DNA of 64,000 nt, from the NCBI RefSeq assembly GCF_032191835.1, contig NC_083223.1:81592001-81656000 (forward strand). The letters run 5' to 3'. How positions within the stretch are numbered: the first letter of the stretch is position 1; every line of letters starts with the position of its first letter. The translations under genes were made by a program, and so were the position numbers. The notes beneath the pieces were generated by a model that saw only the letters and a program-made list of their open reading frames with translations, had not been told where the DNA came from and searched no databases. This DNA is from Heteronotia binoei. Taxonomy: Eukaryota. Positions 1 to 64,000 of this stretch are shown one piece after another.

Positions 1-299
1 CAGTAATTGGTGATAACTTAATATCCCTTGATAGAAAGATAACTTAATTTCCTTAGATAGAAAGTAATGCAGAAAAACACATTTATAAATTTACGTTGGA
101 ATATGATGTGATAGTCTTTGAAGCACCTTAACTCCTATTTGTTTTTACTATATTACATTCTATTTTTTCAAGAGAAACGTTACTCCAGCATAAATTCCAC
201 CAGTCTTTACGGAGCAAAGACTCTTTATTTATTTTTGCTGCAACACTTCTAGACTAATGCACTTAATAAAGTGAACTATAACCGATGCTGGAAAATTTT

Positions 300-513
300 T
301 GTTCCGCAGCTACGCCGTTTACCCGCTTAGAATTAAGTCTGGAAATGTTATAATTGTACCGAAGCCTCCAAACTGCAGGGGGCGCACGCGATCCCTGTCG
401 CTCCTTTATGGACTGTCACGCAGCAGGCGACGTTGACTCAGAAGTTCTCTCTCCTGTTCTGCTCACGGTTTAATTGGAACGTTGGCGACTGCTTAGCCTA
501 GTTTGGTAGAGAG
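300..513 (+). promoter_or_regulatory. SMIM8: CpG-rich promoter and probable non-coding first exon of SMIM8
   Basis: Local CpG enrichment. Strong donor AGAG|GTGAGT at 513/514. CTCF-like ACTGCAGGGGGCGCA near 372-386. The first coding exon at 3986 has an acceptor just before its ATG, so an upstream exon is implied. TSS not determined. Confidence 0.55.
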
Positions 514-2339
514 GTGAGTTGGAGAGCGAGGCGCCTTTTGCAAACTCACATTCAGAGTCGTGTCTGCCTACAGATTAAAATCCCCGACTGTCTGTCCTTA
601 CCTTTAGTTCTTGTTTGGGGTGTGCATGTGTCAAAAATAACCACCCCCACACTAGTTACTCCCGCTCCCCTCCGCCCTATTCTGCATTCATCAACCTGGA
701 ACATCCCACATTTGCGTTAATCAGGTTGCAATGCTTCCGGCGGTCATATTTTCAATCTAGGATACGTTACAATGTGTGGGGAGGCGTTCGTGATCCTGTG
801 ATGGCCAGTGTGAATGCATACGCCGTTAGACGTCTAGTCTAAACATGAGGTATTCCTTGCATCTTTAGGGAGAAGCACATTGGATTCAGTCAGTTTAGCA
901 GTGTGTTCACACAAAGATACGTTGTAAGGCTGTTAAGTTCATTTAGGTGCCTAAAAGGAAGAGTGTCTAGCATGGAAGTTCCAGGTTTATAGGATTTAGG
1001 TTGCCCTTCGCAGTTACTGCGAATTCTGAACTCTGTGGAATTTAAACTGAGAATGTTTGGCACTTTCCTATAATTAACAGGGCTGTTTTGTGACTAGTAT
1101 TCACTAACTTACTTTGTATTCTAAGCCATTCTTACCTTCTGTGATTCAATACCAATTGAAAGAAATATGTTCACTGGTGTTCCCTCCTCCTGTTTTCTTA
1201 ATTTTTTTTTTAAATAACTGCACTAAGAAAGAAGTCTCACTGAATTTGTGTGAAGGGGGTGGGGAAAGAGTAGGGTTAACAACCCCCTGGGAGGGGGAGA
1301 AAGACCTCTAATGGGATGCTGTTTTTCTCCATGTTATGAAAAGCTACACCTGACCATTTCCACATATTGGCTGAGTCCAGATCACCAGCTCAGGGTGGCA
1401 GCATGCTGACCTGGAAGTGAGCAGGTGGAAACTGGAGTGCCCCAGAGCGTCCAGATGGCCTGTGGAGCAGGGATGGGCTGCAGGCACCCCGGGGAATGTC
1501 CAGAGCACTCATGTGTACCTTCCACCACTTTTGGCGCTTCCCGGCTGTCCAGACGGCTGAAGAGGCGCCTTGGAGCAAGTGGTACCTTTTTGAGCTGGCT
1601 CCAGGTGAGGTGGGAATGGTATGGCAGGCAGATGTGCACATTTGGATGCGCTTTTTTGGTGTGCTTGTCCCTGGGGCAGCTTAAACTGCCTGTTTGAGCC
1701 CAGTCATTTAGTCCTATTAAAGAGGCTCTAGGAAATTGGCAAAAGCTAGAGAAGAGTATAACATATGTACAGCCTGGTTGTGTTTTTGTTACAAGTTTAC
1801 CTCTTACCTCCCTCCAAATAGCAAAACAAACAGCATTCAGGGATGTCAAACTCATTTGTTATGAGGGCCGGATCTGACAGAAATGTCACTTTGTTGGCCC
1901 AGGCTATGCATGCCATAAAATGTAACACAAGGTACCAGAGATATAAACTTTATAAAGGTGATTTCAGATGTTGAATGGCAACAGCAGGTGAATGATAATA
2001 GCAGGCTTGATTGGATTAGGTGTGATATGCAGAGTGGTAGTAGGGATGGTGATGGCAGCATTGGTAACAAGACAGGAAACCTGGATCTCAGTTCCATCCA
2101 GGAGGATGCAAAGAATAAATGGGCATAAGTTTGACATTAGAAACAACAGTATTCTGACCTAAGAGTGGCAGTGCTCTTGAAAAGGGAGATTAGAAAGAGG
2201 GGCTGCTGAATTGCAGTTGATAATGATGCTCAAGACAATGCATCCTCCTGAACTGAGAGCTAGTTTTTCTGTCTCCTTACCAATGTATACCATTATCATT
2301 TGACATCTGAAATCACTCTCCAAGATATAAGGGCCAATC

Positions 2340-2705
2340 CAAGACAGAGAGAGGCAAAGAAAGGGGCAGAGAAACAAACAGATAGAGAGGGAAGGGGGCA
2401 AATGGGCAGAGAGGGGGACAGAGAGAGAGAGAGGCAAAGAAAGAGGAGCAGAGAGGCAGACAGAGAGAGCCAAAGACAGAGAGGAGCAGAGAGGGAAAGG
2501 CAAAGAGACAGGGACAGACGCAGAGAGAGGGGCAGAGAAAGAGAGACAGGGGCAGAGAGGCAAACAGAGGCCAGAAGAGAGGCACAGAGAAAGGGACAGA
2601 GAGAGGGAGACAAAGGCACAGAGAAAGGGGCAGAGAGAGAGAGAGATAGGCAAAGAGACAGGGACAGACACAGAGGGCCAGAGAAAGAGAGGCAAAGAGA
2701 GAGGG
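2340..2705. repeat. GA-rich low-complexity/degenerate microsatellite
   Basis: Degenerate GAGAGGCA/GAGACA/AAAGGGGCA units; produces the spurious ER-rich and SL-rich ORFs in the track. Confidence 0.9.
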
Positions 2706-3190
2706 TGTCACGTTCTCAGGGTGCAGGCAGGCAGGAGTCCAAAGCCAGTCCAAGGTCAAAGTCCAGGATGTCAAGCAGGAGCCAAGTCACCAATGCAGAA
2801 TCAGAAGTCAATGTCCAAAAGCCAAAAGGTCAAGGAAATTAAGCAGGTCAGGATCAGGAAGGAGCATGTATGCAAGCCAGAGAACAGAGTTTTTGCTTCC
2901 ACAAGGTTACCAGGAGTCTCAATCAGCCTGCTCCCTGGGTGGCAGTGACTCTGCTAGAACTAAGGGCTGAGAGATCTGAAGCATCGGCGTGCCTCATGTC
3001 TTCACTCTGAAAGTTCTTTCTGGAGCCTGCTTCAAACTCTTGAGATGGGAGGAGGAGAGCTTGGAGGAGATTGATCATCAACAGCTGACACTGGTGCCTG
3101 GAGAGTGATTGATGGGCCAGCTGCTGTTTGTTCAGCTGAGGAACTGGCTGGCAACTCTTCCAGGTCTGTTAACCTTTCCAGCTCCTCCTC
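2706..3190. mobile_element. Solo LTR, truncated at one end, inside the GA-rich tract
   Basis: Starts TGTCACGTTCTCAGG. Homologous in inverted orientation to the complete solo LTR at 31711-32191; lacks the last ~15 nt. Confidence 0.8.
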
Positions 3191-3365
3191 AAAGAGACGG
3201 GGCAGAGAGGCAGAGAAAGGGGACAAGGAGAGAGAGGCAGAAAGAGAGAGAGGCCCAGAGAAAGGGGCAGAGAGGCACAGAGAAAGGAGAGGGAAGGGGC
3301 TAGAGGCACAGGGAGAGAGAGAAAGGCAAAGAAATAAGGGAAAAGAAAGGGGCAGAGGGGGAGAG
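3191..3365. repeat. Continuation of the GA-rich low-complexity tract
   Basis: Same degenerate units as 2340-2705, resuming directly after the LTR. Confidence 0.85.
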
Positions 3366-3985
3366 AGGCTTATCTTTGTATCTCTCCCACGCAAAGCAGC
3401 CATGGAACTCTCCCTGTACCTGTGTGAGAGAGAGCAAGGGAGGAAAGAGGCAGGAAATAGGAACAGGAAACAGAGCCATGGAAGGAGCTGAGGGGAAAGT
3501 AAGGTAAGGTGCAGCTGCAGCTGCATCTCTGGAAAGGAGGCAGGAGAAGGGGGTTGCTTGGGGAGATGGATTTGACACCTCTACAGGCTGTATTGGGCCT
3601 GTGGGCCAGACATTTGACATTCCTGTTCTACATTAATTTTCCTTATTTAAACATCAGTTCACCGTCTTGAGTTGAGGGTGGGTGGCTATGTGGGTGAAAC
3701 TTGCAAAGGAATAATACAGGAATAATACATATTCTTTCTATGATTGCACAAAACATATGACTCTTCCTTCTTCAGACCAGGTATTTGATATTTCCCTGAA
3801 AAATTACCTCCAATATGTTCACATTCATTTATATCCAGTTGTTTTCTTAATTTCACTGGTTGTTCACTTTCCACTTTCACATTGTCATTATATATCTATA
3901 TAAATATTTCCTTTGTACAACATTATTTCCAACAACGCCCTAAAGTATACCCCAATTTAATTTAAATGTTTTACACAGCAAGAGA

Positions 3986-4120
3986 ATGTCCTCAGCATCT
4001 CCGCCTCCAGATTTACAACATGAAGCATCCAAGGAGAAAGAGTATCGAGTTCCAGGCCTGCGAAGTGTCCGGACCACTACCCTGTTTCGTGCTGTGAACC
4101 CAGAACTTTTCATTAAACCT
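3986..4120 (+). CDS. SMIM8: SMIM8 coding exon 1
   Basis: [45 protein letters not shown]. Acceptor ACACAG at 3978, donor GTAAGT at 4121. The [17 protein letters not shown] motif is characteristic of SMIM8. Confidence 0.95.
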
Positions 4121-4997
4121 GTAAGTTGATTGTTTAGAAATCTGCGCATTTAATGAGTCATACTGATCTGGTTTTTATATTCTTTACGTTAAATTTCATT
4201 ATAGGTTGCTCAATTTTTTTAAAATTCGCAAGCTACTTCTGTTTTGGATGAAAATATGTAAGCAGATACCATTCTAATGAGAACCACATGCTATATTTCA
4301 GAAACAGACAAAATATTTCAATAAAAGCACACTTGAGATTAATGTGGTATAAAATAGGTAAGTATCATATGTATACTTCTGGTGGAGAAATCCACACCTC
4401 AGTAACTATAGACTGAAATCAGTAGGTTTCAGTATGCCTAATTCTTTGTTGGATTGTGGTTGAAATTTCTTATGTACCCTGCCACTTGTAAGCTGCAAAA
4501 TTAAGAAAGGTAAAGTGTCCACCAGTGTTATTTATTAGATTTATATATTCCACTTTATCATTTTATTAGATAGTGGGAATATAAATATAAAATACAAAAT
4601 ATTTTCGAATGAGTATATAAATAAAAATATATATATACTCATCATCACAGTGAGTTTTCTCAAATGCAAACATTTCCATCTCTAAGGGCTTCATAATCTA
4701 TGTCAAGAATTTAAGATATAAACATGACAAAAATGAGATGGCATTCTTAGTTACATAAAAATCAAAAAGAGGTGAAGCAGGTTAATTCTTTTGAACTCCT
4801 CTTTCTCGGTCAAATTCAAAGCAGAAGTGGATAAAAATATATATTTATTGTTATGGTCCTTGAAACAGCTATTCAGACTCAGGGCTTTTTATTTAATATT
4901 TGTCTTTGTAGGTAAGAATGTTTTGGGTATGTTACATGGATTAAATGAAATATTTTAGATTAAAAAGCAGGTATGTAATGTTTTGTTTTCTTCACAG

Positions 4998-5156
4998 AAC
5001 AAACCTGTTATGGCTTTGGGGCTTATAACAATTACACTTTGCGTAGCCTACATTGGGTACTTGCACGCCCAACAAGAGAATAAAAAGGACATCTATGAAG
5101 CCATCGACAGTGAGGGAAACAGACACACAAGGCGGAAGACTTCGAAATGGGACTAA
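4998..5156 (+). CDS. SMIM8: SMIM8 coding exon 2 (TM helix and stop)
   Basis: [52 protein letters not shown]. Acceptor TTCACAG. Total 97 aa. Confidence 0.95.
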
Positions 5157-5338
5157 AGAAGTTAACACAATAGTGTGTATGAATCATTGTAGAAGAGGAG
5201 ACAAATAACTGGATGCAGCTTCCTGAATTTTTTTCAGGCTCTGGAGCATCAGCTTTTTTCAGTACAATAATGTATCTTTTGGAATGTAATCCACTTTTAA
5301 TCAACAGGTATAAAATGTTATTGCCTGTAAATACTGTG

Positions 5339-5344
5339 AATAAA
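5339..5344 (+). terminator. SMIM8: Candidate polyadenylation signal of SMIM8
   Basis: AATAAA about 180 nt after the stop, followed by a TG-rich tract. Confidence 0.5.
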
Positions 5345-5856
5345 TGCCAGCATTATTAAGTGTGTGTGTGTAATTTACTGTGTTATAAACATCATAATGA
5401 TGAGCATTTAAAATTTCTTCTAGCAATTTAAAAAATGAACAATGTTGTCATTTATTTTAGTTAGCAAATGCCTGGTGGAAGAGCACTGCTTTGCAGGCCC
5501 TGCAGAACTGTGAAAGAAATAAAAAAATGTTTTAAAAGGAAAACCCTGACATGCTAAATGTAAAAGATCTCCTTGGGAGGCTGCCTAACACAAACTGATG
5601 TCTAAAATGCTTTTATGATCAAAGCTTGCCCTGCCTAGCAACAGTTGCTGAGGAGAGTTGGCCTATACTCTCATAACCACCTGATACACAGAGCTCTTTA
5701 ACACCAGAGCTTCAAGAGAAACAATCAGCCACTTCAGACACCTCCATCTTACCAAACCATGATCAATCCTTCTCTTCTGACCAGTACGGAATCTAAGGAA
5801 GCACCAAATCAATTCAGGTTGGGCTGCAAGAACAAAGAGCGCACATCTGCATTTAG

Positions 5857-6177
<321 letters not shown>

Positions 6178-6379
6178 TAATGTATCCATACTTAGGAGAA
6201 TGTTGGCAGTGAAAAAGAAAACTAAGAACTGGAAAGCTTGTAGAAAAGGCAACTCAAAATACTTAAGGAGTGGGGGAAATCTTTGGAGGGAAAGTCATTT
6301 TTAGGGGAAGGGTTTTCAGCTTTGTAGGTACAAAGAACAATAAAGGTATATAAATAATGAGGATGTAACAAATTATTTG

Positions 6380-6540
6380 GCTGGCCCTGGATGGGAGACC
6401 TCAAGGAATACTAGGATGGGAGACCTCAAGGAATACTAGGGGTGTGATGTGGAAGCAGGCAATGGCAAACCGCCTGTGAATGTTTCTTGCCTTGAAAACT
6501 CTTTGGGGGTCACCATGAGTCAGTTGTGACTTGATGCCAC
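6380..6540 (+). mobile_element. 5S rRNA-derived SINE fragment with Sauria/RTE-like tail
   Basis: GGATGGGAGACC...GGAATAC resembles the 5S box C region (a ~26-bp unit is tandemly duplicated). It is followed by GCAGGCAATGGCAAACC...GTGACTTGA. Confidence 0.6.
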
Positions 6541-6589
6541 AATATTTATGCACTGTTCCTGCTAGAAATCAGTAGCACGATGTGTTGTA

Positions 6590-6805
6590 TAGTATAGTGT
6601 AGTAGTTGTATGGACTAATTGACTAGGATCTGAGGGGCTTCAGGTTTGGATCCCCACTCTGCAGTGGACGTCTGCTGAGTACCTTGGGCCAGTCAAAAAA
6701 CGCTCCTACCTCACTGGGTGGTTGTCAGGAAAAAGAAGAGGAGAGGAGAATTATGTAAGCCACTTTGGGTCCCCCTTGGAGAGAAAAGCAGACTGTAATA
6801 AATAA
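6590..6805 (+). mobile_element. tRNA-derived SINE with L2-type tail (Squam2-like), old copy
   Basis: Degenerate tRNA-like head, CTACCTCACTGGGTGGTTGT core, TAAGCCACTTTGGG...AATAAATAA tail. Similar decayed copies occur near 7300-7470, 15280-15510, 23600-23770, 33985-34130 and 60180-60330. Confidence 0.6.
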
Positions 6806-7703
6806 GTATTCTATCACGTGTTGGTTCAAGGCAGGCCGAAGGAATTCATTGCCATAAGATACTCTGATTCCTTTTAGAATAGATCAGTTAATACAAACGA
6901 GATAATATGAACATGGAGGAAAGGTCTATCAGTAACAACCAGGATGGTGCTCCATCAAAGGTGCCTGATTAATGCAAGTTCCCCCATCTTTGAAGGAGAA
7001 AAGCAGTGTAAGTTAGATGCACACAACTAGCTGTCAAAATAAAGCTCCTGCTTTATATCTAACAGAATCTGAGAAAGAGGAGCAGCTCTGTCATTGCTAT
7101 AGCAGAGTTATTTTATGCCATAGCGGTGCACTGTCCTATTTATGTGTATGTAGATTATACTGGATGGTGCCTGGTGATTTATAGGCAGAACCAGATTAGT
7201 GACTCATGGGCAGGCAGTTCAGCCCCTGCTTAACATGCCTGCTCAACAGGACATATTTACTTGACACTGGGGCATGCAGTTTCATACTCTTACTTCTAAG
7301 AAGCTTAAGGCAATATACATGTTTCTTCCCTCCTCCATTGAATTTTCATGTTAACCACAGGAGACAGGTGAGACAGAGGAAATGACTATCCCGAGGTCAC
7401 TCAGTAAATTTTCACAGCCAGTAGGGATTTGAGCTGGCGTTTCTCTAGTCTCAGTCTAACCGCTATGCTATACTATTGTTCTCTTTTAATGAAAGTTATC
7501 AGACAGCTGTTTATTTTGGTTAAGTTGCACATTTTTGTTAAAATCAACACAAACTCAACAGATTAAAAATAATAATGGGAACCAGACTACAGAGAATGTT
7601 TGCAGTTTAATTTTTAAAATGACAATATCAAGCAAGGATGGCATTTGCAGTTTGTATATAATTGGGAGTGTTGTGCTTCTTAATCATTTGTCAACTTATA
7701 TAG

Positions 7704-7798
7704 ATGTTGGGGCAGACATTAAGGAACAAGAAGCACACAGAAGAGAACAAGAAGTACAAATAAGGATTGAAAAAGTACAAAATAAACTGTTGAATGAG
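7704..7798 (+). CDS. C6orf163: C6orf163 homolog exon 2
   Basis: (D)VGADIKEQEAHRREQEVQIRIEKVQNKLLNE. Acceptor TATAG, donor GTAAAT, phases compatible. Confidence 0.88.
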
Positions 7799-10700
7799 GT
7801 AAATGAAACTATTCTGTTGCCATTACGTTAAGACCTCTCTTTCACTGGGGTCGGTAAAATGAGTACCCAGTTTGCTGGGGGTAAAGCGCAGATGACGGGG
7901 GAAGGCAATGGCATAACAAAAAGTCTGCCAAGCAAATGTTGTGATGTGACATCACTCCATGGGTTGCTAATGACTTGGTGCTTGCATAGGGGACTACCTT
8001 TACTTTTGCTATACCTGTGTAGGCAGTATACGATACAGGTTTAAACAGATATAAGTCTTACAAAGCATACGGACTTAGGTTGACTTGATAATCTACGTAT
8101 GGAGCAGAGTCTGTTTATAGTGCTTAAGAGAATGCTAAAGAACATCCCATAAATTATCGAGGGGGGAGAGAGCTGCTACCCTCAGCCCTTTAGAAAGGGT
8201 GACAACTCTGTTTCTGCCATGCTGTGAAATAATGCAATATGAAGCAAAATGTTTATGCTGTTGTCCTGTGTGTAACTTATGGGTGGGTATTGAGTCCTTG
8301 AAATCAATGCAACATACTCCCAAATTAGTGAGCCCAGAATTTCTGCCTCAGGCTGTGATCAGAGTTCTCAACAGTAGGCGTGAATAAACCTGTAACCCAG
8401 AGGACAAGATTTGGCCTAGAGCCAAGACAACAGTTCTTTAATTTCTGGGGGGAAGTTTCCATCCAGTGATGTTCCAGAACAGCATTTTTAAACACTGGCC
8501 CTTTGGTGTATTTGATGCATTTTCCAGTCATTGGATGGCATGGATTTGTTGGAAAGAATCATTACAGTATTTAGTTTGTCCACTTACAGGCCGAGATTTA
8601 ATAATTATCTTAGGCTCAAGAGGAAAATACTGTTTAACACCAAAAAAAGCCCCATGATCCCATAAAGCATCCACCCCAGATCCATATTAAATCCAGATAG
8701 TAGCCTGGCAACTCTCTATTTCATCAAGAGGAACTTGAAATCCTTGCTTTGTCAGTGGCTTGGTAGTAGGGTTGCCTGGTCTGTGTTGGAAAATACCTGG
8801 AGACTTGGGGGGGTGGATCTGGGCTGTAAAAGCAGGAGATCGCCAGGTCCCACCTGGAGACTGGCAACCAGTGCTACTAATTAACTAATAGGACATTGGA
8901 CTAATTCAGATAAGTTAACTTGTACACTGGAAAAAGATTTTTTCCAAGGTTCTCTGAAGAGTTTTCAATCTATTAATTAGGTGGGTTTGCCCCTCAAATG
9001 ATTCAAACAGACTTGTTTCCATTGATTCAAGGTGAAATCCCGTAGCTGCCTTAGTAGTTTCATCCTTGGGGGCCTTCATCTGATCATTAATAGAGGATGT
9101 GGAAGGAACAGTCATTTGCTGAGAAGGTGAAACGAGATCAATGAGAATAGGCTCTTCACTAGACTTTTTTCCTTCCAGTCTTTGCCCAGATACAGAAGAC
9201 TTACTAGGAAGTAGAGGGACTAACCTCTGTGGGTTCTTTCACATGGTGACTGTTGCAAGTGGATTCTGCTATTCTCACACATTAAAAATCCAGTTGCAAA
9301 CCACATTATTCAGTGTGTGTGAATGCATCCAGTGTATCAAAAGCACTAATGGTGAATATTGTAGTGTCTGAGATGTGATACTTTAGAGCATATTAAAGAT
9401 GGCAAATTTGTAGAATAAAAAGAAGGGGCTACATTCCCACAAATGAAACCTGGGATCCATTCCACATATCACAAGTCAATTAACCTTAAATCCTGGTTCA
9501 AAAGAAAAGCTAAATGCTGTTTTGCTTCCCATGTGTTGTTCCAGGAAATAAGTGTACTATGACAAGAAACTATATTTAAAACTATTTTATTTTTGTTTAA
9601 AGAAAGAGGCCCTAAATTTACAGAACTAGCCTTTTTTTTTACTTAGATTTTTTGGCATCAGAAGCTGATTTTTGCCAGGTGTTGTCAGCATTAAACCTTT
9701 TGATTTCTCATTCAACTTCCTGGCGTCTGAAGGTTTACCATCTTGTTTCAGAACATCACCCTCCCTTTAAAGGATACAATGAACACAAGAAAGGGTTTTT
9801 TTTAAGTTGATCTGTCAGGTCATTAAGTTTGGTATGGATTTTTAAAAAGTGTCTCAGCTATTTAAAAGGGTTGGATAGCAAACATATTATAATTAAAAAA
9901 CCACCTTCTTTCTCAAAAGGAAGACAATTACTAGATGAATTAAAAACCCTTCTCCTCATTGGTCTCCATGGAGAAGAAGGAGCTAGTTCTTCCACAACAG
10001 TATTACCAGAAAGAACTGGCACAACTTTGTTAAGATATCTGTATTTGTTTATTATGTATAAAGAAGCTGCTGCACAAAAATAATAATCTATTATAGGATG
10101 TGATCACAAACACTAATTGATGTACTTTCAATCCACATTCAATGTACTTCCCAACTGGATTTTACTGGGTGAACTGGCAAAATCCAGTTGGAAAGCACAT
10201 CAAAAGTGGATTGAAAGTGCATTATTTAGTGTGTGTGATCAAAGCCCAGCAGGAACTTATTTGCATATTAGGCCACACCCACTGACATCACCATTGTTTT
10301 ACATAGGGCTTTTTGTAGAAAAAGCTCAGTAGGACCTCATTTGCATTTTAAGCCACACCCTCTGGCACCAAGCCAGCCAGAACTGCGTTCCTGCTCAAAA
10401 AAACCCTGGTTGTTATCATTAAAAGGTAATGCCTTCTTAGTCCCCACAGCCCAACTTCCAAATAATTAACTGTAAAGTGTATCCTCCAAATTATTATATT
10501 GGTAGTAGTGGCAACAAAAGTATAGAACCCCCTCCCAAGAAACCCACATTAAAATAATAAAAATAAAACAAGTAAAGCACAACATGGAAAAAATTGCCAG
10601 CTATAGAAACAAAGAAGTGTAGTCTGTCTCTTGTCTGTACACCAGCCGCTCTCTTCTTACACCCAAAGCTAATTTGCCTGCACTCAGCATCTTATCAGAA

Positions 10701-12338
10701 TGAACTAATGCAGAAAAGAAACTCAAGCCTGCCAGTACAGGTGCCTTAAAACAAAAACAAAGTGAAACTCAAACCAGCAAGTCCGAAAGAACAGATATAA
10801 TAGATAATAAAAGTGAAAAAGAAAACACAGTTCTTCAAAGAGCACAACAGAGCACCACTGCTCAGCCAACCAGAACCCGAATCAGTACTTTTGCAGAGTT
10901 TCCTACAATTCTCACTGAACTGCAGTAGGAATAACAAAATGCACCTAATGAGAATCCTGTGAGTGCATGTGAGGACTACATCACTCAGTCTCAGCCTACA
11001 GTCAGGTTTAAATGAGATGTGGGAAACACATGGAACCCTTTTAGCCTTTAAAAGACCATGTTAGTGCATTGAAAACCTGAACACACTTAAACAAATAACA
11101 TTTATTTAAAAGGTGAGGGAAACTACAGGGTCAGACTGGGAGCTTTATCAAACAGTAAGAATAAAAATTATAATGGCAATCTCAAATGGGGGGGGGGGGA
11201 GTGAAGGAAGTCTTCTAGCCACTTTTCCTCACATTCACCAGGAAGCCACTTCCTCATAGTCACCAAAAAGCTATACTCTCACAGGATAGAAGGCTCACTC
11301 CAGGGGATGGCCACTCCTCTGCTAACTGCCTTTCTCTTTCTCCACAGTCTATTTACCCTAGGAACTTCTTCCATAGAAATGCTTTACATAAACACTTCAG
11401 CTACTTTTTTTTAGCTACTTCTCCCTCTTGGAGTACATCCCTCCTTTTTCAGCCCTGTGCCAGGCAACTATTCACCCAGCCTCTCTGAAGGAAGCATCTC
11501 CTTCTAGAGGGCAGCATTTCCAGGCTAGGCCCATTGTGCAGGTGAAAACATGTAACACATATTAAAATAATAAATATTTTTAGAAGGCTTACACACATAA
11601 AGCGTTTTACTTTGCTGGCATGAACCTCCATAGCAAATAGCCTTAACAAATTGTTACACAGCACTGAGGTGCAGATAGGGTTGTCAGCCTCCTGCTTTTA
11701 CAGCTGATCTCCAGCAGGCAGAGATCAGCTCCCTTGGAGAAAATGGCCGCTTTGAAGGGTAGACTCTATGGCATTGTACCATGCTGAGGCTTCTCCCCTC
11801 CCTGAACCTTGCCCTCTCCCAGATCCACCCCCAAAGTTCCCACATATTTTCTAAGACAGACCTGGCAGAGCCGTTTCCAAAGCCCTGTCCCTCCGGGTGG
11901 TGGTATAGTAAGCCTCTGTTTGTAATCTGGAAAGTACAGCCTAGTAACATGTATCTGTCCTCACAATAAAAGACCTGGACCATAATCATGACCACTATAT
12001 TGGAGCATTCTTCCCCCCCCCATCCTGCTGATTTTAACCTGGGCTTTTTTTCTAGGAAAAAAAACAAAGCAGGAACTTATTTGCATATTAGGTCACACCC
12101 CTGACATCACCATTGTTTTGCACAGAGCTCTTTTGTATAGAAAAAGCACAGCAGGAACTCTTTGCATATCAGGTCACACCCCTGATGCCATTGAGCCAGA
12201 ACTGCATTCCTGCTCAAAAAAAGCCCTGAATTTAACTAGCTACAGACAAATGAATCAATCTAGAGAGCCACTTAATGCCCAGCATTAGGATGGCCTATGT
12301 ATTTAGCTTATTTGTATTTATTATGACTTGTTTGATAG

Positions 12339-12446
12339 GCTGAGAGGGAAAAAGAAGAGGCTGTGGATGATGCTCTCGTACGTGCTGCAGCTCTCCACAT
12401 GCGAGACATAGAAGAGCTTAAAAAGAAACATGAACAAGAACTGCAG
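12339..12446 (+). CDS. C6orf163: C6orf163 homolog exon 3
   Basis: AEREKEEAVDDALVRAAALHMRDIEELKKKHEQELQ. Acceptor TGATAG, donor CAG|GTTGGT. Confidence 0.88.
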
Positions 12447-13006
12447 GTTGGTGGTCATTTTGCTTTCATCTTAACAGCAGATTTTAAACAGATAGAAATT
12501 GCACATGGTATGATCCTGGACATGTAGATGCCATTCGTGCCTGGATATTTCATGCTGCAGATTGCAGAAACTTCTCTGCATCTGAAAGACTAATGTGGCA
12601 GGGTGAAGATTAAACTCAAACTCCTGATAAGCTAGCTTCAAACTGGCAGGGAATTTTTTTTATATTGGGAGAATTTAAAGCAGCAACATGCTATGGACAT
12701 TTTTAGGACATTCTACAGATTAGGTGGCACTAAATTTTTTAAATTAGAATTTTATAGTATACTTTATTATAGCACATTTGCAGCTAATTGATACATAGTT
12801 CTTTTAGAGCTGTGCTTGTGTAACATCCAGAAAAGAATTAGTCCACAGCCACTCACTGTGCAGTCCAGACTTCAATGGATTTAGAAGGGTATAGCCTCAC
12901 TGACTTGTGAAACAGCCATTCTTTCTTGACCTGTTTTATTTAAGCATGGCAAAAGAAACATTTTGATTACTTTCTTAGCTGACATTGATTTCTAATGCTG
13001 TTAAAG

Positions 13007-13209
13007 GTGGCTGTGATGAATACAAGGACAGAAATGCTGAAGCATCTGGAAGTGGAGCTGAAGAGAGAATCGGAAGCAGCTGAACAACGAATGACCCACA
13101 AACTCCAACGCCTCATGCTTGAGATCTCTCTGGAGAAAGTGACAGCTGTGGCCGAAGCTAGGGAACAGGAGAGATCCAAAGCAGCTGAAGCTCTGACCAA
13201 GCAACAAGC
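13007..13209 (+). CDS. C6orf163: C6orf163 homolog exon 4 (coiled coil)
   Basis: VAVMNTRTEMLKHLEVELKRESEAAEQRMTHKL...EALTKQQ. Acceptor TTAAAG, donor GC|GTAATT. Confidence 0.88.
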
Positions 13210-13783
13210 GTAATTCATTTAACAAGCTTATTTCATATTCGTAAAGTTGGGGGCGGGGAGTTTAAAGTAGCTGACAATGGGTTGGATCTGCTGGTGAAAA
13301 TGTATTGTGTGTGTATGTGTCCTTAGACTATCAAACTAACTATATCAGGGATGGCAAACATGCAGCCCGGGGGCCAGCTTCCAGGTGGGACCTGGGAATC
13401 CTCCAGAATTACAGCTCATACCGAGACGACAGAGATCAGCTCCCCTGGAGAAAATGAATGTTCTGGAGGATGAACTCTCTGGCATTGTACCCCACTGAGG
13501 ATTTGAATAAAAGGATCTAAGGTTCAAATCCAACATGCCTGCTATTGAGCAGTCCCAGTTCTCAGACAATCTAGTGATCAAAGTTTCCTGACCATGCACT
13601 GGCTTCTGTGCCTTCAGAAGCTTTACAGTTTCCCCCAGTTTCCCCCTGTCCATTGAGTTCTTCTGTGTTTAATATTTGAATTTCATCCATAAATAAAACA
13701 GGAAAAGAAGACTCAATTGGCTTTTAAAAATCACCAGTAATGGAAATTAGGATAAAAGTCATTGTGTGGTCTTTCCTCTCCAG

Positions 13784-14219
13784 GCATAATATGGAACAAT
13801 TACGACGGGCTGGAAAAATTGCTAATGAAATCTATCAGAAGAACCTGGAACAATTAGCCTGGGAGAAAAAACATGAAATGGAAATTGCCTTTGCTATTTC
13901 CCAAAGAGAATACCAGGAAGAAACAGACAAGCTCCTCAAAGCAGCAGACAATGATCGAGAGGCTCAGCTAGAACTGGTGGTGACTAGGGTGAATGAGAAA
14001 AACTCCGAGATCTCGTCTCTCAGCCAGAAACTGGACTTTATAACAAAATGGAAAGACAGCTTGGAAGCTGAAATATTAGAAACAAGAGAAGCGTTTCAGA
14101 AGTACATTGACATCACATTCCCTCAACTGGCCCCAGGGCAAGCAAATTTTATCTTGCCATTCAGGATTTCAACAGCATTCACAGATGGCCACGTAGACAT
14201 TGACATTCCAGGTCAATGA
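13784..14219 (+). CDS. C6orf163: C6orf163 homolog exon 5 (last)
   Basis: HNMEQLRRAGKIANE...FQKYIDITFPQLAPGQANFILPFR...DIPGQ*. Acceptor CTCTCCAG. Confidence 0.9.
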
Positions 14220-14394
14220 GTTAAAGACTCCCCAGGGATCCAGCCATTTGCTGCAAATACCCAGATTTGCTGTCAAAAGGTTCTGAAAAGCAATAAATGA
14301 GTCCATTCTCCTTCATTCCATATAAATGTGTAGATAGATGGGAGTAGTAATAGTTTATTTATTTAGATATTTTTATCTTGCTTTATCCCTAGTG

Positions 14395-14561
14395 CAGGGC
14401 CAGCCTTGGACTGTCTGGCACCCAAGGCAAGGCTAATGTCTAGTGCCCCCCCCCCGCACTGATAACATCATCGAGTCACATGGGGGTGCACAATTGAGTG
14501 TCCCCAGAAGGTCAGCGCCCTAGGCAATCGCCTAGTTTGCCTAGTGGCAGGGCTGGCCCTG
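14395..14561. mobile_element. hAT-type MITE
   Basis: TIRs CAGGGCCAGCC/GGCTGGCCCTG; 8-bp TSD CCCTAGTG/CCCCAGTG (7/8). Confidence 0.8.
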
Positions 14562-16061
14562 CCCCAGTGGCTTACAACATAATTTCCTTTTTTCCATTTT
14601 ATCCTCACAACTCTGCAAGGTAGGAGAAGTGTGAATGTGTGATAGATCCAAAGACACTCAGCACACTTCCATGGCAGAGTAGGGATTCAGACGAGTCTTC
14701 CAGATCCCAGCATAGCACCATGCTGGGTCTCTGGTAATCACTACATCATCAGCTGAGTCCTCCATGTTAATATGATAGCTACAATATTATTAGATTCAGA
14801 AGAATTGAGACCAATTGGTAGCTTTTCAGAAAACAGGGACTGCAATTCTTGGTATGTATTTTCATCTCACTTTTAGATCCGACATACAAGTTTAGCATGT
14901 TTTAGTATTGTTTAAAAATGTGCAAAACTTGTTAGACTAGTGGTCACAGCGGCACAGAAGAAATATGTGAAGCATCCAGCATCCACTTGAAGTGTCAGAT
15001 TTTGGAAAGGATGCTGTTTTCCTGTCTGCTGCTTTCTCTCTCCTCTCTCTTAAACACTTCTGTGCATCTTTAGCCTAAGGCTATTTTTATATATTGCAGA
15101 AATTACATTTCATTCTCGCTCCGCATCATTTATGCTAACATCAAACTGTAAACTCCAGTGAGAGCTTCCTGGTCAATGTAAGTATACAGATATTGAAACT
15201 AGAGCCATTTTATGCCTAATGGGTGGTTGAAAAATAATGCCCCAAGTTTAGAAAATGGCAAGACTAGATTATTCTTTATGTTTATTTATTTAATACATTT
15301 TAGCCTGCCGTTCTTCCAAGGAGGATTGCTACTTCCAGGACAGCATACATAGTTTTTTCCACTTATTCATTTTATCCTCACAACAACCCTGTTAGGTAGT
15401 TAAGGCTGAGAGGCAGTGTCCAGCTCAAAGTTTTTATTGAGTTTCATGGCAAGTGGAGATTTAAAGATTAGTACGTATGTAGCACTCTAACCACTACACC
15501 AGCCTTACTCTCAGCTATTAAACCATAGATTCCATTACTTTCTGCTGCTTGTTTTTCAATGCACACAAGTGGTAGCTCTCCAGGCTTATCACCATAGGTT
15601 CTTGGAATCCATCTTAATAATCATATACTCTTCAAGATGAGTAAAGTTAAGCACCTATAATGTGGGAACAATTCATTACAAAACTATGACTTGGATCTTA
15701 AACTCCTTTCCCCCTTGTTGGGCACTTCCATTCACAGAAGAAAAGGAGGACCATTTTTGCAAAGCCCCATCCCCACCCTGATGCCACAAAGTTGCAGGGG
15801 GATACAATGACCCACACTCACCCACCCACAAGCCTTTATTGGCATATGTCAGATAGAAACAATGACCAACTTGGGTACAATTTTGGAAGGGGTCATCAGT
15901 GGGTGGCAGGAAACTTACCATACAGCACTGGTTCACTCACACTGCAAAGGATCCCAACCCATGGAATACAACAAATTCAGTTTCACAGGCTGTATAACAA
16001 GGAGCTCAAATTTAAACCAGTAAGAAAAGGGAATACATGGTTTACCTTCTATAGGCTAGAG

Positions 16062-16196
16062 CAGGGGTGGCCAATGGTAGCTCTCCAGATTTTTTTGCCT
16101 ACAACTCCCATCAGCCCCAGCCATTGGCCATGCTAGCTGAGGCTGATGGGAGTTGTAGGCAAAAAACATCTGGAGAGCTACCGTTGGCCACCCCTG
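16062..16196. mobile_element. Palindromic hAT-type MITE
   Basis: TIRs CAGGGGTGGCCAA/TTGGCCACCCCTG, near-complete hairpin, perfect 8-bp TSD GGCTAGAG (16054-16061 and 16197-16204). Confidence 0.92.
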
Positions 16197-16429
16197 GGCT
16201 AGAGTGCTGAGGGGGTAGTATCTGACTGGAAATTGCAGAATCCATGTATAGAGATGGTGGAGATTGGGCCATGCATTTCAGAGGCCAGACCTGCAAGCTG
16301 ACCTAATAGGTGATTACAGACCATCACTTTGGGCCAACTCAGAGATACCTTAGAAATTGACCAGAAAAATCCTTCCACACACAAGCATCTGCCACCCATT
16401 CTAGTCCTGCACTCACCCTGTTCTCCGTC

Positions 16430-16575
16430 CTCCACGGTGTGGCTCAAAAAGCTATCTTCCTCTGCACTGTGACCCTGGAATTCCTTGGCGGTCTCCCCTC
16501 CAAAATACTGACCAGAACTGACTTTGCTTAGTTTTCATAATCAGATTGGGCTAGCCTGGCCCATCCAGGTCTGTG
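16430..16575 (-). mobile_element. 5S rRNA-derived SINE head
   Basis: Reverse strand reads CTAAGCAAAGTCAGTTCTGGTCAGTATTTTGGAGGGGAGACCGCCAAGGAATTCCAGGG, similar to the 5S internal control region. Confidence 0.6.
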
Positions 16576-18444
16576 CCTTCCCCCCTCATCTCACTATTTC
16601 AGATTTTAAAAACCCCTTTCTGGCTAATAAACAGAATAATAATTGCTCCAGCTGGTGGACAATATCAATAGTGCAGTAAACCAGTAATTTGTGTTTCCTC
16701 TCTCTCTACCCCCCCCCCCCTTGGGGATTCTGGCAAATCCTTTTCTCTAAACATTACTTTTGTTACTATTATTCAGTCATTAAATGGAGCGGTAGGGCAG
16801 CCAAATGGAAATTTTTGAAAGCAAGGATCATGTGTGATAAGCATCCCTTTCACAACATGCAATATGGTAACCTGTTGGGCTCTGTGCTGCTGCTAGACCT
16901 TTGTTTCCAAACAACACAGCTTGAAGGTTTAATTATCCACAGGGTTTTAGGACTTTCTGACATGATCACTTAGACATTACACCCTGAGAAATCTCATGAG
17001 GCTTCTAAATGTACATAACTTAAGCAATGGAAAAATTACTGTAGGAAAACCCTTGTGTACAATCTGCTTTTATCAGAAGTGTCAGTGCTGCCTGCGACAC
17101 TGCTATTTTTTAAATCCCACTGAGGGTTGCAGTGGAGGCAATTTTCAAGCAGTTGCAATGAGCAAGCAGAGAACTCTTACATGGTGAGGTGGATCAATTT
17201 TGTAAAAAAAAAAAATCAACCAGAAAATCCAAGCAAAAAATGAGAAGGCGGGAACTCATTCCCAGCCACCCCCCCCAAGCCAAACTTTTAGGAGCCAACC
17301 CATCCTTTGAAGCCAGAGCACCTTGGTGGCTTCTGCACCCTGTTATCTCCAACCCTCCCCCCCATGGCTCCTACTGTTGTAAGTGCTTAGCAACAGCCAC
17401 AGAGGACATTTGTTTCTTAAAGCTACAGGTGCTGCTTTGTGTGTGTGTGTGGGGGGGGGTGGAGCAGACACCCCAGTGTTTCTTTTTTTAAAAAATAAAT
17501 TCAGCATTTCTATAAACCTTGTCAAGTTTATAGAACTTCTGTAAAAAGATCTGTGTATTCTGTTCATGTCTCTAGTCTCTGGATTTAAGTGTCCACAGAT
17601 TTGGCCATATTGAGACTATGATAATAACAGAATGGTTCATAAAGATACTTTTTATAATAAATGAGACTGGGAAGTGGGAACCAAACCCTTGGGCATAGTA
17701 TGCATTATCTTTTTATATGTTATCCCGCTCCCACCACATTGTCTTACATAGTACCATGCTTGCACTGTTAACATATTACGTTTAAAACTTCATTTTCTTC
17801 AAATTCCTGTAATCCTAGCCTGATTTTATTAAATGTCACATGCTATTTATCACATTAATTTAAACTGTGTGACATGCCTTGAACCTCAGTGACAAAGGCA
17901 TACTATAAGGTAAACAAATAATCAGTAAAATGAGAGATTCTGAGACTTCTTTATCAATTAAAAAAAATTATGCTATCTTGCCACCCAATTCAGGGTCCCC
18001 AAACCAATGAACATTAAAATATTTCAGACATTCAAAACCATTTAAAATATATACATACATATGTACATATGAGCATGTGAAAGAGATATCCTCTATAACA
18101 GGGGTGGCCATACTGTGGCTTGGGAGCCACATGTGGATCTTTCAGACGCATTGTGTGGCTCCTGGAGGTCAAGCAGAAACTTAATGCAGGCTTAGTCTCA
18201 AGTTAGTGTACTTAGCATTGGGACCACAGTCAACCTCTGAGCACTGAGCCATACTTAGGTGAATATTTCCACCGTGTGTGAATTGGGGAAGGAAATGAGC
18301 CACCCCTGATGATCCTGCATTGAGCAGGGTATTGGACTAGTTTCACTGCATCATGCAGTAAACTGGATGTCAAGCTGAACAGCCCTCACTGTAGTACAAG
18401 GCATCATGACAGGGCCACACAGTTCAGTAATGCAAACCTTGTTC

Positions 18445-18715
18445 AATTCCGCAAGGCCTGCAAGACCGCTCTCTTCCGATTGACTTTTAATTGATGCGGA
18501 ATCTACGTTGTGGGAAACTGGAGAAATGCCGTCGCCACTGAACATATACAATGTATAATGAGATTAGTACCAAACAAATTTTTGATTATTTTTAAATGGT
18601 TAAATCTGTAATTTTATAATATACGGTATATTGTTTTTATTGTTGCTGTGATTTTATTCTGTGAGCCGCCCTGAGCCTGCTTCGGCGGGGAGGGATATAA
18701 ATAAAATAAAAAATA
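18445..18715 (+). mobile_element. L2-type LINE 3' end
   Basis: FRKACKTALF-like terminal coding remnant and 3' tail GTGAGCCGCCCTGAGCC...GGGATATAAATAAAATAAA. Confidence 0.6.
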
Positions 18716-20062
18716 ATGGCCATATTAGATCAGCCACTGCATCATCCAGCAAACTGAAAGTCAAGCTTAGTGCTACAAACCAGCATAGTAGGGCCACACA
18801 ATTCAGTGATGTAAACAGTGGGCATTATTAGATCACCCATTCCATCATCCAGCAAACTGGAAGTCAAGCTGAGCAGCCCCTCACTGTGCCACAAGCCAGC
18901 ATGATAGGGCCACACCGTTCAGTGATGCAAACAGTGGACATTATTATATCACCCACTTCAGGGCAGACCAAACTGTGGCTCAGGCGCCACATGCAGCACC
19001 TTCACACATATTGTGTGGCTCCCAGAGGTTGAGGAACTTAATGCAGGCTTTCTCTCAAGTAAGCATACTTAGTATCAAGACCTCAGTCACCCTCCTAGGT
19101 CTGACCCATAGGTAGGTTACTATTTCTGCTGTGTGTTAAGTGGGGAAGTGGGGGAAATAGGCAGGCTTGCAAGCTCTTCTTCTGTACTGCAGAGGTCACA
19201 CAGAGACCTAGAGTGGGGAAAGAGAGTACAAGAGCTGAGGGAGCCACTGGAAGGAGGGGCAAGAAGTAAAGAGTGTGGCACAGGGTTCCTCCTTAGTTTT
19301 ATAGCTCTTGTAGGAGCTGGATGTACTAACCTTGGTGTCAAGGCAAAGAGAGATGCATAATGATGCAAATGGTGGTCAGTTATTTTTGTGGTACGTGTGT
19401 TTCCTTCTTCCACTGGTGACAAAAAATAATTCCCTAACCTTTCCCCATGCTGGTCTTATGGGGACTATTCCCAACTTTTGTTTTTGAAAGTCTCCTTCTA
19501 GTAGGCTTCCCAATCCCCAGGTCCCAGAGGGGGATCCCCCGGTTTTACAGGCTTCCCCCCTCCCCCAGCCAGCTGGCCGGAGGGGGAAGCCCTGCCCCCA
19601 CAACCATCATGCACCTCCATGAACAATTCCCATAGGGAATTATGGGGAATTGATGCGCGGGTATCAGGGGCTCTGAGGGGGCTGTTTTTTGAGATAGAGG
19701 CACCAAATCTTCAGTATAGCATCTAGTGCCTCTCCCCAAAATACCTCCCAAATTTCAAAATGATTGGACCAGGGGGTCCAATTCTATGAACCCCAAAAGA
19801 AGGTGCCCCTATCCATTATTTCCTATGGAAGGAAGGCATTTAAAAAGATGTGCAGTCCCTTTAAATGTGATGGCCAGAACTCCCTTGAAGTTCAATTATG
19901 CTTGTCACACCCTTGCTTTTGGCTCCACCCCAATGTCTCCTGGCTCCACCCCCAAAGTCTCCTGGCTCCACCCCCAAACTCCCCAGATATTTCTTGAATT
20001 GGACTTGGCAACCCTACCTTCTAGCCTGGTCATGTTGTACTTTTTAAACTGCAAATGCAATT

Positions 20063-20672
20063 TTGGGCTTTATCAACAGAAGCATAGTGTCCAGATCACA
20101 TGAAGTGATGGTATCACTTTACTCTGCTCTGGTAAGACCTCACTTGGAGTATTGTGTACAGTTTTGGGCACCACATTTTAAGAAGGATATAGACAAGCTG
20201 GAACAGGTCCAGAGGAGGGCGACAAAGATGGTGAGGGGTCTGGAGACCAAGTCCTATGAAGAAAGGTTGAAGGAGCTGGGCATGTTTAGCCTGGAGAGGA
20301 GGTGGCTTAGAGGTGATATGATCACCATTTTCAAGTACTTGAAGGGCTGTCATATAGATGATGGGGTGGAATTGTTTTCTGTGGCCCCAGAAGGTAGGAC
20401 TAGAACCATTGGGTTGAAATTAAATCAAAAGAGTTTCCGGCTCAACATTAGGACAAACTTCCTGACCGTTAGAACAGTTCCTCAGTGAAACAGGCTTCCT
20501 CAGGAGGTGGTGGGCTTTCCTTCCTTGGAAGTTTTTAAACAAGAGGCTATATGGCCACCTGACAGCAATGAGGATCCTGTGAATTTAGGGGGCAGTATTT
20601 GTGAATTTCCTGCATTGTGCAGGGGCTTGGACTAGATGACCCTAGAGGTCCCTTCCAACTCTATGATTCTAT
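20063..20672 (+). mobile_element. CR1 LINE 3' fragment
   Basis: [42 protein letters not shown] (CR1 ORF2 C-terminus); 3' end TTCCAACTCTATGATTCTATG. Confidence 0.95.
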
Positions 20673-21639
20673 GTTGTCAACTGCATACTTATGTATTTTA
20701 TCTTTCTGGGCAAAGAAAGTATTAAGAGTTTTAAGAAAAACATGTGTAATATTTGTTCATGTCTTGTAGCTCTCAAACAGCCACCATTTACTCTATGTGG
20801 CTCTTATGTTAAGTAAGTTTGGCCACTCCTGCTCTATAATAAAAACACTGTGGGGTGGTCACTGGCTGAAGGATGTGCATCATCTCTTGGCCCATCAACT
20901 GCCACTCAAGGTCTGTTTCATTCCATTGGCTGAGGATTGAGGCACTGCTTTGCAGAAGAGAGAAAGAAAGTCTTCCGTAGATTTGCTGACGGAGGGGGGA
21001 GGGACTGCCACAGAAAGCGTTCCCTCAATTGACGGAGGGAGGAGGAGGGAAACAGCTACAGAAAGCCTTCCTACAATGGGCTGAGGGCTCCTTCCCTTCC
21101 TCCTTTGGGGAACCAAACAGCCAGAAAGACACAGCCAAAAAAATGGCATCCCTCCCCTGCAGAACAATGTTTTTTTTTATTCTAGATTGTGATGGAACGG
21201 CCCTGGTTTGCCTACCAGATCCCGTTCCCCTTTTTGGAGGGAGCTATTTCTCCTCCGGCCACTTGGGCTCACTGCCACCACTTGCTCAGTCTAGGGGTTT
21301 GGATTGAGAGGAACAGGACTCCCAATCCCCCTCTCCAGCTCTGAGGCCAGGCCTCAAGGTCCTCTGCCACCCTGTACTTGGGTATCACAGAGACCTAGGG
21401 TTCCCAAGTCCAACCCCAGAAATATCTGGGGACTTTGGGGGTGGAGCCAGGAGACTTTGGGGGTGGAGCCAGGAGACACTGGGGTGGAGCTAGGGGGGAG
21501 GGGGGGAAACGGCCCTTAATTTGCGTATTAACCTTTTATGTTACCAGTTCTCAACGCCCGTGGGATCCGAGGCAACTTTCAGCAAGCCCTTTTCCCCTAA
21601 AGCAGCGCTGCAGCTTCAAAAACCCGCCCCAAAGCCCTC

Positions 21640-21899
21640 TTTCACTTTCCCTCCAGCCCTGAAGAACTACAACTCCCAACAGCCCGCACGTCGAAAGCGC
21701 CCATAGGAAAAAGTAGGTGTTCCTTCCCTGCGCTTCCTGCCCGGGCAAATCTCTTTTTGCTAGTTCGCGCCCTGGTTGGAACTTTGGAGTTTCTTTCGCT
21801 TAGCGGGCGATCTCTTGCTGGAAAGCCTTTCCCAAAGGAGGGAAGGAACGGCTGCCTCCCGGTGTGAATGCAAGTGGGATTTCTCTTTTGGGCCGGGAA
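21640..21899 (+). promoter_or_regulatory. CpG-island promoter-like region upstream of the UBZ4 frame
   Basis: CpG-rich from about 21.55 to 22.45 kb. ACTACAACTCCCA at 21666-21678 matches the ZNF143/THAP11-associated ACTACAnnTCCCA promoter motif. GC box CCCGCCCC near 21623. Confidence 0.6.
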
Positions 21900-22541
21900 A
21901 TGGAAGGGGCGGCGGCTTGCAAAGACCCCCTCGTGAGTTGCCCCGTTTGTTCCTGCGTGCTCCCGGCCCCGAGCATTAACTTGCATCTGGACAGATGTTT
22001 GCAGCGGAAAGGGGGCGGCGAGAGAAGTGGGGGAAACAGCGGCTGTCCGACGGGCCCGCAGTAGCCCTGCAAGAAGAAAATGCGCCTTTCCGCGTCCCTG
22101 GAGGGCAGCAACTGAGAGGACGAGCCGGTCAAGAGTCTCAGCCCCCCGCCGCTGTTTTCCCTCTTCCAGAAGGGCAGAGGCTTCGGAGCAAGAGCGCCTC
22201 CTGCTGCTGCTGCCGTCTCTCCAGCCCGGGCCCAGAGGGAAGAGAAGCCGTCAGGGGAGGAGGAGCCTGGCATCAGCCCTAATGCCCAGGGACCTGAACT
22301 GAGCGGCGAGCCTCCCCGGCAGCCCCCGACGCCGCCAGCAGCAGCAGGAGGACGCCGCTTCTCCCCCCGCTTCCGTTTTTTGGGGGGGCGGGGGAAGAGG
22401 CTCGGAAACCTGGCGTCCCCCGCTAGAGCGGGAGGATTGGGACCCCTACAGAGACCACAGCACTTCTTCGGGGAACCCCTGGAGGATTGGCACCTTATCC
22501 AACTACATGCCTTCCCCCTTTCCTCGGGGCCCCCTTCATAA
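21900..22541 (+). pseudogene. Disrupted UBZ4 zinc-finger frame resembling the WRNIP1 N-terminus
   Basis: ATG 21900: MEGAAACKDPLVSCPVCSCVLPAPSINLHLDRCL (CPVC-x11-HLDRC). In-frame stops TAG 22062 and TGA 22113; the frame then stays open to TAA 22539-22541. No AAA+ ATPase exons recognised downstream. Confidence 0.7.
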
Positions 22542-22970
22542 AGCATCGTGGTCTAAAGCAGTTGGGGATCTATGTGGTACAAAGTCTGACTGCCAGCATT
22601 CAAAACAGTAAAAATATTTAATTAGAAGAGAAAAAGAAAAGAAAAAAACAAAAGCAGTTGCATGTAAAAGTTTAGCACAGCACCCGAACAGCAACCAGAA
22701 GGACAAATAAAAGGTGGATTTAAACGCATCCTGCCGTCCCTGGTCTAAACTTGCCCTGCCTTGTGGATGACTTCCTCGTTCTGACTGCCTGGAGTCCATT
22801 CCTCCTCTCCCTCAGGAGAAGGCCTCTCCCACAGTCAGGAGCCCACAGACTGACAACCTCTCTCCTTGAGTGCCAGTCAAGAACTGACTTTTTCCCGCCT
22901 CACTCCAATAATAAAAAAAGAACTTCCTGCCCCTCTAGGAGGCTTTCCCCCTAGAGTTGATGGTTTAACT

Positions 22971-23182
22971 CTGGAAGGGAGGAGGGAGTGAAGGGAAGGC
23001 TAGGCCACAAAGCCTGCCTTAGCAGTTTCATGTTGTCTCCCAACCAAGCACCACCATTAACTAAGATGGCGTTTCTCCACATAGATAAAGAGGGGGGGGG
23101 GGAGAGAACATGGTGTCATGTGTTTAAGATTGGATCACTGGGTAAACTGCCTTCACTTTCCCCTCAGTGCCTGTGGCTAGCC
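22971..23182 (+). repeat. About 210-bp near-identical direct repeat, copy 1
   Basis: CTGGAAGGGAGGAGGGAGTG...CCTGTGGCTAGCC, repeated at 24218-24430. Confidence 0.92.
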
Positions 23183-24217
23183 AACCAACTTGGTTCTGTC
23201 AGTGAAAGGTGGGGGGGAGGCCCTTTCAAGGCCTATTTTAGCCTTTGAGCAAAAACTCATTGGGGCCCCTCCTGTCTACAGCTGCCAGCTCCAGGTTGGA
23301 AAATTCCTGGAGATTTTGTGGTGGAGTCTGCGGAAGTCACACTTTGTAGCGGGGAGAGGCCCCGGCTAGGGATCTCCAAAGCAGTTATTTTCTCCAGGAT
23401 GGGGAGAGAGATCTGTTGTCTGGAGTTCAGCTGTGATAATAGGAGCTCTTCAGCTTCCACCTGGAGGTTTCCTACTCTAGGTCTGGCAGCACCCTCTGGG
23501 TGACTTCATGTCATCTGACTGGCATGACTTAATTAGGCCTGGTTGCTTGCTCCTGTTCAGCAGCAGTCCCACTATGACAGCCACTGTGATGTTACAGTGC
23601 TTCAGAACAGGGTCTGCCAGACCCAGATTCCTACTGTGGATGTTGACTGGGTGATTTTGGACCACCACATACTTTCATCCTAATCTACCTCACAGGGTTG
23701 TTATGTAAATCAAAAGGGGGAGAGGGAAATGATGTAGGCTGCTTTGGTCTCCGCTGCGGAGAAAGACTGTCCTTTTCCTAGGTGGAGGCTGCAGGGAAGT
23801 CGGGGGGGGGGGCAGATAAAAGTAGGTTGATGATTACAGCTGCCTTCTCAACATACCTTACTTCTCTCTATCTTTCCCTTCCCTCCCCAGCACCACCACC
23901 CCAAGCCCATGACACTCACTCACGACAAATTTCTAGCACCTGTTGTATTTCTCTCAATGGGCATTATTACCAGTTTTAAAAAATTAACTAAAACATAATA
24001 TAAACACAAAAACTAGACAGAAAGGGAGGAGGATAATGAGAGTTAGTGAGGGAATACCAGCCCCTTTAACCCTAAAAGGTCTTCACCTGCTGGCAGAAAA
24101 CAATGATCAAGGGAGACAGATGGATCAAGGCTGAGTTAGTGTGAGGTAGCTCACAGTTTTTTAGTCTCTGGCTCACAAATTTTTCTCTCAGCTCAGGAAA
24201 AATAGTCCTAGAGCAAG

Positions 24218-24430
24218 CTGGAAGGGAGGAGGGAGTGAAGGGAAAGCTAGGCCACAAAGCCTGCCTTAGCAGTTTCATGTTGTCTCCCAACCAAGCACCA
24301 CCATTAACTAAGATGGCGTTTCTCCACATAGATAAAGAGGGGGGGGGGAGAGAGAACATGGTGTCATGTGTTTAAGATTGGATCACTGGGTAAACTGCCT
24401 TCACTTTCCCCTCAGTGCCTGTGGCTAGCC
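24218..24430 (+). repeat. About 210-bp near-identical direct repeat, copy 2, within a MITE-like context
   Basis: Matches 22971-23182 apart from a few substitutions and G-run length. Flanked by GTAGCTCACA-containing MITE-like arms (about 24130-24520). Confidence 0.92.
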
Positions 24431-24559
24431 TGTGGCTATGCAGTAGCTCACAACTTTAATGCCAGTAGCTCATGAGGTAGAATTTTTTCTCAGAAGACTC
24501 CACAGCTTAGATGGAACATCGATCCTTACTCCTGTTGCCACCTATCTAGCCTCAGATGG

Positions 24560-24880
24560 AGGGGGCACCCAAAGCAGGACTTCCAAGATGACCACAATAG
24601 TTGAATGGGTTCATACAGGAGTACATGGTCCTTAAGGTATGCTGGCCTCTTCAAGTGGGTTCAGAAGCAAATCAGGAGCCGCTTCAGATGGAGCAAGACT
24701 GGAGAGATATGGTTCCCAGAGCCCACTGCAGTCAACATTCTGTGCCAACTGTTGCTTCCAGACAGTCTTTAACAGCAGCCCCAAACAGAGCATGCCACAG
24801 TAATCTAACCTAGATGTTTCTGGGTAACATGCAGGATGCACCATAGTAGCAAAATCGTTCCTGCACCAGAAGAGTCAATG
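24560..24880 (-). mobile_element. Old L2-type LINE RT C-terminal fragment
   Basis: Translation TSRLDYCGMLCLGLLLKTVWKQQLAQN resembles the L2 SRLDYCN..GLP....KLQLVQN motif. Confidence 0.7.
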
Positions 24881-25015
24881 CTAGTAAAAGGTGCCCCCAG
24901 GCTGCGAACCTTGGAAGTTATCCTCTTTGTTGTAAACTAGTTTATTGGGAAAAGATGCTACTTCATTCTTTATATCACTGTTTAGTTGGATATTTTCCTC
25001 AAGATGCAGATATGC

Positions 25016-25151
25016 CAGGGGTGGCCAACGGTAGCTCTCCAGATGTTTTTTGCCTACAACTCCCATCAGCCCCAGCCAGCATGGCCAATGGCTGGGGCTG
25101 ATGGGAGTTGTAGGCAAAACACATCTGGAGAGCTACCGCTGGCCACCCCTG
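25016..25151. mobile_element. Palindromic hAT-type MITE (same family as 16062-16196)
   Basis: TIRs CAGGGGTGGCCA/TGGCCACCCCTG; imperfect flanking duplication GATATGC/AATATGC. Confidence 0.88.
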
Positions 25152-25431
25152 AATATGCGAAGGTTGATTGTGATGATTACCCATGTGAAGGAGAGGTACC
25201 CGGCTGCACCTTTCAAGGGGCTCTTTCACTTGAGGTTCGAAGCAGTCTCCTGGACTATACAACCCTGTCTCACGAAGTGTTAACCTATCCCCAGAAATCT
25301 GCCCCCCCCCATCTTTTCTTCAACGTTTAAGTTATGTATGGTAAGTTTGTAAGTATTTGACTTGTAGACCACTATATATTAAGTCATGCCTTGTGAGAAC
25401 CTCCAACAGCATATGTTTCATATATGAACCT

Positions 25432-25773
25432 ATGAAGCTGCCTTATACTGAATCAGACCCTCGGTCCATCAAAGTCAGTATTGTCTGCTCAGACTGGCAG
25501 CGGCTCTCCAGGGTCTCAAGCTGAGGTTTTTCACACCTACTTGCCTGGACCCTTTTTAGTTGGAGATGCCAGGGATTGAACCTGGGACCTTCTGCTTACC
25601 AAGCAGATGCTCTACCACTGAGCCACCGTCCCTCCCCTGCTCTCCAGGGTCTCAAGCTGAGGTTTTTCACACCTACTTGCCTGGACCCTTTTTAGTTGGA
25701 GATGCCAGGGATTGAACCTGGGACCTTCTGCTTACCAAGCAGATGCTCTACCACTGAGCCACCGTCCCTCCCT
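25432..25773 (-). mobile_element. Squam3-type tRNA SINE with tandem duplication of its 5' half
   Basis: Reverse strand: A box TGGCTCAGTGG, B box GGTTCAATCCC, tail ATAAGGCAGCTTCATAGG. The ~135-bp head segment is present twice, nearly identical. Confidence 0.88.
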
Positions 25774-26058
25774 GTATCCCTGTTTCTCTGCCTGTATCTT
25801 CGCCTTTTCCAGAGTTAGTAGCCTCAGTAAACACACAACCACCCCATCGTCCAGCAGCAGCAAAAGCGTAAACAAGAGTAAAGTCTGGTGAGTAAAACAA
25901 CCCGTCGGAGACATTCCATAACGGCCAACGCTCCTCCTCGGTAAACCAACGCGATCAAACCCTCAGCGGGCCACGCCTCCTCAGTAGCCTCAGGTCCGCC
26001 CCTAAAGCCGCCTCCGTCCTAACCCGCCTTTAGCAGGCTCGCTTGAGTCGCGCTGACA

Positions 26059-26072
26059 GTCACCATGGAAAC
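26059..26072. promoter_or_regulatory. CFAP206: RFX X-box in the CFAP206 CpG-island promoter
   Basis: GTCACCATGGAAAC matches the GTNNCCATGGNAAC X-box and lies in a CpG island (about 25900-26330) 1.4 kb upstream of the ATG of a ciliary gene. Confidence 0.75.
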
Positions 26073-26525
26073 ACGACTTGTTCGCGGAGGGCTCGAGCGC
26101 TTTTTTCAGTTCAACGGAAGCCTCCGGGAACCAGAAACGGTTGACGAGTGGCGAAGACTGCAAGAGGGCGCTGCGCGTGACTGAGCGTTACAGTTACAGA
26201 GGAAGCAGGTCAATTCCCAGTTGCTCTGGAGGGCTGAAGCGAGCGGGAATGGAGCAGGGGGGGAAGGTTGGTCGGGTTGTTGATGCCAGTCAGGTGGCTG
26301 ACTGAGGAAGGCGGTCCACAGTCGGGTCGCCAGAAATTGTTGTTGTTATTATTACAATTGAAAACAATATGAAAACAATTTTTATTGAATATCTCACAGA
26401 TTTGGGATCTATACAGCAGTAGTTTAGTTCCGCCTGCCCCCGTCTCTCCCTTTTGCACATATTTAGGTTGTTGCAGCACAATTCATTTAAAATCTGGAGA
26501 ATCTCAGAATTGATTAGGTTAATAA

Positions 26526-26705
26526 TAGAGCTTTTTTGTAGCAGGAGCTCCTTTGCATATTAGGCCACACCCCCTGATGTAGCCAATCCTCCTGGAGTTT
26601 ACAGTAAGCCCTGTACTAATAGCCCTTTAAGCTTTTGGAGGATTGGCTACATCAGGGTTGTGTGGTCTAATATGCAAAGGGTTCCTGCTACAAAAAAAAG
26701 CCCTG
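26526..26705. mobile_element. Palindromic MITE (GGGCTTTTT...AAAAAAGCCCTG family)
   Basis: Long internal inverted repeat, flanked by TTAATA on both sides. Relatives at 30628-31165 and 47039-47211; more distant ones at about 10240-10408 and 12040-12228. Confidence 0.85.
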
Positions 26706-27494
26706 TTAATAGATATTACAAAGAAAGGACGTCTCATAGACGAGATGGCATTAGACTCTGCAATTGGGTATACCAGTTCTTAGTTTCAATTTTTACAGCT
26801 TAAAATCTGCTAGAGCTTCCAGAAACCAGCAATAGTTTTGCAAGAAAATTAACAAATTTTGAACAAATAAAACTACTTCAACAAATTACAAAGATTTAAT
26901 TACTAACCTCTATAACAATCTTGCTATCTCTTTGAAATTATAAACTCCATATTTTAAAGCATTGCACAAGGATTGCAATTAAGAGTTTTTACTTGACCAC
27001 TGGCATTCTGGCAATTTTCAGTCGGACGTCAGACTGGAGCTCCAAGTGTTTTCTGAGGCGCCTCGTATCCTGCTGCTCAACAGTTGCTGCATGCATTGCA
27101 TTGCAAAGAGGAATCTTGCATTGAGGGTCCATTACTACCTTCAGCACCTCAAGGTCTTCAGGTGCTGCAGACAGTTCAGTCTGGGTGGCGCTGTCCTTGC
27201 TCTCCTGGTCCACCAACTGCCCTCACTGTCCTCTAGATGTATTTATGGTTTAACATATCTGATTTTAGGAACTCCACCGGCAAAGCACTGAGCCATTCTT
27301 TGGTTCATTTAAAAATATGTATTTCACGTATGAAACAATAGCTTTTTGAATATTCTTTTATCGTCAGCTTTCCTAATGACTATTGATTCTTTCTACTGCC
27401 TGACCAACTTGTTTCTGAAATGCTGAGAGACTTCAGGAAAATGTGACATTGTATGGTAATAAATAATCCATCCTTTGTCTGTTGATGGTGCAGA

Positions 27495-27602
27495 ATGACT
27501 CACTCTCAAGCTGAAAATGTCATCAAGAACATCATCCGTGAAATAGGGCAAGAATGTGCCATGAAGGGTCAAACTGTATCAGAAACTCTGGTGGCTTTCA
27601 TG
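27495..27602 (+). CDS. CFAP206: CFAP206 coding exon 1
   Basis: MTHSQAENVIKNIIREIGQECAMKGQTVSETLVAFM; donor GTAAGG. The twelve exons total 1866 nt and give an uninterrupted 621-aa frame. Confidence 0.95.
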
Positions 27603-27939
27603 GTAAGGCCAAAGTAGATATTGTACTAGTTGGCTGAGTTGAAGTGCTCTTGTAGCTGTGTTAATGCTAAACACATGCACAGGGGATTTAACTTCCTTTG
27701 AAGTTAATGACATTTCCAACTAAGGTATATTTAACTTAGACTTAGGTGTATTCCTATCCATTTGAACTGAAAAATGTTTTTATGGGAAAAATTTGGAACA
27801 AATGTTGTTTATAACCTGCATTCTGCAGTCAAATTGAGGAGTAAGATTTATTTCAGAACAAATGCTGAGAGGAAATGCTAGGTGGAAAAGACTGTTTATG
27901 ATACTGCTGAATCCCAAAATCTCTCTTGTTGTTTTGTAG

Positions 27940-28023
27940 GTGAAAGCTGTTGTGTTGGATCCAAAGAATGAATTTAATGTAGACAGGACTCTTACAAAGG
28001 CTGATGTTCAAAAACTTATTAAG
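27940..28023 (+). CDS. CFAP206: CFAP206 coding exon 2
   Basis: VKAVVLDPKNEFNVDRTLTKADVQKLIK; AG/GT boundaries. Confidence 0.95.
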
Positions 28024-29054
28024 GTAATTCCTTCTGTTGGAACTTGTTCAAAAGGATTATTTTTACAACCTTTTTTCTGAATCTATGAATGTATTAAGAT
28101 AGTAACAAAAAAATTTCTCTTGAGCAGCTGGCTTGATTTTAATCAATTAATGAAGTCATTAAAAGAAATATAGCAAATACTATTCTGAAGAAGGCAAATT
28201 ATCTACAGTTTTATTAAGAGGATTCCTTATAACACATGTACTGCAGTGTGTTTCAATGGAGTGGAGATCAGTTACACTTTTCAGCATTGCTATAGCCAGC
28301 TGAAGCTCATGTTTCTTGGAACTGTGTCCTTGCAAATAAAGAGTGGATGCTGTGAGCCAGCTTGTCATTGCTGAATGGACATGACCTAGTGAGTACTCTA
28401 ACCTGGAAACCCATAGCCAAAGAGGGTTGTTACACTGGAGAGCCATTGCCAATCTGAGTAGACTTGGGGAGAGGGGCGGGGGCAGGAGAAGCTTGCAATG
28501 CCATTTCATTGTTTTCCCAGGCTCAGAACATTTTATGTTTTTAGTTTCTGCTGTGACCCTTGTGCTTTTTCTTGATACTTTATTTTAAAAATTGCATTGC
28601 CAAATCCCGCTATTCTCCCATCTTCCCATTTTAAACAAAATATTGCAAAGAGTTTTAAGCAGGTTTGTATTTTAAGTTAAAAAATAACATCTTTAATTGT
28701 GTTTGTCTGTGTTCTTTGTAAAGTTTATATCTCTGCTACCTCACATTTTATGATATACACGGCTTGGTCCCCATAGTCCCATTTGAGTCAGATCCAGCCC
28801 TTGTAACAAATGACTTTGACATCCTTGGTCTAAATGATTTTTAAAAATATTTTGTAATTCACCTTCTACCTTTGTGAGAAAGGTGGACTATAAATGAAGT
28901 AAAATAAGATAAATACATACATAGACACAAATTAAAATAAAACATTCCATTAAAATGGATCAGAAATCCAGTGAATGAATGACATTCGGTGTTTTCAGCC
29001 ATAGTATTTTTAGTTTAGCAGAATGTTTAGTTTGGTATGTTTAGTTAGCAGAAG

Positions 29055-29857
29055 TTGGAATTAAGATTGCTGGGAAAATCATCAACAACCTCAGATATGC
29101 AGATGATACCACTCTAATGGCAGAAAGTGAGGACCTCTTGTTGAGGGTGAAAGAGGAGAGCACAAAAGTAGGCTTGAAACTCAACATCAAAAAAACTAAG
29201 ATCATGGCATCTGGCCCCATCACACCTTGGCAAATAGAAGGGGAAGACATGGAAGTCGTGACAGACTTCACATTTCTGGGATCCAAGATCACTGCAGATG
29301 GTGACTGTAGCCATGAAATTAAAAGACGCTTGCTCCTTGGGAGCACAGCTATGGCAAACCTAGACAGTAAAATAAAAAGTAGAGACATCAACCTGCCAAC
29401 AAAAGTCCGTATAGTCAAAGCGATGGTATTCCCAGTAGTAATTTATGGCTGTGAGAGGTGGACCATAAGGAAGGCCGAGCGCAGAAGAATAGATGATTTT
29501 GAGTGCTGGAGAAGAATCTTGAGACTCCCTTGGACTGCAAAAAGATCAAATCAGTCAGTCCTAAGGGAAATCAACCCAGACTGTTCCCTGGAAGGTCAGA
29601 TGCTGAAACTGAAGCTCAAATACTTTGGCCACCAAATGAGAAGGCAGCACTCACTGGAGAAGACTCTGATGCTGGAAAAGACAGAAGGCAAAAGAAGAAG
29701 GGGACGGCAAAAGTTGAGATGGCTGGACAGCGTTACTGATGTAACAAACATGAATTTGAGCAGACTTCGGAGGATGGTGGAAGACAGGAGGGTCTGGCGT
29801 GACTTTGTCCATGGGGTCGCAAAGAGTCGGACTCGACTGTGTGACTGAACAGCAACA
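29055..29857 (+). mobile_element. BovB (RTE) LINE, 5'-truncated, young
   Basis: Open 243-aa RT C-terminus (GLKLNIKKTKIMASGPIT...HGVAKSRTRL), tail CTGAACAGCAACA, 12-bp TSD TATTTTTAGTTT (29005-29016 and 29858-29869). Confidence 0.95.
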
Positions 29858-30627
29858 TATTTTTAGTTTTAAAATGTACCTCACATAGATTGCCTTTTAG
29901 AGACAACAGCACCTATCGTTGGTTCTCAAACTCTATTTGTGTGAGGGGACAAGTCTCCCATGGCATTGGTGAGAGATATTTGAAGGGTGGGAATGATCTT
30001 CCAGGGAAGGACAGGATCTGTAGGTGATGCCTATCCACAGCATAGAACCGCCCCCCACCAATGAATCATATTAGATTATGAACAGAAATAAAGCCACTAG
30101 GCCATCTAACCCAGCATACTGATTCACATAGTGTCCAACCATTTGCACTGGAGGGCCAAATAAACAGGGCATAGAGTCCAGGGTCCTCCTATGATGCTGC
30201 CTCCCTATGTGTGATTTTTGGGAAGGTGGGCAGTGATGTCCTGTTCTGTTATTTACCTAATGCCAGTGTTGACTAGCACTGCTTGAATGTAGAAGCAGGA
30301 AACTGCAACACAACTGTACATGAGTCTCCATATACTTACTTGTGCAACATATATTGAGAGGGGGAGCATAAAAGTACAAGGGAGAAGAATTCAGAATGTT
30401 TGAGAAACTCTGGCATACATAAAAACCAAATTACACCTTGTTCACCACACAAAAGGCTTGCTGTATCATAACCCACAGTCCACAGTTCCTTGTGTGAGTG
30501 GGCTTTTGTTAAAAGGGCATCTTTGTGTGCACCTGCCTTTGAATGCATGGAGCATTTTCTATTGAAGTCAATGGGAACCTCATGTCCACTTCAGTGTTCC
30601 TGGAGCCACATGGATTAGGCTGATATC

Positions 30628-31165
30628 CAGGGCTTTTTCTGTAGCAGGAACTCCTTCGCATATCAGGACACAGACCCCTGATATAGTCAATCCTCCAAGA
30701 GCTTTTGTTGTTGTTCAGTCGGACAGTCGAATCTGGCTCTTTGCAAACCTATGGACCAAGTCACGCCAGGCCCTCCAGTCTTCTACCACCCTCCGAAGTC
30801 CGCTCAAATCCATGTTAGTTATGTCAGTAATGCTGTCCAACCATCTCATCTTTTGCCGTCCCCTTCTTTTGCCTTGTGTTTTCCAGGATCAGGATCTTCT
30901 CCAGTGAGTACTCCCTTCTCATTTGGTGGCCAAAGTATTTGAGCTTCAGCTTCAGCATCTGACCTTCCAGAGAACAGTCAGGGTTGATGTTCCTTAGGAC
31001 TGACTGATTTGATATTCTTGTAGTCCAAGGGACTCTCAAGATTCTTCTCCAGTACAGCTTACAAGGCTCTTATTACAGGGCCTACTGTAAGCTCTTGGAG
31101 TATTGACTACATCAGGGGCATGTGGCCTAATACGCAAAAGAGTTCCTGCTACAAAAAAAAGCTCT
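30628..31165. mobile_element. Palindromic MITE split by a BovB insertion
   Basis: Left arm 30628-30704 and right arm about 31055-31165 belong to the family at 26526; BovB sits near the hairpin centre. Confidence 0.85.
30705..31053 (-). mobile_element. BovB 3' fragment
   Basis: RVPWTTRISNQSVLRNINPDCSLEGQMLKLKLKYFGHQMRR; (CAA)n tail read on + as TTGTTGTTG. Confidence 0.93.
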
Positions 31166-31525
31166 TCTGGTATCAGTCTAATCAATCTAACTTCAGTCAT
31201 CAGTCCCCTGACTGATATGATATATTAAGGTATTAATGACAAGTAAGGTAAGTCATTACTACTTTTCTCTCTTCCGACTACATTATTACTGCAATACAAA
31301 TAATTTCTGAAATAGTAGTGTTCAGCTGCTTGATCTGTTTACTAAAGTTATTTTAAGCTGAACATGTCTCATTTCAAAAATCTGTTATGCTAATAGATTT
31401 TGGGTGATTCCATGCAGAGGTTCACTGTGGAGTACAGTGTTTCTGTGCACTCCAAATTAATGTTATGTCACTTATTTGCTAAGTGACTTGAAAGAACATC
31501 TCACTTCAACACTTTCTCTTTTTAG

Positions 31526-31616
31526 CTGTGTATTAAGAGACTGCTTGACACAAGAAATCCTTCACTGGACACTATTAAGATGCAAGTTTATTTTGATATG
31601 AACTATACAAACCGAG
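31526..31616 (+). CDS. CFAP206: CFAP206 coding exon 3
   Basis: LCIKRLLDTRNPSLDTIKMQVYFDMNYTNR; AG/GT boundaries. Confidence 0.95.
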
Positions 31617-31710
31617 GTAATCAATGGTATGGAGCTACTGAATTTGAATATTGTGTGCTACTTGCATCCATTCTTGTTACATAAGTATGAGTGCAGAACA
31701 ACATGCATGG

Positions 31711-32191
31711 TGTCATGAGCCCTGACAAGGAGGAGCTGGAAGGGTTAACAGACCTGGAAGAGTTGCCAGCCAGTTCCTCAGCTGAACAAATAGCAACTGG
31801 CCCATCAATCACTCGCCAGGCACCAGTGTCAGCTGTTGACAATCAATCTCCTCCAAGCTCTCCTCCTCCCCGGTTCAGATCTCTCAGCCCTAAGTTCTAG
31901 CAGAGTCACTGCCACCCAGGGAGCAGGCTGATTGAGACTCTCATATAGCTCCCATCCAGGACCTGGTAACCTTGTGGAAGCAACAAGTCTATTCTCTGGC
32001 TTGCATCCACACTCCTTCCTGATCCTGACCTGCTTGATTTCCTTGGCACCCTGACCTTTTGGCTTTTGGACATTAACTTCTGATTCTGGTTTGTGATTCT
32101 GCATTGGTGATTTGGCTCCTGCTTGACTTCCTGGACTTTGACCTTGGACTGGCTTTGGACTCCTGCCTGCCTGCATCCTGAGAACGTGACA
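31711..32191. mobile_element. Complete solo LTR
   Basis: TGTCA...TGACA termini, perfect 5-bp TSD CATGG (31706-31710 and 32192-32196), 481 bp, homologous to 2706-3190. Confidence 0.92.
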
Positions 32192-33091
32192 CATGGAAAA
32201 GAAAGCCAAATAATAGAATTTGGTAAACATGAAAGTAGCAACAGCAAGGAAGTTGGAAACTGAATTGCCAGTTCCCCAAATCCTCAAAATTTAGCCATGG
32301 GTTGTGTATCTACATAGTTCTGAAATCTTGGATTGGTGTAGTTGTGTATCTACATAGTTCTGAAATCTTGGATAGGCTAGACACATTCTATTGCTAATGA
32401 ACAGGAATAATTAATAGGTAATAGTTAATGGGTAATCAGTAATCTCCTCATCTGAACATGTTAGCCACCTTAGATCTGCCCAGTGTTCTTTGCTCTGTCC
32501 TGTTTTATTCCTCTGGCCCCTTACTAGAAATCTGGCCCTTTTCAGTATAAGGTTAGCCCTAGAATATCCTGCCCCATGTCTTACGGCAGACTTCATTATT
32601 ATTGTCATTCAGTAGGTCTGGTAACAGTTCTTTTTCAAAGAACTTTTGTTGATATTGGCAATAGCTATTTTTGTTTACCAGTTAGTGATGTTGATTGTAT
32701 CTTTTTGTTTTGGAGAGGAAAATGTTGTTTTCTTGTGGCTTTGTGATCTTATTTTTATATTTGAGTGATTTTGTTTGGAATATTGTTTTGTAAATGTTTG
32801 ATCTCTTGCTATTAGCTGCCTTGAACTCTTCAGGAATATATGGGAGATGTATAGATATTGTAAAAGAAATAAATAATAAACATTTTAATTGGGTAAGCCA
32901 GAAATCTTCTTCACATTCTATGAGTACATGTGACTTCTATGTGCTTTGAATTAGAAGCAGCTTGCAGCTGCAGATATCAGTTCAACAACATCCAGTCTAC
33001 TCCAGTGAAATCTAGATGTTTATGTGACCATCTGCAGGTTGTGTAAAAATTGTTAACTGTATCTTATATGATCCTCTTTATTTTCTTTTAG

Positions 33092-33280
33092 TTGAATTAA
33101 TTAATGAACAGCATCGCATTCTGGAATCCAGGCTTGCTCCTGTGAGCAGAGAAATTACAGATAATCGTGCTCGAACACGAGAAGAATTGGAAAGCATTTA
33201 TCGAAAGATTGTCAGCTATGTACTGCTGCGCTCAGGCCTTGGATCGCCAACTGACATCAAGGTCATTAGAGAGGCAACTG
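33092..33280 (+). CDS. CFAP206: CFAP206 coding exon 4
   Basis: ELINEQHRILESRLAPVSREITDNRARTREELESIYRKIVSYVLLRSGLGSPTDIKVIREAT. Confidence 0.95.
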
Positions 33281-33521
33281 GTTAGTAAAACTTTAAAATA
33301 TGCACTATTGATTTCTGCTAATACCGCTCCCAGTACATTGAAGAATGGGTGCTTGAGTGGTACCAGGTAGCCTATTCAACCAAGGGCCTTCCCAGACACA
33401 AAAGAATAAGAAAAAGTGAACAAATGGTGGTCTAATCCTCAAGTTTCTCATAGTCCACCAGGCAATTTGATATTTCTGTGGCTATTTTTTTAGCATGACA
33501 GTCTGTGCATATATTTTCCAG

Positions 33522-33680
33522 CTGCCCTGCAAAGTGTGTTTCCTCAGACAGAGCTTGCTGCTTTCCTGTCTCTCCATAAGAAGGAAAAAGAGCGACAGTT
33601 GAAAGAACTCACCATGATCGTGACAGGAATTCGATTATTCAACAAGGACTGTGGGAAGGGAGGAGAAGGCATTGATGATT
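33522..33680 (+). CDS. CFAP206: CFAP206 coding exon 5
   Basis: ALQSVFPQTELAAFLSLHKKEKERQLKELTMIVTGIRLFNKDCGKGGEGIDD. Confidence 0.95.
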
Positions 33681-34458
33681 GTAAGTACCTAAATCGGAGG
33701 CCCATATTCTGGGTACCAAATTAAGGATATGTCTACAGTATGTATTTAAGCCACTTTTGTGTAAAAGTGCTTGTTACTGATCACGGTTTTATAGAACTTT
33801 ATCTAATTTTTTTGGCAATGCATTGAAGTTGGCTTTTCCAAATGCTGCATTATTTTGTTTTCAGTCAGTGCAATACCTGTATTTGTTGAATGTCCTCCAA
33901 ATATTAGCTTTATTAAAATTCTATATTATTTAACTGTGTAATTAACCAGTCTGTTTGAACACAAATAGTTGATTTATCAGTTACATTTTTAATTTCTCCC
34001 TTCCTTCAGTACACTCAGAGGGTGTTTTACATGATTCCCCTTCTGTATTCTGTCCTCACAACAACCCTGTGAACTACGGTAGATTGAGTTCCTGGTCCAA
34101 TGGACTGCTACATGACACTGACTGTAATATGAGAGATCTGAATTAGAATATAAAAAGAACTGGGTATGCACCTAAATAATTTTGCACATATGTAAGGACT
34201 GTGTTAATTTTTTCTTCCAGCTGCAGCTCCATGTGTTATTCTAGATGCTGCTTCATAAGAGCCTATGATCTTTGGGGCTTGTTTTTCAGGCCATGAAAGG
34301 ACTGCAGAGAAAGAGATCTCTCAAAAGATTGTGTGTACATATGAAAGGCTGCAGATAGCCTTTGAATTCCAGCCCTGATTCAGAAATATGTGAGAAAATA
34401 TCTTTGACTATTTACAACTTTACTTTCTCCACATTTCCAATCAAATCTGTGTCCATAG

Positions 34459-34667
34459 TACCAGCTATTCTGAATGAAGCTATCCCAGCAGCCAGCCACC
34501 ATATAGATATAGAGCTTCAGACTTCTCAGGACTTGGCATATCGATACACAGCCATGGTTGAAACAATGCACCAGAGCCCAAATGCTGAACTAGAACTGAA
34601 ACTGACAATGTTAAAAGAAGTTCTTTACAACGTGAGACAACACGAAGCGTATCTCTGTGTCATCCTG
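34459..34667 (+). CDS. CFAP206: CFAP206 coding exon 6
   Basis: PAILNEAIPAASHHIDIELQ...LKEVLYNVRQHEAYLCVIL; donor GTAAGA. Confidence 0.93.
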
Positions 34668-35467
34668 GTAAGATTCTAACATGCTTTTCATTTTCTTTAG
34701 AAATGCCTGCATGTGCATTCAAGGTGCCTGTCGATAGTAATAACTATGTTGGGTTCCAAGAAGTGGGGAGGTTCGGCAACAGCAGTAATCTGCTTTTAAT
34801 TGAAATGTAGTATGCATTCCAGTGTACACAACTTTTTTCATGCATAACGGGGAAGACAGCATCTTTTTCTGCAGCATACAGGCACTGTACTTATACAGGT
34901 TCAGATTATGAAATGGCACACAGCTACAGATCACATGAATAATTACATACGTAAGTTCCTCAGTACTGAATGTGGAAGCTTTGGAGACTAATTTTATGAT
35001 ATGTAAAAATAAATAAATCGAGACAATGACAGGGGAGGAGTTTGCTAAGTTGTTGACTGTATCTGTTTCTTTCATTAAAACAGCCACCCACTGCTTGCCC
35101 TGCTACCCCATGATCATTGAGTCACTCCATGACTAAATAAGCTCAGTTTGACCTATTTCTCAGGCTGTAGTCCTGAATATATTTACTTGGGAATGAGCCT
35201 TACTTAATTCAGTACTGCTTACTTATGAATATGCAAGCTTTCATAACTATTTTGTGCCATTTGTAATGCAATCCTGAGTGGAGATGCTCCATTCCAAACT
35301 CACTGATTTGCTAGAGACTAGAATATAATTACATTTCACTGATAATATAGCAGTATAGTCCCCAAAGGGAGCTTTCATATAGTGTGATTTCATAAATCCA
35401 ATTGACTGCTACATTTCCCTCCCTGATATTACAGTCAATCATTGCTTTATGTGTGCTGTTTTTTCAG

Positions 35468-35587
35468 TCTGATGTGATTACCTGTGCACAAGAAGTTGAA
35501 ATGATGCAGAAGCAATTTGCAGCACAGATGGAACAGTTAAAAGTTGTTGTTCGGGCAAAAACAGCTGTGCCTACATCTCAAGTTTAT
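35468..35587 (+). CDS. CFAP206: CFAP206 coding exon 7
   Basis: SDVITCAQEVEMMQKQFAAQMEQLKVVVRAKTAVPTSQVY; donor GTGAGT. Confidence 0.95.
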
Positions 35588-35910
35588 GTGAGTTTCTAAA
35601 ACATAAGGATGCTCTTTCATGAAAATGAAACTTTTATTTATAAAAGGTCATATATATGTTCTGTTGGGTGTGCAGAGGGAGCGTACTTTTTCATACCTCA
35701 TTTCTAGAATTCTTTAGTATTATTTAACATTCAAGTAAATTTTTTAAAAAAATCACTATCTCACCATGTAGAAATTTTATCCTCGCTCTCTCTGTACAAT
35801 ACATATAATGAAGCTATCCTAGCAACAGAGTAAAAATTTTTTGATGAGCAGACAATGCACTTTGTCGTCATAATGACAATGAAAACTTAACATTTTTATT
35901 TGTTTTCTAG

Positions 35911-36109
35911 CCCATCTTTATTGCACTTTCTAACCTTTGGACCAGTTTTCAAGACGAGATACTGGTTCTCAGTTTCCTCAATAACTTGACTGCCAATCTC
36001 CAGCAGTTTTTGGATGCTCATGGAGTGATCTTTCCAGAAGATGTGATGGAGTCTCTTCTTGAAGGCATAACTGTGAGGACTGATGAAGAAAGGTTGAAGA
36101 AATCAGCTG
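35911..36109 (+). CDS. CFAP206: CFAP206 coding exon 8
   Basis: PIFIALSNLWTSFQDEILVLSFLNNL...EERLKKSA; phases compatible. Confidence 0.93.
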
Positions 36110-37150
36110 GTATCCGAAAATCATAATTAATCTACTATAAATCACATGCACACACCATGAAGTCTGTAAAATATTTCTGCCTTCATTTGAAACTTGGACT
36201 CTGTAATTGCTGGGTCTTTAATTCTCTGAATAGTAATCAGGCATCACATAACAGGTTTTCTGGGTAGAATTTTTATAACTAATTTGCAAGAGACTTATGA
36301 CATTAGGGCATGCTAGGACTGCCAGCTCTGAGTTGGGAAATTCCTGGAGATACAGAGGTAGAATCTGGTGAGGGAAGGGACTCCAAATAAGCCATTTTCT
36401 TCAATGGAACTGATCTCTGCAGTCCCGTTGTAATTCTGGGAGATCTCCAGGCTATACCTGTAGGCTAGCAACCCTAAGGTATGCACTTCCTCAAAGCTTA
36501 CTTCCATAATTTCATTTTATTTAATTTATACCCTGCCCTACCCCACCGAGGCGGGCTCATGTTGTAGTAGCAACATGGCAGAGTATTCTTTTCCTTCCTT
36601 TGCTCTTTCTTCCCCTAGTTTTGTTCAAATCTTAAATTGTTGTACAAATTGGGCAGAAAATTATAGTCTAATTCAATTACTGAGCAAGTGTGCTTTCTTT
36701 TATGGAAAAGCAGGAATGGACCCATCCTCTCTACCAAGCACACATTAATAAAGTCTGACATAGGCACTTCACATGGGGGCCCAAATGCATGAACGTGTAC
36801 AAGTAATGTGTACAAGCGCTTCTCTATGAGTCAGAACATCAGCCTTATAAGTGTTTGAACCAAGCCATTGTTAGTTTTGTGTTCAGTAAAGTGTCTTACA
36901 TGCTTCTAGCACTGAACATATTGTTAAGATTCAGATAATAGGTTATTATGAAATAAAGACATTTCCTTTTCCTAAACAACAAATGTGGTAGAATCTGCTA
37001 GTTGCTAATAAATCTGATTAGTGGTAAATCGGCTATTACAAGTCTCCCATCTTTCCCAGTTGTCTTGAAATCTATGGCATGGTGAATAACTTCTTCTTGG
37101 GTATCCTGTTTAGCATTTTTATGTTACTTTGGTTTATATTGTCTTTTCAG

Positions 37151-37291
37151 ATGACAAAGTGAATGTTTCTGACTTCACATCAGAAGAATGGCTGTTTCCA
37201 GAAACCACAATTAATTTTAGCCAACTCATAGTTCAGTACCATGGATTTTGTGCTTACAGTTTTGCTGTGAAAGATGGTCTTCTTCTCCCAG
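37151..37291 (+). CDS. CFAP206: CFAP206 coding exon 9
   Basis: DKVNVSDFTSEEWLFPETTINFSQLIVQYHGFCAYSFAVKDGLLLP. Confidence 0.93.
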
Positions 37292-38193
37292 GTACATCAA
37301 TTTAAAAAATTGTTTGTTTTAAGAGCTTTTTTTACTGCTTCATAGTATAAAGGAAGCCACTATTGATAGGTGGAATTTCTGTATCTCACAATATGTGGAT
37401 TGGAGCTGTTACAGAGAGTATTCTGTCAAGTTTGACTTCTTGATTCTTAAGTATTATATGGTGGTGTTACTACAAATTAGTATAGTGTTTCCCCATAAAA
37501 CTTTATCCTTCAATTTGTTCCTCTTTTTAGGACTTATTACTGAAATGCTGCTTTTATAAATCTCAGAAGAAGTCTCACTAGTTGCAAGGCATGTACTGAA
37601 TTTGTATGTCAAAGTTAACAAAATTCTCTGTCCTGATCCCTTTTACATTGGCAGGAGTCCAAAGAGCTCTTTAGACCTTTGCAAGGCCTTCTGGCATCTA
37701 TTCAGTCCCAGGCACAATTCCTTCTGTTACGTTCTCCTCAATTTCTGGTGTAATTTGCGAGTGAGAATGTCAGAAGCTCTACTCTATACCCATAACTCCT
37801 CCACCATGCCATATGGCAATGCAGGAGAATCTTCAAAATTTAAATGGTACATTAGCAGCAGAGTTTAGAACTGAAGTCTCAGAGCATAAATTTGCATTTG
37901 TATATTCAAAAAAGAAAGATTATAGAGTTTTCATAGTGTGACTTTTTCTACTAATTTGCACTATGGAAGATTGGGTGTTGATGCTGAAATAACCTTGATC
38001 TCTTCCTTGGCTTATAAGAAGGGGTGGGGGGTGGGGCTTGATAATGTAGATGGAATTTCCCAAAGGGTAGACTTCAAGGTAAATGGTCTAACTAGGATAA
38101 AAAGAATGATGAGGAAATAACATAAACATGTGTGTGTCTGGGTGGAGGATATACATATGCACAACCATTGTTTTTGTTGGTTTTATTTGTTAG

Positions 38194-38387
38194 GAAATCC
38201 TGGTTTGGGAATTCTGAAACATAAGGAGAAATATTACACCTTTTGTTCCAAAGAAGCTGCATATAGTTTTGCCAAAAATCCAGATAAATATATTAAGATG
38301 ATTGGAGACAAAGCAAAGGAAAGTCCAGAACTTATTCAACTGCTTGAACTTCATCAGCAGTTTGAATCTTTGGCTCCTTATTCTCAG
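38194..38387 (+). CDS. CFAP206: CFAP206 coding exon 10
   Basis: NPGLGILKHKEKYYTFCSKEAAYSFAKNPDKY...ELIQLLELHQQFESLAPYSQ. Confidence 0.95.
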
Positions 38388-39065
38388 GTATTTATTACAT
38401 TTATTCTTTGAGGGCATTTCCATACAACAGTTTTGCCAGGCACTGTAATACCAACTGGGGAAGTGAAGTATCTCAAAGAAGTATTTCCTAGTGGAGGGAT
38501 TTTTAGTGCTATACCTGTTTTGGTAATTCTGTTGCTTACTAGTCCACTGTGGACTAGCAGCACTCCCCACAAAGACTGGCAAACACCCAGCATGGCTTAT
38601 GGTTTGATTAAGCATTCCCAGCACTCCCAAACGGTGCCGTATGGAATCCCACTAAATGAATGTTTCTAACTCTTTTTACCTCCTAATTTTATTCAGATGT
38701 CCTTGATGAGAACAAAACAAAGAAACCCTGTACACAGAAAGCATGTTTTTTTAAAAAATCCAAGTTGAGTTATCCTGACCATTATTTTCAAGCAAGTAGA
38801 CTATTATAACATGTTCTGCTAAGGGGTGCTTGAAAACAAGAAACAGCAATTTGTCCAAAATTCAACAGCTAATTATTGACTTGACATACTGCTTGGTACA
38901 TATAACACCTGTTTCAAAACATTTAAATATTTGTTTTCATGTTCAATAGAGGGTGTTGTTTTTGACCCTTAAAACCCTTCATGACCTCAGACCTTTGTAA
39001 CTGAAGGACTAGTTTTTCCCATAAGGAGAGGAAGTGAAGGCCAGTAGAGGGATGGAACTTATGAA

Positions 39066-39339
39066 TGTAAAGGTAGTCCCCTGTGCAAGCACCAGTTGTT
39101 TCCGATTCTGGGGTGACGTTGCATCTCACAATGTTTTCACGGCAGGGTGGTTTGCCATTGCCTTCCCCAGTCATCTACACTTTCCCCCCAGCAGGCTGGG
39201 TACTCATTTTACCGACCTTGAAAGGATGGAAGGTTAACTCAACCTTGAGCCAGCTACCTGAACCCAGCTTCCGCTGGGATCGAACTCAGGTTGTGAGCAG
39301 AGCTTGCACTGCAGTACTACAGTTTGCCACTCTGCCCCA
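39066..39339 (-). mobile_element. Sauria SINE (Squam1)
   Basis: Reverse strand carries the GCAGAGTGG...CTGCAGT head, CAAGGTTGAGTTAACCTTCCATCCTTTC core and GGGGACTACCTTTAC tail. Confidence 0.88.
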
Positions 39340-39399
39340 CTTATAGTCCCCTGCAAATCCTAGTGGGTTCCCCTCTTGTAATATCTGTTTTTGTTTCAG

Positions 39400-39540
39400 A
39401 TCAAAAGCAAAGACAAGAGTTTGAAACCCATCACAAAGTGTGACAGCAGTACTCAGACTGATACACACATCCTGCCACCAACTATAGTAAAGGATTATGA
39501 GTGGAATGAATGGGAACTGAGGAGAAAAGCCATCAAACTG
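39400..39540 (+). CDS. CFAP206: CFAP206 coding exon 11
   Basis: IKSKDKSLKPITKCDSSTQTDTHILPPTIVKDYEWNEWELRRKAIKL. Confidence 0.95.
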
Positions 39541-40717
39541 GTTTGTGTCTACATTGTTTGAGTTTATTAAAACTTCACAGTGTGACCTTTTTTACAGTGC
39601 TGAAAGATACCTTTTCTGCAGTCATCAGGAAGCAGAATGTAAACAGCAGTACTGAACATGATTTAATGTATTGCTATATTCCCCATAAAATTCCAGAATG
39701 CTCATCCCTACTGTTCTGTTTCATTGGAAGAAGTCAGTTCAGCAGGGGTCTCAGCTATGCCTTATAATTGTCCCTTTACATTTTGTTACTTCCCTTTTAT
39801 TTCAAAGCATAGCTGTGTTCATCCCTCCCCCCACCATGCTTTATTTCCTGAACTCATGGTATCCATTGCCTGAACTCATGGTATCCATTGCCTGCTCCTT
39901 CATCAGTTCATTTTCCAGAGAGAGGAGGAAGACTTCAATTACTGCTTTTTCTTTTGCAGCAAATGTAGTTTTTTTATTCACATAATGCACAATCAGGAAA
40001 CAAAAATAATGATCACCTTTGCTATAAAGATTAAACGTAGGTTGTGGCCCTCCCAGGGGGCAGCAGGACATCATAATTGATTTCCATAGTCAGCAGAGTC
40101 TCACTAGATGCAGTGTTGTTTTGGGGATGGGCATGAAAGTTCATCATGAATTTTGGCTAGTTTGTGAACTGGAGAGCCAGCACAATTTTTTTTTTTTTTT
40201 TTGCAGTTTCTGAGGAGCAGAAAATGCTCTTTCTGCTCTTCACAAAAAACCGCAGAGCGCCCTGCTACTCAGCTGTTTGATATAAGTGGCTCAGAGCTAT
40301 TTAAACCATTGTTTTCTGCTCCCTGGTGCTTCCCCCAGAGATCATAATACAGGAATTTAAACTTTAAATGGTTCACAAACCAATACAAACTGATTTGGTT
40401 TGTGACCTGACCTTTCGGTTCATGATCCATTTGGTGGTTCAGCCATGAACCGAACCACAAAAATGTGGTCCATGCCCATCCCTAGTGTTGTTCCTTATTT
40501 GCCTCTTTATTGGATGCCCACAAAATTTGTACAGACTTCCTCATAAAAGCAGTTCCCTTCACCCACCTGTTTTTGCCCCTCAGACTTCAGGGGCTGAACT
40601 TTGCCTCTGCCTTAGGGCCGTTCCACCAGGATGGTAGCCTTATCAATGCTCCCGGCTCCGCACCTCTTCCTTTAGGTTCTTTTTTCTTTCTTATTTGCAT
40701 CTCCTCAGCTTTGCTTA

Positions 40718-41020
40718 GGAGCCCCATGGTGCAGAGTGCTAAAGCTGCAGTACTGCAGTCTAAGCCCTCTACTCACAACCTGAGTTCAATCCCGGAGGAA
40801 ATTGGGTTCAGGTAGCCGGCTCAGGTTGACTCAGCCTTCCATCCTTCCGGAGTAAGTAAAAGGAGTACCCAGCTTGCTGGGGGTAAAGTGTAGATGACTG
40901 GGGAAGGCAACGGCAAAGCACCCCATAAAAAGTCTGCTGTGAAAATGTCATGATGCGACCTCATCACCCCAGAGTTGGAAACGACTGGTGCTTGCACAGG
41001 AGACTACCTTTACCTTTTTA
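40718..41020 (+). mobile_element. Sauria SINE (Squam1)
   Basis: Same head, core and (ACCTTT)n tail. Confidence 0.9.
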
Positions 41021-41448
41021 GCTTTGCTCAGCCAGCTTGCATTCCTGACCTCCTCAGTCTTTTCTTACATTGCCCTTTTAATCTCTGGGGTCAAGCCCAG
41101 TGCTACCCCTCCCTTCTCAGAACTGTGTTGCTCTCTTAACCCTTTTCATGTCTTTGCCCCACTCCAGCTGGGTTTGCATAGGGCTGTTACTGTCTTCTCC
41201 TTAGGAGCCCCACCTTATCATGGAGCATCTGCTTCCTTTTGCCCAATAAGTGGAGCCTTCTCTGCCCTCCACAGCTGCCTTTGTGCCTCCCCTGAAGAAG
41301 ACCTGTGTAAAATGTTAAAAGGAAGCTGTCAGGCTGAGAAATAGAAGTTGAATTAAAACAATCAGGGTGAGGGGCAATCTAAAGGAAGAATTCTCTAGGA
41401 AACTTCTGGAGCCCTTTACCAGAACTCATTTTGGTGGTTGGTCCTGCA

Positions 41449-41735
41449 GGAGCCCCACGGCGCAGAGTGTTAAAGCTGCAGTATTGCAATCCTAAGCTCT
41501 GCTCATGACCTGAGTTCGATCCCCGGCATAGCTAGGTTTTCAGGTAGCCAGCTTGAGGCTGACTCAGCCTTCCATCCTTCCGAGGTTGGTAAAATGAGGA
41601 CCCAGCTTGCTGGGGGGAAAGTGTAGATGACTGGGGAAAGCAATGGCAAACCACCCTGTAAAAAAGTCTGCCATGAAAATGTTGTGAAAGCAACATCACC
41701 CCAGTCAGAAACGACTGGTGCTTGCACAGGGGACC
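41449..41735 (+). mobile_element. Sauria SINE (Squam1)
   Basis: Same head and core, ending at GCACAGGGGAC. Confidence 0.88.
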
Positions 41736-41819
41736 ATGCAGCATAGTGGCTAAGACCATGCAGTTGCAATCTAATTGAAAAAAATGTCACACATGAAGTC
41801 CTAAAGGGTGGGGGGAAAT

Positions 41820-42135
41820 AATGAGAAAATTCTGGAATGTTGCGAGTTGATAATATCTGGGATTGAGACAGTAGACAAAGTGAATTTTTTTCCCTCTCCC
41901 AAAATACTAGAACTCAAGGGCACCCAATGAAACTGATAGGCAGTTGGTTCAGGATGGACAAAAGGAAATACTGATTTACACAGAGAGTGATTAAAATGTG
42001 GAATTCACTGTCAGAGGATGTACTGATGGCCACAGGAATAAACTGCTTAAAAAGGGGATTAGATAGATTTCATGGAGGATAATTCTATCAATGACTGTAG
42101 GGAACTTCTACATTCAGAGGCACCAATCCTCTGAA
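41820..42135 (+). mobile_element. Old CR1-type LINE 3' fragment
   Basis: Decayed translation NTRTQGHPMKL...FTQRVIKMWNSL...LDRFM. Confidence 0.75.
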
Positions 42136-42279
42136 TCCCAGAGCCAGAAGGTGTCATCAAGGGAAGGTCTTAGCCACTATGCTGTTGCTGGCCATTCAGA
42201 GGAGTTGGTTGGCCACTGTGTGAGACAGGATGTTGGATTAAATTGATCATTAGTTTGGTCCAGCAGTGCTCATCTTTTG

Positions 42280-42430
42280 TCGGCCCTGGTTAGTTAGTAT
42301 TTGGAAGGGAAACCATCAAGAAAGTCCAGGGTTGTGACTTGGAGGCAGGCAATGGCAAACCAGCTCTGAACATTTCTTGCCTTGAAGACCCTATGGGGTT
42401 ACCCTAAGTCAGCTGTGACTTGACTGTGAA
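42280..42430 (+). mobile_element. 5S rRNA-derived SINE with Sauria/RTE-like tail
   Basis: CGGCCCTGGTTAG..AGTATTTGGAAGGGAAACC (5S-like), then GCAGGCAATGGCAAACC...GTGACTTGAC, as at 6380-6540. Confidence 0.65.
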
Positions 42431-42505
42431 AAAGCATGAGCAGTTCATACAGTTTTTTAACTGCTAGCTGCAATTGTGATTCTTCTTATATCTTTGTTTC
42501 TTCAG

Positions 42506-42736
42506 GCTAACTTGCGCAGAAAGTTAACACATTCTGTGCAGACTAATCTTAGTCATATGCGAAGGGACAACTCTGCTCAGGTGTACCTGATGAAAGATTC
42601 CAGCACACAGACCAAGCGTGAAAACAGCAGTAATGTACCTAAGCCACAGATTTTCTTGGCTGGACTTCGAGGAGGAACTCCCCCCATTACTCACATGACA
42701 AAAGTGAACTTAACAAGAGCAGTTGATGAAACATAG
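42506..42736 (+). CDS. CFAP206: CFAP206 coding exon 12 (last)
   Basis: ANLRRKLTHSVQTNLSHMRRDNSAQVYL...IFLAGLRGG...VDET*; AATAAA at 42910-42915. Confidence 0.95.
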   Translation, partial: ANLRRKLTHSVQTNLSHMRRDNSAQVYLMKDSSTQTKRENSSNVPKPQIFLAGLRGGTPPITHMTKVNLTRAVDET

Positions 42737-43216
42737 TCAGAAAAGTTGTGAAGTCTCTCAAGAAATTAATTTAAAAAAAAAAAATCCTCCAGTGATTCAG
42801 AGACAATTATTAAAGTCCATGTAATACGCTTACAAACTGACTTAATTTGACAGTGAATTTCTACACATTGGTGGCATTCTAATAACAAGAACTGATAAGC
42901 TGTATATGTAATAAATATATATGTAATAATATTATTAGACAGGCCAAGCTAAAGCATTAGGCATCATTGCTGACTGTTCCATTCTATGATCCTGCATTGG
43001 AAAGTATAGGCAAGGCAGCAGTAGCCTCTTCCAACCCATAGGGTTTCTTGTTTATGCCCCCATAGATTTGTGTTTCCTGTACCTTGTATTAGTTTCTCAG
43101 AGGCTAATATTCCACTCCCACTGTGGTAATATATATGCAGGTTTATCTTTTTGTCATAACAACTGTAAAACAGTGGCATAACCACAGAAACAATGGGTAG
43201 ATTTTGTATTACCATT

Positions 43217-43517
43217 GAGCAGCCCCATGGCACAGAGTGGTAAAGCTGCAGTACTGCAGTCTGAGCTCTGATCACAACCTGCGTTTGATCCCAATGGAAG
43301 CTGGGTTCAGGTAGACGGCTCAAAGTTGACTCAGCCTTCCATCCTTCCAAAGTCAGTAAAATGAGTACCCAGCTTGCTGGGGGGGGAAAGTGTCGATGAT
43401 TGGGGAAGGCAATGGCAAACCACCCTGTAAAAAAGTCTGCCGTGAAAACATTGTGATGCGACGTCACCCCAGAGTCAGAAACGACTGGTGCTTGCCCAGG
43501 GGACTACCTTTTTACTT
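43217..43517 (+). mobile_element. Sauria SINE (Squam1)
   Basis: Full head, core and tail. Confidence 0.9.
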
Positions 43518-44639
43518 TATAACTGAGGGCTGCATGAGCAAAAAGCACCTTGTGGTGGCCACAATTTGAATTGCATATTCAAATTGCAGCCCTCTCTCAC
43601 TGTACCCCATGCTGTTCCCAAACTCTGCTGATCTTCAGGAGTTTTTGTGTGGTGCGGGGGGCTGCAAAAGAGGGGGGGGGGAGAATCTGTTCTTCAAGCA
43701 GAGCTCTGCTTGCATCTATCTGGCTGAATCAAGGGAAAATTGATGAATTGCATACTATTCAAATGTTAATGAAATGCAAATGAATTTTACTAAACACCTT
43801 ATTTAAAGCCAGTTTATGGTGACCTGTTCAGTTTATTGGTTTACTTCCAGTAGTTTTCTGTTAAAATCTACCATTGTCCATGTCTTCTGGCCCAATCACT
43901 GCCCTAGTAAAAGTGCATTTAACTTCTTTTTTGTTCTTCAAATTTTTTTATCTGTTCTAGTTTACACAGTTTTGCAGCTCACCCAATCCAGATGGGCATT
44001 ACTTCCCTAACTTAGTGCCACTTAAGAAAGGTGAATGTTCCTTTTCAGCATTTGCCTCCTTACATAGTCTCTTGTCAGACACCCTTCAAAATACGTAATT
44101 TTTATGGCTTGTTTCTGCAAACTGTATTGCTAAACAAACACATCATAGTTTACAGATATCTGATCTCTAAAATGGGTAACTGGTATAGTCTCTGATTCTT
44201 TATTTCTCATAGTTTTTTAGCATAAGTGCCTTCCATTTAATTTCAAAAGGCCTGAGATGATGAGTTAGCTGCTATATCTAAAACATTAATTATTATTACC
44301 ATAAGTTAGAGGAGTATAAATACATAGCTCATTTATACGTAATCCATTTAAATTTAAATTTGGCATGTTCTATTTTTTTAAAAAAATATTTGCATCCCTC
44401 CCTACCGGGAATTTGTTTTGCTAATTTTATTTTCTGAACTCAGAATGAACAGTAATATGCAAAGAAAAAGTAAAAACCAGTTCTACACAGATCCTCATGG
44501 ATTCCCTAGATTTTCCAAAACTCCCCCAAATCCAATATCACATCACATGTCAAAAGCCAGGACCACACATTAAAAAAAAAAATGGCAGGACTGTAGGTGA
44601 CCATCATGAACCACCCAATCCAAGGAGCCAAATTAAGAC

Positions 44640-44960
44640 ACAAACAATAACAGGAAATGAAACAAATTGTTAAAGGTTTTCTATTCCTTGGCTCATTCAT
44701 CAACCAAAATGAAGAGTGCAACCAAGAAATCAGAAGGAGATTGAAACTAGAAAGGGCAGCCATAAAGATGCTACAAAAGTTACTTAAGGGTAAGAATGTG
44801 CTGCTGGCAACTAAAGTAATTCATACTATTCCCCATTACTATGTATGGGTGTGAAAGTTGGACAGTGAATAAAGTTAACAGGAAGAAAGCTGATTCCTTT
44901 GAAATGTGATATTGAAGAAGTTTTACAGATACCATGGATGACCACAAAGGAAAATAAGTC
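44640..44960 (+). mobile_element. Old RTE/BovB-like fragment
   Basis: FLFLGSFINQNEECNQEIRRRLKLERAAI, homologous to the BovB FLGSKITADGDCSHEIKRRL region. Confidence 0.75.
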
Positions 44961-45805
44961 TGGCAAGTCTAGGCATAATGAGGAGCTAGGGAACCACTCA
45001 GCCTCCAACTTCATCTCAAGGCTTCTCACTCACCTCAGCTGGCTTCCTTTGTCCCAGCCAAAGGCTCCCTTAGACTCTGAGCATGGTTTCTGCCAGTGCC
45101 AAGCCTTCTCCAGTGCTGACTTCTGGGCCCGTCACTCAACTTGCCTTTACTGGAAGGGCCCTTCCCTTCATACCTGTCTTACTCCTCCCATTGGGTGACA
45201 TACCCAAGCACTGTCTTTTAAAGGAAAAAAGAACCAGAGCTACATGGATTCTCAGGTTTTTTTTTTCCAAATTCCCCCAAATCCAGGATCAAATCACATG
45301 TCAAAGTCAGGACAATGAACTGAACCTTAAAAAATTTAGATCCATTCTGGTCAAGGAAAGTATGTGGATACCCTTAAGACAGAAGTTAAACACAGACTTC
45401 GAAAAAAATGTATATGCTTTTAATAAATTTACAATATTTAACTCATTTTTTCAAGAATCCTTTCTTTGTAATGGTTTGTTATTATATTAACAATGCACAA
45501 CACCTTGTATAAACTCTGATTTGCAGGAAATTTCATCAACAGCATATCAAATGCCTTCGTTACTCTTTATTTTGAAACATCAACTAGAAAAAGACACTGG
45601 AGGTAACACAGCAGTGATTTCCTCTGCATCTGGGATTATCATATGTGGTGTTCTATGTAAAAAAAAAAATCAAACACTAAAGACTTCAATGCTTTAAAGC
45701 AGACATGCATATTTGTGGGGAAATGTCAGTCCATAAAATATTAAAGGGGGAAAAAACCCAAAATAATTGTCCGTATACCCAGTTTCCTGACAAAGGCCAA
45801 GGGTC

Positions 45806-45895
45806 TTATTTTGGTGGGTCTGTGTTTATTCCATATTTCTCCTTCAGAAGTTTCAGCTGTTCTTCCTTTTTCTTTGTATCCATTTTTTGGAATGC
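45806..45895 (-). CDS. SF3B6: SF3B6 (p14) exon 4 (last)
   Basis: AFQKMDTKKKEEQLKLLKEKYGINTDPPK*; acceptor TTTTAG; candidate AATAAA on the minus strand at 45566-45571. Confidence 0.97.
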   Translation of the reverse strand, partial: AFQKMDTKKKEEQLKLLKEKYGINTDPPK

Positions 45896-47038
45896 CTAAA
45901 ATAAAATAGAAATATAGTGTAAATAAATCAACTCTCAATTCAGACCAATTCTACCAATATTATTTAAATTATCTTTTCTTATTTAACCAATTCCTTATTT
46001 AACCAATCAAGATGTATTATGCTTAACTATGTCTCAAGAGAAATGCCTGCATTTAATTCCTCAAAAGTGAACCAGGTCCTTTGGAAAGGGACCAATGCCA
46101 CACTAAGAAGTTGACTGCAAACAATATTGTACAAGAAATGTCCCATTTCACCACTACTTTAGCTTCTATTTGTTGGGAAAAATATTTATTAAAATAATTA
46201 TAAATAAAGTAATATAGGACCCAAAGTTCAATGGGGAGAATGCATATGCCAGGGAGGTGTATAAACTGTTATTGACTTGTAAACAGTCACCCTTCTCAAT
46301 TGTACGTGGCAAGTAATCACCTCCACATAATCAAACTGCTTCAGATTCATAAACTGCAAAGTGTTTCAGGTCAATGTATCAAAAATAACAATCTAGTCGT
46401 GCATGAGTATGCAAATATGAAGATCACAGATCTTTCCAACATTCCACCCACCTTAATAGTCCCTTCTGATGACAGGAAAGTTTATTCCTTCAGTTTTCTA
46501 ACTCTTGTTGACCAGCCTTAGCCTCCCTCTCCCTCCCCCTTTTTTAATGCAGAAGGACACTGCACATGTCTCCAAGGCTTTGGAGAAGACCTTTGCCTGA
46601 AATGTACTGACTTGCTCTCCCCGCACAATAAAACACACCTCCATGCTTGTTCTAAACCTCCAGGGAGGCTTGCATATTAATTACATAAGAAAGCCACTGT
46701 GAATGTAACACCACTATGTCCTTTGGGGTAGACTACATTATGTCATTGTTCATCACCAAGACTTGTGAACAGGGAGATAAGTTTTATTTCAATTCTGGGT
46801 CAAAGTTGGCTGTATCCAAATTTGTTTTGATTTGGCTGCAGTTGAGATCACAAAACGTTACCACTAACAACTTTTAGTACATCCCAAATCAATTCTGGTT
46901 TAAACAAGAAATGCTAAGGGCTGAGTACTATATCAGTGGGAAGGCACTGATGGCTGTCAATCTTTCCTGTGGTCCCCTCCCTCCAGCACACCTTTCTGAT
47001 GATGGAAAAATTTATTCCTGGGGCAATAGTCATGTGAC

Positions 47039-47211
47039 TAGGGCTCTTTCTAGCAGGAGCTCCTCTGCATATTAGGCCACGCCCCCTGATGTAGCGAATC
47101 CTCCTGGAGCTTGCAGTGGGCCCTGTACTAAGATCCCTCTAAACTCTTGGAGGATTGGCTACATCAGGGGGCGTGGCCTAAAATGCAGAGGAGCTCCTGC
47201 TAGAGAAAGAG
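47039..47211. mobile_element. Palindromic hAT-type MITE in SF3B6 intron 3
   Basis: Hairpin of the 26526 family; 8-bp TSD CATGTGAC (47031-47038 and 47212-47219); right TIR slightly truncated. Confidence 0.85.
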
Positions 47212-47974
47212 CATGTGACTATCTGAATATACAGGTTCCACAAACCAAGGGATAAACTTTCCTACAGTCAGAAAAAACTGCTGGAGAGAGTAAGGATTAA
47301 TCATCTTTGTGTCCATGGATCTCAGGACCCAACCCACTATATTCCCAATGTAATGCTCATTTACACAGTTGCGCAGGGTAAATTAATGAACCTAGTGTGC
47401 TACAATCAAACCTTAGGGCTAAAGGTATAGTCCAGGAGCATCTAATACAGCCACTCTGCTGAAGCTAAGCAGTATGGGGACTGGTTAGAACCACAGTGCA
47501 AGACCTCCTAAGTACCCTTTATATGTTGCCTCAAGCTCTACAGAAGAAAATATAAATTTGCTTCCATATTTCTCATAACAACTCCAGCTATAGCACATGG
47601 AATTTGTATGGAAAGGAACTCATTCTTAATTCTACATACAGTCCAAAACAAAGGGTAGGGCAAGTCTCCCTTCTTGCCATTGCTCCCCAGCCTTCCAAAA
47701 TGCCTGGACAAACCCAAAATGTATAATGTTCCTCACAGCTACTGATTTTATTGTGCCTGTGATTCATTCTATTGAGACCAGCAGGCATGCCAATCACAGA
47801 GCTGTTCAAACCCTGTCCTCAGTCATTTGAATCAGGCAGAAAGCAAGGGAGATTCCATGTTATCTTGAATTATTCCAGTACTGTTCTCACAATGCCTTTG
47901 TCCAAATGAAATTAAAAGTTCATTTTACATGGTACCAACTGCTAAATTATTTAAGAAAAAGTTCATATACTTGC

Positions 47975-48113
47975 CCTATTTGCATTATAGTACAAGACCA
48001 CAAGGTATCTGTTGCACACGTTGAATCCTGACAGATGATCACAAGCATTTTTTGCATCAAAGATATCTTCATAAACAACATAAGCTGTTCCTCTAGTCTC
48101 AGGAGTATTTCCT
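47975..48113 (-). CDS. SF3B6: SF3B6 exon 3
   Basis: (V)[46 protein letters not shown]; acceptor CTACAG; donor AGG|GCAAGT. Confidence 0.97.
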
Positions 48114-49076
48114 CTGTAGAGTAAGCACAGTTTTAACAACATTAGGGCCCCAATTGCATGTGCCTAAAATTGGCTGCACATATAGAATCTACCGTGCATC
48201 TGCTTTGAACACACAGAAAAGGATTCTTAGCAAACTCTATCAATCAAGAAACAAACATCAAGTAAAGCCTACTGATGAAGTGAACAACTGTACTAAGATA
48301 ACCAACCACGTTTTTTCAGCCTGTTGCCAATGTGACTTACAAGGGCTCAAGATCCTCAAAAAGCAGGACAACGAAAACAGGATCAACTGCAGGGTTCCAT
48401 ATGCCCTTACAGAGCAAGTATCACAAATGCTGTTAACTTCATTCATTGCATAAACATATATTAAAGGACACTCTGAGTCTGGCATGGTACTCCCAGAAAG
48501 CACGGTTGTTTCTGCTGGCTAACAACTGAAAAGGTACAATCTTTCTTTAAACTAGAACCTGATAAAACAGAACAAACTTCTATTGTTATATGATATACAT
48601 AACGACTTTGACTCAGTTCTTAATTATTTATCCTGGCGTTCTGTTGCTCTGTAATGTCATTTTAAATGGTCAAATCCTTCCTTGATCATTTCACCCTCAA
48701 ATCTGCTATTATTCCAAGAATCCTCCAAATTTTGTTTTATAGGAAATACTTCTAGAGCAATTTTATAGCATCAATTTCATTATAGTATTTTCCTATGTTG
48801 TGGATCTAGTAACTCGTACAAATGAATCTGTGCAATCCCAGTCTCTTCATTCTGAACTTATATTCTAAGGTTTGCATGGCTTATGGTATATATTGGTCTT
48901 CTGCAATTCTGTACCTTCCCTGATTACAAACTTTGTTTTAGCTGGACCTTTGTGCTGTTTTACACATAAAGCTGAAATAATGTCCTGCAAGTCAACCAGA
49001 AAGTTGTTTGTCTTAAATACATTGCTTAAAAAATTATATTATTAACCCTCACTTTTGGAACATTTCATAGACTTAC

Positions 49077-49195
49077 ACTCTGATTTGTCGAATGGGTCCA
49101 TATTTTCCAAAAATATCATACATTTCTTCAGCTGTGATTTTATATGGCAGATTTCTGATATACAAAATTCTGTTGACTTCAGGGGGCAGACGAAT
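49077..49195 (-). CDS. SF3B6: SF3B6 exon 2
   Basis: [39 protein letters not shown] (RRM); acceptor TCTAG; donor GTAAGT. Confidence 0.97.
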
Positions 49196-50939
49196 CTAGA
49201 TTTGGTTAAACGTATAAAATTAGCAACAGAAACTTAGATTTCCAGAAGATAAGCATTACACTTTAAACTTTCTGTGTCACCCATACTGTTGATCAAAGCT
49301 TCCTTATTCTTTGCAGTTATACAGTGTCACACTCCAAGGCCTTAATACAGCTGTTTAGGGAAAAAACAGGATAATTTGGGCTGCTTATAATGGACTTTGC
49401 TGTAAGTTTTAAAATGGTATCTCCCCATTTCATTTAACTTGCAATTGTATTGACATTTAGGCTCCCTGATTTCAGTGAGCCTATTTACATACAATTAAGC
49501 TGTGAAATCTGAACTGCATCCAAAAAAGGCAAGTGATCAGTCCAAAGGAATGCTAAGATATACAAAATTTTGAATAAAGCAATGGAAGAAAATGTAGTCA
49601 GGGCTAGGACTGGTAGACCACCCCCCAAAAAGAGAGAAGAGAGACTAAAATGGCAGGAAAAGTTACTGAAAAGAGACTAAAAGAGACCAAGTCACCAAGT
49701 ATGCCATATGGTTCAAATGTTTGATGCTCACGTTTTTGCACTAAAAAATCTGATAAATAAAATATATGTATTTTTCATTAATTCCCAACCAAAAAAAGGC
49801 CAGTGTTGGTACCTAGGTTTTGTTGTGCCAAGTGCATAGAGGACAGTCACTCCAGGACGATTATTCTCAGAGGATTCTAATCGCAGGATGACCCTCAGTC
49901 ATGACAAAGGAGGGGGGGGGGAGATTACTCCTGACCTTCGTCCCCCTCTTCTCTGTCTCCCACTTTCTCTCGTTTGACCCTCCTGGTCTCTGCATGCGGA
50001 ATCAAGCGGGTGCACCCTCCCCAGCTCTCCCTTGACGTCCCTCTTAAATAATCAATTCCTAGGCTTCCCCACCCCTCACCCACGAAATGCTGAAAACTTG
50101 CTCCGGGTATGTTTCCACCTTTCTGGAAGGTGGATCTCTACAGGACATCAAGGTCACATCTCTGTCTCTGTGAGGCTTGATCTCTCTTCCTCTTCTATTC
50201 ATCTTCTTTTAGGCTTTGGAGCATCTCCAGATTTCAAAGCTCTGCCAGTCCATCCCTCTTTGGTGAATATTTCCTGGAATTCTTGTCTGCTATATCCCTC
50301 CTTGTTTTCCACAACCCTATCTCCCCAGCTCTCCTCCAGTGTGATAGTGGCCTCCTTGCTTGGAGATGGGAGGTAACTCCTGTCTTCCCCGGGGACCAGA
50401 GTCTCCGAACTCAGACAGCTAGTTGAGACCAGAAACAAATATGTAAGTATACACATTTTGTGTAACTACAAAATGATAAAGAATATATTTTTTCTTTCAG
50501 AACTTGAGTGGGATGTAAATTTACTTCAACAGTCACACTAAAAAAACTGAAAAAGTTCTTTAGCTTGGCATCAAATGGATTATCATCATTTATGATATTA
50601 TCTACTAGTGGTTTTCTTCCCACTTAACTTTTTCAGTTTGTTAATCAAGCTATTTTTAACTTCAAAACTTCCCAAAAATATGTAGTGTATCATACAGTAG
50701 AATATATTATATATGCATATATATTCATGCACAGTATATCACTTGGTGTTTAAGGCTAAGTCTCATTTGTTTCTGGTCCTGGATGGGGTATAGCTTGTTC
50801 ATTTATTACTGAATAAAACAAAAAACTACACTAAAAAGCATGATTAGGATTGTTGTTGTTGTTAAATAGAATGCTAATTCAAATAAAAAATAAATCAAGA
50901 ATTTTGGGGGGTTTTACCAAAGAAAGCAGTGGTCAAACT

Positions 50940-53018
50940 ATTTTTTCTTTTCTGTAGTTTTTTTGAAAAGTTTCTACTTCTTTAAGTTTTTGCCACTCAG
51001 TTCCATGCATAGCAACATAGCCTTCCAACATACCCTGTGCAATACTAACTTCCTGCAAATTTCCGTTTTGTATTGCTCTCTTCAATCGTTCACTGGCTTC
51101 TTTGAACAGATGATCAGATGCTTCAGAAGTTGCCTCATGGTTCTTTTTTATCAGTGATCTTACTTTCTATCTTAGCAATTTTTTTCCTAGACTCTTCTGC
51201 TTGTTTAACCTTTTCTTCCATCTCTTTAGCTCTTTTTTTTCTTCCTCCTCTTTCAATCTTTTTTGTTCCTCTGAGTACATTATGTATTGCTTATGTGCAA
51301 TAAGTTTTGATGTCATGGGAACCAGTTCAGGTTTATTTCTGTAGATTTTCAATATATCTTTGATCAACAAAACTGCATTCAATGTTTGTTCACAAATGGA
51401 AGCCTTGTCCTCAGTCAAGGCCCATCTTGACACAGAAAAACGCCTCTCGTCTGTATTTCCATGTGATAGAGACAATGCAGTCTTGATAGCTTTCACCAAC
51501 TGTTGATGTTTCCCCCCCGCTTAGTTTTCTTAAAAAAATTTTTAAAATTAGTTTTCTTTAAAGTTTTATCCCCAAAATGATCAATTCTTCCTTCAAAAAC
51601 CTGAGTTGTTTCTCTCCATCTGCAACATTTTCCATTCATCAATGAGAACATCTTCTTTTGTATCAACAGGGGGTTCTCTGGCAACTGAAACTGCACCTTG
51701 ACAGCTTTTTCGGGTTTTCACAAGGGTTTAAACATCTTAGAACTTTCAGCAAACCACAACCTTTAATTGCCTTTTCAATTAAGTGTTTGCCTCCAGCAAC
51801 ACAATGCTCTTTAACATTTTTTTATAAACACCCAGAAATCTTTTTCTGGAAGATGTGAAAGTTCCTTTTTAACTTCCCATGAAACTACATCTCTCAGGGG
51901 TAACATGTTTTTCAAATCAAATAACTGATTGACATCATAGTTATCTTCAGAAACCAACTTGCAATCACATCTAGCCAGTTTCCCTAACAGTTCTTCTACA
52001 TGAGGGTACAGGATGTGAATTAAAGGTTCATCTTATTGAAATCTTTCAGTGAATCTAATAAGTTCTGCAGAAGATATAGTGAAGTATAATTCTGCTCTGA
52101 TAGTTGAGTAACATAAAAGGTTGGTGATTATTCTGTATGAACTAGACTGTAACACAGCCTGATTCCTTGTTGTTGGAACGAATTTAAGAAAGTAATGATT
52201 TACTCCTTCCTACTGTTTGAGCAGTCTTGGCAGCAGAGTGAAATGTAAGCCACCTAAAAGGAAAATGTTTGAGGAATTTCTTTTGAGGTAATTTGAGATC
52301 TTGTATTCCTCTACCCTCACTGGCCACCCTCAAAGTAGTGGTAAACAGCAATAGCTAATTCAGATGCATTTTCACAAAAAGTCTACAAGACTTTCAGATA
52401 TGAGTTGTGAACGATGTGAAGGGGGCAGGTCCCAATAGCAACTAATCCACATGACCTCATTTCAATCACATTTTCATTGAAAAGTCTGTAAACTTTCTTA
52501 TTCACATTAGGTCCATCTGAACCAATCAGCAGCAGCTTGTGAATAGGCAGGTTTGCACTACTGATGGCAGTGTGATTTTTTTCATGACAAGTTTGTGCAT
52601 CAGCTTTCTCGATGAAGAATGTCTGCAAACTACTTCACCTCTACCCTCTAACCAATATTTCACCGATATCTGGAGCTCCTTTTTGTCTTCAACATTGGTT
52701 GTTTCATTAAAACAGGCTGAATAAAAGGAGGTTCCCACATCATCTGAGATCATATGCTGAAAATATGGTCCCAGTGCATCAGTTATTAAATATTGCATCT
52801 TTTTAGGGCTTAAAGAAAAATCAGTTGGAACACCCCCTGGAAACACTGCATTGAATGTTTCCTTTATGCCACCAGAAGAAGATGCAACACACCGACTTCA
52901 TAACCGCATTCTTTGCCGCATTCTTCAAACTATGGAGTTTAATAACAGGTGCTGAAGAACTATGGCTTGATCTGGGATATTCATTCTGGATTGTTTCAGA
53001 AGAATCACCAGGATTAAC
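50940..53018 (-). pseudogene. Frameshifted hAT-like DDE transposase remnant
   Basis: Motifs in order: FSLSPKKMQYLITDALGPYF; CFNETTN (FDETT with D->N); GSDGPNVN; TCPLHIVHN (CxxH); LSHGNTDERRFS (ERxFS glutamate); C-terminal coiled-coil tail. Multiple frameshifts and stops. Confidence 0.85.
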
Positions 53019-53477
53019 TGTCAAGCATCGATATTTTCCAATAATAAGTCTTTTGTTGTTGAATCAAAAGTTGCTTTATTTAAGAAACTCAGAGGCTTTG
53101 CCAAGTACACAAGCCTTGGAAGTAATGACATACAGAGTTACACAGTTGCTATATAGGATAACTTCAAAGGGTACCATACAGATTGAGTCACAGGTTCAAA
53201 GGTTACTACATACTATCTCTTTTATTACTAAGGAATTTAGGTTATTAAAAACATCTCTCTTTCTCACACTTCTTTCGGGTCAGATAAGAATGTCTGTGTG
53301 AACCTGGGGGAGAGGCGGCATGAGAGTAGTAACAGCCAGGCTGTAGCGTAAACATCCTTGGGCCAGATGGATTTATTACTTGCCCAAAGGTCGTAAAGGA
53401 AGGGGGAGAAGTAAACGAGGATTGACCTGTTCCCTATCGAAGGAACCATTATGTTACAGAAATATGCATGCTTGACA
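53019..53477 (-). repeat. 3' LTR of the Gypsy element
   Basis: 459 bp, 10-bp terminal inverted repeat. PPT GGAGAGGGGCTTAGGGGGGCAGTA on the minus strand at 53478-53501. TATA-like CCTATATAG, then AATAAA (53075-53080). Confidence 0.95.
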
Positions 53478-53499
53478 TACTGCCCCCCTAAGCCCCTCT

Positions 53500-56400
53500 C
53501 CAGGGTTTTGTAGGGTGTTTAGCATAGAATTGTTTAATCAGCTCTGGTACTCTTACATTTGAGCTAACTACCCATTCATCGTGGGTTACAGAAAAATGTT
53601 TTCATCTAATTAGAAAATGCAATACACCCCGTTTCAGCTTAGCATCTAAAATCTCTTTTACTTCATGGTGATTCTGTTCCCCCACCAAAATAGGCTCTGG
53701 AGCTTGGGGTCGGGGGTGCCAAGACGTGGCTCGAGGATCCCTCCGGAGTAAACTGCAATGAAAGATGGGATGTATCTTACTAAACAATTTAGGTAATTCA
53801 AGTTCTACAGTCACTTCATTGATTACACGTTTAATACGGAACGGTCCCAAGAACTTGTAGGCCAGTTTTTTAGAAGGTAGCGGTAAAGGCAAGTTTTTGG
53901 TAGACAGGAACACTATCTCCCACCTTAAAATCCCAAGTGGGCGAATGATGCTTATAACGTTTTTTGTAAGTCTCTTTGGCTAATTCCAATTTTTCCTGGA
54001 TATTACTCCAAGCCTTTCCCAGCTTTCCCCACCATTGTTAAAAGTTGAGGGTACTTCTGGTACCACTCCCCCGGTAGTTGTGGGAAGGGTTTTCCTTCGT
54101 ACCCATTCACTACCAAGAATGGGGATGATTTGGTGGAGCTATGTATGCTGTTATTGTATCCATAGTCGAAAATGGGCGTAGGTCTACCCAATTGCTGATA
54201 GTTTACAAAGCACCTCAATACTGCTCCAATAGGGCGTTCACCCTTTCCGTCTGCCCGTCAGTCTGGGGGTGATACACCGAACTTAGTCCCAGATCAATTC
54301 CAGTTAATTTGCAAAACTCCCGCCAGAAGTTGGCAACGAACTGTACGCCTTGGTCACTAATTCACCACGTGTAGAAAAAACAACTGAGCCAGTTTTTCAG
54401 CCATGGGTATTTGCGAGCAAGGAATGAAGTGGGCTTGTTTAGAGAAGGTGTCCACTACTACAAGAATTACAGTCTTCCCTTGCGAAGGGGGAAGCTCGAC
54501 AATAAAATCCATTGAGACTCCTCCCACGGCCTGGTTGCTGTTTCCAAAGGCTGTAACATCCCTGGGGGGTTCCCCCCCCTCTTCTCTTAGCCATTAGACA
54601 TATTGGGCACAATTGAACATAGTCAGAAATGTCTTTTTCATAAACGGCCACCAAAATTGCCTATTTACTAAATGAAGGGTTTTCACATAACCAAAGTGAC
54701 CCAACAATTTGCTGTCGTGACAAAATTGGAGTACTTCTTTTCGGAGGCTCTCTTGCACATAAAGTTTACTGTCTTTGTATCAGAAGTCCCCTTCACCTTT
54801 CTTTACTCCCTCAGGTATAGCATCTCCTTCCTTTTCTACCTCAACAATCAACCTCTCTCCCTCCCATTTTTCCTCTAATTTGTCTCTTTTAGCTTGTGAG
54901 CGTGTGGTTACTTCCCCACCCAGTTGACTGGGGGGAATGAGCAAATCGATCACCTCCTCCTTTTGACTATTATGCTGAGGGAGGCAAGACAGGGCATCAG
55001 CCAGAAAGTTCTTAGATCCCGGGATGTGCTTTAACTTGAAATCAAACTTGGCAAAGAATCCCACCCACTGAATCTGTTTTTCAGTCAATTTCCTACGCCC
55101 AGTGAGGGCTTCTAGGTTCTTGTGGTCAGTCCATATTTCGAAGGGGACCCTCGCCCCTTCCAACCAAGACCTTCAAGTCTTTAGGGCGAAAGTAACCACA
55201 AACGCCTCCTTGTCCCAAACAGACCAATTCCTCTGCTCTTGGGATAATTTCTTTGAGATGTAGGTGCATGGTTTTAGGGCCCCTCCCTCGTCTGGTTGCA
55301 TAAGAATTGCCCCCACAGCGACATCACTGGCATCACATTGAACTACAAAGGGTTTTAATTCATTGGGGTGAATTAATATGGGTTCACTAGTAAACAATCT
55401 TTTAAGTTTGTTGAATACGTTTTGGCAATCTGTTGTCCAATTTAACTTGGCTCCTGGCTGCTTAGCCTTGGGACCTTTCCCTTTTGTCTTGAGAAGGTCC
55501 GTTAAAGGGAGCATAGTGTGGGCGAACCCATGTATAAAATTATGATAAAAATTTGCGAACCCGATGAATGATTGGCGTTGTCTACATGTCCTTGGGGGTT
55601 CCCAATCTAGAACGGCTTGTACCTTTGCAAAGTCCATTGCTAATCCCCTCCCAGATACTCGGTAACCTAGATAGTCCAATTCCGTTTGGTGGAACTCACA
55701 CTTGGATAATTTCACATACAATTGATTTTTGTAGAGGGTCGTTAACACTTCCCTCAATAACTTCATGTGGGAGGAGAGGTCATTTGAATAAATAATTATA
55801 TTGTCCAGGTATACCACTACCCCTCAGTACAAGTGCTTTCGTAACACCTCATTGATAAAAGTTAATGAAAACTCCTGGGGCCCCCTGTAGGCCGAATGGC
55901 ATGACTAAATATTCAAATTGTCCCATCGGCATGTTAAATGCCGTTTTCCATTCATTCCCCTCCTTTATGCGCACCCGGAAGTAGGGATCTCTCAGATTCA
56001 GTTTGGTGAAAATCTTTCCCTCCGACATGGTGCTTAATAGATCCTTTATTAAGGGAAGTGGGTACGCATTTGATGTTGAAACCGCATTGATCCCCCTAAA
56101 ATCCGTACAGTCTAAGTCTTTCTTCTTTCTAAAAAGTCTTTCTTCTTTCTAAAAATTATGGGGGCGGTTTGGGGGGCCGTGGCCGGTCTTATGAATCCCC
56201 GCTTTAAGTTCTTGTCTAGGAACTTGCGCAATTCAGCTTTTTCCGCCCACCCCATGGAGTATAGTTTAGCTCGTGGAAGGCTCTGCCCTGGAATCAATTC
56301 TATTGCACAGTCAGTATCTCGGTGGGGGCGAGCACATTAGCTTCCTCTTAACTGAACACTTGTTTTAAGTCTCTATATTCATGGGGGATTGATTTCACCT

Positions 56401-56950
56401 CTTCTATGGTGAGGCATAACTTTTCATTTAAAGGTGGTGGTTCTGGTCCCCACTCCACGTTCCATTGGTGGGGCTTACACCTTCCATCTCTAAAATCTAT
56501 AATTTGATCTCCCCATTTGATACTGGGTTCACATTTTGCCAACCATCCCACTCCCAAAACAATGTCAAATGATGAAGGCGAGGTCACCATAAAAATCTCT
56601 GTATCTCAGTGGTCTTCTACTTCCATTGGCACCCCTTGGGTCTGCTCTGTACATGGCTCCCCTCTCATTACAGTCCCATCCATCTGCTTAAAATTGTATG
56701 GGGTGCAGTAGCAGACTCGTAGGGAGTCCAAGAGCTTCTACTAGTTTAGGTGTGATTATGTCTCTGGTGCACCCAGAATCTAGTAGTGCTTGGGCCTGTA
56801 TGAATCGCTTTAGATTGAGGTTCAAAAAAGTCAATGGGATGAAAAACAAAGTCCCAGTAATTCTCATCCTCAACGGCGCCGTTAGTTCCACAACCTGCTG
56901 CTCGGCACCTCTCAGTGCAGGTCGCTCTCGTTTTCTGCCGGTTCGCCTTC
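53500..56950 (-). pseudogene. Gypsy pol (PR-RT-RH-IN-chromo), disrupted
   Basis: Fragmented ORFs 56688-56963, 56348-56590, 56112-56297, 55173-55817, 54780-55163 and 53602-53913 carry the expected motifs; the RT YLDD motif reads YLDN. Confidence 0.92.
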
Positions 56951-57011
56951 CCAGAACCACCACCTTTAAATGAAAAGTTATGCCTCACCATAGAAGAGGT
57001 GAAATCAATCC

Positions 57012-58621
57012 AACTCATCTATCACGATAATCTCCTCCTCCTGGGGAGCTGCCAACGCAGCGCTGCCTTTCACTGACTCCTTCGCTCGTCCTTCTGCCTT
57101 TGGGTGCGCTGGTCTTCGGGGTAAGAGGGGGCCTCGAGGCCACTCTGGGCAGTTGGCCACCATGTGGTTAGGGTCGCCGCACCGAAAGTAACGTCGAGGG
57201 ATTGCCATTTTGGCAGTTCCCCCTGCTTGGTTGGCTTTCCGCCCATCTGGTTTTGCCCTCAGCCGAGATTCACGTCCCCCCTTACTCCCTTGCTGCTCTT
57301 GATGCTGGAGAGCCACTCTCTTCATGTTAGTCTCTACCTCACCAGCCAGCTGCACCCATCCTACCAGCATGGTAGGACGAGCCTGTTGTAGGGCTCAATC
57401 CAGAACACTCGCGTTCAGGCCTCTCTGGAACTGTTTGATCTTCATCTGCTCACTCCACCCTTGGATTTTAGCCGCATTGGCCCGGAACTCGGCCGCATAT
57501 TCTCTCACCGCTTTGGATTCTTGCTGCATGTCTCTGAGGGTGGTTAAGGCTCCAGTTTCTTGTAACGGATCCTCATACTGAGTTAGTAGGGCACATAAAA
57601 ATGCTGCCACAGTGTCTAGTTCGGGGCTCCGGGTTTCGTGCAGACTCACGTACCACCTCTTGGCCGCCCCTTTTAACTTCGATCCTAAGTAATCCACTCT
57701 GCTAAATTCATTGGGGAAAGTGTGCCCCCAGTATAACATAAAGCTATTGGCTTGTATTGAAAAATACTCTACCTCTTCGGGATCCCCGTCGAAGGTAGCA
57801 TTCAGTTCCCAACCTTTCCCATAGTCTCGTGATGGCAGTAACAACGGCTGAGATTGCAGCGGCAACTGCAGCTGTAGGGGGGGGGGTTGTGGTGGTTACC
57901 CCCCTCTGGGTGACGGCGGTTGTAGCGCCCGATCCAGTTGCTTTCTCACTTCTTGGGCCGTGAGTGCATTATTGGCTCGCATTTCTTCTCTTATGCCCTT
58001 GGCCATCTCTACTTTCATCGTGTGGAGAAAGTCCCAGGGGTCAGGATTTTGCTTTTCCTCCTTGACTGGGCCTGGGTCGGGGCATTGTTCCTCTCGCTCC
58101 TCTCGACCATCCCCGCCACTTGCCTCTGAGGTGTCCTGGTCACTGTCATACATAACATATGACATATGAAGCTGCCTTATACTGAATCAGACCCTTGGTC
58201 CATCAAAGTCAGTATTGTCTTCTCAGACTGGCAGCGCCTCTCCAGGGTCTCAAGCTGAGGTTTTTCACACCTATTTGCCTGGACCCTTTTTTGGAGATGC
58301 CAGGGATTGAACCTGGGACCTTCTGCTTCCCAAGCAGATGCTCTACCACTGAGCCACCGTCCCTCCCCTAAAGGTGGAGGGTAGCGCCAGGATCGCTTCT
58401 CTCCAAGCCGGTGCTTCATCCATTAGGCTGGTAGACCTTCTGGGATCCCAAACTTTTGGGGTTATAAAGAGTCGCTGTATGTGCAACGGAGACCCTCGCC
58501 CTGCCGCTCTCCAAGCGTTGAGTATGTGCCACGGAGTTTGTAGTTGGGCAGCGTCGGGTCCTTGATCCTCACCGAGTGGGGTTTTGGGGGCTTCTCTGTT
58601 ATCTGGTGCTCTGTCTGCCAT
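57012..58621 (-). pseudogene. Gypsy gag, disrupted
   Basis: FDGDPEEVEYF...LKGAAKRWY...VREYAAEFR...FQRGLN (retrotransposon gag) and knuckle YFRCGDPNHMVANC (first Cys lost); interrupted by a SINE. Confidence 0.88.
58163..58370 (-). mobile_element. Squam3-type SINE inserted in Gypsy gag
   Basis: A and B boxes plus TATAAGGCAGCTTCATATGTCATATG tail; matches 25432-25640 and 61793-62000. Confidence 0.92.
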
Positions 58622-58675
58622 GAGGTTAGAAAGTTTCCTGTTTGGATACGTCCCCAAGTAAGATTACCTCCAAAA

Positions 58676-59118
58676 TGTCAAGCATCAATATTTCCCAATA
58701 ATCAGTCTTTTGTTGTTGAATCAAAAGTTGATTTAAGAAACTCAGAGGCTTTGCCAAGGACACAAGCCTTGGAAGTAATGACATACATAGAGTTACACAG
58801 TTGCTATATAGGATAGCTTCAAAGGGTACCATACAGCTTGAATCGTGGGTTCAAAGGTTACTACATACTATCTCTTTTATTATTAAGGAATTTAGGTTAT
58901 TAAAAACATCTCCCTTTCTCGCACTTCTTTCAGCTCAGATAATGCCTGTGTGAACCTGGGGGAGAGGCAGCATGAGAGTAGTAACAGCCAGGCTGTAGCG
59001 TAAACATCCTTGGGCCAGATGGATTTAAAGGTCGTAAAGGAAGGGGGAGCAGTAAACAAGGGTTGACCTGTTTCCTATCGAAGGAACCATTATGTTACAG
59101 AAGTATGCATGCTTGACA
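58676..59118 (-). repeat. 5' LTR of the Gypsy element
   Basis: 443 bp; roughly 90-95% similar to the 3' LTR by eye, with several indels. Confidence 0.95.
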
Positions 59119-60465
59119 TTAACTGCAACTAAAACCGTCTGAAGAATAGCACATCCCACAATCCTGTTCCACAATTTTGATTTCTTGAGCATTTGAAGGC
59201 ACAAAAAAAGAGAAAAGAGACTTCTTCTGAAAAAGAGAGACTTTAAGAGACTAACCCAGAAAAAAGTGACTAAAAGCTAAAAAATAGACCCACTCCTAGG
59301 CCTGTGTAGTTTTATATCAAAAACAATGGAACAGAGACTGCAAACAGGACTTTACAGCTGCTAACTGGGAGAACATATGGATCTCTCCAAGCTTAACTTC
59401 TAAAGTTCTCAACATAAGTCTTCAAGCGATTAAGACTATGATGAGATACCTCTCACTGGCTACTTATATAAAAACTATGACCCTTTATGAAAGAAAAAAT
59501 GTGGCATGGAAACATTTCTTTATTGCTGGTGGAATTGTAAACTCATAACATCCTTTTGGTAATACATACATTTATTACAGTTTACAGGATCACTTTATTA
59601 CCTGAAAACATACCACTGAATAGAGGGATAGATCCTAAACGAAATAAACAGTAGGCTGAGTTAATCTCGATTCTAATTTCAACAACTAGACTAACATTAG
59701 CAGCAAAATGGTTAGACAATTCTCTTCCTACTATAAAGCAATGGTATGATAGATTATGGGACCAATTCACTGCATGTAAATTGACACATAATATATCAAA
59801 TTCCCCTACAGATCAATATGAAACTAAAGTAGTAGCAATATGGTATAACTTTTGTGGCAGAAAATGACATCCCAAATAATCCATATTAAAAGCCATTGAT
59901 ATACTTTTAGTTTGAATAATGGATAACAAATATTAAATATTAATGTACCTGTGGTTAACTAGTAATATGGATTCTGTAAATGAACATATAAACACGTATA
60001 TACAATCTGTATGGTTTGAAAATTAAATTTTAAAAGAAGAGGATAAAATTTAAAGAGCCACCTGGCTGGCATTTGTGTCAAATCCATTGTCCTACCATTC
60101 TTATCTCCACAGTCCATTTCTGCAAGTATTTTTCTCTGAGCCAGGTTCTGATAACAGATGACTACAACTTGGGGAGAATTCTAAAGGAAAGCAAACAGGG
60201 GAGACACTTTGCCCACCAACATACTCAGTAGATGACCCTGTTCTATTTTCAGCCCTGTAGGCATATTGTGAGGATAAAATGCAGACAAAATAATCATGTA
60301 CATTGTTGCCCAGAGCTTCTTAGAAAACCAGTGAGATAAAAACCCAACCATTGTATTGCTTTTTAAAAAAGCACACATACATATAGTGGCACACTCTGGT
60401 TAGCACAGTTCCTTGTAACAAATTTCTTTGCTTCATTTATACCCAACTTTTCTCCCCAATATAAC

Positions 60466-60765
60466 AGCCCCGTGGTGCAGAGTGTTAAAGCTGCAGTACT
60501 GCAGTCCTAAGCTCTGCTCACGAGCTGAGTTCGATCCCTGGCGGAAGCTGGGTTTTCAGGTAGCCAGCTAGAGGTTGACTCAGCCTTCCATCCTTCCGAG
60601 GCCAGTAAAATGAGTAGTACCCACCTTGCTGGGGGAAAAGTGCAATGACTGGGGAAGGCAATGGCAAACCACCCCGAAAAAAGTCTGCCGTGAAAACGTT
60701 GTGAAAGCAACGTCACCCAGAGTCGCAAACGATTGGTGCTTGCACAGGGGACCTTTCCTTTCCCT
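60466..60765 (+). mobile_element. Sauria SINE (Squam1) in SF3B6 intron 1
   Basis: Full head, core and tail. Confidence 0.9.
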
Positions 60766-61167
60766 TTTTTTCTCCCCAAAGGGTTCCAAAGCGGCTATCC
60801 GCACAACCCTATGAGGTAGGTTAGCTTGGGAACACGTGACTGGCCCAAGGTTATCTCGCAAGCCTCCATGGCAGAGTACGATCAAATTAAAAGCCCAACT
60901 CAGTTGCCAGCTACATTTGGGCTCAACGCCTCCCCTGACGCTTATATAGATGTACAGGTGGCAATTCTATTCCGTGTCACCGGCTGGACACACACAACGA
61001 GCCTCCGGGGCCCACCAGCGCCATCAACCCCGCCCCCATCAGATCAATTTCCTCCCCTCCGTAATAACGCTGCCTTCCAGGACCCTGAGACATTAAGGAA
61101 AGAGAAAGAGGGAACAGGAGCCTATACAAAATGGCTGTCTGGACCCAGGGCGGCGGCACACACTTAC

Positions 61168-61197
61168 ATTCGCGCGTTTCGCCGCTTGCATCGCCAT
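61168..61197 (-). CDS. SF3B6: SF3B6 exon 1 (coding part)
   Basis: Kozak GCCATGG; MAMQAAKRAN; donor GTAAGT. The four exons (30+119+139+90 nt) give 125 aa. Confidence 0.95.
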
Positions 61198-61792
61198 GGC
61201 AACGGTCTAGGCAGAATCCTCGCTTCGATCTCCGGGAAACAAAAGATACCACCGTGAAGGCTGCGACAACCGACCAAAAGACAACCAACTTCTACTGCGC
61301 GAGCGCCTTTTACGTCACCGGAAGAGAAAGATTTACCACCTTCCGCTCCTTCGTTGGGACCATAGAGATAAATGAAGAGGCATTTCACAAACCGCTCTTA
61401 AGGTTCTCCAGTAGAATCCCTCAAATGAGTGGCAAGAGAAGGTAGAAACATACAGGAGAATATGAAATGCCCTCTCTTCCTTAAAGGGCAGAACTAGTTG
61501 CTCTCTTCTGAAATAACCATCCCCCATCCAACTAATACATTTTTGCCTCGTCTTCCAATAATGCTGGTCAGGTTTTAAGGGCAGGGCAGGCAGACACAAT
61601 GAAGCTTTGCTGCCATGTTCTGAGTCAGACCACCGCTCTACAGGGTCAGCAGAGTCTATTCTGGCTGCTGTTAGTTCTCTGGGAGTTCGGATGGGGTCTT
61701 TTCACATCCCGTACTACCGAAACCTTTTAACTGGAGGTGCCTGGGATTGAATCCGGGAGTTTCATGCATGCACCAGTGAAGAAATGCAGAAA

Positions 61793-62000
61793 GGGGAGGG
61801 ACTGTGGCTCAGTGGTAGAGCATCTGCTTGGTAAACAGAAGGCCCCAGGTTCAATCCCTGGCATCTCCAAAAAAGGGTCCAGGCAAATAGGTGTGAAAAA
61901 CCTCAGCTTGAGACCCTGGAGAGCAGCTGCCAGTCTGAGTAGACAGTACTGACTTTGATGGACCAAGGGTATGATTCAGTATAAGGCAGCTTCATATGTC
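61793..62000 (+). mobile_element. Squam3-type SINE
   Basis: GGGAGGGACTGTGGCTCAGTGGTAGAGC...GGTTCAATCCC...ATAAGGCAGCTTCATATGTC. Confidence 0.92.
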
Positions 62001-62099
62001 CATGAAGTCCCGGGCAAAATGTAACGAGCGGCAGACATGGACAAAAATACCAGTTTAGTTTCTGAATGCAAATTAACAATTGGGAAATTAACAATTGAG

Positions 62100-62310
62100 A
62101 ACCGAGTTTGATTCTCCACTTGCACCTGCTTGGAATGGCCTTGGGTCAGCTATAGCTCTGGCAGAGGTTGTCCTTGAAAGGGCAGCTGCTGTAAGAGCCC
62201 TCTCAGCCCCACCCACCTCACAGGGTTTCGGTTGTGGGGGACGAAGATAAAGGAGATTGTGAGCCGCTCTGGGACTCTTGAGTGGAGAGCGGAATATAAA
62301 TCCAATGTCG
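62100..62310 (+). mobile_element. Squam2-like SINE (5'-truncated)
   Basis: CCCACCCACCTCACAGGG core and L2-type tail GTGAGCCGCTCTG...GCGGAATATAAATCC. Confidence 0.65.
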
Positions 62311-62750
62311 TCTTCAACATTGCAGCTAACGAACCAAGCTCTAATCCATTAAAGTTTGTGCTGGAACGAACTCTTAACATTTGAAGTGCCGCGGGAACAT
62401 TATTATGATTACTTTTTACAACTTTTACAACCAAAGATTTTACAAATCCTCTGAGGAACCGGTTACAATGATACGAATAGTCAGGAAGACCAGAGCGCGG
62501 ACTCCTTTGAGTCTTCAGCACACTCTTTCCTGAGCCTCTATGGCGCATAACTCTCAGATGCTTTCATCAACATTCCGGTGTCGTCAGAGAAAATGGCGTG
62601 CTGGGCAGTCCGTTGTTCGGGGATCTATGGTTGAATCCCGCGCGTTCTCTCCGTTCTAGCCGGACCCTTTCCGTCTCTATGGTGCACTGGGAGCCGAGGT
62701 GGGTGGGGCTAGCTTGCACCTTCGCCAGCTGATTCTTCCTGCGGGCTACC

Positions 62751-62766
62751 ATGGCGCCTGCAAAAG
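62751..62766 (+). CDS. SLC35A1: Probable SLC35A1 first coding exon (16 nt)
   Basis: Kozak GCTACCATGG, MAPAK plus 1 nt, donor AAG|GTGAGC. The 16-nt size and the position after CFAP206 match human SLC35A1 as I recall them. Exon 2 is not in the window, so the identity rests on synteny. Confidence 0.65.
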
Positions 62767-64000
62767 GTGAGCGAAAGACTCCTCTGCTTTCCCCCTTTTC
62801 CGCACCACTCGCCCCTTCCAAGAGAAGCACAACCTGGAGGGTGTTTGCTCCTCTTATCCCCTCATTCCTCTGGCAACAACAACAAAAAGAAGCCCTTTTG
62901 TTCCGTTGAGGTGCGAGGGGAGAGGCTGAAAAGGATGTTCCCAAAATCAGATGCTTTCAAGAACCAGCAATCTGAGAGGACGTGGAAAAGAGATACACGT
63001 GTGGTTGGCTTGAGTTCCTACCCCGTGTGTGTCACTCCTCTAGAATAATGGAACAGTTACGGAACGAGCAATATATTAATTCTCCGTTGTCTGTCAAATA
63101 GGAGGAAGATGATGAGTTTTACCATATGAGGAATCCCTCGCACAAGCCCCACTGTAATCGTCTTCTAGGTTGGGGTGTTGGAAAATCATCGTAGCTGGGG
63201 CGGGGGGAGGTGCATTCCTTCAAGTATTTGGCTCCCAAATCACCCTCTGTTGGGATCTTGAGTTTTCACCAGTTTATCCAGGGGAAATCTTGCTAATCCT
63301 GCCTGTGACTAACTACTTAAGCAGGAGGCTGCCTTTCATGTTATTTTTTCATACAAGGAGATTGAATTTTTGCCATGTGTGAAGCTGCGATAGTGCCTCC
63401 CTTCCCCCCCCCCCCCCCCTCATCCCAGTGCTATAATCTAGACAGTAATTCAGTTGATCTGGCTCCAGTTAGGTATATTGTTCAGACTAGAAAAAAAATG
63501 ACATGAGGATAGGTATTTCATGTTAGAATATCAGGACATCCTCATAGATGTAAGCGGATGTGAAAAATGTAATTTGAGAACATTTCTGTAACATAATATG
63601 TCATAATAATTTCCTTTTAGTTTTGAAGACTTGGGTAAAACTGCAAATTTCATGGGCTCATTGCTGTGGGCTTACACCAATCTGTGCAGATATTTGAGCT
63701 GCAGTGTTGTTATTACAACACTTTACAAGCTTGAATTGCAAAAAGTACAATTGTAAAATTATTTTTAAGATTTGGGCTTGTAAAATGTGTAGAAATACAG
63801 CACTTTCTTGGACAATTCTGTTGCTTTTCCAGGACAGAGTTGGAGGATGCATAACACTTGGAATGAATTTGCTGTTCCTGACATTGTGCTTGGAATATAT
63901 TGCCAAAAAACAGCTTTATTTCAGTCCTAAAACACCCTTTAAGAATGAATGAGATTTTGTCTTCTCCAGGATGTACTTAGTTTACATGATTATAACAGGC

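Follow-up and report, generated by a model that had tools for sequence, protein, structure and literature searches.

A very probable Pack-hAT carrying the promoter and exon 1 start of WRNIP1 between C6orf163 and CFAP206 in Heteronotia binoei

Between C6orf163 and CFAP206 in the gecko Heteronotia binoei lies a reading frame with a ubiquitin-binding finger of the UBZ4 type, preceded by a CpG-rich stretch and broken by stop codons. The window analyzed here is the whole 64-kb stretch of DNA around it. Such a frame raises the question of its origin, since an initial annotation of the letters alone had seen in it either a relocated copy of a WRNIP1 promoter and first exon or the decaying relic of an unannotated UBZ4 gene, in both cases on a promoter that looked intact.

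The frame starts at ATG 21900, which is followed by MEGAAACKDPLVSCPVCSCVLPAPSINLHLDRCL and whose translation opens with MEGAAACKDPLVSCPVCSCVLPAPSINLHLDRCLQRKGGGERSGGNSGCPTGPQ. The first in-frame stop is TAG 22062-22064. Downstream of it come PCKKKMRLSASLEGSN, which places the KKKMRLS patch after the first stop, then TGA 22113, and then a Pro/Ala/Glu-rich stretch running to TAA 22539-22541. With both stops ignored, the frame from ATG 21900 to this TAA has 213 codons. Every feature of the frame listed in the initial annotation (the ATG, the two stops, KKKMRLS, and the 213 codons) is found at the position given there. Its main parts are the following:

21900..22064, plus strand: open remnant of 54 codons, terminated by TAG 22062, where the orthologue has CAG, a Q of QQPCKKKMRLS
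21939-21998, plus strand: UBZ4 finger CPVC-x11-HLDRC, inside the 54-codon remnant
22113..22115, plus strand: second in-frame stop, TGA, aligned to CGA (R) of Gekko kuhli WRNIP1; a CpG transition

The finger, CPVCSCVLPAPSINLHLDRC, fits C-x2-C-x11-H-x3-C with HLDxC and has all four zinc ligands intact. In a phmmer search of the PDB sequences, its best matches are the UBZ of WRNIP1 (3vhs, E 1.5e-5) and that of RAD18 (E 8e-5), and these significant matches bear out the earlier reading of CxxC-x11-HLDxC as UBZ4. The Pfam family zf-WRNIP1_ubi scores 19 bits on the finger, under its cut-off of 26.4, and the third piece of the frame gives a chance-level Pfam match only. Judged by its sequence, the finger is a genuine UBZ4 (Rad18-type CCHC), beyond a chance match. 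A word-index search with the 54-residue piece, among candidates of 30-95 residues, found no match.

WRNIP1 is the Werner helicase-interacting protein 1, which is Mgs1 in yeast and RarA in bacteria. A HMMER search over 1.84 billion proteins gave 86 hits at E <= 0.001, and most of the hits listed match via UBZ fingers situated well within the protein. Among the hits retrieved, P0002, P0007, and P0017 match from or near their own residue 1 and past the finger, as does P0062 behind a 93-residue leader. No other hit covers the query from its residue 1. By sequence and source name, these N-terminal WRNIP1 fragments come from Sphaerodactylus townsendi, Gekko kuhli, and Varanus komodoensis ("ATPase WRNIP1, partial"), and N-terminal WRNIP1 fragments reach E 5e-12 and 2.8e-10 in this search. 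In the cluster of the Sphaerodactylus townsendi fragment there are also entries named "ATPase WRNIP1-like" and "Werner helicase interacting protein 1"; for the Sphaerodactylus fragment there are no encoding contigs on record. The WRNIP1 fragments share a common order, UBZ4 ... QQPCKKKMRLS ... PPPVFSLFQKGR ... PELSG ... KLEGKPLADKLRPDTL ... LILWGPPGCGK. A further word-index search, with the N-terminus of Gekko WRNIP1, found additional squamate orthologues, none more than 63% identical to the window, and did not recover the WRNIP1 of the species itself.

For the comparison across the stops, the genomic DNA was used in blastx as it stands, both stops included. Positions 21900-22310 are colinear with residues 1-144/145 of squamate WRNIP1:

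21635..22310, plus strand: WRNIP1-derived cargo, composed of promoter, 5′ UTR, and exon 1 codons 1-137 (blastn, blastx)
Gekko kuhli: blastx 63% identity, E 2e-51, the best match
Sphaerodactylus townsendi: blastx 58% identity, E 7e-46
P0097 (an unnamed Logan sequence): blastx 52% identity, E 5e-39
Varanus komodoensis: blastx 49% identity, E 1.5e-29
Thamnophis sirtalis: blastx 43% identity, E 2e-27

The blastx alignments all stop at 22307-22310, with the exception of those of P0097, which extends to 22340, and of the bird sequence P0101, which extends to 22325. At the DNA level, blastn aligns window positions 21635-22309 with the Gekko kuhli WRNIP1 locus (L001:3754-4431) at 69.7% identity over 723 columns (E 4e-90). 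This match begins at least 265 bp upstream of the ATG, and all indels in the alignment relative to Gekko are multiples of three. Where the window has its two stops, the Gekko kuhli WRNIP1 DNA has CAG (Q) and CGA (R), precisely the codons from which each stop had been supposed to be one transition away. The initial annotation was therefore right in its first alternative, a copied and relocated WRNIP1 promoter with its first exon, because the homology takes in codons 1-137 and, ahead of them, the 5′ UTR, the ZNF143-type motif, and the upstream region. The deposited Gekko kuhli protein at L001:4001-5121 (GCA_051903775.1), a 216-residue 'hypothetical protein' marked UNVERIFIED_CONTAM, consists of WRNIP1 exon 1 and a wrong second exon. 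The Sphaerodactylus and Varanus WRNIP1 entries are similarly truncated models, and the 5′ ends of squamate WRNIP1 genes are poorly annotated.

The exon 1 of Gekko runs ~190 bp beyond the end of the cargo, to GPPGCGK and then a GTGAGT donor. Neither KLEGKPLADK ... GPPGCGK (Walker A), nor an AAA+ ATPase, nor the GTGAGT donor is found in the window after 22310. The capture broke inside exon 1, and the copy is therefore without the donor site and without the ATPase domain. It fails as a WRNIP1 gene because the AAA+ ATPase with its Walker A GPPGCGK is absent and the reading frame is not open. By all its sequence features, the frame is a dead, broken copy of the WRNIP1 promoter and of the start of exon 1. 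An internal donor (GTGAGT 21932 or GTGGGG 22027) had been considered as the end of a first exon in a live spliced gene, a candidate dropped with the finding that the block is transposon cargo. GTGAGT 21932 sits within conserved L-V-S codons, and Gekko has GTGAGC at the aligned place.

The upstream part of the copy contains two features of note:

21666..21678, plus strand: ZNF143/THAP11-type motif ACTACAACTCCCA, the sole exact match in the window
21491..21634, plus strand: left junction zone, CpG-rich, with a CpG observed/expected ratio up to 0.8 from 21500

The WRNIP1 upstream region of Gekko kuhli has an identical GAAGAACTACAACTCCCAA at the aligned position. Hence, the ZNF143/THAP11-type site is part of the WRNIP1 promoter and was copied along. 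The CpG observed/expected ratio is 0.7-0.88 over 21500-22100, against 0-0.3 in the flanks, so that the motif and the CpG density remarked on upstream of the frame are both present. The high density would most readily follow from the recent copying of a CpG island, and is not in itself proof of promoter activity. The left junction zone gave no significant blastn match to either the Gekko kuhli locus or the hAT family member described below. Its MAFFT alignment with Gekko kuhli has patchy identity only (e.g., around 21552-21580), and it is probably distal WRNIP1 promoter. Elsewhere in the window, CCTACAACTCCCA, which differs from the ZNF143-type motif by one mismatch, forms palindromic pairs with a spacing of 49 bp at 16098-16159 and 25053-25114. 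These pairs belong to a very abundant repeat (contig depth ~26,000 at 25000-25199), and ZNF143-like words are therefore often repeat-borne in this genome.

The copy lies between the ends of a transposon, and a second element of the same family is found nearby:

21396-22448, plus strand: hAT-type element of 1053 bp, with TAGGG...CCCTA termini and an 8-bp target-site duplication
21388..21395, plus strand: left copy of the target-site duplication CAGAGACC, 8 bp, recurring at 22449-22456
22449..22456, plus strand: right copy of the target-site duplication CAGAGACC, 8 bp
21396..21490, plus strand: hAT-type 5′ terminus, with the inverted-repeat end TAGGGTTCCCAAGTCC and subterminal tandem units GGGGTGGAGCCAGGAGAC (21-22 bp)
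22311..22362, plus strand: filler between the cargo and the transposon 3′ end
22363..22448, plus strand: hAT-type 3′ subterminal region and inverted-repeat end ...GGATTGGGACCCCTA
20016 to 19502, minus strand (19494..20024 with its duplications): ordinary non-autonomous family member of 515 bp, with its own 8-bp duplication CTAGAAGG

Both termini can be recognized by comparison with the 515-bp family member, which adjoins at 1.4 kb and has the ends TAGGGTTGCC... and ...GGGAAGCCTA. In the self-comparison of the window, 21396-21490 is 93.7% identical over 95 bp to 20016-19922 on the opposite strand. The last 66 bp of the element align with the 3′ end of the family member at a local score of 36, a moderate match, as compared with 16.3 +/- 2.5 (maximum 28) in 500 shuffles (z ~8). 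The termini of the smaller element (TAGGGTTGCCAAGTCC ... GGGGATTGGGAAGCCTA) are of the same kind as those of the 1053-bp element. Within the latter, 13/20 positions of the terminal 20 nt match between the 5′ end TAGGGTTCCCAAGTCC and the reverse complement of the 3′ end TAGGGGTCCCAATCCT, and its short terminal inverted repeats have the YARNG-type start. RNA-contig depth is ~68,000 in the bin 21400-21599, at the 5′ terminus, whose sequence is therefore a very abundant repeat. The two independent 8-bp duplications, the TAGGG/CCCTA termini, and the 21-22-bp subterminal tandem units are together the signature expected of a non-autonomous hAT-type element, the name 'hAT' being assigned on the basis of the 8-bp duplications and the TAGGG/CCCTA ends. 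Autonomous hAT elements code for a transposase with a BED finger, a DDE, and a hAT dimerisation domain; there is no autonomous copy within the 64-kb window.

Between their termini, the two elements share no related sequence (best local score 20). The interior of the larger one is of host-gene origin, as 21635-22310 matches the 5′ region of Gekko kuhli WRNIP1 (E 4e-90) and not the interior of the family member. The filler at 22311-22362 matches neither the Gekko WRNIP1 locus nor the family member. It includes a 16-nt perfect inverted match, 22333-22348 against 22197-22212 in the cargo, which may be the footprint of a template switch or a chance match in CAG/CTG-rich sequence.

The element in turn interrupts another repeat, whose left part occupies about 21200-21387 and whose right part is given here:

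22457..22999, no strand assigned: right part of the interrupted host repeat, with a summed contig depth of 140-590 against 0-5 in unique bins

The contigs placed on 20000-25999 come from three RNA-library runs. In 3/3 runs, host-repeat contigs join 21386/21396 to 22448/22458 and skip 1061 bp, which is exactly the 1053 bp of the element and the 8 bp of one duplication copy; these empty sites are paralogous copies of the repeat and not the orthologous locus. The 213-codon frame, which had been taken as one unit, holds in its codons 1-137 (21900-22310), the only gene-derived part, but not in the remaining 76, which consist of ~50 bp of filler, the transposon 3′ end, and host repeat. The AATAAA noted near 22706 is indeed present at 22706-22711, but it lies within the interrupted host repeat, which removes it as the poly(A) signal of the gene. 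Since 22311-22448 is filler and transposon, and host repeat follows from 22449, both the last 76 codons and this AATAAA are unrelated to WRNIP1. Farther along, a 213-bp stretch occurs at 22971-23182 and again at 24218-24430, on the same strand, 1.2 kb apart, and 99% identical; the two are either very young copies of a repeat or the product of a local duplication.

Transposon termini, a target-site duplication, and a WRNIP1 cargo identify a Pack-hAT and not a native UBZ4 gene. Hence, the feature between C6orf163 and CFAP206 is, with high probability, a Pack-hAT with WRNIP1 5′ cargo. In the proposed course of events, the interior of a non-autonomous hAT-type element would have been replaced by ~680-820 bp copied from the 5′ end of the host WRNIP1. 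Of this, at least 265 bp would be promoter and 5′ UTR, with the ZNF143-type site among them, and the coding share would be the first 137 codons of exon 1, in which the UBZ4 finger and KKKMRLS lie. The capture would most likely have occurred by template switching in the repair or replication of a double-strand gap at the hAT element. Either the loaded element transposed into the site, or a plain element already resident there was filled in place; in both cases, the element now lies inside another repeat, flanked by its 8-bp target-site duplication. The copy has also gained two nonsense transitions, CAG to TAG and CGA to TGA. The capture appears to be recent, because CpGs are retained, there are no frameshifts, and the difference from the presumed parent transcripts is 2-5%. 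A LINE-mediated retrocopy was also considered and rejected, since neither end has a poly(A) or LINE tail and the copy contains promoter DNA.

A native origin would make the frame the decaying relic of an unannotated UBZ4 gene, possibly the counterpart of human LINC01590/C6orf164, which we take to lie in the C6orf163-CFAP206 interval. The place agrees with this, as does an ATG behind a CpG-rich stretch. One would not expect such a relic, however, to be bounded by transposon termini and a duplication within a repeat that has uninterrupted copies elsewhere, nor to follow WRNIP1 from promoter to codon 137 and stop abruptly inside exon 1. The papers found on C6orf164/LINC01590 are, by title and abstract, expression and marker studies. 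Since the block proves to be an insertion, with transposon ends and a duplicated target site, the suggested link of a native UBZ4 gene to this locus is without support, and this origin is extremely unlikely. The same low credence applies to an error of assembly, by which WRNIP1 5′ sequence would have been wrongly joined into the interval. The junctions do lie in very abundant repeats (depth ~68,000 at 21400-21599), where assemblers can err. Yet such a join would not yield a matching 8-bp duplication, both family termini in correct orientation, and the exact relation of 1053 + 8 bp. Moreover, the cargo differs by 2-5% from the RNA contigs and has two stops, and is therefore a diverged copy and not the misplaced parent gene.

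The neighborhood agrees with the gene order that had been described, at least on the right, where Pfam FAP206 matches at 34362-34676 and 38130-38408 (E 2e-16 and 8e-24) place CFAP206 downstream on the same strand. Pfam gives no match to the putative C6orf163 exon at 13740-14216. About 8 kb upstream of the first FAP206-domain exon, at 25.7-26.3 kb, there is another and stronger CpG island (GC 0.54-0.60, observed/expected up to 1.14), probably the native CFAP206 promoter. As this separate island is the better candidate, the CpG island of the cargo was rejected as CFAP206's own promoter. Elsewhere in the window, a run of minus-strand ORFs at 53600-57900 (e.g., 55173-55817 and 57395-57865) looks like that of an LTR-type retroelement, with gag, protease, reverse transcriptase, and integrase. 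ORFs resembling fragments of a LINE reverse transcriptase are found at 20063-20488 and 29117-29848, neither with a Pfam match, and ~1.4 kb of CT/GA-rich low-complexity sequence at 2150-3620 contains long spurious ORFs in several frames on both strands.

On another reading, the copy, dead as a WRNIP1 gene, would still carry a live promoter. If it fired, it would produce either a transcript for the 54-residue UBZ4 peptide, a putative ubiquitin-binding decoy, or a new promoter or lncRNA near CFAP206. Several features of the cargo speak for this. The conserved ZNF143-type site lies within the 265 bp or more that were copied from upstream of the ATG, the CpG observed/expected ratio is still 0.7-0.88, and, for the peptide, the four zinc ligands and HLDRC are intact. 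Tan et al. (PMC8277862) report an appreciable share of Pack-TIRs to be transcribed. RNA-library contigs also cover 21607-22310, at a low depth of about 3.5-5. Run X1 has a contig of 620 nt on 21607-22226 with 14 differences, and in run X3 there are three contig pieces, each with 6-7 differences. An X3 contig of 303 nt follows the window over 22182-22310 and departs from it exactly at the end of the WRNIP1 homology.

These contigs fit the mRNA of the parent gene better than that of the copy. They differ from the window by 2.3-4.7%, and none of those listed crosses the junction of cargo and transposon. At 95-98% likeness to the cargo, and with one departing where the WRNIP1 homology ends, they suggest an expressed parent gene. 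Both the 2-5% of differences and a departure exactly at the end of the homology point to a parental source, so that the sampled animals' real WRNIP1 mRNA, and not this copy, is the probable source of the cargo contigs. A depth of ~5 also occurs in some unique bins outside genes, and the libraries may contain DNA. Retained CpGs are expected of a young copy, and CFAP206 already has a native CpG island upstream, at 25.7-26.3 kb. An active captured promoter is accordingly improbable, if less so than the native relic or the misassembly. Were it active, working CpG-island promoters, and now and then a small ubiquitin-binding module, would be carried around the genome by a hAT family of this gecko.

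On the Pack-hAT reading, the apparent relic of an orphan UBZ4 gene is an ordinary pseudogene fragment whose origin is clear, and it should therefore be annotated neither as a gene nor as the counterpart of LINC01590. To the gene-capturing hAT elements it adds a clean case in which promoter, 5′ UTR, and coding start were captured together. If a genome-wide count confirms it, the gecko would be a good vertebrate system for studying the choice of CpG-island 5′ ends by DNA transposons, and for asking if transplanted promoters stay active.

Comparison with known systems starts with WRNIP1 itself. The copy resembles it in the UBZ4, the spacer, the basic K/R patch followed by LS, and the Pro/Ala/Glu-rich linker with PPPxFSLFQKGR, all colinear with the gecko orthologues. 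It differs in having nothing from residue ~145 on (Walker A, AAA+ ATPase), in its two premature stops, and in its position in a transposon, off the WRNIP1 locus.

Capture of gene fragments by hAT transposons is already known, and the WRNIP1 case is another example. The animal catalogue of Tan et al. (2021, Nat Commun 12:4280, PMC8277862) lists 370 Pack-TIRs in 100 genomes, with hAT the commonest carrier (208/370). The examples given there include a captured 5′ UTR, multicopy cases favor GC-rich DNA, and template switching in gap filling or replication is the proposed origin (PMC8277862). An alligator case is reported, and a text search of the paper found no mention of lizards, Anolis, or reptiles by those words (PMC8277862). 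As in the Pack-TIRs and Pack-hATs described there, the ends of a non-autonomous TIR transposon here flank a copied host-gene fragment (PMC8277862). Set against them, the present cargo is a whole CpG-island promoter with 137 WRNIP1 codons. Other superfamilies capture genes as well, and they can be told apart by their traces. MULE elements leave 9-11-bp duplications, and Helitrons have no TIRs and no duplication, whereas the element described here has an 8-bp duplication and TAGGG...CCCTA ends. What it shares with the Pack-MULEs of plants (discussed in PMC8277862) and with Helitron capture is the transposon-mediated duplication of GC-rich 5′ gene fragments.
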